Assembly: GCF_902459465.1 (NCBI RefSeq)
Contig: NC_047070.1
Coordinates: 19,654,001-19,718,000, forward strand
Direction of reading: 5' to 3'
Origin: Asterias rubens
Taxonomy: Eukaryota
Length of the DNA stretch: 64,000 nucleotides
The position numbers were made by a program, and so were the translations under genes. Shown one piece after another: positions 1 through 64,000 of this stretch; position 1 is the stretch's first letter, and every line of letters begins with the position of its first letter. A model generated the notes under the pieces. The model was not told where the DNA came from and made no database searches. It worked only from the letters and a program-made list of their open reading frames with translations.

Positions 1-1463
1 AGTGGGTAAAATTGTCCTTTGAATATCACAATCAGTGGCGTGCAGATTTTTGTTTATTAGGGGAGGGGGGAAACCAGAGGCAAAGACATAGAATATATTT
101 AATGTATTAACTATGCATTTGCGCATTTTTTTATCTCATGAGGGGCAAGGGAGTCCTCTGTATAAGTTTCGACATTAATAACACTTTTAAACTCCAAAAC
201 GGCTCTTTTTACAAAGTTGAATGTTGAGACATTGATTTAAATCACATTTGCTGTTTTAAGGATATTTGAAAAGGTCACTTTCTCATCAAAATTTTTAGCA
301 AAGATTTGTGCGTTAGACAGTACACTACAAGTTGAAACCCACTCCTCTACAGAGGACAGGGGCATTGTTTTTGAATGAGATAATGAATGAGATAGCCGCA
401 GGTTAATATTTAATATTGCCCAAAATTGTTGTAAGCAATTTATTTTGAAAAGTAAAATAATAAACATTGTCAAATATCATCTGCCTTATTTTAATTTTAT
501 TTCAAATTTTGCACAAAATACTTTTTTTTTTTTTTTTTTATGTTGGTTTTGATAATTCGTTAGTATATCTTATTAAACAAAGTAATAAAAGTTGAATTTA
601 ATCAATTTAAGCAACCTCCAATAATAAAAAGAAAGCTACATCAGCCATCAGAAGATAATTTAAACCTAGAGCCTCCAAAATGAACCATATAAATTCCCCA
701 GGCGAAAATCGCTTGGTGTTTGTTGTTATATATTTGGTTTGCGGTAACACCATGTGTGTATCTACTTACCAGGTAGAGTTGGTTCGTGACTGTCTCGATT
801 AATTCTACTACCGCGGAGTATGGTGTTTGTTGTTCATGTATATTTTTTTGCATCAGCAAATTGCACAATCTTTAACAGACTGCTGTCAATCACTCACACT
901 AGCAACGCTTGCTAATTTTCCATTTTAAGTCGGGGAACACGATCGTTGAATCTGAAATTTGCGCAGGTAGGGTGTTCCTACACGTGTACTACCATCAACC
1001 CAATTTTGTGGAAAGTGCGCCTTCTCTATAAATTTGCTTTGCGATAGTTCATAATACAAACAAAAACATAGACACCCAGTCTAACCTTTCAAATAATTAA
1101 CTTTCAAAGAACTGTAATGACTATAAATATGTAAAGATTTCGAAGCATTTTCAGGAGAAAATTCCACTACATAGTAATGTATCTCTGCATTTCAAGTGTT
1201 CGAAACATTAGGCAAAAGTTACATTTTTTACTCAGGTGAAATATTTCAAAATGGTACTAAGTATCATGGCTATTGGAAAGCTGACAAATTCTACATCATG
1301 TGCTTTGGTTTTCTCGCATTATCTCAAAACAAAGAGCATCCTCCAGTCAGAAATGTGGACAGTCAGAAATGTAGATGCGTCAATAAAATCTGGTTCCGAA
1401 GTAAAGTAAACTGAATTTTTCACAAATTTAATTTGCTGCATTATTTCCAAGATTTTCTTTGGA

Positions 1464-1593
1464 GGATAACTTTCCGTATGGCGCCACCACTTTTTCACTC
1501 ATTTTTACAAAAAGGGATATCAATCAGGTAAATATGTTCCTATATTATTTTATATCGAATGAAAAAGTGGTGGCGCCATACGGACACTTTTCC
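1464..1593. mobile_element. Near-palindromic ~130-bp MITE family (ends GGATAACTTTCCGTATGGCGCCACCAC / GTGGTGGCGCCATACGGA)
   Basis: Long inverted arms. Related copies at ~8003-8134, ~8721-8926, ~37465-37606, ~37612-37716 and ~37818-37926. No clear TSD, so superfamily not assigned. Confidence 0.65.
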
Positions 1594-1833
1594 CATCTCC
1601 ATGTTCACAGCTACTTTTCATACACAAACAGATCTATACGTTTTAATGAACGGCAGTTTTGCCGGACTCGCTATATATTAAAGGCCCTATACACGTGTGG
1701 TTTTCAAAAGGGATGGCGCCGCCCTCCAATTCCAGTGCAGTGGATCCGTAAAAATGTTAATTTTGACTGTTTCAAACCATTACATTTACAGCAAAAGATC
1801 TTCACCAGTAGGTATGAATAATTTTAAACTCAC

Positions 1834-2260
1834 CTTGCTCGTTTTGTAGAGATTTTGGCGGCTGAGTCGCACATAAAATGTGAAAGAAATGCAGAGTTTC
1901 AAGTTTGGGAATGTCCGGGCATGGATCAGCTGTCGTCCGAGGGTAGCCTGAATGTCTGACGTCATTTCTTCGAATCCGAGGGTCAGCCACTTTGTCCATC
2001 GCATGAGGGCGCTCGTGTGACCGCACGCAAGACCACTTTGGCCCTTTTCGAAACCACGGTCTCGGCTTTGGAATCGGCTTCAGGCTCCGTCCTGACGTTG
2101 AACGTAGGAACATAACCCTACTGACCCTCACTTGCAGCCATCCCCCTGTAACCTCACACCCAGTGAATAAACCCACCCCTGCAACCAACCCCTCGTCCCA
2201 GCCAACCAATCCGTTATCATTTGCTACAACAAACCGTATGTAAGCCAACAATTTACATAA
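1834..2260 (-). other. Candidate first exon of an unidentified gene running off the left edge
   Basis: GC/CpG-richer island ending in a strong donor (CAAG|gtgagt at 1834/1833). ATG at 1999 in good context (gcgATGg) reads MDKVADPRIRRN...NEQ, open to the donor in phase 1. No domain recognised. Confidence 0.3.
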
Positions 2261-2274
2261 CAATCAAGTCCAGA

Positions 2275-2280
2275 TTTATT
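2275..2280 (-). promoter_or_regulatory. Candidate polyadenylation signal for the RNF24-like gene
   Basis: AATAAA on the minus strand followed by GT/T-rich sequence; would imply a ~2.8-kb 3' UTR. Inference only. Confidence 0.3.
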
Positions 2281-2735
2281 AATTCAACAATTCAAAGGGG
2301 ACAATATTCAATATTTACAAGTTATTATAAAATACCAACATTTTTGAAACCCTTTAGCAATATTAATACCAGATAATTATTGTAAGTACATTGAAAACAA
2401 ATGTTGAAATATAAAATATAAATCTTTTTATTTACAGATCATTCCTTACCCATCAACCGTAAATAAATGGCTCTGAAGACAATATTTTAGGTGAATTTAG
2501 AGAAGGCACCAAAGTAATATCAAATTATTACAAAAGTACTGAGTAAAGTGAAGTGTACATCAAATACCATGTTTTTCTGTCTCAAATAATTCAGGCAGTA
2601 ACATAAACCACTTTCAAGGTGAGAAATGTCTTGCAAGGAAACTTTTCCAAACAAAGTTTCATGTTTAAGACTTATCAATAGAAGAGATAACTGAACTAGA
2701 CTTTGGGAGACAACCATGAGTTAACATACCAATGC

Positions 2736-3122
2736 TTAAAGGCAGTGGACACTATTGGTAATTACTCAAAATAATTATTAGCATAAAACCTCACTTGGTA
2801 ACGAGTAATGGGGAGCTGTTGGTAGTAGAAAACATTGTGAGAAACAGCTCCCTCTGAAGTAAGGTAGTTTTCGAGAAAGAAGTAATTTTCCACAAATTTG
2901 ATTTTGAGACCTCAAGTTTAGAATTTGAGGTCTCGAAATCAAGCATCTGAAAGCACACAACTTTGTGTGACAAGGGTGTTTTTTTCTTTCATAGTTATCT
3001 CGCAACTCCGACAACAAATTGAGCTCAAATTTTCACAGGTTTATTATTTTATGCATATGTTGAGATACACCAAGTGAGAAGGCTGGTCTTTGACAATTAC
3101 TAGTAGTGTTCATTGTCTTTTA
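2736..3122 (+). mobile_element. Kolobok-type non-autonomous DNA transposon (~380 bp)
   Basis: TTAA|AGGCAGTGGACACTATTGGTAATT...degenerate right TIR. TTAA TSD with purine-purine termini matches Kolobok rather than piggyBac. Closely similar to copies at 19149, 36595 and 62293. Confidence 0.8.
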
Positions 3123-3569
3123 TATTTATGAGAATAACATTTTCACAAATTTCATTGCATTTCATTCATTCTGGTTGTGAAGCCAAGAACTCTTAGAAAA
3201 GCTAACTAAATCACTATATACTAGCCAATAACCCAATGGAGAGAAGACAAGAAAGGAAGTTACAGTTATAGATGTGGAGTAAAACCACATGTTTCAGACT
3301 TGTCTCCAATATAATCCACCTGGGTGTTTTTATGTAATCTCTTCGTGAAAGAAGTGGCATGCATTCTCAGAGGAATCGGGGGTCAGATGATGTGAGGTAC
3401 ATGTAAGTCTGACCGGACCTCCCCAGAATGCTGAGGAGTATCCCAAATTCTTAAAATCTACTCCGCAGTAGTAGAATATAAAGTATGACACTTCTCTCAA
3501 AGGAAAAATCTACCTGGCAAGTAGACACACACATAGTTCTCACTTTGTCAAGTAATAAACCCACAGGCG

Positions 3570-3740
3570 AAACTGACTGGGTAAACTTGTTATGAATTTG
3601 AGTATAAACAAAGACAATTTGACTAGAGCGGGATTTGAACCAACGACCTCCGGATAAATGTGATGGCGCTCCAAACAAATGAGCTATCTAGCCCTATGTT
3701 GGCAGTCTCCCTATTTTGTCAATGTTTGTTCTGGGGTGTC
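3570..3740 (-). mobile_element. tRNA-derived SINE, second family
   Basis: Reverse strand shows TAGATAGCTCATTTG...GAGCGCC and the B-box-like GGTTCAAATCCCG. A related head lies at ~4050-4130 (+). Confidence 0.55.
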
Positions 3741-5095
3741 AGGCAGAGCCATATAACTGCTAGCTACCGTGTAGCCAGGTATCACACCCAAGTACCAGCT
3801 TCAACATAGAAAGCAGCAGCCAGGGGATCACCTTATGGGGATGCAATATTATTCTGACTGGCACCCAAACAATGGGAGACTTTCTGGGACGATAGAGGGC
3901 AGCAGACTTACCGGGTAAATCCATTGTTCTCAGAATTATGCGCATGTTCAGAACTACGTAAACAATGGAAATTTACCCGGTATGTCTGCTGCCGCCTAGC
4001 GTTGGAAAGTCTCCTATTGTATTGACAAAACAGAGACTACACCCACATACACTAGATAGCTCTATTGGTAGAGCGCCAGGTCTTTGGTTCAAATCCCGTT
4101 CAAGTACATTTTCTTTGTTTATACCAAAACTAGTTCTCACTTTCTACAACCATGGAAAGCTTTAAATCTTACTTTAAAAAAAACCTCAAAAATGTTTACA
4201 ATTTAAAATCGACAATACGTAATTGGAGAAAAAAAGTTAGTTGATTCAATAGTTCTACATTACCAAATACCTTAAAAACCAATTACAGAAAAAAATATTT
4301 TATATATTTATAAATACATTTCTATGTACACAATTTTACTGTTTCAGTACTGAAAAATATGATTAGCATTCAACCAGGAAGACATGATTTCATGATAGAT
4401 GTTCAGCCCTTAACAAAGTTTTAGATACAATAACATTTTAAATTGCCAAATTTTCATTTGTTAAGATACATTTTACACACTTTACTTGAAAAAACCCAAT
4501 TTTGTTGTGCTTAACTGTTTTTTGTGCTTTAAACTGCTTTATGAAATTAGTTCCTGTTTGGAACAGCCGATACCTTCAAGAAGATGTTCCTTTATTGTCA
4601 GTGACACAGCAGAATGGTCATGCACAGTGTCCAAAGAGACCAAGAGATATTCCCTACATCACCCAAAATATTCCATCAACATTAAACTGCAGCTGCCATC
4701 ATTAAAATGTTGCAATCAATCTGTTGTGCCAGTCACTATCGGTAACCTCAAACCTACCTCAGGCACCTATTCCATCATCGTCTTAGATGATTGTACGGCC
4801 CGAGACAAACCTTCCTGGAATGCTGAAGTGATCTTTCCCAATAGAACAGAAACATTTAGAAGGAGTCTCTGTCTTCACCAACTTTGAATGAAGATTTCCA
4901 AAAAAGTAGTCTCGTATCACCTTCAACAACTGATGGAGTGGTTCCCATTTCCATCGGTCTTGGTTTTGTTTAGTTTGGCATCACTGGCTACAAGGTGGTG
5001 GACTTTGGTACCAGACTGAGTTCTCTCCCCAGTAACCAGCATACTGTCACATACTGCTGTAGTTGGGGTACCTGCCGGTCGGTAGTGTTTACCAG

Positions 5096-7777
5096 TTAGA
5101 GGCTACTGGTAACTGACTGTGTAGGTAGTGAATGCACATGGACACGTAGGCTTGAGCGCTCCGTCACTAAAGGCCGTAACTTGGCATTACAAATAGGACA
5201 GGTATTGCGCAACCGCAGCCACTTGGAGATGCATCTAAAGAGAGATAAACGAATAAAAAACAGTAGAGTATGAGAGTTGTGGAAAACTAATTACAATGCC
5301 ATTGTAGGTGATTCCATCATCACAAGGAGCAAGTTCAATGAATCATTATAGCAATAACACAGACGTGATTTTATCAACTTTTTGCAATCTCAATGAGTTG
5401 GTAGAGCGCAAAGGTCTAAAAAATTACTCCCCGCAAAGGCTAGATAAATTGATCCCATCGAGAAGTGATTAAGGGAAGTTGAAGAGAACAATGCCTTAGA
5501 GAGGTTAAAGGGCCTTGCCTCATTTGGCAATGTGTGGGGGAACAATGACTTTGAAAGCAGCTCTGTGAAGCGCCCAAAGCATCCTATAACTATTCATATA
5601 GAACTCCTATATTAAATATTGGAGCATCGTGGAAGTATACAAGGCAGAATGCCTGGGGCCGTTGTTGATTGGCTGGAAATATTATACTTAATCAATAAAA
5701 GTAATACAAAGGTTCTTACATGACATGGAATACATGCTGGCAGTAACACTGACCAATTATTCATGTAGGACTCCTATAATAAATATTGGAGCATCATATA
5801 GCAGATATACAATGCCTGGGGCTGTTGTTGATTGGCTGGAAACATCATACTTGATCAATAAAAGGTATACAAAGGTTCTTACATGATATGGAATACATGC
5901 TGGCAGTGACACTGACCAATCTTTGTGCCCTCTTCAAAGTCTTCTAGGCAAACGGAGCACATCTGTAGGGGAAAAACAAACAAACAAACCATTATTTTTA
6001 ATAATAATAATAATTGCTTCTTATAAAGCGCCAAATATAATATCCGTCACTAAGTGACGCTCAAGGTTCAGTACTTTGCTGCAAGGTACAAGGGGCTACG
6101 TGTGAAGTAAGATACTACTGCTTTTACAGAGCACCATGTAATAGTTTACAAGTTGCTGTGGTGCATAATGCAGCATAAATATTTTCATACGCCCTTACAA
6201 CGTTAATTAAAAAATATACTCGGAGATTGGTTACAAAATGGTCACTTGGAGGTTCATTGAAGTAGCGAATAAATGGCCCCTAAATAAGCATATTGTTACA
6301 ATATATTTGTTATTCTGGAAACCTTGAAATCAACTGTTTTCTCTGGCAAATTGCTTTGTGTTTTTTGGAAAGGACAGATGGGGCCACTGTTGGCATACCA
6401 CACGTGGGCGTATGCGCAGAAAACCGTATCAATTTAAGGTGGCTGGTACAGGCGTGAAACCAACATAATACAAAGCATAAAGCTGAACACTAACCATAGT
6501 AATGCTATTTATGATGCAGTTAATTTTCAAAGCTCATGGTTTTTGAAAATATACGCCTAACTGATCAAAATGTTAAGTCGTTAAACACTGATTCTTTTCA
6601 GAACGAACACTACTCAAACTTCCACCATGCAAAGTTTCAAAACCTTCAAATCCAAAGATAAAACATGTAGGCCTTCATGTATTTGAAGCAACCAATTCAT
6701 AAACTCACGTCAAACTTGGCTCCAATTTTCTTCTTCGTATAGTTCACCTGAAAGAATAGAAACAATGATTATTGTTAATTTGCCTTGACAAAATGACTTA
6801 CTTCTGGACTTGGACAAAAATGACTTGTGACTTGTTTTGACTTGGACTTAAACGACCTGCCACTTGACTTGTCTCGGATAAACATTACTGAGACTTGACA
6901 CACCTTGAAAAAAAAAAGACTTGCAACTTGAACTGACTTGACTTGTACAAAAACTGACTCGTGACTTGACTTGACTTAGACAAAAATTACTTGTGACCTG
7001 ACTGGGCTGGGAAAAAAATAACTGAGACTTGATTTGCTCAGAAAACAATGAATTGTGACCTAACTTGACTTTTAAAAAAATAAAACGAATTGGAAAAGAA
7101 AAAAAATTGCGAGTTGACAGGGACAAAAATTACTTATAGACTTGACTTGACTTGGACAAAATGATTGAGACGACCTGAGGAAGAGTCATTTAGTTTCAAC
7201 AATTGTAGAAAGCATTGCATGATGGGGTAGCCAACGTTCCTCCAAAATCACAACAACTTTGGATAGTCACTGGTGTGACTGATGAAAAATGTACTCACTG
7301 TTTTGAATCCAGTGTCGACCTTTCCGGATCGTTTGAGCCTGGAAACAATTAAAAAGAAAAGAAATTAAGGTTTTTTTTTATAGTGTTTCTTTTCTGCAAG
7401 TCGCCAGACACAACAGGCCTGTAGGCCACTTCAAGGTGTGGGCTACAATCAACTATTTCCAGGGGTCATTGCAGGATTACTCCCTTCACAGTCCATAAGG
7501 ATGTGAGCTTGGGTGTCATCCACCAGAAGCGTGACTGGTAGAGCAGAATGCTCTACCTTCAAATATACTTTCAACAGCTCTCCAATGCTTGTCACAAAGT
7601 AAGTTTTTGTGCTAACAATTACTATGAGTAATTACCAATAGTGCTCAGTGCTTACCTCAGAAGATAGCAGCAGAAGACCAGGTTAAGCAACAAGATTAGC
7701 CCAGCAACGGCAAGAAACGGCAACACTTGCTGAAAATTCAATGGAAGTTCACTGGACATGGTGACATTCTCAATCAT
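5096..7777 (-). CDS. RNF24: RNF24/RNF122-like transmembrane RING-H2 E3 ubiquitin ligase, 139 aa
   Basis: Exons 7777-7656, 7338-7299, 6747-6709, 5962-5883, 5234-5096 (420 nt, phases consistent, all GT/AG). N-terminal TM ending LVFCCYLLRLKR, then RING-H2 C-x2-C-x14-C-x-H-x2-H-x2-C-x10-C-x2-C. RNF24 versus RNF122 orthology is not resolved. Confidence 0.9.
5595..5920. repeat. 163-bp tandem duplication containing the 3' 38 nt of RING exon 4 plus its donor
   Basis: 5595-5757 matches 5758-5920 at roughly 80-85%. The copy reads IGQCYCQHVFHV|gtaag versus the real IGQCHCQHVFHI|gtaag. Confidence 0.85.
6794..7170. repeat. Degenerate (TGACT/GACTTG)n array in RNF24-like intron 2
   Basis: Many interspersed gacttg/tgactt motifs separated by A-tracts. 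Confidence 0.65.
7395..7560 (-). mobile_element. SINE body fragment, same body as the SINE at 22777
   Basis: Reverse complement matches ~22880-23060. Another fragment lies at ~34300-34510. Confidence 0.6.
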
Positions 7778-9819
7778 TTGTTTTCGCACTGATGGGACGG
7801 AAGTCTTCTAGACCATTGATACACAAACTCTCAACTGCTCACAATTGCATCTGTTAAAACAAAGCATTTCATTTAAGTTACATGTAGGAAATAGGATTGA
7901 AGATATTGGTTACGTCGACTACTAATCAATCTTGAATAATAAAGACTTGTAATGCCCACATATCCACCCTGCAGGAGTGTTCAAGGCACTGTAAAAAAAT
8001 AAGGAAAAGTTTCCGCATGGCGCCACCACTTTTTCATTCGATATGAAATAATATAGTATCTAATTTACCTCATTGATATATCCATTTTTGTAAAAATAAG
8101 TGAAAAAGTGGTGGCGCCATACGGAAAGTTATCCAAAAATAACAAAAGTAAACAGACACAACTGAGCTCGTGCGCGTTTTAATGCACAAAGAACAGCTAT
8201 CATCCAATCATTTGCCTCCTTTGACCCCAGTGAGGGCGACTGGACTCCAAGTATCAGTGATGTGATTATTATGCACGAAAGAGAAGGAACCATCAAAAGC
8301 TAAAATATGGCCCCTGAAGTTCTGAACATGTAGGGAAGTATCGACGAGAGATCAGAAAGTCGCACAATTTGGACAATTAAAAAGGTATTTATTAAATGTG
8401 AATAACAGTGTTCGGACCCGGTCTTTACTGCGTGGTAATGACCTTGGTTAGTCGCTGGCGCTATTAACGGACCCCGCCTCCAGGTCTGTTAACAGCAGGG
8501 CCAGCCACCAACCCGGTCATTACCACGCAGTGAAGACCGTGTCCTATGTATTATTCCCTAAATACAACGACGAAACAAAGGGGGTCGATTCTATTCATTT
8601 AAAACGAACAGTGTTTATATATACAGTTATAACAACTCAAACACAACTGAATCACAGATCGACTGCTCATTTCTGAAATTACGCTGCTCAATCAGGGCAT
8701 TTGGGCGATATCTTATCCGGCAAAGTTTCCGCATGGATCATTGGATGGCGCCACCAGCATGACCAGCAGGCACCACTTTTTCATCATGTTCATTCGATCG
8801 ATAATCCGATATGATTATGAAATAATCTGGTTCTAATTTACCTCAAATTGAGGCTCAATGAGGTATTCCTAACCCTTTAAGTAATAATGAGTAAAACAAA
8901 GTAGTGGCGCCATACGGAAAGTTATCCTATCTCATGATTACGAACACCATGGAGCTATTAAAAAGGAAGGAGGTCATTCAAAACATCGACGACGAGACGT
9001 GCACAATTACCTTTATTAATACAGCAGTCAGGTTTTGTGCACTTCATCAGCTGGAAAATACAGCTCTCAGCAAGTTGTTGGCGCTTCCATCGGGGAGTCT
9101 TTATTTCCTAACATATAACTGCAACACATTTGATGTAACTCTAGCATTATTATCAACGTACAATCTGGATTTGCTAAAAGTAAAACCTCATTGTTTACCT
9201 TTATGCTTTTGTACGTAAGACCATACGAGGCACTGTAAAGTGCTTGTTATGCAAGCCAATCACTTATAAAATTATGTTTCTCATAACATAAATAATAGAA
9301 TATAATCTACGTGTTTAATTTCTAATATTCTTTCAGTTAACATAATATCAAATTAAGAATAAACTCGAAGTCGTACATGTTGGTCAGTAATATTTTGATT
9401 TTATCACCCATTTAATAGAAATTGTTTGCGTGAAAGCATACATGTAGGGTGTAGAAATCAGTGACCACAAACATTTTGATAATTTCAAAACAAATACACG
9501 GGATACGAAATTTTATTATGATTGTCCCGTTGATTTTAGAAAAGTTCGTGACACCTAAATCAGATTTGTTTCTTATAGTCCACAATCTCCAACAATTATG
9601 TGGTTTTAAAATGATCTTAATGGCATTTATAAAAATAGAAACATAATTGAATATTTCTATGGTATGTTTAAAGTTAACAAATTATTATTTTCGATAGAAT
9701 TGAATAAGACGTATTTAAATCATCTCGATGAGCCTAGTAAGTATTCATTTCCAGGGATTTCTTTTAATTTGGTGAGTATTTCTGAAATTTACAATCTTAA
9801 CTTTGCATCAAATCGATAC

Positions 9820-10150
9820 CTTCATACAGTATTTAGTGAAAACGATGGACAGATTTGTACACGTGAAATATTAATTGTCTTTTTGGTTAACGTCAAGATA
9901 GAATCTGGTGGTGAGAAAAGGAAGAAAATAAGCAAATTCTTTGTGGATATTGAGTTTGAGTTTGGGTTGACTCGGTCGGAAAACCAGGGTATCCCTGACC
10001 AGGGTTGCTGTATGTGTGAAACTTGAATGGCCTTTTTGTGTGTAAGAAAAAAAAGTGTGTTGTTTGTACATACTGATTGCTGTCGAAGTGACAGGCGTGA
10101 CAGAACAGTGAAAGGTCCCCGGCCTCCGAGTCCTCAATTAGAATTTGTTT
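9820..10150 (-). other. Candidate non-coding first exon of the RNF24-like gene
   Basis: Minus-strand donor GAAG|gtatcg at 9820/9819. The first coding exon has an acceptor (ttttaacag at 7851) upstream of its ATG, so an upstream exon is expected. The 5' end is a guess. Confidence 0.35.
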
Positions 10151-10525
10151 GTTCAATCAATACATCATGATGATCATGAAGTTGAAATAAATGAAAAACT
10201 TCTCCAACAAAAAGTAAAATAGGTTTTGCAAAACTTTCTCCATGTTTTTGAACACAGTCCCGATTTCTTTTCCAAAAAGCTTCTTAAACATGCTCACTTC
10301 TCACAACTAGTCACACTATTTCTACCTCCATGCACTAACAGTGACTCTGTGACAGTGACACAGTCTTTTGTTTTAAAAAGCTATTCCCCATGGTCAAATG
10401 ATCATGATGGTGACTTAAAATAATATAACTTAGGTTTCAATATGTCTCAAAACTGCAGGTCTGTCAGTAACTTTTAAGGGCGCTGTACTCCTTTTTTCGA
10501 AAGTTTGCATCGGGGCACCAAGGCA

Positions 10526-10680
10526 ATAGACCTTATGCATTGACGTCATCCAGCCGGCATCTTTGAGGTCAAACGGTGACGAAACAATCGAAACGCACAT
10601 AGATTGGCCAATGAACAACCTCCTTTTGACCTCAAGGCGAGGGCGGCGTACTAAAATGACATCATGTGCATAAGGTCTAT
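10526..10680. mobile_element. 155-bp MITE with AT TSD (ISL2EU/PHIS-like) between the divergent RNF24-like and BTB-ZF genes
   Basis: AT|AGACCTTATGCA...TGCATAAGGTCT|AT. Same family at 24908-25067 and 25203-25362. Confidence 0.85.
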
Positions 10681-11052
10681 TACCTTTGTTGCCTCCGTGA
10701 ATTATCAGGCCTGACTGTTTCAGGCCTGACTGTTTATGTTGAACAGAACAAAACTATCAGTTAGACATGTATTGTAGGGTGCCAATTACTTAATTAAAGG
10801 CACTTTGTCATCATCATACCACTTTAGATGGCAAAGTCATTCCTCAACCTTTACATGTATGGAGTTCATCTCTAGACAACCCAAAAAGCAGCTATAGTAT
10901 AAAGTTGTTGATGTAGGATTGCTGAAACTAAAAATTCATTTGATAAATAATTAAATGTCATACTTGACGATTATCCTCTCCAAATATAGACAAGCTGTGG
11001 TGAAAGAATGCCCAAGCCTTGGTTTATAGGGTGCTGCCTTTGAGCCTGAAGC

Positions 11053-13970
11053 ATGGCAGCCAGCTCCCTTCAGATCACTCGGCGGGAGGATGGCAGCTAC
11101 CTCTACGAGTTCACCTCTCACAGCCAGCACATCTTGCAGACACTAAACGAATGCCGTCAGTTCCCCCGGCTCTGTGACTGCACCGTCCTGGTCGAGACCC
11201 GAACCTTTAACACCCACAAGGCTGTCTTGATAGCCTGCAGTGACTACTTCAAGAGTTACTTCACGACCCTGCCGGATGTCTCTGGCCAGCCGATCGTCCT
11301 GGAGAATGTCAGCGCGCGGGGCTTCCACCTCCTTCTTGAGTTTGCCTACACGTCGAGGATGTGTCTTACCATGGCAGTCATGGAGGATGTTCTCTCAGTG
11401 GCCGTCAATCTAAAGGCAGCGTCTGTCCTGGAAGCTTGTTGTGAGTTCCTGAAGTCTCAACTGACCGGAGATAACTGTGTGGACATCATTTCGGTCGCTG
11501 AGACTTTTAACCTGACTGAGATCAAACGTCAGGCTAATAGGCTCATGTGTGAACGGCTGATTGAGTTATCACAGACATACAACAAGAAAGGCAGTGGGCC
11601 GCTGCTTCCTGATAGTAAAGAAGAGCTGGAAGGTAGGAAATGAAGCAACCTTATCAAAATTGTCATTAATTTTGACTCCAAGGCAAAAGAGCTGTCACTT
11701 ACCCAACATTTCGATCCTAGCAGAGTCTTTTTAAAGCATTTAATCCGTTAAAGGTTTTGCATATAATTACACCTCAAATTGGTTTGGTTGATCCAAGAGC
11801 AGTTTTGTTCAGGGTTTTTCAAATTTTATTTATAATTTGAACATAGTTAAAGTAATGTTGCCCCAGATTTTCAGCAGTTCATTGCATGTTTTAGGGTTAT
11901 AGTTTTTTTATGTAGACTTTTGCATATTAAATAATATTCTGTATGATTTTGATTCAGGTCTTATCAATGCCAATAAAGAAGCCTTAGCAGCCCTGGAAGC
12001 TAATCATCAAGAGAGTTGCGACAGTGAGAGTGAAGACATTGGTGGAGTGGAATCAGACTGTTCCTTCTCAGACATGGTGCCAACAATGATGGGGGACAGG
12101 CTCCGACCCCGCGTACAAACACAACCGCCAAACTTGGACCCTACCAGGGATCGGACACTCAAGGTGGAAACCAAAGCCGCCCTGAAGAGCCCAGTGTTGA
12201 GGGCTCTGAGGCAGCTTCCTCGTAGGAGGGGCAGGCCGAGGAAAACAGAAGCTGTCCAGCGTACAACGAGATTACGTAAGACACTGCGGAACAAGAGGGG
12301 AACCTTTAGCATTGCCAAATCAAGGAAGGAATACATCTGCCGCTTTTGCACGCTCAAGTTCGGCAAGCTAAGAGACCTTAGACAGCATTACATCAAGGAG
12401 CACAGCCAGTGCGACAGATGCACCAAGGTTTTCCGCGCCGACGCCGAGCTAGAACGCCACTTGATATCCCACCAGAGACGTGACACAGCCAGAGGGCCAA
12501 GACGGTATGTCTGCACATATTGCGGCAAGAACTGCGGATACTCATCGGCGCTTAAAATCCACGTTCGAACTCACACCGGGGAGAAACCCTTCAAGTGTGA
12601 CCTATGCAGTGCCCGATTCATCCAGTCCATAAACCTGAAAAGGCATGTCCTCACCAACCACCAGAAAGACACGCCCTACGAATGCAAGTTCTGCGACAAA
12701 AAGTTCAGCGTCTTCGTCTATCTGAAGAGTCACGAGATCACACACAGCAGTGAGCGGCCCTTCCAGTGCGAGACATGCGGCGCCATGTTCAAACGCAAGA
12801 GCGACCTACGCAGTCACAATCGCGTGCACAGCTCTGACAAACCCTTTACCTGCGATATCTGCCTGGCCAAATTCAAGACCACAAACGATCTCAAAACTCA
12901 CTCGCTGATTCACAACGATACCAAGCCCCACACCTGCGATAAGTGTGGGGCGAGCTTTAAGCGGACGGGCCACCTTAATAGACATATGATGATCCACAGT
13001 AACAATAAACCGTACCAGTGCGAGACGTGTGGAGCACAGTTTAATCGCAAGGAGAACCTGCGAAGTCACCAGCGTATTCACAGCGGTGAGCAGCCGTATA
13101 AGTGTAGCTTGTGTGGTGCTAGCTTCAGACATCTCAGTAGTATGAAGATACATGAGAAGAACCACTGGAGGTAGGTTTCTGTAAAACAAAATTTTTGATT
13201 ACACATTAAACAGCACAATAAGCGCAAATAACAGGGTTAATAGGAAGTGTGGGAGGAAAACCCATGCAATCAGGTAGGGACTGAAAAGCCCAATCGACAT
13301 GCAAGGCTCTGGTTTGAGGTGGGACTCGAACTGGGGTCCACAGAAGTGAAACTTCCTTCCTCGTCATCTCTCCATTGGTTACTTGGCTAGTACAGTTTGC
13401 TTTTCTGATAGCTCTTAGTTAACAATCTAAATAATAAATGAAATGAAAATGATATTATTTGGGGGTATTTTTGTCTGGTTTTACAGCCAGAGAACAGGTG
13501 CCCAAGACACTTCTATGATGAGTCAACACGACGGTGGGTCCCTCCAGCACATCGCTGCACTCATGGGTCTACCAGTACAAGGCCTCTCACTGCCCCCTGG
13601 CAACAACATCCCAGTCAGCCTCCAAGTCAACACCGATGCCCAGAACCAACTCTCCATCCAGCCCAACCACGCCCAATCCCCGGACCCCACCCCACCCCTG
13701 CACTCACCAGGTCAACATACCCCAATGAATCTACACGCGCACCAACAGCAGAACCAAGCCTTACAGATGCCCCCGCCCAACTCCACCCTGAACTCCCCGA
13801 TGGCCTCACCCATGTCGATGGCGTCGCGGTCTCCCATGCCCATGGGTCTGATCTCGTCTGCTTCCCAAAACATTCACATAACAACCTCCTCCATGTCGCC
13901 GGGTGTTAACCAGGTTCACCAAGTTCCCAACTTACAAGCTTACATGATGAATACAGCTACCCTAATGTAG
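11053..13970 (+). CDS. BTB/POZ - AT-hook - 10x C2H2 zinc-finger protein (ZBTB-type, ZBTB24-like architecture), 758 aa
   Basis: Exons 11053-11632, 11958-13170, 13487-13970 (2277 nt, phases 1 and 2 match). BTB (CDCTVLV...HKAVLIACSDYF), AT-hook PRRRGRPRK at 12218-12244, ten C2H2 fingers with TGEKP-like linkers, and a P/Q/S/M-rich C-terminal tail. Confidence 0.92.
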
Positions 13971-14544
13971 TCAGGTAGTAGGGATGTTATTATTTTGCTG
14001 TCTGGGATTTAGGTTTTTTAAAAGTGATTCCAGATGGGGCCATCTCGCACTTTCTTCTCAACTCGCCCTGAGGTATGAATATTTTACTTACATAAATATT
14101 AAAAATAAATCTAACGTCACACTTCATGTAGGCATATGAATCTGTATATTGTATGCAATGAATTTAGCTGGCTGTACATGTAGCTTTGGACACACAGCCA
14201 TCCCAAGTAAAGCAAGAGCAGAATATCTATCTCACTTTACCTTTGCCCCTCACTGACCCCTCCAATACTACCCTCTACACTCCTACACTAATCTACACTC
14301 CTACTAATTATATGCTAATGTTACTCATGATGATAGTGGACAGCATTGGTCGAGGGTCAACCATGTAGTATAAATAAATGCTGTCCATAAATTGCTTGTA
14401 GTTGATGTCGACTAATTAAGTGCATGCCCTTAATCCTCTACAAAAGACCTACAATGTACGGTACATGTATTCTCAAATGGAACCATTCAAGCCACAGCGA
14501 TGTGCTTCGTTTGAATGGTGCTTAATTCATTACCACTCGTTGGC

Positions 14545-14727
14545 TTGAAGCTTGGTTCATACTTCCTGCAAATGCGATCGCGAAATGAATTTTGATGTCA
14601 CAGAACTGTTTTCGCAGCGAATGTTTCACAGGAGTACGGCACAAGTCGACTGATGCCAATTATTCGTTGTGAATTTGTGACGTCAAAATTCATATCGCAT
14701 CCGCAGTAAGTATGAAACGGGCTTTCT
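14545..14727. mobile_element. MITE with TIR AGCYYRGTTCATACTTCC
   Basis: Inverted termini ggttcatacttcc / aagtatgaaacgggct. Second copy at ~17990-18182. Confidence 0.6.
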
Positions 14728-17516
14728 TAACGCTTCTAGGCACATCAATAACCTATCGTCTTGGGCACCGCCCCCCTAACCACCACATGCATGTAATAAT
14801 TTACTGTTCACTACTACACTCAAAACTGTACAAAGTGTCCGCTTTTGTTAGGTGGCCTTTATATCAAGGTTATTACACAGTATGTGTCTGTTGTTGACAA
14901 GACAATAGCAATTTTCTTAAGTTATATAATATGCATGGCAATCATTGATATGTATTTGAACATGAAGAAATGTATGCAACTATATATTATATTATAAACA
15001 AAATATTGCATGTAGTCAAACAAAATTATATTTCTTTGTTTAAAATGATACAGAATACCAACAAGTGTTTTGGGGTTTGACCCTTTTCTAAATGGTTTTA
15101 CCACGCCAAGTTTCAATGTTAGCTTTCCAGAGCTCCTTCTAGGTTCACATTGGCTCTTTTTAGTTTAATGGCCAGTATGTGATGGTTAAAATACAATGAC
15201 AAACATGCAGTTAGTAAATGAAAATGTGGCCACTGGTCAGTTTGAACAAGTTGGCATGCAATGACAATGTCTGTGAGAAAATTGGCCAACACCCACAGGA
15301 ATTGGCCAGGTAGGGCAAGTGGCCCATTTTTCCAACTGGCCGGGGTAATCTATTTCATTATGTACATGTTTTAGGCCGACACATTATACAAAGAAGCCAT
15401 GCATATTATGTACAACTACAATTGGGTACTAAAATTACAAAACTGCACTCTTCCATATGATTATAATATTGAACTATTTCATTAGCTAGTCTCGCCCTAG
15501 GTCCATGTCTCTTCGTTCAAAAAAATACTAAAAATAATAATTTGCTATAATAATAAAAACATAAGCCCTACGGGTGGTTAGACAAAGCATGCACATATTT
15601 AAAATATTAATATTGGAGCATAGACCATAGCATGTATGTTATTCAACAAGCATAGAGTGTACAATTATTTAAGAAATCAAAGTGATTGCATGGTTATGTA
15701 AAAACAAAATTATTAAAAAATATGGCCTACTTAAAGTTTTAAGGTATCTTTTACTATATAAATAATATCATGAACAAGTTTTAGACTGAAATTTGTTCAG
15801 CAACCCATGACTGTAACCTTCTCCATAGTACATGTGTAGGTGTTCCTCAAATGTTTCAATTCAAGGGAAAGGGGCATTTTGTTGTTGTATATTTTAAAAA
15901 GCAACTTCTTTATTTTGGTGAATTCCCAGTGATATCTTAAAGGTTTTTAAGCAGAAATATTCTGATGCCGACTTGCACTTTTTTAAAAAGGTCAGGAACT
16001 GTCAACCACACAGGCATGATATTCTTGCTACTTTAATCTGATTTTGGACTTTGTTAAAGGGTAGGTTGTAATCTTCAAATTAATGGCAATAAAAACCTTT
16101 TGTTTAGAAGCCTAAAGCAGCTTGTAATAGTATAAAGCATGTTCAGAAACATTTCACTTTAAACTAATGTGATTTTATAAAAAGGTATCAGTTTTTTTGC
16201 CCCAAAATTTGAATCTGAGATGAGGCTTCTCAGATTGTGGGTTCTAATAATTATGGATTATTATTTCTGCTTTGACAAATATCCGCTCCAGAAATTCGGC
16301 GATCTCAAAAACCAAGCTCCTTTTTACAGGGTACCATAAGCAAATACCATAAGCATGGAGTGGTGATCAGCAGCAGTGCCATCAAATTAAAGTCCAGTGC
16401 GCACTTTCATTTCATAAAACCTGTAAGCAGGCCATTAGCAGAATTTGGTTATCAATAACACTGCTAAGCGTAAGCAAAGTAATTGCTAGCTTGCTGGTTC
16501 TTGTAAGCAGCAAGTGTCACAACAAGTAAATCCATTGTGAACTCGCAGGCACAGGCTGTCAAACCGTCTCGATCATTTATGAAATACACTATTGCTTTTA
16601 CAAATCTGCTTAAAGTAAGCAGAAAAATGTGATTATTGGTAAATAAACTGCTTAATGAATATGAATTACCTGTTACATGACCCTCATAAAGTTCACAAGT
16701 GATTTATTTTGTATCATCTTTTAACATCTATTGAACTGAGAGTGTTACTTTAAAAGGCCACACCATTTCTCTTTGCCAAATAATCATGACCTGGCAAATA
16801 AAGAATGATTCCTGCGCTGTAACTTCAATTCAAAACGGACAAAAAAGAAAACTGAAAGCCAACGGACAGTAACAGTTGGTTTTATAAAACTAATGACATG
16901 GTTAAAACACATAAATTACATGTATTATGCAACAACAATCTACTTAAATGCTTTCATTTGCACACACATTTCGCAAAATGTGTTACTAACAACAGCTACA
17001 TATAGGGCAATTTTCTTGTCCCTGTTCAACCCTTTTGAGACCACAGCAGCCGCAAACTGCTTGTACACATACCAAAATGCTGCAAGATTTCACTACTTTT
17101 GCTCCTAAACAAAAGTGTCAAAGAAAAGGTAGCAGACAGAATTGAATTTTTGTTCTGATTCCAATGTAAACATAGAATCTCCAACTCTAAAACAAAACCA
17201 TATTCTTCTGTTTCTTAAATATTTTCCCGACTGTTTCTGAAAAAAAACAGTGCAAAAAAAAACAACAAGAAGCAATTTCGGACCATTAATTTGGTGATGG
17301 CTATACAGAAATTAATGGTCTCTAAAGGATAAGTACATTAGCATACAGTACATTTAAGCAAATGACAGTTTAATATATAACTTATAGTTTGTAAACTAGG
17401 AAGAATTCGTAGGCACTGCAGTAAAAGCACCATTTGTTGATGGACTACTGTGCAAACAAATTATACAGTGTACTACGTTACAAATATACTCTTTGGCATG
17501 TGGCTATTAATCAGCC

Positions 17517-17666
17517 ATAGGCCTTTTCGCAAAAAGCAACTGTGCTAACTGTTGAGTGAGGTGCATGCTGGTCTAGCTAGGGATCAAACCTGATCGCTTG
17601 CTAGACCAGCATGCACCTCATTCCACGTCTAATACAAGCATACTGAGGATTTGCGATAAGGTCTAT
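17517..17666. mobile_element. 150-bp AT-TSD MITE with internal hairpin
   Basis: ATAGGCC...GGTCTAT termini; reverse complement of the copy at 20483-20632. Confidence 0.8.
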
Positions 17667-19148
17667 GCGCTACGCATGTTGCTGATGTCAACTTACAGGT
17701 GCCCATTTTGTCAAAGAATTTCATGATTATGATAAAATAAAATAAAATTTTCTATTGTTAATGCAAATTCCAGTCCTGAATGTTGTTCATGTATACAATT
17801 ATGTTTAGTAAGAACACTTTTCTGGAATACACTGTATGTTATCTAAAGATAACTGGGCATCAGTTACTATAAGTTGCAGCTTAGTTACTTTACGTCATGC
17901 GTAACAGTGCCTTGTTTACAGCCTGTTTTCTGTCTGTGGCTCATTTGACCTTTGGCTCGTCCGCCTCTTAGCCTGGCAGTCCTCTGTCTTGAGCCCAGTT
18001 CATACTTCCTGCCAAGTGAAATTTGACGCCACAAATTCGCCAAGAAAAAAAAAAAAAATTAAGCCACAAATTCGCACCAAATAATTTTCAACAGTTGAAC
18101 GCAACATTTTCTTTCAAAACAGCCTTGTGATGTTAAAATGCGCTTCGCATTCACTGTTTCTGGAAGTATGAACCGGGCTTGAGGCTTCTGTATTTGCTTC
18201 ATATGCTTCATACGTACTTTGGTTGTATTTGTTCTGACCACAATGATTGGTAAATTCCCAATAAGTAAGAAACTTTGACATTTGAAATTTGAAACTTTGT
18301 GTGGTGGGAGTATAATGAGGCTAGAGTTGCGATACCACCATGTGTAAATCTCACTGTGTTTGTGCTGAAAAGAACCAGTGGTTGACAACTCAACGTTTTG
18401 ATCAGTCAGCTCTGTCTTCTGGAGAATGGAGCATACTGATAGAAACGTTGAGTTGTTAACCACCAATTCTTGTCTGAAATAAAGCTTCTCAAAAGAGATT
18501 TAGATAGTGCTACCACAAACCTCACCTTATTCATTTCCCAATAGATTTTGTTTCACTAATTGGAAAAATAAAAACAGGTACACGTATTCAGGCGAGTTGT
18601 AACACAAATTGGCACAAATGTTACGGTTTACGTAACTGTTAGAGCTGAAAACTTGTTGGCTCATTGTCAAGATTTTGTTTGTAGTAACATTGGTCAAAAA
18701 CTTAACAAATAAAGCAATAAATTGTAAATAAACCAACTCATATATCATTCACCCTAGATGTATTTTATGTATAATGTAAATTAAAAATCTTTAAACTTTT
18801 CACTTTTATTTATTCTAAGTAAATAAAACTAGACCAGTTTTTCCCCCAAACTAAAAAAAGGAATGTTTTTTGTGTTTTTTTGGTTTTTTTTAAGAATGCT
18901 ACCTTACATTACATAAAATGTAATTATAACCCACCTATATTTGTAAAATAACTATATTAAAAATAATAAAGATAACTGCATGAAACTTGAAGTTTGTGTT
19001 GCTAATTATCATTTTGTCAGTTAGTTTAGATGAATGCTCAAAACAATAATAACACACTAATCTGAGATTAGATAAAGCGTGAAAATGGCTAGTAGTGGAA
19101 GTGTAAAACCAAAATAATATTCTTTATCCCCGATTAAATATGAGCACC

Positions 19149-19534
19149 TTAAAGGCAGTGGACACTATTGGTAATTACTCAAAATAATTATCAGCATAAA
19201 ACCTCACTTGGTAACAAGTAATGGGGTGAGGTTGATAGTATAAAACATTGTGAGAAACGGCTCCCTCTGAAGTGGAGTAGTTTTCGAGAAAGAAGTAATT
19301 TTCCACGAATTTGATTTCGAGACCTCAAGTTTATAACTTGAGGTCTCGAAATCAACCATCTAAACGCACACAACTTCGTGTGACAAGGGTGTTTTTTCTT
19401 TCATTATTATCTCACAACTTCGACGACCAATTGAGCTCAATTTTTCACAGGTTTGTTATTTCATGCATATGTTGAGATACACCAAGTGAGAAGACTGGTC
19501 TGTGACAATTACCAATAGTGTCCAGTGTCTTTAA
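19149..19534 (+). mobile_element. Kolobok-type MITE, full length
   Basis: TTAA TSD on both sides; 24-bp TIR AGGCAGTGGACACTATTGGTAATT / AATTACCAATAGTGTCCAGTGTCT (2 mismatches). Confidence 0.88.
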
Positions 19535-19670
19535 TAACAGAAAAATGCGTTAAACGATTGTCTTTCTATGATTCAATCGAAAAACAGGAGGCCAAGGCGT
19601 TTCTACGGTCATAGTTAAATTGGGTCCCAATGTTTGAATATGTGCAAGACTTGTGGAGTCTATTCTGACC

Positions 19671-19964
19671 ATAGAGTTATTATAAGAACTAGAGGGCGCA
19701 CTGGCCTATAATTATACGCGACCCGGTATGCGCGCAGGAGGCCATTTTCTAAGTTGACAAAACTGGCATCGCACAGCGTGTGTTTGTGCAGCCATTTTGT
19801 AAGTTGACAAAACAGCATCGCGTAGCGTTCAATAAACACAAACTCCAACGTGTACTTTATATTCAATGCGCGTGTAGAATGGCACGCGTGTCTCCTTGTG
19901 GTCCTGTCGCGTTTGTGCAAGAAGCATCACCAGTGCGCCCTCTAGTTCTTATATATAACTCTAT
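19671..19964. mobile_element. 294-bp AT-TSD MITE
   Basis: ATAGAGTTAT(T)ATAAGAACTAGAGGGCGCACTGG...CCAGTGCGCCCTCTAGTTCTTATATATAACTCTAT, about 33-bp TIRs. Confidence 0.8.
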
Positions 19965-19984
19965 GATTCTGACTGAAGAACTTG

Positions 19985-20255
19985 TAGCCTACTGGCCGAG
20001 CGGCTTAGTGCATCGAACTCAAGTTGTGGTTGCTGAGACAACAGCAAATCAAATCAAATCCCGGTCATGACACTTAACTATAATTGCTTCTCATCACCCA
20101 GGGGTAATTGGTACCTGTGAGAGCAGATATGGTTCTGGTGATTGTTTTAGCTCGTGTGCTTCTCACTTGGCAGCACATGCTGTACACTCGCTGACATGGT
20201 TTGTGGAAAAGAAATACATGGCCCAGTGACCAGGGGTAATAATGTTTGAAACACA
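19985..20255 (+). mobile_element. Degenerate tRNA-derived SINE
   Basis: TGGCCGAGCGG A-box and a body matching 59968-60200. Confidence 0.65.
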
Positions 20256-20482
20256 ATGTTCCTCTTTGAAATTACGCTATATAAGAGTCATTATTATTTT
20301 GTTATCATTATCACTGGAATGCTGGTTATGTAAGGAATGCTTAACTTATTTGAATCAATCCCAAGATTGGATGGATTTAGGGCAGCTCCTGGCAAGAACA
20401 TCGAGGGACTCGACGTGGTGTAAAGAAGTACTTGTTGTGAGTACTACTGCAAACTTTATAAGAATAGTACTGCAGAACTACC

Positions 20483-20632
20483 ATAGACCTAATCGCTAAT
20501 ACTTGGTAGGCGCATGCAAGGCTGGGAATGAGGTGCATGCTGGTCTAGCAAGCGATCAAGTTGGATCGCTAGCTAGAGCAGCATGCACCTCAATCAAGCG
20601 CTTGCACAATGGGTATTTGCAAAAAGGTCTAT
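20483..20632. mobile_element. 150-bp AT-TSD MITE in the presumptive PGM3 3' UTR
   Basis: ATAGACC...GGTCTAT termini, 54 bp past the PGM3 stop; inverted relative to 17517-17666. Confidence 0.8.
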
Positions 20633-20686
20633 GACTACATGTGTTGGACGAAAGAGTTGTTTAGTTTGAGAAACTCGTCTTTCCTC

Positions 20687-23600
20687 TTATGTGGATGAAG
20701 GTTTGACTGGGGGATCTCCGATGCCATCGGCAAGCTGGTGGACCTTTGCGGCCACTTCATATGCGAGGGAGTCTGCCGCGTTCTAAAGGGAAAAAAAGAA
20801 AGTACAAATAGAGGAAAATTAAACACTAATGGTTGAGAGAAGCTTGGCATTCAGGGCGGAGCGATAAGATCAGCGAACTTAAGCTCTTTTGATATGGAGA
20901 AAAAGGGGACGTTTCAAAAGTTGTACAGCTCGTTGTTTTGCAAACATTTGAATTGAGGTGAAAAATATGATACAAAATGTAAATTGTCCCATACAGCCTG
21001 TGTAGTAACTTGCTCATCTGGAAATGCATTATTAAGGTCACCCCTTTGACCTTTGCATCAAGTGTACAAGACTCACCTGTGTATCAGCTTCAGCATACAC
21101 CCTTACTATATCTTCTGTACCAGAAGGCCTGTCAGTAAACGTAAAAACATCGTTCAATTAAAGGAACATTACAGAATTGGTTTTGCTAGCAAAAAAATTG
21201 CTGGCAGTGTAATGCTATCCAACCATACACATAAACTGAGAAACCTGTAGAAGGGGGAGATCGATCGGCCATCTGGGTCACGAGAGAACAGTGAAAAACC
21301 GATTACAAATTGTGCATTGCATCGATGCCCAAAAATGAATAAAACGCTCACTGAGCGATAAACTCCAAACGCGATATTAGACTATTTCAAGGTAATTGTC
21401 AAAGACCAGTGTACTCACTTTTAGTGTATCCCAACTTATGCATAAAATAACAAATCTGTGGAAATTTTTGCTCAAGTGGTCATCAAGTTTGCAATAGAAT
21501 AATGAAAGAAAAAACACCCTTGTTGCATTACTTTGTGTGCTTTTATATGCATAATAAAGGGCTTCAGCTGAAGTCTTTCATTATTTGAATGAGAAATAAA
21601 GGATATAGGACATATTAAAATACCTGACAAACGATCGAGCTTTCTGGTAGTTTCCAACGAGGTTATTAATGGCGTCTTGAAGGCCGCTTGGCGAGGTCGC
21701 ACAACGTTCAGAGTCTGTTGTCTGTATGGCCCTACGGTCTTTCACCTGATGTAAAAATACAATGAGAGAAAACAAATCTTATCATCAACGATCTGCGGAC
21801 TTCCTTTGTTGAGCTCTTAGAGTACAACATCTTTGTTGGTAATAATTATAACCTTGATATCGTTCACAGCAATGTAATATGGCAATGTTGTATGGCGCAG
21901 AAACATGGACCCTCCTCAAATCTGGCCTCAATCGACTAGAATCGTTCCACATGAGGTGTCAACGATCAATTCTCGGCATCCAGTGGTTTCACTTCGTCAA
22001 CAACAATCAGGTTAACCAAAGAACATGTCTGCCCCCCATCAACCACCTAATTCAACGCCGCCGCTCTGCCTTCTTCAGTCATGTCGCTTGCCTAGCTGAC
22101 AACATCCCAGCTAAAAAAGCTCTAAGCATCGCCATAAACTCCAGGGGAGGCCTAGCACCAGCTCCTGGCTGGAAGAGACCTAGAGGCTGCCCTCGATCAT
22201 CCTGGGCCCAACAACTTGGCCGGCCTAACGAAATCGACCACATGTGGCGTGAGGCTGTAGGACGTGGACACAGGAGATCGGCGCAACGGACCCTTGCTGT
22301 CTCTGCAGTTAATTGATTGACTGAATGTAATTGTTATGTTAAGTTCGCCTGTCTGAAACCAAAACTTATTTAGGTTGACCTAGAGTGGCTCCTAATCTAT
22401 TTGGTTTGGTGCGACTGCGGTGCGCCTATCTGAAAAGGGTGTACAAGTTGATAACAGGTTTATAAAATCACACTGTACCTTGACTTTGAGTTGTCTGTTG
22501 GGAAGATCTTTGTAGGCTGCGTTCCAGTCTGACATCCCCCATCCTTTGGCATATAGGATACATTCTACAACTAACATGTCTGAGATTGCGTCACCAACAG
22601 TCTGAAAATAAAAAATGAGGAATTTTCAGGGGTGAGAGTTATTGCAATAAACTGAGGAATTTTCAGGGGTTAGAGTCATTGCTAACAAAAAGGTCTTAAA
22701 CTGGGATACAAATTCTAAGGTTTGTTTAAAATGATGGCATTTCCACTTTTTTGTAAACCAAGGAATCAAAGATTCCGTGTCATGGCCGAGCGGTTACGAG
22801 AGCACCGGATTCAAGCTCTGGTGTTTGATCAGCCGAGTGTGGGTTCGAATCCCGGTCGTGACACTTGCTACATAAAATTGGGGAGGTAGTGCTTTCTGCT
22901 CTACCGGCCAGGCTTCGGATTGATGATACCCAAACCTACATCCATATGGACTGTAAAAGGGGTAACCCTGTTTCAGCCCTAGGAGTAGGTGGCCTCTGGA
23001 AAAAAATAAATATAGCCCACACCTTAAAGTGGCCTTGTGTGTCTGGCGACTTGCATAACAAAAACAGTGTCCTCAGCACTAGAGAAGTACACCAAAGAGC
23101 AATGTCCGATTTACTTCACCAGTGAACATAAAAAGTCTGATCTCGGATAAAAGTCTGAAAAACATCATCCCTGAATTTGATTAACTGATCATATCAGATA
23201 CGCTCAAAAGTATACAACATAATTATGAGTTTAAAACATAATCTTATAACAAAAGCATAAAACATGTTGAATGCTTATGCAGCTCTCAATCAAACTAAAT
23301 TAATAGGCTTGCTCCTTTAAGACATAAATGCTCGCACTCGCACAGTTTTTTGGGTCGCACAATGCGAATAGCAAAATTACAAACAATACCTCATTAATAA
23401 GATCCCGAAGGTCTTTCAATGTGACTGCAGCATGCCTTTTATCTTCTGGTAAACTTCATAAGAAACAAAACAAAAGTAGATTAAATAGCAAGAATGTATA
23501 AACAAAGTAGATATATAACACATGGTTTAACCGCAAACTATATATTTAAGACCAGTTTATAAGTTAGTTATCTGAACAAAAACAATCTGATATCTTTAAA

Positions 23601-26600
23601 TGTGACACCCTGTGCTAAATTAAGTTATTCCTAAAAGAAAATAGCATTAAAAGTGGAAACAACCAGAACATAAGCCTTGATATAAATGTGACGTGACACC
23701 TAAAATATTATATATGTTGAGAAATTTATAGGTACATGTCCATGCGAGGGTAGAGATGGAGTGCATTGATATGTCACTGTAACTTGCGCTAAACAGGCAT
23801 GATATTTGGGGGAAAAGTAGGAATATTATATTTAGTACTGTATAAGGGCTGACCTAAATGTCTGACACCTTTAATAGACTTTTCAAGTTTTTTTATCACA
23901 ATTTGTCTGATTTGTCCCTTTAGGGCAAACAAATCGGAGATCAGACTTAAAGCCATTGGACACTTTCAGAACAGAAACAAAAAAAGTTCACAGATTTACA
24001 AATAACCTACAGGGTTTACAAAAGGTAATGGTGAAAGACTTTTCTTGAAATATTATTCCATGAAATGCTTTACTTTTTGAGAAAACATTAAAACAATTAT
24101 CAATTCTGGATAATTACGGATTTAATTTAAACACATGTCATGACACGACGAAACGTACGGAAACAATGGTGGGTTTTCCTGTTATTTTCTCCCGACTCCG
24201 ATGACTGATTGAGCCTAAATTTTCACAGGTTTGTTATTTTATATATAAGTTCTGATATGACAGACTTTCAATATTGGTCTTACCTTTCGTCTTGACTGGC
24301 TTTACTGATTTTGTCTGCTGCTTCTGTACTGAATAAAGCCTGCCAACATCACGATAACAAAATCCACATCAATTTATTTTTAAAGCATTCGGCCAACTTT
24401 GTTTTTTGTCAAAGACCTGTATCTACACTTTTTGTGACCAACATATACACAAAAAAATAACCCTGTGGAACTTTTAAAGGTGTAATACAGAAAGGGTAGA
24501 ACTGATACAATAGTTGCAGACAGTGTTCATGTTTTGTGTGATCACCTTCGGCTCAGGCCATTATCACACGACCACGACCCTGCCGGTTTTAAACAGCCGA
24601 TAAGAACTCGTCACTACCCTTTTACTCCCTTATTATATCAGTTTGATTCAGAAATAAATGTAGTTTCAATGTTGTTATTCTTACCGTTCCATGTCCATTG
24701 GCTTCAAAGTAAACACCCACATCAAACTCCAGAGCTTTACGATGTAGATGTTTGACTCCAGTGCAGGCACATGCTACCGGTACTTTCTGAAAACAATTCA
24801 TAAAAATTAAATAAGCCCCTGCGAAAAAGTAGCATATAATAGAAATATGAAAGGTCCATTCCCTAACTTTGTGAATATAGAACACAACTCAGAAATCAAA
24901 CTTCTGTATAGACCTTATGCATTGACATCATCCAGTCGCCATCTTAGAGGAAAAACGGTGACGAAACAATCGAAACGCACGGCGCACAGGATTGGCCAAT
25001 GAACAACCTCCTTTTGACCTCTAGGTGAGGGCGCCCTACTGAATGACTTCATGGGCATAAGGTCTATTTTGACTTACTAGGACATTTGAGGCATATGCTG
25101 TGTGCTGTTTGTACGAGACCAATATTGAGTTGGAGACCAGATGCTGTGACCAATTCCCTTACTTTGTGAATATAGAACGCAACTCAGAAATCAAACTTCT
25201 GTATAGACCTTATGCATTGACGTCATCCAGTCGCCATCTTAGAGGAAAAACGGTGACGAAACAATCGAAACGCACGGCGCACAGGATTGGCCAATGAACA
25301 ACCTCCTTTTGACCTCTAGGTGAGGGCGCCCTACTGAATGACTTCATGGGCATAAGGTCTATTTTGACTTACTAGGACGTTTGAGGCATATGCTGTGTGC
25401 TGTTTGTTTGAGACCAATATTGAGTTGGAGACCAGATGCTGTGAACAATTCCCTTACTTTGTGAATATAGAACGCAACTCAGAAATCAAACTTCTGTATT
25501 GTGACTTACTAGGACGTTTGAGGCATATGCTGTAGAGCTTCCATTGGCGTAGGCTGTTTGTACAAGACCCATATTGAGTTGGAGACCGGACGCTGTGACC
25601 AACTCCTGAATGTACCCAGCAATCTACAGAAAAACAAGAACGGAGACAGAAGGTTCAGAGCTTCTAATTTCAAATATGAATTGTCTATATATTGTAAATT
25701 TTTACATTCGTTTTAGTGTCTGTATATGTTTGGTAATGACTATGAAAAATAATGGCGATAAAAACTTACTGGGTAAGAAGTACTGCAGCTTTGGAAAATG
25801 TAATGCATTTCGAGAGACTTTTCACTTTAAAGTACCGTGGTTAAAGTGTGGAAAAAGATATCACTTTTTATCCCCCGAAAAATTTAATCTGAGAAGCATT
25901 ATTCTTCCTGCGTGAATAAACCACAAAAAGAGAAGGGGTTCCCCCGGTGTTCCTTGTTTGATTGGCTGTATAATGCATCACAGCACCTTGTAAACCGTTA
26001 AATGGTCCTATGTAAACAAATAGGTCTCATACCACAATCCCTTACTGGAAAATACTGAATGTTGAAGTGCCTTGAGAGTATATGATAAGAATCCACTAGT
26101 ATTATTAATAACTTACAAGTGTTGCAATCTTGTCTCCATCCAGCAGGTGGAAAACGCCATCTGAAGAAAGAACAATGTTTAAATATTTTCATCAATTATT
26201 AATTTTCATGTATTTATTTATCTATTTCTGTTTCAAATCATCAACAATTGTGGTCAGAGAGCAAAAAAATGACTAATCGGACATGAATAAAACACACTTT
26301 TTGAAATTAAGATGAACAACTATAAGTTATCACACAAGCGCGAGTGGAATATGAAGAAGAAAAAAAAGCGCTTCTGCGTCCCATATCCAACAATGCCGAA
26401 GGCCGAGTTGGATATGGGACACAGACACGCTATATTTTTTCATATTTCAGAGTGTTATTTCACGCGCACAAAGTTTAGAATGTAATTTTTGCACTGTCCG
26501 TATCTGGAGCATGACAAAATGACATTTCACAATACGCACTGTGTAATAAAAACAGTTTGCTGAGTTCCCTTGATGGGAAGATCATCAAAATAATAAACGA

Positions 26601-29600
26601 ACAATGCAACACATTACTTGCTATGAAGAGAGTACAAACAACTTACCGTTATCAATGAAGTAGTAGACAATCCTATCAGCGTCTCCATCAAGAGATATAC
26701 ATTTACCTCCAGCTTCTTTGGTTGGCATACCTTCATGATATCAACAAATATTTCTAGTTATTGTTTATAAACAAAAATAAGTTGGGTTTGAATAAAGACA
26801 AATTTACCAGAGCTCTACCAACTGATAAAGCTATCTAACTGTCTGTTGATGGGCTCCCTATTTTGCTAGTATCTTGTTCACATCCCCTTGAGGTGATCCC
26901 CTGGCTGCCACTTCCAAGGTTGTATCGTAAACTTGGGTGTTAAGTCCAAGTCACACAGGCCCCGATAACCTAAACGAAAACAATAACGATACAAATGCAC
27001 GCCCTTGATTGGTTGAATGAGCGTGGGAGTATTCCGCGTGGAGCATTTCAACCAATCGAGGGGGTGCATTTTTATTGTTACTGTTTTCGTTCTCATTATC
27101 GGGGCCTGTGTGACTTGGCCTTTATCCCTGGCTACATGGCAGTAAAAGGTTGTTGATAAGTGTATTGGATATCTGTACATGTCCTACACACAAAGTGTTG
27201 TATTTTATTAGCGAGAAGAAGGATCCTAGAAAATAATCCAAGTGGGTTAGGGGGGTATCAGTTGCAAGTTTGCAAAATTTTTGTTGGAACTGAAAACTAG
27301 AGAATTGCAGAGAACTCTATACTACAGAATACATGTCGTTTCACACAGACATAGAAACACATTAATAAAGAATCATCAGGTCTCTCCCCAGTAATTTTTA
27401 CGACACTGTGGGGCATTCTAGACCCAAATTTGGGAAGTTTGGCCAAAGGACGAGGAATTGAAACATGGTCAACAGTATGGATTGTTTTCTACTTGTTGGT
27501 TATCTTGCTTTTCTGTGTCACTCTGGAGCATTATAAATGGTTTTATCTTGATGATTCTTGTGAAATTTGTATATAAAAAAACAAACAATAATTTAACATT
27601 TCTTTTGAGTATCGTAAGAAATTTGCGGGTATCAGCATGCAGTTGGCGCATATTGGCCCAATATGCTGTCTTGTGCATGGGAGAACCCATATCATCTAAA
27701 TTTATGTGAATTTTTCACGCTGATTATTAATCCATAATACAAATTTGGTGCCAGACGCTGCAATGAAAACACCAACCACCGAGTTTATGTTTATTTAGAG
27801 ACTAGCCAGATGGTCTATACACAGTTCAGCACGAATTGTTGACATATGGCAGACATACACCTGTATTGATTGTTTTTAATTTCCCTGCTTCGTTGAGTTG
27901 TGCTGGTAATTTCTTTTAAACGTGTCAACAATTATTTTAAATTATGCCGAGCCCAACTTCACATAGCTGCTTAGGCCACAAAAGCAGCTAAGCGTTAAAA
28001 CAATTCTGCTATGCACATTACAATTTCCGGCTAAAATACTGGATGTCATATTTGTCTTAATATAGACCTACCATAAGGAGGTTGTTGCTCCACTTTGACA
28101 AAGTCTGCTCCACACTGTCAACAAAAAACAACCAAAAACAAATTTCACACAAACTAGCTGAGTGAGCATTTGACAGTTGTATCATTTCATTGCCTCAATG
28201 CTATACAGTCCTGATTAGCAATAATTATCCTATTTTGTAACACTCAAAAGGGCTGAATATCTAGAAGGCTATAGACTTAAAGGCAGAATATATTATTGGT
28301 AATTACTCCACAAGCTAATAATGACCATGAACAGTTACTTGGTAAAGAAGACTAAAGAGCTGTTGATAGTATCAAAATTGTAAGAAACAACCCATTTGAA
28401 ATAATGTAGTTTAGAGAAAGAGGTAATTTTAAAAAGAGTAATTTTTGTTTCATTATTCTCTTTGATGACCAATTGAGTCAACTTTTACAGGTTTTTTATT
28501 TCATGCAAATGTTGGAATAAACCAAGTGAGGATGCTGGTCTTTGACAATTTAATACCAAAAGTATACCATGCCTGTAAGAAAATGGCCAAACACAACATA
28601 CATGTAAAAAGAGTCTACCAAATAGCCTCTAGTGAACAGTTTAAAACAAACTGTGTGCCAATTTGGCTACCGGTGCTGCACACTCCAAAGGAGTAAAGGC
28701 TGCTTCTGGATTACTTAAAGCCAGATAACCAGGAAAAGACATAGTGTAAGAAGCTTTAAAGGCAAGGTTTAATTTTTGTCATCACTGTCACAATAAATGG
28801 CAATCAAAACTTACTTAGTATATTGAGATTTTTTTTAATCACCCTAAATTTTAAATTGTCAAATACGTTTCTCATGTTGTGACTTCCAATTACGGATTAA
28901 AGTTCCTGCGTGGACATAACCACTATGGATTTTTGAAGATGTCTCAAAAGTGCTGCCACCTTTTGAAATGAAATTTTCACAGGTTAGTTTCTTCGCACAG
29001 AACAAAAACAGTCAACCGGTTCCAAACACCAAAGGTATACAGTCCCCTCAACATAACGGGTAACATAAATCATTAAAATTCACATCACAAAATTTTCTGA
29101 CTTTTTTTGTTTGTATAAATATTGACCCCCATAATAATCACCAAAACTAGTTAACACTACAAAGACCTTCTGTATAACTTTTCAAAGCAAACATTGTGGA
29201 TGAATTTGTTTTGATTTTAAAACTGTTCATATTCTTCTTTGCTCTTTGGCTTGTTCCTGTGGTTGTATTTATTACAGTTGAGTAAAGACTCCTATATTTT
29301 TCAATCAATATTTTCGCTTACCCTGTCGTTGAGTTTGCCATGTGTTCCATCATTATGAATGGATATTTTCAGCTGGTTGTTTAGATGCTGACATAACTGC
29401 TGCATTTTCAGAGCCCCGACCCCATTAGCTCCATCCACAGATATCTCCCTAGCGTAACAACTCTGACCAGAGTTACACTACAGGGAAACAATTGTATTTG
29501 AGCTGTCATTTAGCGGCCACCGAATAAACAATGTTTGAACATTACAAGTATCAACTATACTGATCAGGGCTAGCATTGGGGTTGGGGAAAGCTCAATATA

Positions 29601-32600
29601 TTTTTATTGGACCAAATTATGTGACAAGACCAGAATTGAGGTGAGAAAAAAATGCCTCACATGTTAGTAACTGTTTGAATTAAATAAAAACACTAAGATT
29701 AAAATAATCTCATTTGTACACTGAGATTGATACTCATTCGTATATTTGTATGGGTAATTAGTCTTAGATAATTGACAGACTATTATTTATGAGACTGAAA
29801 GTCGGAATTTGAACCCGGTCATGAGTTTACTGGCCACATGCTAAAATCACTGGCCTCAGGCCTGTAGTCCAGTGTCAAATTCAAGCCCTGTTAATATGTC
29901 CTATAGACCCATTGCACAATGCGCAGCGCACTTACATGCGGGTCTCCTGCCCACCATTTTGGGTGTCACACCCACAAAATGATGGTACACGTGTTTACGC
30001 ACCTCCGAACAATGCGTCTACCATTTCTGCCTTTTGTGGAGAGTCCATTCCTTTTGAGCACGTTTTGACAGACAAAATGGCAGACAAGAGAGAAGTGCGC
30101 ATATGTGCGCTGCGCTTTGTGCAAGGGGTCTTTGACAAAGGGTTGAATTCTAACTAGACAAAGTAGATAAATTAGCAATTATGAACAAACCTGTTGCCTA
30201 ACTTGAGTAAACGCTGACGATAGTTTACTGTAGTAACCCTGCTCAGTTGCTTTACCGTAGTCACCCTTTGTGTTATGACACCTGAAGATTGGACAACAAA
30301 GGGTTTTGAGTCATTGCATGGTGAGGTATCTCCGGTAACACCAGTATATATACATAGAGCAAGTGCGAGACTGCACCATGGTTAACTAAAGGTTTACTAT
30401 ATTGGTCGACCATTGGATGACTACTGTGGTCGACCACTTGGAACCAGGTTCAGAACCATGGTTTGTTCACTGGTCTCAATAGCCTGTTCCATGCTAACAT
30501 GTGTAAAGCGCAGAGTGGAACCAGTGACAATGTAGGGAAAGGCAATGGAGTGTTAAGTACCATGGTACGGACGGTTGACTAGGCTTCCAAACGAGTTGTT
30601 CGAGTGAGTGCATCACTGCGCATGTACGTTGCTGGGCAGTAGTCTACTATATGTGCGCACTCGAACATGCTCTTAGCTGTGTAGATTTGTTCTGAGATAA
30701 CTTGTCTTGCTATTGTCGAAAAGTAGGTTTGAAAGAGAGACTCTACTCAAACGTTTGATCATCATTTTCTTTTTCATTAAAGTTATATTAACACAGTGGG
30801 ATTTTTTTATTTATTTAAAAACAGACCGTCAGACTTGTCCAGTCAAGAGTTAACTAGCCTTAGGCTGAAATTACTGGCCTGAAGCCTGTGGTCCAGTGTA
30901 AAATGCGAGCCCTGCTGCTACAATTAAGATGTATTTACCTGACCATGTAATGGAGTTGTGGTGTTGACAGCAGCCCTTTTTGGAAGACAAAATACAAAAT
31001 GTAAAGTGTGTTAGAACCTAGCTATCAGAAAAAGATAAAGTATACATATTATTTAAGGCATTGCGATAATATTTGGTTTGCGGTAACACCATGTGTGTAT
31101 CTACTTGCCAGGTAGAGTTTGTTCTTTAGAGAACTGTCTTGCTATATATTCCACTACCGCGGAGTAGATTTAACGGATTGTTCGGGAGACTTCTCAGTTC
31201 TGAAAAGAGCTGTCCTGCTTTTTAACTATTAAGATAAAGTTGGGTTTTTTACACTTCCCAGTGAAAATCCATAAGACCAGCTATGTGGGGTTTCCTTAAA
31301 CAAATAATCTTTTGGGATTATTATTCACTTGTGTAAATTTTCCTTTTGTCATGGTTTTATGATGGCTTTGAGGTCGGGTGTGCATCAGGTGCACAATAAA
31401 TCTACTTATTACTTATACATGTATCAATAATATTAATTTTATGTAAATCATACCATAGTCGATATAGTCTCCTTTCAAGGTCTGAATACCATCCATTAGC
31501 GCTTGAGCCAAGGCTACACTACTGGGTCTGAGAAAAAACAGACAGCAAAACATATTCAGTTACTATCATGAAGGACGTTTTACATCAAAATTACAAAATC
31601 AAATATATAATTTTGAGATGTGACTCCTTTTATAATATATCATAAGTTGATAAGAATCAGACTGTGTCATCTCTTGTAATAAGTCATTTGTGTGTTAGAT
31701 TTTAATATTGTCTGGTACAATGACATGCTTGATCACAAGTCCACTTAAACTTGAATTCCTCAGACTATCGAGACAGTTACTATGTCACATGATTAGGGGC
31801 AAGCTTATGCTCAGTTGCGTAAAATATGAAGAACACCCATGCACGATTCTGAATGAACGTGTTTGGCACAATGGTACCAGGGTTGGCTCATCTGGAGGTT
31901 GCTATGCAAAGGCTTGCCTCGAACCATTTGACATAGCAACTATCTCTATAGTCTGAGAAATTCAAAATGTAAGCGGTACATTGTGACTAAGCAAGTCATT
32001 GTACCAGACATTATTCATATCTAACTCGCAATTGGCTTATTGCGAGGTTTTTTTTGCCATTCAGCTGTTAACAAATCGTTCCAGAGGAAGGCCAGGCTCT
32101 GTGGCTTTTTTGTAAACATGTGATGTCCAGGGTTATAAATCAAATTTTTTTTCGAAGTCCACGAGAGCGAGCAGATCAACAAAATTATTCATGTTTAAAT
32201 ATAGGGCCATAAAAGATGAACTGCAAGCTTCAGACCAGATGCCAGGTTTCCAAACTGTTCGCATTATGGGCCATGCAATAAGTTACATGTCAATGACCTT
32301 TTGACTGTGCTCTTTTTCTGTGCGTTTGATACTCCTCATTATTAGCTGTGTCTCAGATCAATGCACAGTGGACAGTATTTTGATTTATTCTATGGGAAAT
32401 CTGTGCTGGGCACCACAATGCATTTAACTCAGAGTGCTGGGCAAAAATTGTGAGGCCTAGGTAAGCATGCCCAGCACCGCCCATCGAGGCCTCAACAATG
32501 GCGATGTCACAGGTCACATGGTCTATAAATCAACAGCTCGTCTTACCTTGTATCTCTTGCTAGGAAGACGTTTGCAGGGAGTGTTATGTCGATCTCTAGA

Positions 32601-35600
32601 TCACTGATTAAGCTCTCAATGTATCGGCCAAGATCCTCATCTCTGAAACAGATGGACACACAAAGACTCAAATGTAAGCGAGGATGAAGTATTAATAATA
32701 ATAATAATAATAGTGGCTTCTTATATAAGGCTCATATTTGTAACTCAGCGGCGCTCAAGAACATTCAGTATTTTCCTGCAAGGTATGTGGGACTAAGGCC
32801 GTGTCCGAATTGGCGACTTCGACTACAGCTACGGCTAGATCAGCGCGTCTGTCAGTGTTGAAGAATAGCAGACGCGCGCGCCCTAGCCGTAGTAGCTGTA
32901 GCCGAAGTCGCCAATTCGGACACGGCCTAGGTTTGAGTTATGATACCTACTCCTTTTACATAGCACCATGTAACAGTGTACAAGGTGCTGTGGCGCAATA
33001 TACTGCCAATCAAACCAGGAACCACGGGGCCTTTGAATGAGTGCACTTGGTTCTTTTACGTGCGCTACACAACACATGGGACCAACAACTTATATCCCAT
33101 CCAAAGGCCGAAGCACCGTGGTTATGTGTCATGCTTAAGGACAAAGGTGTCACGACTGGGACTTGAACCCACACTCTACTGATCAGAAACACCAGAGTTT
33201 GAATTCTGTGCTCTTAACCGCTAGGCCATGAAACGCCACATTTAGGGTTACAGAAGGAGTTTACTATATACTCTAATTAGACCGTCATCATGTTGCGCCC
33301 ATCTGCAATTTTCTCCACTCTGAACCATTCTAACCAAATTGAGACTGAAAGGGCATATAGTATTTTCATGACATTGTTTTACTCATTTCTCAAAAACTAC
33401 AGCACCTCAGCATCTAATATTTTAAGGTACGCTTTCTATTATCATTATCTTCAAACGGTGTAAGTTTAATGTAAATCTGTGGACATTGTGTTTTGTGTTA
33501 CAAAAAGTACCCAAATCCTTTAAAAACAATCTAGCAGTTTGTGTTTATCAGCAAAGGATTTACATGCACTACTAGTACATTGCATAGTAGTCTGATAGTG
33601 GTAAAAAGGGTGTTAAAGATGCTATGTCAGATTGTTGCCCGATTTGACCCTAAAATTTTGATTTAAAATTCAATAGGTATTTTTATTGGGGTCGAGAAAG
33701 TTACAAGCTTTCATTTGAGCCATTGCTCGAAAAAGTCCACCAATTATTAGTAGCAGTGAAATAAAGTGCTCAGAATCCCGACAATATATCACGTGACCAA
33801 TTATTATGTGTTTTATAAGAAATGTTTTAAATTTTTGTCATGGTTCCTGACCATTAAAAGTAAAAGTTAAACTTTTTTCGTTAGAGCGGGTGATACTCTT
33901 TGAAATACCATTCACTAAACAAAATCTATTTTTTTATCTTTGGGGCAAAAAATCCGACATAGCATCTTTAATCAACCTGAACTAAAAACTCCTTTTGGCA
34001 AATAACTGTACACTGACAATCATGCTTGTTTGTGAACAACATTTAAATGTACAACTGCACTAAAGTTTCCCCCTTGAACTAACAATTGTCCGTTCACCAA
34101 ATACAATGATATTTATCAAAGTACTGCCATTTGTGCCGAGCTGGAAATTCTCTTTTCAAAGATTTTGTGATCCAGCTAGCTATCTGAAACAGTCACGCAT
34201 GTAAATTCCAATCGGCATCAACAGACCGGAAATTACATCCTCTTAAAAATATTGAATGGAACTGTTTGATATGCACCAGTGATCAGTGAACAATGTGAAT
34301 CCGTTTACTTACTTGTAAAGCTTATGAGGTGTGTACATATTTGCCTCTTGGTAAACACACATACATTGAAAGAATGAGGAGCCATTCAGAATAGTAACCG
34401 TTTAAAAGTGGGGGTTTTTCTGAAATAATTTTGACCCACCAACAAGTGGGCTGAAACAGGGTTACCCCTAGCACAGTCTGTAAAGATGTAGTATGGCTAT
34501 CATCCACTAGGAGCCTGGTTGGTGGTGCAGAATAAACTACCTTCCCTACTTATATTGAAGCAATTATTGTTAAGTGTCTTTCTCAAGGGCAAAAGTGTCA
34601 TGACCAGGATTGGAAACCACACTCTGCTGCTAACAACACCAGAGCTTGGGTCCGGTGAACTAAACTGCTTATGCCTGACATGCAGCACATTGCAAAGTCC
34701 TTTGTGTACAACAGGCTTACCCCATCCCCAGTTCCCGACATGTAACAACCCAATTCAAACCCATCATCCCCTTCAATTTGCACATTATAATTAGTTGCAT
34801 CTGGGTATACTTACGGAACATTAGCAATGGACGTCGCATACTTCTCCCACTCAGCTACCAACATCTCTCCCATGGGTTCAACGACCTTGACCCCATTGTC
34901 CTCCTCCGGATTGTGCGATGCAGTTATCATTACACCAACGGTTGCTGTAAAAAACAATCATATTGAACCAAAACCTTCAACCAATCTATTCAGTTATAAC
35001 CTACAGTCAAGGCATTCCTTAGGGAACTTGAACGTTCTACTCTGGAACAGACTCCTTGCTGAACTCAAAAAAGAAACCTCATTTGCGAAGTTCAAAATTC
35101 AATAAACCCACCTCTTCCATACTTCCTGACGTAATTAGTTCGTGCTTTAGCTGAGACTTTTTTTGGCTTATCCCTCAATCATGCCAGGAGTGTCAAGTCT
35201 GACAGACATAGCGAGATATAAATCTTTACTAATATTATTACATTGGATGGATCACAGGAACTAGTATTGACAACTTGACAGTCTGACAACTCGACCTGTC
35301 GGACAACTCAACAGTCTGACAACTCCACCTGTTGGACAACTCAACAGCTGTACAACTCGACAGTCTGGCAACTCCACCGGCCAGACAACTCAACGAGTTG
35401 GACAACACCACCGACCAGACAACCTAGACAGTTTAACAAGTCGTCTGCGAGACAACTCGACATAGTGCCAAGACAAGTCAATGAGTGAAGTCGACGAGCG
35501 ATTGACTAAATGTGCTACTGACATCAGTGACAAAGTGTTCAAGAAAGTCTAGTATAAATCCTAAATTTGCACCGACTTTGTTATAAGCACCGTATGTGGC

Positions 35601-38221
35601 ATAAGAGTTGTGGAACTTGCACCGACTTTGTTATAAGCACTGTATGGTCTGGCATTAGAGTTCTTTGAAAAATTCTGCTGAGCAAGTGTTTTTGCTAAGC
35701 ACAAATGAGTGGTGCACCAGTTGCAACAATGTCAACTTTATGGAATTTTGGCTTGTAACCAGTTTCTGTTAAGCAAGAGTTGTCCGTGCTTAGCAAGTTT
35801 GTATGCTTACATGTATGCTTTATGAAATTGGGCCCTGATCATTACAAACCTTTGACAGCTTTAGACCTGAGTACAACTAGCAGCCCTAGACGATACAGCA
35901 CAGGGTCAAGGATATCAGCTCTGAGTAAAAATAACACAATTTTCACTCTCTCAGTTGTGGCAGAAATTAACATATTACTTGTAGTAAGAACTGAGAAGAG
36001 TCTTATAACCATTGCTGCTCAGTTGGCCCTTCAATGGCAAAACGTTAGAACTAAAAAATATAATTTTATGAATAAGCAACTGCAAGTACCAGGCAGGGAT
36101 TTAAGCTTTTTTTGGCATAGGACTAAAGTTTAAATAGAGGCTGGCACAGTGGTGGATTTCACAAAGAGTTGGGACTAGTCTTATCTCGAGTTAGGACCAG
36201 TTACTCGTCCTAACTTAGGACTATCCATGCAATTTGTATATCTCCTAGGACTAGTCCTAAGTTAGGACTAGTCCTAACTCTTTGTGAAATCGACCCCTGG
36301 TCATGTTATACTGTAGTCACATACATACATAGTATGCTTTTGAAACTTTTAAATGGGAAAAGCACCCTCAATTTACCAATAAACTATCAAACATGTAAAA
36401 GAAAAAATCTTTAGATTTGGGCTGTTTTGCCATGGAAGAGCCGAGGAGTACAGCGCCCAAGTTACTGGGTGTATGACTGTCCATTCTTATTGCCTAAACA
36501 CTAACAACAGTACACCCCCTATAATTAATAGCTAGAACTACAAAGAAACAATAATGGATTCAAAAAAATAATAACACCGGTAATAAATATTTACTTAAAG
36601 GCAGTGGACACTATTGGTAAAATACTCAAAATATTTATCAGCATAAACCTTTTGTGGTGACGAGTAATGGGGAGAGGTTGATGGTATAAAACATTGTGAG
36701 AAACGGCTCCCTCTGAAGTGCCATAATTTTCGACGAATTTGATTTCGAGACCTCAAGTTTAGAACTTGAGGTCTCGAAATCAACCATCTAAACGCACACA
36801 ACTTCGTGTGACAAGGGTGTTTTTTCTTTCATTATTATCTCCCAAGTTCGATGACCGATTGAGCTTAAATTTTTACAGGTTTGTTACTTTATGCATATGT
36901 TGAGATACACCAACTGTGAAGGCTAGACTTTGACAATTACCAATAGTGTCCACTGCCTTTAAAGACACTGGACACTATTGGTAATTGTCAAAGACCAGTC
37001 TTCTCACTTGGTGTATCTGCATAATGTGAAAATTTGAGCTGAATTGGTCGTCGAAGTTGTGAGATAATAATGGGAAAAAAAACCACCCTTGTCGCATGAA
37101 TTTGTATGCTTTCAGATGCTCGACTGCATAATGTGAAAATTTGAGCTGAATTGGTCGTCGAAGTTGTGAGATAATAATGGAAAAAAAAAACACCCTTGTC
37201 GCACGAATTTGTATGCTTTCAGATGCTCGATTTCGAGGAATTCAGAGGAAGCCCTTTCTCACAATGTTTTATGTATACTATCAACAGCTCCCCATTTCTC
37301 GCTACCAGTAATGTTTTTTGCTAACCTAATAACTATTTTGAATTAAAAAGCGCCCTTTACTAAAGGTTTTTATTAATACAATAGAATGGTCAACCAAAAG
37401 TAAAGGACAAAGTTAGTGATAAACCGCTTAAACAGGGCCAAATTGTAATGGTCATTGGAATTAGTGGAAAAGTTTCCGTATGGCGCCACCACTTTTTCAT
37501 TCGATATGAAATAATATAGACTTATAGTATCTAATTTACCTGATTGATATATCCTTTTTTGTAAAAATGAGTGAAAAAGTGGTGGCGCCATACGGAAAGT
37601 TATCCGAAAAAGTTTTTGTATCACCATGGTATCACGCACGCCACAACTTTTTTAAAGGTATCCCTTTTTGTAAAAATCAGTGAAGAAAGGGTGGCGTGAT
37701 CAGGAAAGTTATCAAAATTGAATACGTAAACTAACTTTTAATTTAATATACAAATAATATATAAGCAATAACTCAGTAAGCAGTTTTAAAATGACAGGAG
37801 TTGTTGAATGGTCATTGGAAAAAGTTTCCGTATCACGCACGCAACAACTTTTTAAGTTTAAGAATTAAGGTCTCCCTTTTTGTAAAAATTAGTGAAGAAG
37901 GGGTGGCGTGATACGGAAAGTTATCAAAATTTAATACTAATAATAATAACCTAATACGTAATTAACTTTTAATTTAATATACAAATATTAAGCAATAACT
38001 CAGTAAGCAGTTTTAAAATGACAGGAGTTGAGGTTTTGTTGTTTTGTTTTGTCAACAAATATTTTTCGAGCCGAGAAAAGAAAGAGATTTAACAAGTAGA
38101 CAAAAAAGAGAACGAACCTGCACCGAAATCCTGCCGTGCCGTAGCTGAAGACATTTTTGCCATTGTTTGGGTGTTTACTGGCCCCAATGGCAACAGAACC
38201 ACAAAGTGACGAATGATTCAT
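20687..38221 (-). CDS. PGM3: Phosphoacetylglucosamine mutase (PGM3/AGM1), 552 aa, 19 exons
   Basis: Exons 38221-38118, 35920-35850, 34944-34815, 32642-32547, 31527-31454, 30975-30939, 30281-30191, 29477-29322, 28114-28072, 26730-26647, 26160-26117, 25623-25510, 24786-24685, 24339-24284, 23453-23390, 22601-22479, 21745-21624, 21128-21077, 20782-20687 (1659 nt, all phases consistent). Motifs YGTAGFR, ITASHNP (catalytic Ser), DGDADR (metal), YFEANGHGT and RPSGTED are intact. Confidence 0.97.
21879..22323 (+). mobile_element. 5'-truncated RTE-clade LINE 3' end in a PGM3 intron
   Basis: ORF with LYGAETWTL...[14 protein letters not shown] and [12 protein letters not shown], typical of the RTE post-RT region. 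Short TGAT/TGAC tail. 8-bp TSD AATGTAAT at 21871-21878 and 22324-22331. Confidence 0.85.
22777..23060 (+). mobile_element. SINE with tRNA-Leu(CAA)-like head
   Basis: A-box TGGCCGAGCGG, B-box GGTTCGAATCC, anticodon arm CCGGA-TTCAAGC-TCTGG. The T-stem is broken and a non-tRNA body follows. Confidence 0.8.
24862..25509. repeat. Tandem array of a 295-bp unit (partial PGM3 exon 12 + donor + MITE)
   Basis: MITE starts at 24908 and 25203 give a period of 295 bp. Pseudo-exon copies lie at ~25073-25157 and ~25368-25453; the intron segment next to the real exon lacks the MITE. Confidence 0.9.
25073..25453 (-). pseudogene. Two degenerate partial copies of PGM3 exon 12
   Basis: Both keep the CTA|gtaagt donor but share a net 17-nt deletion that removes the YANGSS motif, and both lack the exon's acceptor. 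Confidence 0.8.
26320..26460. mobile_element. Palindromic element with a central GCCGAAGGCC hairpin (possibly Crypton-like non-autonomous)
   Basis: tcccatatccaac-aatgccgaaggccga-gttggatatggga. Similar architecture at ~24530-24610, ~61980-62105 and ~8400-8556. Superfamily assignment is tentative. Confidence 0.4.
26940..27124. mobile_element. Harbinger-type MITE (TWA TSD)
   Basis: TTA|AGTCCAAGTCACACAGGCCCCGATAA...TTATCGGGGCCTGTGTGACTTGGCCT|TTA. Related copy at ~56050-56212. Confidence 0.8.
29903..30133. mobile_element. AT-TSD-type MITE (~230 bp)
   Basis: ATAGACCCATTGCACAATGCGCAGCGCAC...GTGCGCTGCGCTTTGTGCAAGGGGTCTTT. Confidence 0.7.
31070..31225 (+). repeat. Interspersed repeat family AATATTTGGTTTGCGGTAACACCATGTGTGTATCTAC
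   Basis: Copies at ~730-830 (+), ~3400-3530 (-), ~49040-49140 (+) and ~49260-49752 (-, interrupted). Class unknown. Confidence 0.7.
32695..33240 (-). mobile_element. tRNA-Leu-headed SINE with an (ATT)n L2-like tail, interrupted by a Harbinger MITE
   Basis: Reverse strand reads TGGCCTAGCGGTTAAGAGCAC...GGTTCAAGTCC, then body and (ATT)n tail. Tail fragments also at ~6000-6165 and ~54600-54670. Confidence 0.7.
32795..32929. mobile_element. Harbinger-type MITE nested in a SINE tail
   Basis: TIR GGCCGTGTCCGAATTGGCGAC / GTCGCCAATTCGGACACGGCC, flanked by taa/tag. Partial copy near 50716-50762. Confidence 0.8.
33613..33971. mobile_element. Second Kolobok-type MITE family
   Basis: TTAA|AGATGCTATGTCAGATT...AATCCGACATAGCATCT|TTAA. 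Confidence 0.8.
35269..35462. repeat. Degenerate 16/17-bp tandem repeat (GACAACTCnACnnTnn)
   Basis: About 11 units with a GACAACTC core; the first units alternate 16 and 17 bp. Confidence 0.75.
36147..36299. mobile_element. CWG-TSD MITE (Harbinger/PHIS-type) built from TAGGACTAGTCCTA palindromes
   Basis: TIR GGTGGATTTCACAAAGAGTT; reverse-orientation copy at 60686-60839. Confidence 0.8.
36595..37340. mobile_element. Kolobok-type MITE (36595-36962) abutting an inverted, internally duplicated second copy through one shared TTAA
   Basis: ...GTGTCCACTGCCT|TTAA|AGACACTGGACACTATTGG... An approximately 110-bp internal direct repeat lies at ~37015-37230. Confidence 0.8.
37608..38030. repeat. ~210-bp tandem duplication at the start of PGM3 intron 1
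   Basis: 37608-37803 matches 37820-38030, sharing ...taagcaataactcagtaagcagttttaaaatgacaggagttg. Confidence 0.75.
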
Positions 38222-39353
38222 CTTGCAAAATTCTAGAATTATGCTCTGATATTTTGTGCGAAGTTGTCTTTGTTATTCAGGCAGGTGTGAAATATATTAA
38301 CGTCATGGACAGACAACGTGTCCTTGGTCAGCTGTGAATGTACGTGTGCATCACATACGTCAGTTACCGTGCATGTCGTGCAGAACGCATGGCACAAAAC
38401 GTGCCCACAAATAAACTGAATACTGCCACCAAGTGCTGAGGTCCAGATTTCACATTTTTTGGTGGGAGGGCGGGGAGAAGGGGGGGGGGTAGCCTGAACA
38501 TCTTACGTCACACTTCGAGAAGACAGAACCCAGTCTAAGGGGGGGGGGGAGGGGGGGTACTAACATTTAAAGGTGGTCTTGCTTTTGAGATGTCGTTCAA
38601 AATCCAGGATCAAAACTCATATATTTGTCCTCTACCACATTACTTCATGTGATGATTCTCAACTTTGACCCGAAAGCTCCTGTACTTCGAACCAGACTTG
38701 TTATTGCCAGTAATTTCAATGTGTAAGATTAAAGATATAGTTCTTTACAGAACGCCCCCCCCCCCCAAGAAAACAAACCATAAACAACAACAGCGACAAG
38801 CCACTCCAATAAACAAACAAAAACGACAACAACTTATTTTCAAATTTCTGTTTTATTATCACCTCTTTATTTGTGTCATGTTGTAAGTGTTAATCATTTA
38901 ACTCATTATTTTACCAGGTACAATATTTGTATTTGTGTATACTTTGCATTGCCAAGAATAACAGGTTATATAATATTTTTTTGTGGTACACTAGAACTTC
39001 TTGAAAAATTAAGGTTCAATATCATTGTCTAAAGTTTGGTCACCAGTTTCCTTATTCGCAGTAAGTAGTCTTCATGATTGTTAAGTTGATTTTATTCACT
39101 AATTAATTTGTTAATATTGTTTGACTATAATCTTTTTCGCCGTGTAGTTTTCCCGCCCAACATTTTTGAAAAATATACCGGTAGGCCTACGTTGTAAATA
39201 AATGAACACTAAGTACCCCCTACCTGTTTGGTAACTGAAATTTTTGTTCTAATTAAGAAGCAGTAAGAGAACCTGATGTGATTCATCAATTCGATAGTTA
39301 TAGACAAGAAAAGATAATTGAAAAATGGATATTGTAAGGCCGATAAACAGTTT

Positions 39354-42300
39354 CTAAAGGCAGTTGCACATCTTCTCAACTGGTGTTGATGGGGGTTGCA
39401 CTTCGGTCTGTCTCTCCTCTTCTGTAACCGGTAAGTTGGCATCGATTTCCTCTTGGGTTGACGGTCCTGGTTCTGGTTCAGAAAGGGCCTTCTCGGTGAT
39501 CTCCTCCGTCTTATTGCTGGCTTCATTGGTGTCTGTCTTCTGGCTTTTCTTTAGGGCTGTCTTGTGAAGGAGCTCCCCTCCGCCTACACGCTCGTAGTAG
39601 CCGAGTTTGTTGAAGAAAGGATCCCCCAGGGTGTCGTCATTCTCTCTCCCCGTCTCCCCGGGCTTCATGCCGTCGGCAAATCTCACACGAGTCTCGGTGT
39701 TGTTCTCATTCTTACTCGATGAAAGCCTGAGGTCTGAGGTAGAGGCCCTGTTTTCCTCCAGAAAGGCAGTGGGGTTGAAAGCATCTTCGTCCAGTTCTTG
39801 AGCGGGTCGAGTGTTCATGACTTCATCGATCTCACGTTGGGCTTGTTGCTCTTTTTGCTCCTGGATTATAGCAACCTGTATCTCTGGGTTCTCCTGCTGT
39901 TCGCTTGTGATTTGAGGTACCCATGCATCTTGATCGTATAACAAATCCTCGCCACTGTCGACACCGAAGTCTTTCGATGTTTGGGTGGCAACTGACTGCC
40001 CTGTACTGACAGCTAAAGGTGTGGGTTTGTAATAACTTGCACTGCGGTTTACCTCCTCGGCCTTCTCTTCATGCTGGGCGGGGGTATCTTGTTTTGGAGT
40101 GCTGTCAGGGAACGACACGAACTGTCCAGTGCGCACCATTTCTCCGTAGACGTCCGCCATCATGCTGTCAGCGTAGTGCATCAAGGCGTTGTAGGGTCTA
40201 TTACCGGTAAACTTCGGCATCATACGTTTCATGTCGCGACGAAATCCGTACGTGCACTGGGTGACACCTTTGTTTTGATTGGTGGACTGGGAGGTGATTG
40301 CTTTACTGCGCGAGTCCTCTTTGAAGCCATCCATACGAACTTCAGGTTCTTGCTTCTCCAACATAGCGGCAGAAATGCGATCCTTTGAGATCCCTCTGGT
40401 CGAGGTGTCCGTGTGAGCCTCTTGGTTTTCGTATGCGTGTGCAGTTGGGGTCGCTGCAACACGGGGTAAGTTGGCATCCCGGTGCTTCGGTCTGGCTTGT
40501 TGTGAGGAGGTCTGTTCTTGAGAACTGTTAATGAGTGAAGCTACGAAGTCAAAACTCTGGTTCTCGATTTCTTCTTCAGCCATTGCAAGTCTGATCGCAT
40601 CGAACATGTTCATCATGGCGTCACGGTGACGAGTTGCCAGGAACTTTGGAAGTGCCTTCTTGATCTCAGCCCTTCGAGCGTACGTATAGCTAGAGTTGAG
40701 GAAGCTCCCCGCCCCTTTGGTCTTGTTGGATCCTTTTGGAGAAGCCTTGACTGCTCGAGCTTTAGGGGATTTCGTGGAAGTAACTTCAGTCCTGAAGTCA
40801 GCATCATCGCGAGTATCAAAGAGAGCATCTTGATCCAACTCTACCTTGTCTGGAAGAGCCTTGGCTACAGTGCGTCCAACTGGTGCAGCGACCACATCCA
40901 TGTCTCCACTGATAGCCCACTGCGCGGCACACATCAAGGCCTTGACATTGGCTGACACGCTGTACCTCCTCATGGATGCTTTGTTAGCCTTCCTCAGTGC
41001 ATAGGTGTTGGCTGTGCTCTGTGATTCCCCATCGGTGTCGGCGAAGCGGTAGTATACCTGATTTCGCCGGTCTGGTGCCGGCTTGTTGCCGGTGGGTCTA
41101 CTACGGTTACCGCCAGGTTGAGTATTAGCTTTCTTAGTAGAAGCCGGGGACTTATCAACAGCTACCTCTTTGCCAAGTTCCTTAACCTTAGCAACACTGA
41201 GACCAGCACTTCCTGGCTTTTTACCAGAAGATAGCTTTCTACCGGTCTCCTTGAAGTGACGCATGGCAATTTTCAGAATGTGCTCGACGATGAATCGGGC
41301 CTGACGGCGTAGAGTCGTCTCGCTGACAGTGGTACTGGTAGTACCGGCACCACGTTTCTTCGTACGGGAAACTTTCTTGTCTTGGTCGAGAGAAGTTTGA
41401 GGAAGCTGCCTAATCCTCCGAATCAACCGACTGCAAAAGAAAGGATAAAAAGGAAAACTAAATCTCTTTTCTGTAAATCCATTCCATGAGTGTTGTTATG
41501 GGGTCATCAGATCCGGGCTTGACTCAAATAAAAATGTAAATCAACCAGGAGATGGTTGCAAGTCTGTCACGTAAAAACGTGCACGGTCAAGGTGCTCGTT
41601 CCTTATTCACAACACAATACAATGTGGAACTACTCTCGTTATGCATCTGGTTTATATACTTATTCAGCTTTGACGTTAGTCAGTTAACCAGGAGCTGGCT
41701 TCTTATTCACTAACGGTAAATCAATCGGGAATTGGTTCATAGGTATATCAATAGTGAACCGGAAACTTGATTCTTATTCTCATGGAAATCAATATAAAAG
41801 AGGGAACTTTTCATTCATAATAGTGTTTGGCCCAATCGAACACTAATTCATGAAAGATGTTGGTTTGAGAGCACCAAAACAAAAGATAACGAACCTAAGT
41901 ATATTTAAACAAAATAATAAACTTTGAAGGTTAATAATGAAATACAAAATGTGAAAAATTACTTTTCGATCCTCTTGATAACTTCATCGATAAGAAAGTC
42001 AATGTCCTGAGGAGTCCCACATGGTTTGCCCTGTACAAATCTATCCAGAAGCTCCCCCATCTTACTAGAATTTCCCAGGCTGGTCTGCCGTACGGCATCC
42101 GCCAGATCTGTTATGAAGAAAAAGAGTACATAAAGGTGTACCCCCACTAAATACATTCCCTAAAGCATACAGTGCAAAACATTCAAAAATACACGAAAAG
42201 TACCTACAAGTCTCGCAGATTTGTTTTTGCTGTAAAGGGGCAATTATTCATTGACTCTTGAACTCTGACCCTCCTCAATTTGGGGGGTCCCTGGGCCCGT

Positions 42301-43216
42301 CGAGTTTATTCCCCCGGGCCTCGAACCCCCAAACGCCCCTACACCAGGGTAATTTTTTTCAAACGTCCAAACATCAACCATGAAAAAATAATGACCCTAC
42401 ACATCTCAGCAAATAGGACCAATTTTGTTGGGCCCAATGTCAACAATTCTTGAATTTTTGTAAAACTGAAACCCTGGGGGTCTCTAATTTGTAGAAGTTT
42501 TCCACCATGACCAACTTTAAATTTATACCATGCCAGGGTTTACAGGAGACGGTTTGTGTCAACGGTGGACTTTTTAATAATAACAATAATGATAATAATA
42601 ATAGGACTTGATGCGCACATATCCACCCTGCTGGGTGTTCAAGGCGCAGTAAAACCAAAACCAAACAAAAACAAAACAAAGAAAAACAGACACAACAAAA
42701 TTAGTCATTGAAAACCTGTGACATAAGATAAGTTTTGAGAAGAGACTTGAATTTTGTGGTACAAAGACAAGATCTAAGATTAAGTGGTAGAGAGTGCCAG
42801 AAGAAAACGACCTGTCACCCCATGAGTGTCGAGACTTGGGTTCAATGAGGAGAAGAATGGAACTTGATCGAAGATTCCTTGATGGAGTGTAAACTTGAAG
42901 CAGTTCAGAAATATAGTGGGGAGCCTTGCCATTAAGAGCTTTGTGGACAATGAGCATTAGCTTGAAGATGATTCGTTGAGAGATAGGGAGCCAGTGTAGT
43001 TGTTTCAGAATGGGGGTGATAGAACAGGATTTTCTAGACAGTGTCACAATGCGGGCAGCAGTATTTTTGAGACGATGCCAATAACAGCGGGCGGCTCACC
43101 GGTTCGTTTTGGGTTTTTTTTGTTATCACAAAAGGAAGTCGAAATTTGTTAACATTCTAACAAATAATACTTGAAGTAAAACAATTCAAAATCTACTTAC
43201 TTTGTTTACGAGTCAT
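39354..43216 (-). CDS. Uncharacterised 745-aa, largely low-complexity protein; candidate A-kinase anchoring protein
   Basis: Exons 43216-43201 (accATGa, AAA|gtaagt), 42107-41963 and 41430-39354 (2238 nt, phases 1 and 2 match, polypyrimidine acceptors). The 2077-nt exon is stop-free and GC-rich against an AT-rich background. No known domain recognised; the first exon is the least certain. Confidence 0.82.
42575..43075 (-). mobile_element. L2-clade LINE 3' fragment in intron 1 of the uncharacterised gene
   Basis: SITPILKQLHWLPISQRIIFKL...APHYISELL...RNLRSS...WGDRSFS, a classic L2 C-terminus, followed by an (ATT)n tail. Confidence 0.88.
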
Positions 43217-44519
43217 GGTAATGATGTTAATCCAAGTTTAGGTTGAAAATATAATGTATCCCAGTTCCCTCCCCCCTTAAGCTGAACCCCTAAACTTTCC
43301 AGTCGTTCTACGTCAACGTACAAACGCGCTCTGTATCTCTACTGGCCCCGTTACACCGTGTTGGAGCATGCCAGCATGAGTTCGTGCATGTTGCTATGAT
43401 AAACTGTGAACGCACTGGCGCGTATGCGCGTAACTAAGGTACGCATCTTGCGTCACCACACACACCTTCATGCGAAAGGGAATGCGAAGCAAAATTTAGT
43501 GACGTAACAACCCGTACGCGCGCCCTTTCAATTGTGACGCAAGAATATTCAATTCAATTCAATTCAATTCACTTTTGCAGAAAGTATGAACCGTGGATCG
43601 AGAGAGGATGGAGGGAACTGATTGACGAGTGTCCGCAAGGGGTGTCCCTAGGGTCAGAAGACTTATGGGATAGGGAACAGGTAACAGGTTTTAACCGAGC
43701 TTTAGGCATACACATTTGTTGCCTCTTTTGCATTTCAATAATGATTATAATTATGCAAAAGACGCATACACGTGCACGTCATAATGCGTATAAAAAAATA
43801 GCCATACTTAGCATTCCCAAAGTTAAGGAAGTTCTAATTTCACCAAATTTGTAAAAGGAGGTCTTTTTAAAGTAATTATATTATGGTCACAGATAAATTT
43901 TGACCTTTGCATGTGACGTTGTTCAATTATCATTTATTTAACCTCTTATTTAAATTATATGAAAAAAATCATTTGATAAAATTATTTCATTAACATCGTC
44001 TTTACAGATAATGACTACTAACTAACCAATAACAATATGAAGTGATAAAAAGGTAGTTCTTTGTCAGGTGGGTTTTCATAAGTCGTAAAAGTTTTCATTT
44101 TCATCCTAAACTTAATAGTTACAAACAAATAACAGCTGAACAAGTTTTCAGATGTGCCTGATTTATCCACATTAAATGTTTGATAAAAATCACAGTTACT
44201 CAAAAATAAAATGTCTTGTTCCATTTGGCTGTGTACAAATTCTGTCTGCAGGAAGTCAGGTTCTGTGTCTCTCCTGTATATAAACGTAATGGCACGTTGT
44301 CTATAGTTCGATACTATTGCCCAGTTGTCAATAATTGATATTAAAGTGTACCATACAAAAGAAAATAAATAAAGATGTATACATATATACTTTCATTCTA
44401 AAAACCTTCATAACACCATTTGCCCAAAAGGCAACTTGTATAACAAAATGTAAACAAATAAAATTGACGTACCGATGTTAAAGGTATGTGTTTCTACATA
44501 TTATTTTACTTTCTTTCAG

Positions 44520-44735
44520 TAACAACGAGGCGAGTCCTTTCTCTTTCGATAACTGCACGGTGTTATTTTACGTGCGTCACAAAACACACAGGACCAATGG
44601 CTTTACGTCCCATCCGAATGATGCAGTAGTTAAGGGCCAATGCCACGATTGGGACTCGAACGTACACTCTGATGATCAGAAGCACCAGAGTTTGAATCCG
44701 GTGCTCTTAACCGTTAGGCCATGATACGCCACAAT
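44520..44735 (-). mobile_element. tRNA-Leu-headed SINE just downstream of the MCT stop codon
   Basis: Reverse strand reads TGGCCTAACGGTTAAGAGCACCGGATTCAAACTCTGG...GTTCGAGTCC; same body as 33060-33240. Confidence 0.7.
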
Positions 44736-44820
44736 TACCAAAGGTCAGTGTCCCTTTAAGTTCGCTTTTCTTAGAGTACTTGGCTTAACAACCAGAATCG
44801 GAGCCCATGTTTGGTTTGAA

Positions 44821-47800
44821 TCATAACTTCACTGGTGTGTTGATGCACCGTGTTTTCCTGAGGCAACACCACCAACCACGTGACTGCATACGTCGACGGA
44901 TAGGAATAAAACAGAGTACCAGTGAGCAGCAAACGAAGCTTGTACTAATGACAATGAGGCTGACTACGTAATTACCAGTGACGTCAAATAAACCACCTGC
45001 GAAAATAAAACAAATATTAAGGGATTATTTGAATTGATCGTTATAGCAGTTTTGGTGATGGGATTTGAGGCATTGCAGGATGGGGTATCAATACAAGGGT
45101 CAGGCAACTTGGAGGCAACCAACTGCAGTGTATGCTACAGGACCACTTTGGTAGCGTGGGTCATTTTCCAAACATCGTCTTATACGATCCCACAGAAAAA
45201 TAGATGAACATTGAAATATGAATGTTCTTCTTGTTTGAGATATTGCCTGATTCCGGTAAATTGCTCGTGTAACACTACCCTACGGTTATGAAAATACCTG
45301 ATATAGGAGCGTTGAGCAACCCTCCCAAACCATATGGAAACATTGCTAGAATCATCACTCCATTGGCACTGTACTGTCTGAAGAGATCGGCTGCTATAAC
45401 GTTAGATGTACCAAACGCTACTGATCTCGTCACTCCAGCTGCTACAATATAGAAAAGTAAAAAGGGAGAGATGATTCGCCAATGGATGAAATAGACCTTT
45501 GGTGCAGCCATCTTGAATTTCTCCCATTGATATCAATGTTACTTATGTCCTGATTGGCTGTTTTGTATACATGTATGCGCTTTTGATTGTGTTACCTTTC
45601 TAAATGTTCACATTTAATTATTTCCCAAACAGAGTATGGAATAAACGTCTTATTTAATTGATAAGTCACTTTCCCAAGACACAATCAATCCGACTTACCC
45701 AATGCCAAGATAATAGATTCCGTGAAAGTCTGGACGATCGTCATTAATCCGAACAAGACGGTCCCCACGAGCATCGAAGCAGAGGCGCAGTAGATCTCCT
45801 TAACCGGAAGTTTCTTTCCAACGATGGCGATGAGAGCTTTCCCTGCGATGTCTCCTGCTGCGAAGAGCATAATGACCAGGGCGGTTTGTTCACTGCTTAG
45901 ACCTCGGCCATCCAGATAACTTGCCTGTTTGAGAATGGAGGAAGACAATTGGAGAACCCATTCTTCAGATTAACTGCTTTGCCAGGTACATATGTATATC
46001 ACTATTTTATTTTTCATATTTACATCCCATTTTCAGCAGCGTTGTTGCTGTTTGTAAGTTGTTTTGTGAATTGAATTGAATCACCCATCATGTGACGTCA
46101 TTAGTGCGAGCATCGTCTTCATATAATACTTACGAAATTTATGACGAAAAAGGTCCAGCCGAACGACAGGAGAATGATTGCGATGGTCCACAACCACGTG
46201 TCCAGACGTCTCACCATGTGACATACCTCCCAATGGCAAGAGCAACAACCTCGTCCCTCTGTCAACCTCGTCTCTTTGTCAGTTTCCATTTGAATATTCC
46301 CACCGTTATTATCTTCTTTGTCTTGAAGATCCACATTCATCGTCGACGTTTCTTCTGATCCGGCTTCAGAGTCTTTATCATCCTCTCGTAGAGAAATATG
46401 TTCCCTTTCACCTTCTTCTTTGATTGCTCGCTGTTTTTCCCGATGCCGCGGATCGTCGCTTGTTGGTGGCGGTTCAACGAGAAACACTCCAAAGGCGAAG
46501 CTGAGAGCCAAACATCCGCCGGCGACAAACCTCAACGACGCCCGCCACCCGAAGCGCGCAAAAGACGCTGTGAGTATGGGGCTGAAGACGAACATTCCTT
46601 CAGAGACGGAAAACCAAAGAAAAAGCTTTTAAATTGTTAAATTGTGGATAATAAGATAAACAATATCGTAGAAAGATGGCCTAGATTTTAAAATGGAAAC
46701 ATGTCTTTGTTCAAAGTAATACTTAGACATTAAGTTAATAATACCAAGTGGGAACCTTTTTCATTGCATGCTATGTACAATTGCTATTCATACAATTTTG
46801 TGTTTTTGCCACAATTAGGTTTGAACAAATTTGAGTATTACCTATAGATGATCCCATGGATACGATTGCATTGGCGCGAACATAATCTCTGTCTGCAAAC
46901 CAGTTGAGGACAACCACCGATGCCGCGTGGTTCACGAAGCTATTTCCGACTCCAACACCGACTCCGTAAGTTATGATGGCATATTTCACGGACGGAACCA
47001 ATGACGTCATCACAATTCCTGCACACAGGATGCATTGCCCCAGTAGGGTCATCGTACGATTCGTTATCCGATGAAGAAGCAGGGCGTCAAATGGACTTCC
47101 AAGGAAAGTCAGCGACCAAGCTAATGAACTCGGCCATCCTATACCGAACAACAACAAAAAATGTCAGTAGAATTTGAAACTTTGCATGGTAGAAATACGA
47201 TATGGAAAGGCTTGTGGTAACACCATGTCATGACTATCTCTAAATGAGTTGGGTCGGTTTTAACTCGACGTGTCGATCAGTATGCTCTGATCGTCTTCTG
47301 GAGAAAGCGGAAAAAAATGTTATTGTCAAATCAACGGGTAAACTGGTCCCCTTAATATTCAGCCACAAGGATGATGGCAGGTATTATTAATAGTGAGGTT
47401 TAGCTGCACGTTATACGCGAGCAAAAACGTGAACGTAAACGTCAACAAATTGTGTCATTCCTAGGTGACGTCAACACTGTGTGCCTTTTTCAGGCTCACG
47501 TATGACGTCTGCACGTACTTACCTGACGTGAAAATAAAATTTAGATTATGCTTAAACATGAGTGTACTTTCTCTTTTACACGGAAAGAAATCAATCTTGA
47601 GAAGTCAATGTCACTATAGATTTACCTGTAAGAGCAGCTCCTGAACCAAACTCCTCTTGTAAACTCACAAATAAAATGCTATAGTTCTGCAAAAAACCCA
47701 GGACGATGAAAAACTGAATCGCCGATGAGACTGTTACAACCCAATGCCACCAGCCAGAATATAATGTCTTCAATCTCAGGCGCATCATTATGCCTTCTTC

Positions 47801-47821
47801 CTTCGCTTCGGGAGCTGTCAT
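44821..47821 (-). CDS. SLC16/monocarboxylate-transporter-family MFS protein, 500 aa
   Basis: Exons 47821-47626, 47138-46842, 46597-46134, 45924-45699, 45441-45298, 44996-44821 (1503 nt, phases consistent). GWWHWVV at TM1, FGWRASLR, a long acidic central loop and GGLFDVTGNY. Confidence 0.9.
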
Positions 47822-49347
47822 TTTTATCTTCCAAAGTAATCACTGAAAAATAAAGAGGTGACGATTTCAACTTTTATCTAAGCGGTTTTGGGTCTGTCTT
47901 TTTTTCTGTAAAAACAGTACAATCAAGACACAAAGTGAGAACTGGTGTTCGGTGTTGTCACTGATTATGTTATGCGTCAGAATGCGTTGAAGATTCGGAA
48001 GTCATTTGGCCACAGTCGTAGTCTTGGTGCATGACGTTCTTGTTGAGATCATGTGCGCGGCTACTATGAGAAGTCGAGCGGGGGGTCGCGATATTTGAGT
48101 GGTATAGTGAATAACAACGTCTTGCACCAAGACTACCGTCGTAGCTGTATATAGCCTTCGGATACGGTATTATTTAATCATTACCTTATGTACCAACGCA
48201 CTGTTTTAAACAGTCGTTTTATACAGGGGCCTCGCCAGAGTAATAGGGGGGGCGGGGTTAGAAAGCGTGGTGGGGTAAGGACCTATACGGCTCATTACAT
48301 CTATAATCTAGTCTTATTGACACAACTCATAATTATGCCAAAATGCTAATTGCTAATTCACAATATGAGATTATAAGTAATTATTTTGTAATCTCCCTTT
48401 AAAGGGTCTGTATCTGTTTTAGTAATAAATATGGACATTTACGGCATGGGAAAAAAACTTACGCGGTTATATAGAACTTTGAGGAGTGCCACCCAGCTTT
48501 GGATTCAACAATGCATTTTGAGAAACATTTCACTTCAAGTAGGCCTACCGCGGTTGTAGAAAAAGATAACACTTTTTATCCCCTGATCTACCAAAATAGA
48601 TAAACTCACGAGAGCTCCACATCAGACACATGTAGCATTGCCCACAGTATACACAAGCAGTATATTTGCATGAATTAAATCCATATGCAAACATTGTTGA
48701 TTTTTTTAACGTAATAACACGGAGCAAGTAATAAGCAAACATATCATTTCATGTCATATGGGTCTTTCACCGCACGACCATCAGTATACCATATACCATG
48801 TAACTACACTACAAAACTATGGTGTTAAAATTTAACACACTATAGATACCGAACAAAGAAAACCATAATTAACATCATTTAGGGGGGTTAAAAATAAGAT
48901 CAATGTAATTGTTAAAAATAATTAGTGTTCTTTTAACCACTACTATGGTGTAAATTTTGATTGTTGGTATCAACATGTGACAACTCATGTGGTGTTGCGT
49001 TAACCATGGAGATAGAACAACCAAGTTTTTGCAGGTTGCTTATTTGGCCAGGTAGATTTTGTTCTTTGAGAGCTGTCTGGCTTTATATTGTACTACCGTG
49101 GAGTAGATTTAGGGAATTCGGGAGACTTGTCTCAGGCGGCTCTGAAACATAAAAGAGCAAGCTAGTCGACGTTGAGACCAATCACTCACTCCGCAGAAGT
49201 GACGTAAAAAGCCAAAGTAGCTAATAATAGTCCCCACCGATTTTCTACCTTCTGTCCAGGTAGTTGAAAAGCAAGACCATTGTTTTGGAAACTGAAAAGT
49301 CTCCCGAAATCGGAACATATACTCCTCTTTGTAGCAGAATATCAAGC

Positions 49348-49695
49348 ATAGTCCGGGAGCCCAGCAGGGTTTATTGGAAATTTTGAGCGCAAAAGGTTTG
49401 AGGTGTGGGATGTATAGTACCCCATGGGGGAACCTTAAAATGTGAATTCTTAAGCGCACCCTGTGGTGCGTTGGGAGGGGGAGCCCCCTTAACACACCCC
49501 CAAATTCCATTTCAATGAAATGTTGAGTGCAAGCTAAATTTTGGGGTGTGTTTAGGGGGCTCCCCCCTCCCAACGCATCACTGGGTGCGCTTAAGAATTC
49601 ACATTTTAAGGTTCCCCGATGGGGTACTACACATACCACACCTCAATCTTTAGCACTCAAAATTTCCAATAAACCCTGCTGGGCTCCCGGACTAT
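49348..49695. mobile_element. 348-bp foldback palindrome with AT|AG...CT|AT termini
   Basis: ATAGTCCGGGAGCCCAGCAGGGTTTATTGGAAATTTTGAG...CTCAAAATTTCCAATAAACCCTGCTGGGCTCCCGGACTAT. Arms of ~160 bp with a loop of ~30 nt. Confidence 0.88.
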
Positions 49696-50159
49696 ACCTG
49701 CCGAAGTAGATACACACATGGTGTTTCCGCAAAACCATCAACCAAATATTGACGCTTCACCATGCATTGCCTCAAATCCCATTCCACCCATAGTAAGTTA
49801 CAATGTAAGCTACTGGTAGGCTATATGCATTAGTCCTTGAATATTTCCAACCTTGAATGGCAGAACGCTCACCCTTTAAATGAATTGACAGATGCTGATG
49901 ATGTATAATATGTCACTGTGGTAGAATCAGTCTGCTGTGGAGACAGGTCGTGAAGACTTGTGCTAGCTAGAAACGCATGCACTTCGTGGCCTGCCTGCCG
50001 TTTCCTATCCCCCTTGACTGCAACATTCTGTATAGATAGGTAACTGCATTTGTCAATATCATTTCCGCAAAGATTTCCGGTAGTTCGAGCTGCTTTTCAG
50101 TTGTACATTAATTCAACAAGCCTATAGAAGTTAAACTTAAATAGTCCAACTTAATTCAC

Positions 50160-50690
50160 CTTCTCCGGCGTGGATGACGGGGCCTTATAAACCGAGACGC
50201 TCCAGCTAGGCCTACCGTCAAGCCTATCGGTGGTACAATTATTATATTTTATCTGCTGTCAACAACAGGGATCTCATTGCATTGTCACAACTCACAGACA
50301 GCAGCAGCGATATATAATTTTCACCCATTTAAAATATCACGAACGAGTGAGCATTAAACATGAAATACCATTCAGTAACGAGCGAGTTCAAGTTACACAC
50401 TATAATGCTTGTAGCTGGATGGATGGTCCGCGCACGGAGTATTAATATCCCGGTATGCATGCTAGACTTGTGAACAAGTCGTTAAATGTCTGTCGCCTTA
50501 TGTAGCGTTCGACTCTCTCCGCGATACCCGTGACACTGACGACTATCCTTGCGAGGCTACTGCTTTCGTCTGTAGCCAGCAGCTTTGCGCTAATGATCTC
50601 GCGAGAGCAGAATAATATCGTGGAAGCCCGAATCGCTGTACGCCACCACCAGGACTCGACTATCTCACCGCGACAGACCAAATCACGAAC
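50160..50690 (-). other. Candidate non-coding upstream exon and promoter of the SLC16-like gene
   Basis: CpG-rich segment with TCTCGCGAGA (~50598-50607) ending in the donor GAAG|gtgaat near 50159. The first MCT coding exon has an acceptor (tttttcag, exon from 47843) upstream of its ATG. Confidence 0.35.
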
Positions 50691-51100
50691 TAACTATTGA
50701 AGGAAAGGGTTTAGTTGATCCGAATTGGCGACTTTGGCTACAGCTAGCTTCGGCTAGATCAGATGTAGGGAAGGTGCAACTATGCTCAGGCATATATTTT
50801 TGCAGGTGTCCCATGGCGTTTGTGATGACCTCATTTGTATGTTAATATATGTAAGCCGGGGCAATGCAATTAACTTTGCCCTTGGGCGAGGACTATATTC
50901 TCCTGTCTAACTGCTCATCAACAAGCAGATGGGTAGCTTGAACACGATTTTTACTTCTCATTTTAGAAAATCCGAGAGGCATCGTTCGATTGTATTAATG
51001 CTGTATAACTGTATACATACAATAAAACTACGGTTGGAGTGTATTTTTAGGAATCGCCGCAAATCTAGAGTGCCGACTAGGAAAAATGATCCGAACAAAC

Positions 51101-51731
51101 TACGTGTAAATCAACTCCTAGTTTATCAAAGTTGAAGAGCAGTCATTGCGCTGATCAATTACTACCAGTGTACAGATTATTTTACCTGTCTTTAGCTTCT
51201 TTAGGGAGCCACTATGTGCTTCGTGGCCCCCGGGGCTGGGTGTATCTTATCAAGATGTTTCCAGCAATAGCATGAATTGTGTTTAATTTCGCCGAAATTT
51301 GGCAAGGGGGTATTTTAGGTACGTAGTTGAAGTCATGGTGGGAAAGTAGAATTTGGACGTGAAGTAAACGTTCTAAAATAATTATTCACTTTATGCTAAT
51401 GTTTAGTCGCGAGAATATGCAAATTTAATGTGAATAATTATTTCTTAAACGTTAACTTCACGTCCAATTTCCTCACTGCCCACCATGACTTAAACTACGT
51501 ACCCAAAGTACCCCCTTGCCAAATTTCGGCAAGGGTCAGATAATTGAACACAAATAAAACTGTCGCTGGAAACATCTCGATGAGATCGCCCAGCCCCGGG
51601 GGCTACGAAGCACGAAGTGGCTCCCTAAAGAAGCTAAAGACAGGTAAAAGAATCTTAAGTTTGGTAGTAATTGACAGTCGAAATGACTGCTCTTATTTTC
51701 AACTTTGTTAATCTGTATGAGTTGTTTCGTA
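51101..51731. repeat. 631-bp imperfect inverted repeat (foldback)
   Basis: Arms of ~290 bp, for example 51175-51213 versus 51616-51654 (39 nt, 1 mismatch); 40-nt loop at 51390-51429. Confidence 0.88.
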
Positions 51732-52376
51732 TACTGCCCACTATGACGTCAACTCCGTAGGCCCTACCCCGCCAAAAACTCCCTTGCAAAATTTCGGGTT
51801 AGGGTCAAATAACTTTATGAATAGAATCACCTCAATAAGATAAATCACAATAATAGACTGTCCATGGTGCCTTTCAATGACGTCACGTTCCAAACACTAG
51901 TTGCCCTACACATTCACTTGCCCCAAATAAGAACTCACACAAGAATGTTTAGTCCCTTATTTTAAGTGATTTCAAAAAGATATTCATTTTGGGAATATTA
52001 TTTGGTGCTTGTTAAGTTTTTTTCATCCTTTCGCGCGTTGGACCACCCCCTTTGATTATCAGAGGGTCTTTTTTCAATTAATAGACTCTGCCTCGTTTGT
52101 GTTTCTAGTTTGTCCTTGTTTCGTCGAAAAAGAACTTTTGTGTGTTGTTGTGCGCATGGTTAGACTTGATCACTAGTCGTTATGCGGTGCCTATTTGTTA
52201 CTAACACACATTCAGTGCGATCATACATGCAACGGTCGTAGGTAGCGCGCATATGCTCGAGCATGAGTGTACCGTCCCCGGGACCACACCGCGCTTAACA
52301 TTTACCGACTTGATTTTAAGACTAGCGCATGGTGATCAAATCTAGTCAACAGAGGGCGTTTTCCATACAGCACAAG

Positions 52377-55300
52377 ATGGCGGCGACCAGAGAAGGTAAC
52401 AAATACATTCTGATTTTTTTCACTCATAATTATGTTGGTTTGAAGGCACTGGATACGTTTAGTAATTGTCAACGACCAGTTTAAGCACTTGGTGGGATCC
52501 ACTTGGTGTATCCCAACAAACATAAAATAACAAATCTGTGAACATTTAGGCTTGTCAAATGGTTATCGGACGCAGAGTTTCAAGATGTTGAAAGCAAAAA
52601 AGGGTGTCGAGCGACTGTCGAAAAAAAAACCTTAACAGAGGTGGGCGGGCGGTCTGAGGTAGCCTGAGGTTGCAATTTTCCTGTTTATTTTTCCCCACTT
52701 TTGTTGTACTACACGAACCTACTACAACTTATTTCACGTATTTCTGACAGAAATTCTGTGAGCCCTGGTAGGACGTCAGTCAGTGCTACTGCACTGACGT
52801 CCTGGATATAAAGGTTCTTTACAATGCGAACACAAGTTTGACGACAATTTTCTTTATTTATTACCTGATTTGAGAAGCTGAAATTCCGTTCATATATTCA
52901 TAGTGTCCCTCACTATATTCTCAAAGAGTTCACAGCTAACAAATATATCCATGGAAGAAATTATATCCGAAAATATGTCGAAGTTCTGCACTGGCGATGT
53001 TGATCACCGTGTACAACTTGATAGTGTGAGCCCAAGTGCGCATGGCTTTGAGTACAGTGCATTATCTTGCCGCCATTCGCCGTCAAAACAGGGTAGGTGC
53101 CGTTAACTCGCCTTCAACACCTCCAATGTACATTTTAAAATCCAGGAGGCGTAAAATATTCCAGCTCAAATAGAATTTTCATAAAGTTCTGGTTGAATTT
53201 CGAGTACAAATATCAAGTTTTTTTCTTGTAAAAAAAATTTTTTTTAAGCGTGCAGCAAAATCGTCTGCCGCCGTCTTGCTTTTTCACAGTGCTTCCTGTA
53301 TATGTGCGGACAACAGAGGGTGCTTTCCTGCGCGCATGGTAAAAAGTGGCCTCATTTGTCCTAGGAAAAAAATACGCTTCCGGCTCATGAAGTCTTAGCA
53401 CGAAGTCTTAGCACAAGACGTCAATGCTCGGTATCGCATAGGTCTGCGCTTTGTGTAAATTGCTCACCGACTATTATCCATCTGCTTAGTGTTTGGTTAA
53501 CGCAGGTTGACAGCGATTTGGCTGCAAATAGTAGGCCACCAGTGGTCAGTGCAAGAAAGTGTTTACACGGAAGTTAGTGCACGACGTGGGATCGGAACAC
53601 GCTAATTTCAATTTTCTTTTCGCAAAATATTAACACCAAAGGAGAAAATTCAACAATTTTAAATAATGAGTTCCAACTACAAGGAACATGTGAGTAAGAT
53701 TTCAGACTCCCGAGTTAGGTAGAAATATTTTTAACAGATTTTGGAAATTTTTTCGCAATGTGGATGTGAGGCTTGTATTCGTATATAGGAAGAAGAAGAA
53801 GAAGAAGAAGAAGAAGAACTTGTAGTAGGTTATTGTTTCTTTTATGTAAACTGTATGCCTGATAAATTTTCTAAAAAATAACTAAATAAATAAAGATAAA
53901 CAATTTGTCTTGCATTTAGAATCAGCAGAGAGTGAACAGCGGCGGAGACGCAAGCATGGGATGCTCAAGATGTATTACGGACTTGATGATGAAACGGGAG
54001 GAGACACCAGTGCGAGTCCCATTGACATCGACGGGGCACACTTTGATTCAGAGATCTACCTGACTAAACTCATGAGAGAAAAGAGATTGACTGAGCTGGT
54101 AGATCAGGAGGTTGACATGGTTAAACGTGAGTCGAGTCTTATAAAAAGAAAAACCTCAAAACCTACTTTTTCAGTCGGCCTCGTCATTAATCATTTGTTG
54201 TTTTGTTGTTTTTCTTGTTTCTTTGCTTTGTAATTTTTTGTGTGTAATTGTTCAGCGCTTTGATCTTTGTGAAAGGCGCTCAATACCTATATTATTTAAA
54301 AACTATAATAATAATTGTAACTTTTGATTTTACCCATTATACACCAATGTATAAGAAGCACTGTTTACTCAGTACTTAGCAGAGCTCTGTGAAAAAAAAT
54401 CTCAGGCACATTACTTGGGTGGGATTCGTACCTTTGCAATCTAGAGTAGTGTCTTACCAACTAGACCTCCCTGATTGCTGGTAGCTAGAAGCTGTTCGAA
54501 TCCTATATTTTAGAAGCGGGTACCGCATTGATATAATAGATTGGACATTTTCATCAGGGATAAATCCTGATTTATTCGCCATGCAAATTTGTATCTTTTA
54601 TAATAATAATATTGGCTTCTTATATAGTGCTCATGTCCGTCACTCAGTGACACTCAAAGTCTTCAACATTTTGTCTTTCTTTCACAGAGATCCGGTCGCT
54701 AGATAGTGATATGCAGACCTTGGTGTATGAGAACTACAACAAGTTTATTAGTGCAACAGACACGATTAGAAAGGTAAATTCATTTAGTAAAATGTTTCAT
54801 GCAAATAATGTTCTTTCAGGAGAAGTGAAACTTCATAAAAATCCCCGTACACAAATTTAGAGATCCATTTTTCTCATCAGAAGTTTTGGATGTTGAAAAA
54901 TGTGCACTGGAAGGCTGTTGAATTTCACACCACTTCAACGTGAGGTTAGAGACTTGTAATTATTTCCCCACTCATTTTTTCCCCACTCACATGAGGACTC
55001 TAACGATTGGAAAATGAGAATATCACAAAATTGAATCGGTCATTTCCCTGCCTCTGTTTAATGAGTCTTGAGAGCTTTGTGGTATCAAGCCTGTCAATTT
55101 CACTTTAAAGAAACATCTTCAAATTTAAACCCTTCAAATTAACGTTATTATTTGTTGTTTTCTGTTATAGATGAAAACAGACTTTAAAAAGATGGAGGAG
55201 GAGATGGATCGCCTAGCAACCAACATGGACGCCATCACAGACTTCAGTGCTAAGATCAGCGGCACCTTACAAGACAGACGAGAGCAGATAACCAAGCTGA

Positions 55301-58300
55301 GTAGCGTCCACATGCTTCTCAAAAAGGTATTTTAAAATGTTCCATGGCTGTGCAAATTCATGTGGGTTATTACAATAAGATATCCCAAATTGGGTTACCT
55401 AAAAGATATCCCAAATGGGTATTCACAAGATATCCCAAATGGGGTGTCCTGAAGATATCCCAAATGGGTGTTCACAAGATATCCCAAATGGGTATTAATA
55501 AGATATCCCAAATGGGGTGTCCTGAAGATATCCCAAATGGGTATTCACAAGATATCCCTTGTGGGGTGTCCTGAAGATATCCAAAAAGGGGTGTCCTGAA
55601 GATATCCCAAATGGGTATTCACAAGATATCCCAAATGGGGTGTCCTGAAGATATCCCAAATGGAGTGTCCTGAAGATATCCCAAATGGGTATTTACAAGA
55701 TATCCCAAATGGGTATCCGAAAGATATCCCAAATAGGTTGTTGTGGAGATTTCCAAAATGGTATCCACAAAAAATCCCAAATGGGTTACTTGAAGATATC
55801 CCAAATGGATACTCAGAAGATATCCCAAATGGGTGTCTTGAAGATATCCAATAATGGTATCCACAAGATTTCTTTGTCAAGGTATTAATTTTTTATAAAA
55901 TAAGTGTATCAGGAATTTAAGACAGCTTGTCTGAAATGTTGTGGTTTGATTCATTCCACAGCTCCAGTTTTTATTTGAGCTTCCAGCCAGACTCAAGAAA
56001 TGCATTGAGATGAAAGCGTACAGCCAGGCTGTCAGGTGAGATTAGTTTGTAAAGGCTGAGTCACACTGCAGCGATAAAGAAAACGAAAACGATCACGGTT
56101 GAATTGCTCCGCACAGAATACGCCCATCCTCATTCAACCAATCAAGGGCGTGCATTGTTAACATTCTTGTTTTTGCGTTCTCTTTATCAAGGCCTGTGTG
56201 ACCGGACCTTTAGGGTCAAGCGGTCTTTAGTGCATGATACTCAAGTGTTGGCATAAGTCCTGTTCGTAACACATTTACCTTTTAGCTAGAACTTAAAATA
56301 TTTGTCATTACGGAAAGCTCCATTGAAGATTTTCTTTCCCCCATTTTGGAAATTAGCATTGGCTGAAGGAGGTTTTATTCAAAAGAGGGCGCTATCGGAA
56401 GCATTTTGTACATACTGAGTTGACTGTATGGGAGGGACACAGAATCTTGGGGCGGAGGGACAGAATCTCCTGCCACATCGGCATGTGAAACCAGATATTG
56501 CCGGTCCAAGTCCCACTCAAGTCTTTCTTTCCTTTGCTCAGCCCCTAATTATTTGTACAAAATTGTTCCAAGGGTTTTAATAACTGATGTTCATAACATG
56601 GAATGTATGCACAGGTACTATGTGAAGGCCAGGGCTGTCTTACTTCAGTATCAGCACATGTCATCGTTCCACGGCATTCAACAAGACTGCAATGAGATTG
56701 TCAATGAGCTACGTACAAAACTCAGAGAGCAATTCGGCAATCGAGAGGTACTAACCTAGAGCCCAGTTACACCCACCCCTTACTATTAAGATTACATATC
56801 TTTATCCTAGTTACTCCCACCACTTACCAGTCTTTATCTCAGTTACACCCACCCCTTACCAGTCTTTATCCCAGTTAAACCCACCCCTAACTGTTAAGAT
56901 TACCAGTCTTTATCCCAGTTACACCCACCCCTTACCAGTCTTTATTCCAGTTACACCCACCCCTTACCAGTCTTTATTCCAGTTACACCCACCCCTAACT
57001 GTTAAGATTACCAGTCTTTATCCCAGTTACACCCACCCCTTACCAGTCTTTATTCCAGTTACACCCACCCCTTACCAGTCTTTATTCCAGTTACACCCAC
57101 CCCTTACCAGTCTTTATCCCAGTTACACCCACCCCTAACTATTAAGATTACCAGTCTTTATCCCAGTTACACCCACCCCTTACCAGTCTTTATCCCAGTT
57201 ACACCCACCCCTTACCAGTCTTTATCCCAGTTACACCCACCCCTAATTGTTAAGATTACCAGTCTTTATCCCTGTTACACCCACCCCTTACCAGTCTTTA
57301 TCCCAGTTACACCCACCCCTAATTGTTAAGATTACCAGTCTTTATCCCAGTTACACCCACCCCTTACCAGTCTTTATCCCAGTTACACCCACCCCTTACC
57401 AGTCTTTATCCCAGTTACACCCACCCCTTACCAGTCTTTATCCCAGTTACACCCACCCCTTACCAGTCTTTATCCCAGTTACACCCACCCCTTACCAGTC
57501 TTTATCCCAGTTACACCCACCCCTTACCAGTCTTTATCCCAGTTACACCCACCCCTTACCAGTCGTTATCCCAGTTACACCCACCCCTTACCAGTCTTTA
57601 TCCCAGTTACACCCACCCCTTACCAGTCTTTATCCCAGTTACACCCACCCCTTACCAGTCTTTATCCCAGTTACACCCACCCCTTACCAGTCTTTATTCC
57701 AGTTACACCCACCCCTAACTGTTAAGATTACCAGTCTTTATCCCAGTTACACCCACCCCTTACCAGTCTTTATTCCAGTTACACCCACCCCTTACCAGTC
57801 TTTATTCCAGTTACACCCACCCCTTACCAGTCTTTATTCCAGTTACACCCACCCCTAACTATTAAGATTACCAGTCTTTATCCCAGTTACACCCACCCCT
57901 TACCAGTCTTTATCCCAGTTACACCCACCCCTAACTATCAAGATTACCAGTCTTCATCCCAGTCCTTAAAGACGAAAATTATTTTTGTTTTATTCATTTT
58001 TCAAAAAAGCTACAGCACTTCAGCAAGTAATATTTTAAGGGAAGTTTTCTACCATTAACTGTGTGAGTTTGTTGTAAAACTGTGGATATTGTGTTTTGTG
58101 TCCTTCAAAAAGTACCCAGACCCTTTAATGTTTGTACATGGTTGACTCGGCAATCAACCATTAATATTTGTCCATCCCTCTTTAGTCGAGTGCACAGCAA
58201 CTTGCAGAGAGTGTGGATCTTCTTCTTCAGTTAAAGGAACCACCGGATGAACTCTGCGATGAATTCCTCTCTCAGTAAGTAATTTTGCAAAGCAGTGTAG

Positions 58301-61300
58301 ATGAATCAATACTGTTGTACCAGGGGGTTGATTCCACTAAAGAGCTTAGATAGAGCAACAGCTAACTGAAAGTAATCACAAAGACTTCACTATGGTCTAG
58401 AGATTGTATCTCACCATTCCAGGGCAGACTCATGAATATTTCAGATGTGTCAAACAAATTATTATTGCTACACGACAAACTACGGGCCTTGCCACACGAA
58501 GCAACGTTTACAGCCAACTTGGAGGCAACCAACTGCAGTGCATGCTACAGGCCCACTTTGGTAGCAAACAGGTCATGTTTCTAACATTGTATTACGATCC
58601 ACCCCCCACAAGAGAAATAGGCGAACGTTCAAATGTGAATGCTTTTTCTTCATGGAGATTGCCTGGAACTGGTTGCCAGAAATTGCCTGTGACATGGCCC
58701 TAAGGCTGGTCTATGTACCAGTCAATGGGGATTCTCTTGAGACAGCGGACTAGTCTATGTTGTACAAACTCCAGCAAGTAAACCACCTGGCCCTGATGAA
58801 TCCCCACCCCTAGCATACTAACATTTTTCCGTTTTTGTTTCTTGTTTCCCGTAATAGTGCAATGCAGAAGCTTGATGAAGACTTAGCGGAGATAGCAGCC
58901 CAGGTTGATCCAGCGTTGGTTGGTACCCAGCAGAACGAACAAGATGTTGAGACTGAGGAGAGAGATGAGAAGAGACCAGCCGAGAAACTCATGCGAAGTA
59001 TACCAATGGTGGGTCACATTGATTTGTTTGTTCGTTTGTCTGTGGAGATGATCTTCCCGTCAAGGGAACTCGGCAAACTCCCACAAGGGGATTTAAACAC
59101 CAAGCTGGCAACAGCCAATCTCTCTCATACAAACATTGGTTGATGCTATGGTTATGAGTTGCACATATCAAGAAGTTTTGACTACTACTGCTAACCTAAA
59201 CTCTAACCCTAACATGTAAACTAAGGGTGCGTTCGATTAGCTTCCCTGGGTCGACCCGGTCTGCCATCGGTACGTTCGAATAGGTTTGACGTCATACCAG
59301 GGGCTCACCCAAGTCAGCCCAGGTGCCCTGCTTGTGGAGTGGGTCATTTGGGGTGGCCCGAGGTGCATGACGTCACCACGAGAGGGTGAGTGAATGTTTT
59401 ATTAGCTCTTGTCAGGGGCTCACCTGAATGAGCACACTACGGGGTTGACCCAGGGAAGCTAATCAAACGCACCCTAAGAGGGCAAACTCGGAGTAATGAT
59501 ATGGTTGTTGGAACATATGCATGTCAGAATATAGAGAAGTCACCAAAATGTTCGTTGTAACAAATGGAAGTGGCCTGTACCTCTGGCCTGTTCTTACAAG
59601 AACGAACTATCGGCGCTTGCAGTTTTGAGATTTAAAAAAAAATTTGTTTAGTAGGTGTCATGGCCGAGTGGTTTTGAGCATCAAATTCCAAGCTTTGTTG
59701 GTTAAAACATTGGAGTGTGGGTTCAGATGACATTTGTGTCCTCGAGCAAGCAGCTTAGCTAAAATTGCTTCTCTTATCTTCCCATCTCATCTGCAGGACA
59801 TCCTGGAGTTTGTTGACAGTAGTTGTAACAGCTTCTTGAGTAACATCAGTCTACTCATTGCATCTTATAAGGAGCTGTTTGTGGACAGGCAAGCAACGGA
59901 GTAAGTATCCATTGTTTTGTCCTTTTGTTGGGTAGTGTCTTGCGTCCCTCCCCAGATCAATTGGGGTGCTGTGGCTAAGTGGATAAGAGCACCAAACTCA
60001 AGCTCTGATGCTTCTGTTCAGCAGAGTGTGGGTTTGACTCCCGGTCGTGACACTTGTGTCCCTGAGCAAGACACTTAACTATAATTTCTTCTCTCCACCC
60101 AGGGGTAAATGGGTGCCTGTGAGAGCAGAGATGGTTCTTGTGATTGATATAGCTGAGTAGCGCATAGTTGTTGCACAGGCTGTAAACTCCACAGCTATAA
60201 CTAAGCACAGAATGGCCCAATGCATCATAAGTTTGCGATGAACTTTTACTTTGTGACCACTAACGAGTCATCGCAAGATTGTCATCGCTCACTAAAACTT
60301 TGCGATGAGTATACTCATCGCAAAGTTTTAGTGAAATCGCTATCCAAAATCCATCGCTAAGTCGCGATGGATTTTGGATTTAGCGATCGATTTCGGCGTT
60401 TGCGATGATCGCAAAGCGCGTGCGGCCCCTGTATCTCTTAGGGATGGGCCTGGGATTATGTTTTGTTTTTGTTTTATTGCTTCTGCCTCGGTTTTAAAGT
60501 TCTTTGATTTGCCTTGTATTTTATTTATTTTTCTGGTATTCTTGTAAATAATATTTATAAAATAATAATAATCCCGTACCTATTGAGTTCTTTTTGCAGA
60601 AATAAACAACTGCTTGTGAACAAATTATTCGACTATGTATACATGAAACACTCTTTCTTGCACAACAAAGGCCAATTTAATAAACCTGGGGTGGATTTCA
60701 CAAAGAGTTAGGACTAGTCCTAACTTAGGACTAGTCCTAGGAGATATGTAAAAACGTATGGCTAGTCCTAAGTAAGGACGAGTAACTCGTCCTAACTCTA
60801 GATAAGACTAGTCTTAACTCTTTGTGACATCCACCCCTGAAGACTTAATTTTTGAGGATAATAACTGATAAGTTGACTGATTTTGTGATCATTATTAGTT
60901 CACAAGAACAGGAGGCTCTGGAGCAGGTGGCACACGCTAAGCTAGCTGAGTTTGTCAACTCCCGTATGCAGCAGTACTTTGTGTACATTGATGACAGGAT
61001 CAAAGCAGAGGTGGGTAGTGCATCAAGACTAGTGGACAAACAAATGTGTGTATGGTTGGATAGTATCATTTGAGTAGATTCAGGACTTAGAATGGACTCA
61101 TTATATGTAGAATCTCTTTATAACAGTGCTCTTTACAATAAGGGTTGACTCTGTATTTCTTTCTCTGAAAACTGTTTTGAATTTTTTCCACGTCGAACAG
61201 AAGAGCACAGTGGATAACTCCTTGCTGGTGCGCGCCCTTGATCGTTTCTACCGTCGGCTACTCGCAACGGACCGCCTCGTTCCACAACTCAAGATCATTG

Positions 61301-61380
61301 AGCGTGCCTCGGCCATCATAGCCCAGAGTGGTCATGAGAGGGCGCTGTTTTACTTTGATGGACTGAAGCGTCATTTTTCA

Positions 61381-61437
<57 letters not shown>

Positions 61438-64000
61438 AATACTAACCAGTTTTTATATATATTTTTATGAGTTGGGCACCAGTTGCAAAAATGTTAACTT
61501 TATGTAATTTTAGCTGGTAACCAGTTTCTGTTTTTTTTTCTCTAAGCTCGGCAAGTTTTTGATGAAAGTATTCAGAAGGGGAACTTTCCCAGGTTATTTT
61601 GAAACAAGTTTCTCATGTGGTTTCCTTCTTTGTTTCTTTAGAGTGCATGACGGACATTCGTCAGACTCTGTGTGCCCCGAGATCTGCTGGCAAGAAAGAT
61701 AAACTAGACATGATAGATCTACTGAATACAACTTCAACATCCATTGTAGAACAGATCAAGGCCATCCTCACAAATCTCAAGGTCAAATAAATTTCTGATT
61801 TTCCCTTCGACACTTGTCCTAACCTTTTTGTGAAGTAGAAAAGATATAGAATTGCAAGATTTAATTTTCATCGAGTACAGGCCTTGAAGTTATTAACGGG
61901 ACTCGCAGCACTTTGCAGTAGTGCTCTTTTGTTGTGATGCTCTTTACAAAGTTTCAATAATGGAATCAAAGAGTAGGCGACGAGTTCTTAAACGGCCGTT
62001 TAAACCCGGCCGGTTCTCCGCCGTGTGATAATGCCCCGAGCCGAAGGTGAGGGCTTTTATCGCACGGACACGACCCTGCAAGGTTTTAAATGGCCGTTTA
62101 AGAGCCGGTTGGTTCTGCTTGATGTTTTGTTCAGTGTGCTCATAAGACGGTAGAGTACACTGAACAAAATGTTGGGCAGAACCAACCAGCTCATCTCAGA
62201 ACCGCCAGTACTAACAAAAGAGATTTTTACATGGTGTCACCACAAACCTTAGTTAGTGTGTTTCCACCATGCATATACCACAAACCTTTCCTTTAAAGGC
62301 AGTGTACACTATTGGTAATTACTCAAAATACCTATTAGCATAAAACCTTACTTGATAACGAGTAATGGGGAGAGGTTGATGGTATGAAACATTGTGAGAA
62401 ACAGCTCCCTCTGAAGTGACGTAGTTTTCGAGAAAGAAGTAATTTTCCACGAATTTGATTTTGAGACCTCAAGCATTTTCTTTCATTATTATCTCGCAAC
62501 TTCGACGACAGATTGAGCTCAAATTTTCACAGGTTGGTTATTTTATGTATATGTTGAGATACACCAAGTGAGAAGACTGGTCTTTGACAATTACCAATAG
62601 TGTCCAGTGTCTTTAAAGTTTCTTTCAAAAATAATGATTAATGAGGAATGCTAAGAACAAACTTGTAAGAGGTTGATACTGAGCAGTGATTTTTTTCTGT
62701 TTTTGTTTCTGCAGGCATTTATTGCCAACGACATTACATTCTCCCAGACGCCATATTTCCGAGGTCCATTCTGCCAGGACGATGTTCGTGAAGGCCTCAT
62801 TGTGGCATTCTTCAGACACATGCTAACTGCTTCTTGCGTGAGTTGACTGGACACTATCAGAAATCTAGCTTCAACCTGTTTGAATAAAGACTAACTTTGC
62901 GATGCCGATGTCTGCAAAAGCCTGACAGGGATGTGCAATCAGTGTATTCAAATGTTTACTAAGTGCTGTGTGTAACATTTGTATCAAGACAACAATTGCT
63001 TTTCTGTTGCTTTCTTTCGAAAAAGCATTTGGAAAATAAAAATAATAAAATCCATTCATTCCTAGTATTGCATAAATACAACCACTTTCCCATTAGCACC
63101 TACATAGGGTCAGCGATAAAAGCCCTATGTGTTTCTAGATGGCCCTCCCCTTCAATATGTATTTTTTCTTCAAAGCCAAGGTTTTATTACTCAATGTTTA
63201 CTTGAGTGGAAATTAATATACAACAACTCGAATTCTCTCTCCCTTGTAGGACCTCTGTGACGGAGTCGGTGAGAAGAGTTCCTCTACAGCTCCTCCCCTC
63301 ATCCTTGTTCTCTCAAGACTTCTTCTAGACTTTGAGTCGTCTACAATCAGTCAGTTGGTGAGTCCTGCACCCAGATCTCAGGCTTCAATTATAGCTTAGC
63401 ATTTTGTTTCCACTGCTAAGCAACTATTATAATTGTCTGGTGATGTTTATACAGAAATGAGTGGACTTAAAGTTGTTCTTAAATTTATACCGACAGACCG
63501 TATCAAACAGCCCCTTTGTTGCTGTAAAAGTGGCCATCTTATAGGGCAGGCCGTATGCCTGTCTATACACGTACATCAATAATGCACACAGCGTTCCTGG
63601 TTTGATTTATGTGGCACGTACACGCACACAAATGAAAACAAATGAAAGAAAACAGACATAACTAAATTAGTCCTTGAAAACCTGTGACATAAGTGAAGTT
63701 TTGAGAAGAGATTTGAATTTTGTGGTACAAAATCTAAGATTAAGTGGTAGAGAGTTCCGTGGCACAGCTGAAGAAAAAGACCTGTCACCCCAGGAGTGTC
63801 GAGACCTGGGTTCAATGAGGAGAAGCATGGAACTTGATCAAAGGTTCCTTGGCGAAGTAGTTCTGAGAAATAGTGGGGAGCCTTGTCATTGAGACAACAA
63901 GCAACAGCTTGAAGATGGCTCAATGAGAGATATATTGCCAGTGAAGTTGCTTTAGAATCAACTGAATCGAACGTCGCTTCTCTTTTTATCTCATAGATGG
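52377..64000 (+). CDS. VPS51: Vacuolar protein sorting-associated protein 51 (GARP/EARP subunit), 3'-truncated by the window edge
   Basis: First exon 52377-52395 (MAATRE) or 53666-53693, then 53920-54126, 54688-54773, 55171-55326, 55962-56035, 56615-56747, 58186-58274, 58858-59008, 59797-59900, 60899-61010, 61201-61381, 61642-61781, 62715-62837, 63250-63357 and 63997 onward; phases consistent. Hallmarks include [49 protein letters not shown] and [10 protein letters not shown]. Confidence 0.96.
53230..53690. promoter_or_regulatory. Candidate bidirectional housekeeping-type promoter
   Basis: CpG-containing region with ETS-like CCGGAAG/CGGAAGT, NRF1-like TGCGCGCATG and AAGACGGCGGC (-), upstream of the VPS51 exon at 53666. 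Confidence 0.35.
53789..53818. repeat. (GAA)10 microsatellite
   Basis: Read directly from the sequence. Confidence 0.95.
55377..55866. repeat. 24/25-bp minisatellite (~20 units) in a VPS51 intron
   Basis: Core AAGATATCCCAAATGGG plus TATTCAC- or GTGTCCTG-type endings; degenerates toward the 3' end. Confidence 0.92.
56762..57962. repeat. 32/44-bp minisatellite (~34 units, ~1.2 kb) in a VPS51 intron
   Basis: Unit TTACCAGTCTTTATCCCAGTTACACCCACCCC; about 9 units carry a 12-bp insert TAACTRTTAAGA. Confidence 0.96.
59222..59477. mobile_element. Harbinger-type MITE (TAA TSD)
   Basis: TAA|GGGTGCGTTCGATTAGCTTCCCTGGGTC...GACCCAGGGAAGCTAATCAAACGCACCC|TAA. Confidence 0.88.
59968..60200 (-). mobile_element. 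tRNA-Leu-headed SINE with a central CTCCACCCAGGGGTAAATGGGT box (element reads on the + strand)
   Basis: A-box TGGCTAAGTGG and a B-box variant on the + strand, then GAGCAAGACACTTAAC and the central box. A shorter copy lies at ~59655-59770. Confidence 0.7.
60228..60429. repeat. Cluster of stacked inverted repeats including a perfect 44-bp palindrome
   Basis: 60290-60333 is perfectly self-complementary; 16-bp arms with a 6-nt loop at 60342-60379; ends in GGCCCCTG, like a CWG-type terminus. Confidence 0.8.
60686..60839. mobile_element. CWG-TSD MITE
   Basis: CTG|GGGTGGATTTCACAAAGAGTT...AACTCTTTGTGACATCCACCC|CTG. Confidence 0.88.
61384..61442. repeat. (AAT)n microsatellite starting within a VPS51 splice donor
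   Basis: TCAG|gt followed directly by about 19 AAT units with one AAA interruption. Confidence 0.92.
62293..62616 (+). mobile_element. Kolobok-type MITE with an internal deletion
   Basis: TTAA TSDs and TIRs as at 19149; lacks about 60 bp of the centre. Confidence 0.85.
63575..63960 (-). mobile_element. Decayed L2-clade LINE 3' fragment
   Basis: Same family as 42575-43075 ([11 protein letters not shown]; shared 3' UTR), with frameshifts. Confidence 0.82.

What the first reader, a model, noticed from the sequence alone, without database searches (positions are those of the whole stretch)
39354..43216. Uncharacterised 745-aa protein with four PKA-anchoring-type amphipathic helices (candidate multivalent AKAP)
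Seen: in a mostly low-complexity chain there are four helices: IDFLIDEVIKRI (41968-42003), LRRQARFIVEHILKIA (41265-41312), IENQSFDFVASLINSS (40521-40568) and LMHYADSMMADVYGEM (40137-40184). PKA-type sites RKLS and RRYS are also present. Known: the RII-binding consensus is [AVLISE]xx[AVLIF][AVLI]xx[AVLI][AVLIF]xx[AVLISE] (AKAP-IS IEYLAKQIVDNAIQQA), which the first three match. The fourth follows the RI-selective LxxYAxxhhxxhhxxh spacing of RIAD (LEQYANQLADQIIKEA). AKAPs are often disordered and encoded by one large exon. Inference: an unannotated dual-specificity PKA scaffold. The consensus is permissive, so single matches are weak; the case rests on four matches against a disordered background.
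Basis: partly seen in the sequence, partly recalled or inferred. Interest (0 to 1): 0.8.

Follow-up and report, generated by a model that had tools for sequence, protein, structure and literature searches.

The report
Sea-star orphan protein with AKAP-like helices
This is a real, transcribed gene found only in sea stars; it encodes a mostly disordered protein in which three of the four reported helices are conserved and fit published sequence rules for anchoring protein kinase A, but binding is untested.

Summary
The gene is real. It has three exons on the minus strand (43216-43201, 42107-41963, 41430-39354) and encodes 745 aa. An RNA contig joins exons 2 and 3 and runs into exon 1, and the Patiria orthologue has the same exon structure. 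An exhaustive profile search finds relatives only in sea stars (Asterias amurensis, Patiria, Acanthaster, one fragment), all named 'uncharacterized'. There is no Pfam, PDB or fold match. AlphaFold2 calls about 80% of the chain disordered.

Helices 1, 2 and 4 are conserved and meet the published AKAP hydrophobic-face rule at 7-8 of 8 positions. Helix 4 also carries the RI-type Tyr-Ala motif in all four sea-star sequences. Helix 3 is not conserved and fails the stricter rule. RRYS is conserved; RKLS is not.

My reading is a candidate lineage-specific multivalent AKAP-type scaffold, at about 0.35. The sequence evidence fits but is permissive, and R-subunit binding could not be tested here.

The parts
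43201..43216 (-). Exon 1 (ATG plus 13 nt; residues 1-5 and the first base of codon 6)
   Evidence: Sequence and GTAAGT donor. The 8 loose letters of the X1 RNA contig beyond 42107 equal the end of this exon. Orthologues start MTRKQN/MSLKQN.
41963..42107 (-). Exon 2 (residues 6-54, N-terminal helical unit including most of helix 1)
   Evidence: AG acceptor and GT donor. The RNA contig covers 41963-42107. The Patiria exon is equivalent, with the same phase.
39354..41430 (-). Exon 3 (residues 54-745 plus stop)
   Evidence: Open frame. RNA contig with joint 41430|41963 and CT..AC ends on the + strand.
38992..39353 (-). 3' UTR (at least this far)
   Evidence: The X1 RNA contig extends to 38992.
41421..42006 (-). 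Helix 1, residues 40-57 (DIDFLIDEVIKRIENRLI), split by intron 2 (41431-41962). Acidic amphipathic helix, 7/8 AKAP-face positions.
   Evidence: Identical pattern in Patiria. Conservation in the top 6% of windows. AF2 helix 38-62, pLDDT 72-85.
41250..41315 (-). Helix 2, residues 93-114 (TLRRQARFIVEHILKIAMRHFK). 8/8 AKAP-face positions, but net basic.
   Evidence: 8/8 kept in Patiria and Acanthaster. AF2 helix 87-117.
40908..41015 (-). Repeat R1, residues 193-228 (helix-loop-helix), containing the conserved PKA-type site RRYS (40959-40970)
   Evidence: Internal-repeat statistics on the Patiria orthologue P0001: R1-R3 z 7.7, R1-R2 z 5.9. RRYS/RRFS conserved. AF2 helices 190-205 and 211-226.
40560..40703 (-). 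Repeat R2, residues 297-344. The most conserved block of the protein.
   Evidence: R2-R4 z 8.6 in the Patiria orthologue. AF2 helices 301-318 and 322-342.
40521..40568 (-). Not conserved.
   Evidence: Matches the permissive regex only in this species. Below 7/8 on the stricter rule. Average conservation.
40119..40256 (-). Repeat R4, residues 446-491.
   Evidence: YA..hh..hh..hh is kept in all four sea-star sequences and is expected 0.003 times per shuffled protein. Conservation in the top 9%.
39972..39995 (-). Conserved short block SVATQTSK (residues 533-540), function unknown
39654..39689 (-). RVRFADGMKPGE (residues 635-646): conserved RVxF-type PP1-docking-like motif
   Evidence: VRFADGxxPGE is invariant in three species. 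The motif reading comes from general knowledge of [RK]x(0,1)[VI]x[FW].
39561..39617 (-). FFNKLGYYERVGGGELLHK (residues 659-677): very conserved block, predicted beta-hairpin, function unknown
   Evidence: AF2 strands 648-652 and 656-660 in P0005 numbering.
39357..39368 (-). C-terminal CNCL (residues 742-745): invariant, possible lipidation site, not a canonical CaaX
   Evidence: Invariant in the window, A. amurensis, Patiria and Acanthaster.

Best explanation
SHOWN: a three-exon gene is spliced and transcribed, very abundantly in one RNA library and almost not at all in others. It is restricted to sea stars at detectable sequence similarity and evolves fast. It encodes a 745-aa intrinsically disordered protein punctuated by conserved short modules: an N-terminal helical unit, a long basic helix, three copies of a novel ~40-aa helix-loop-helix repeat, an RVxF-like motif, a hairpin block and a C-terminal CNCL. 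INFERRED: the protein is a multivalent AKAP-type scaffold. Conserved amphipathic helices 1 and 2 (RII/dual-type face) and helix 4 (RI-type, Tyr-Ala motif) would dock the D/D-domain dimers of PKA regulatory subunits, or of related D/D proteins. The conserved RRYSV site in repeat R1 would be a local PKA substrate. The RVRF motif would bring in PP1 as the opposing phosphatase. The terminal cysteines might tether the scaffold to membrane.
For: The gene is real: splice joint and exon-1 continuation in an RNA contig of word depth 876, against about 0 in two other RNA runs; orthologues; the same exon structure in Patiria. Helices 1, 2 and 4 reach 7-8/8 hydrophobic residues at positions 2,5,6,9,10,13,14,17. 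That is the published AKAP interface (PMC12083921), and they keep it in Patiria and Acanthaster. Seven such windows were found against 0.87 in shuffles (P=0.001). Other long predicted helices of the same protein (first helices of the repeats, R2b, 552-575) do not reach 7/8, so the pattern is not automatic. Helix 4 carries the [F/Y]A determinant of type I AKAPs in the RIAD register, conserved in 4 of 4 sequences. The helices sit in disorder, the usual AKAP context. The PKA site RRxS followed by a hydrophobic residue is conserved. Language-model neighbours of the whole protein, of the N-terminus and of the R4 region repeatedly include AKAP-type sperm proteins: FSIP2-like for the whole protein, AKAP4/AKAP3/AKAP14 for the two parts. 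Scores are 0.48-0.61, so these are leads only. Nearly all nonsynonymous differences from the sister-species transcript fall between the modules.
Against: No binding test was possible. The patterns fit many amphipathic helices, and the nulls used are residue shuffles, not real helical proteins. There is no Pfam hit to RII_binding_1, AKAP_110, AKAP28 or any other family. Helix 2 has net charge +3, extra hydrophobic residues at 'polar' positions 4 and 12, and invariant Arg/Lys on the polar face. That differs from most known RII-binding helices, which to my knowledge are acidic, and it suits calmodulin, membrane or bundle packing equally well. Helix 1 belongs to a predicted N-terminal three-helix unit, and helix 4 to a predicted hairpin, so their hydrophobic faces may be buried. 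Atlas scores are below the level the tool itself calls meaningful. CNCL fails the canonical CaaX rule.
Confidence: 0.35

Rival explanations
1. This is a lineage-specific gonadal or other tissue-specific disordered protein. Its conserved helices and helix-loop-helix repeats pack on each other, within or between molecules, or bind a partner unrelated to PKA. For example, calmodulin or membranes could bind the basic amphipathic helices. The AKAP-like spacing is then just the generic 3.6-residue periodicity.
For: Helix 4 is one copy of a repeated module whose other copies lack the YA pattern. AF2 draws each repeat as a hairpin and the N-terminus as a three-helix unit. Both faces of helix 2 are conserved, and it is basic. 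The best-conserved blocks (R2, hairpin 659-677) have no AKAP reading. No AKAP family match.
Against: AF2 confidence for the hairpins is only about 50, and no fold match exists. This reading does not explain the conserved YA register or the conserved RRxS site. It names no specific partner.
Confidence: 0.35
2. The helices dock non-kinase D/D-domain proteins (SPA17, ROPN1L, RSP-type or DPY-30-type dimers) in cilia, flagella or gametes rather than PKA itself.
For: The D/D superfamily has 18 members that bind AKAP-type helices, and many are ancient and ciliary or spermatic (PMC8339350). Atlas neighbours are sperm-tail proteins: FSIP2-like, AKAP3/4, AKAP14, SPATA19, TEX33.
Against: The same lack of any binding evidence applies. 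The tissue of the one high-expression library is unknown, and if it is the ovary data set it would not fit a flagellar role. The Atlas scores are weak.
Confidence: 0.1
3. This is not a functional protein-coding gene: a chance ORF, a pseudogene or a non-coding transcript.
For: High nonsynonymous:synonymous count among the listed differences from the sister-species transcript (16:10). Low-complexity composition. No homologues outside sea stars.
Against: A 745-codon open frame is kept across Asterias, Patiria and Acanthaster, with blocks of up to 90% identity and conserved intron positions. Indels relative to the transcript are in frame (+12 nt, -3 nt). The spliced mRNA is abundant.
Confidence: 0.02

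Closest known systems
AKAPs as a functional class, especially multi-helix and dual-specificity ones (AKAP220, SKIP) and the RI-selective smAKAP; disruptor peptides AKAP-IS and RIAD
   Same: Three conserved 18-residue amphipathic helices embedded in disorder, with hydrophobic residues at 2,5,6,9,10,13,14,17. One has the Tyr-Ala determinant in the RIAD register. There is more than one candidate site per chain, and there are possible phosphatase-docking and lipid-anchor motifs.
   Different: No sequence homology to any AKAP family. Binding is untested. Helix 2 is basic. According to PMC12083921, RI-selective AKAPs arose with vertebrates, so this would be an independent invention in sea stars.
AKAP3/AKAP4 (Pfam AKAP_110) and FSIP2, sperm fibrous-sheath proteins
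   Same: They are among the nearest language-model neighbours: FSIP2-like for the whole protein and the R4 region, AKAP4 and AKAP3 for the N-terminus and the R4 region. They are long, fast-evolving and largely disordered, with several amphipathic helices. From memory only, the R4 helix resembles the RI-tethering 'LMVYANQV...' segment of AKAP4.
   Different: Pfam AKAP_110 and RII_binding_1 do not match, even at E<=10. The exhaustive HMMER profile search returns no chordate protein. The Atlas scores (0.48-0.61) are below the tool's own threshold for meaning. Sea-star sperm have no fibrous sheath (general knowledge).
Uncharacterized sea-star proteins XP_071793276.1 (Asterias amurensis), LOC119739588 (Patiria miniata) and LOC110977028 (Acanthaster planci)
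   Same: True orthologues, with the same modules in the same order and the same C-terminus. Patiria has the same three-exon structure.
   Different: Patiria and Acanthaster keep a fourth repeat (R3) within a stretch of roughly 100 residues that Asterias has lost. The A. amurensis model differs over residues ~505-558 in a way that looks like a frame change in that annotation. None has a described function, and no paper mentions them.

Membership tests
AKAP (functional class) | A 14-18-residue amphipathic helix with hydrophobic side chains at positions 2,5,6,9,10,13,14,17 (PMC12083921) | tested here: met
   Helices 1 (7/8), 2 (8/8) and 4 (8/8), kept in Patiria and Acanthaster. Helix 3 fails.
AKAP (functional class) | Direct high-affinity binding of the helix to the D/D dimer of PKA RI or RII | not testable with these tools
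   No complex prediction or binding assay was available.
Type I (RI-selective) AKAP helix | [F/Y]-Ala motif at the N-terminal end of the helix, plus the hydrophobic face (PMC12083921) | tested here: met
   YA..MM..VY..MV at residues 473-486, kept in 4 of 4 sea-star sequences and expected 0.003 times per shuffled protein. The YA lies in the second turn, as in RIAD. Positions 17-18 of that register are G-Q, not hydrophobic.
Pfam AKAP_110 (AKAP3/4), RII_binding_1, AKAP28 and other AKAP domains; FSIP2 | Significant match to the family profile | tested here: not met
   hmmscan of the window protein at E<=1 and of the orthologues and their conserved pieces at E<=10 returned no AKAP-related family. 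The profile search of 1.84 billion proteins returned only sea-star sequences.
RIIa / DPY-30 D/D domain (considered for the N-terminal unit) | Profile or fold match to the helix-turn-helix D/D domain | tested here: not met
   No Pfam hit, no PDB sequence hit at E<=10, and no Foldseek hit with E<3 in PDB or AFDB-SwissProt.
PP1-interacting proteins (RVxF docking) | [RK]-x(0,1)-[VI]-{P}-[FW] motif in a disordered region, conserved | tested here: met
   RVRF here and RSVRF in Patiria and Acanthaster, inside the invariant block VRFADGxxPGE. The motif is permissive and binding is untested.
CaaX-prenylated proteins | C-terminal Cys-aliphatic-aliphatic-X | tested here: not met
   The C-terminus is C-N-C-L. 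Asn and Cys are not aliphatic, although X=Leu and the tetrapeptide is invariant. Lipidation remains possible but is not canonical.

The most novel reading that the evidence does not exclude
Sea stars independently evolved a multivalent, dual-specificity PKA anchor. It has an RI-type Tyr-Ala helix and two RII/dual-type helices on one disordered, possibly lipid-tethered scaffold that also docks PP1, and it is expressed at very high level in one tissue (possibly gonad). This would show that RI-selective anchoring determinants are not a vertebrate invention, and that new AKAPs arise de novo from repeated helix-loop-helix modules.
Probability: 0.2. Interest if true: 0.6.

Novelty: new member of a known kind. 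Interest (0 to 1): 0.4.

Why it matters
If binding is confirmed, this would be the first echinoderm-specific AKAP. It would also be an example of convergent evolution of the RI-selective Tyr-Ala determinant, which a 2025 survey (PMC12083921) places at the origin of vertebrates. Sea-star oocytes and embryos are injectable and optically clear, so the anchoring hypothesis is directly testable. If it is not confirmed, the gene is still a clean example of a fast-evolving, taxon-restricted disordered protein in which selection is concentrated on short modules, including a previously undescribed ~40-aa repeat.

Tried and rejected
(1) Pfam on the window protein, the orthologues and each conserved piece, up to E=10: only chance-level hits.

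(2) Word-indexed search and exhaustive HMMER profile search: sea-star sequences only, with no urchin, cucumber, brittle-star, crinoid or chordate relative.

(3) N-terminal unit as an RIIa/DPY-30-type D/D domain, prompted by an apparent ELL...P.D...F spacing: no Pfam, PDB-sequence or Foldseek support. Rejected.

(4) Homology to AKAP3/AKAP4/FSIP2: supported only by weak language-model neighbourhoods and by my memory of the AKAP4 sequence. I had no tool-supplied AKAP4 sequence to align, so it stays a lead.

(5) Full-length AF2 with a 6-row alignment: pLDDT 38.7, useful only for locating helices. Atlas structure hits were all TM<0.2 for the whole protein.

(6) Literature search for the LOC and XP identifiers, and for sea-star AKAPs: nothing.

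(7) Tissue of the high-expression library X1: ids are coded. X1 belongs to a multi-species 2014-15 study. The whole-ovary data set of Reich et al. 2015 (PMC4368666) fits that description, but the link is not verified.

(8) Tau/MAP2-like PGGG repeat for the hairpin block: the GGG is GSG in Patiria and Acanthaster. Rejected on sight.

(9) Canonical CaaX: not met.
Full report
WHAT IS THERE. The minus strand between 43216 and 39354 carries a three-exon gene: exon 1 at 43216-43201, exon 2 at 42107-41963 and exon 3 at 41430-39354. It has canonical GT..AG introns and a 2238-nt reading frame of 745 codons.

The gene is expressed and spliced as modelled. In run X1 a 2621-nt RNA contig covers 38992-41430. 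It jumps directly to 41963-42107 (skipped ends CT..AC on the + strand, which is GT..AG on the minus strand). It then continues for 8 letters that are the reverse complement of the end of exon 1. Its word depth is 876 in a small library. Two deeply sequenced RNA runs of the same species label have only one or two reads on the exons, and another has depth about 3. Expression is therefore strong but restricted to some tissue or stage.

X1 belongs to a multi-species study of 2014-15. A whole-ovary echinoderm data set of that date that includes Asterias exists (PMC4368666). I could not verify that X1 is part of it, so the tissue remains unknown.

RELATIVES. The word-indexed search found two 'uncharacterized' proteins, from Patiria miniata (887 aa) and Acanthaster planci (831 aa), at 37-40% identity. 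I then searched an alignment-based HMMER profile against 1.84 billion cluster representatives. It returned only sea-star sequences: the Acanthaster/Patiria cluster, a fragment identical to the window, and a 162-aa fragment from assembly GCA_014845345.1. The cluster-mate of the window's own fragment is Asterias amurensis XP_071793276.1 (728 aa, about 96% identical).

The window therefore comes from an asteriid sea star. At the level HMMER can see, the family is confined to Asteroidea. The Patiria gene has the same three exons with the same intron phases. No paper mentions any of these identifiers. Pfam gives nothing, for the window protein at E<=1 and for the orthologues and their separate conserved pieces at E<=10.

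ANATOMY. AlphaFold2 with the small family alignment predicts a mostly disordered chain: mean pLDDT is 38.7 and 597 of 728 residues are below 50. The predicted and conserved elements are:
- An N-terminal unit of three helices (residues 1-62, pLDDT 72-85).
- A long helix at about 87-117.
- Three helix-loop-helix pairs (190-226, 301-342, 444-486).
- A non-conserved helix at 552-575.
- A short beta-hairpin at 648-660.

The conserved blocks in the alignment match this map. They are the N-terminal unit, helix 2, the three helix-loop-helix pairs, SVATQTSK, VRFADGxxPGE, FFxKLGYYERVGxGELLHK and an invariant C-terminal CNCL.

The three helix-loop-helix pairs are copies of one module. In the four-copy Patiria orthologue, Smith-Waterman scores against shuffles give z=7.7 (R1-R3), 5.9 (R1-R2) and 8.6 (R2-R4). 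Patiria and Acanthaster have four copies. Asterias lacks R3 together with its flanks, roughly 100 residues in all.

The protein evolves fast. Among the listed differences between the window and the X1 transcript, 16 are nonsynonymous and 10 synonymous, and there are two in-frame indels. Ten of the nonsynonymous states equal the A. amurensis residues, and only one (I342V) lies in a conserved module. Constraint is therefore concentrated on the modules.

The permissive RII regex matches three times (helices 1, 2 and 3), against 0.42 expected in residue shuffles (P=0.015).

I also applied an independent, structure-based definition from Falcone et al. 2025 (PMC12083921). It requires hydrophobic side chains at positions 2,5,6,9,10,13,14,17 of an 18-residue helix, and for RI-selective AKAPs an [F/Y]-Ala motif. 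The results:
- Helix 1 (residues 40-57) scores 7/8, helix 2 (97-114) scores 8/8 and helix 4 (469-486) scores 8/8.
- All three keep these scores in Patiria and Acanthaster.
- Helix 3 does not reach 7/8.
- Seven qualifying windows were found, against 0.87 in shuffles (P=0.001).
- Helix 4 has Tyr-Ala followed by hydrophobic pairs at the right spacing, in the same register as RIAD. This is kept in all four sea-star sequences and is expected 0.003 times per shuffled protein.

Other long predicted helices of the same protein do not qualify, so the pattern is not automatic.

Conservation ranks are top 6% for helix 1, top 9% for helix 4, top 24% for helix 2 and average for helix 3. The two strongest peaks, R2 and the hairpin block, are not AKAP-like. 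Of the two PKA-type sites, RRYS is conserved (RRFS/RRYS, followed by Val) and RKLS is not.

WHAT ARGUES FOR CAUTION.
- The nulls are residue shuffles. Real amphipathic helices fit such patterns often, and I had no proteome to calibrate against.
- Helix 2 is net +3, has extra hydrophobic residues at positions 4 and 12, and has invariant Arg/Lys on its polar face. Most known RII-binding helices are acidic (my knowledge), and such a helix would equally suit calmodulin, membranes or packing in a bundle.
- Helix 1 is drawn as part of a small N-terminal helical unit and helix 4 as half of a hairpin, so their hydrophobic faces might be used within the molecule. Confidence for the hairpins is only about 50.
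- I considered that the N-terminal unit might itself be an RIIa/DPY-30-type D/D domain. There is no Pfam, PDB-sequence or Foldseek support, so I dropped that idea.

A soft, independent lead comes from the protein language-model Atlas. I queried the whole protein, the N-terminal 125 residues and the R4 region separately. The nearest clusters repeatedly include AKAP-type sperm proteins: FSIP2-like for the whole protein and the R4 region, and AKAP4, AKAP3 and AKAP14 for the N-terminus and the R4 region. All scores (0.48-0.61) are below the level the tool calls meaningful. Neither Pfam AKAP_110 nor the exhaustive profile search links the families. I treat this as resemblance, not homology.

MOST LIKELY MECHANISM. 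I commit, at about 0.35, to an AKAP-type docking scaffold. In this model, conserved helices 1, 2 and 4 are exposed in a disordered chain and recruit D/D-domain dimers. Those dimers would be PKA RI for the Tyr-Ala helix and RII or either isoform for helices 1 and 2, and could include non-kinase D/D proteins (PMC8339350). The conserved RRYSV site would be a local substrate, and the conserved RVRF motif would recruit PP1. The invariant CNCL might be lipidated, although it fails the canonical CaaX rule.

What is shown: the gene, its expression, its restriction to sea stars, its disorder, the modules and their conservation, and the fit to published sequence criteria. What is inferred: every binding step.

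The main rival, also at about 0.35, is that the helices and repeats serve another partner or self-association, and that the AKAP-like spacing is generic.

NOVELTY AND SCORE. AKAPs are a polyphyletic functional class, so if this reading is true the protein is a new member of a known kind, carried by a protein family and a repeat that have not been described. It would be of moderate interest. The 2025 survey places RI-selective anchoring at the vertebrate origin, so a sea-star Tyr-Ala helix would be a convergent case, and sea-star oocytes make it testable. Because the decisive binding evidence is missing and the criteria are permissive, I score interest at 0.4.

Noticed in passing
window 42574-43047 (minus strand, inside intron 1 of the gene): A 157-codon ORF with the conserved C-terminal motif of a non-LTR retrotransposon reverse transcriptase (..LHWLPI..RI.FK..). 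All four RNA runs pile up here, with many loose ends, which indicates a dispersed, transcribed repeat rather than an exon of this gene. No Pfam hit.
   Followed up: partly
protein P0005 (Asterias amurensis XP_071793276.1), residues ~505-558 of the window numbering: The annotated A. amurensis protein differs from the window over about 50 residues in a way that looks like a frame change. It loses the SVATQTSK block, which the window, Patiria and Acanthaster all keep. The X1 transcript has an in-frame +12-nt insertion at 40072 in the same area.
   Followed up: partly
window 11053-13174 (+): ORFs with a BTB/POZ domain (E 3e-26) followed by seven or more C2H2 zinc fingers, in a GC-rich stretch (GC 0.51). 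This is a BTB-zinc-finger gene.
   Followed up: partly
window 46119-46595 (-): An ORF with a weak Major Facilitator Superfamily match (E 8e-7, below the Pfam cut-off). It is probably an exon of a transporter gene upstream of the finding.
   Followed up: no
window 55500-55869 and 56762-57963: Two minisatellites: a 24-nt unit with about 15 copies, and a C-rich 32-35-nt unit with about 30 copies (higher-order periods 108 and 140). The second explains the GC skew of -0.42 in that bin and the spurious ORFs at 57247-57858.
   Followed up: partly
locus L002 (ENA metagenome scaffold, sample ERZ23498661): A marine metagenome (DNA) scaffold carries a 111-aa piece of this gene identical to the window, so sea-star DNA is present in that environmental sample.
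   Followed up: no
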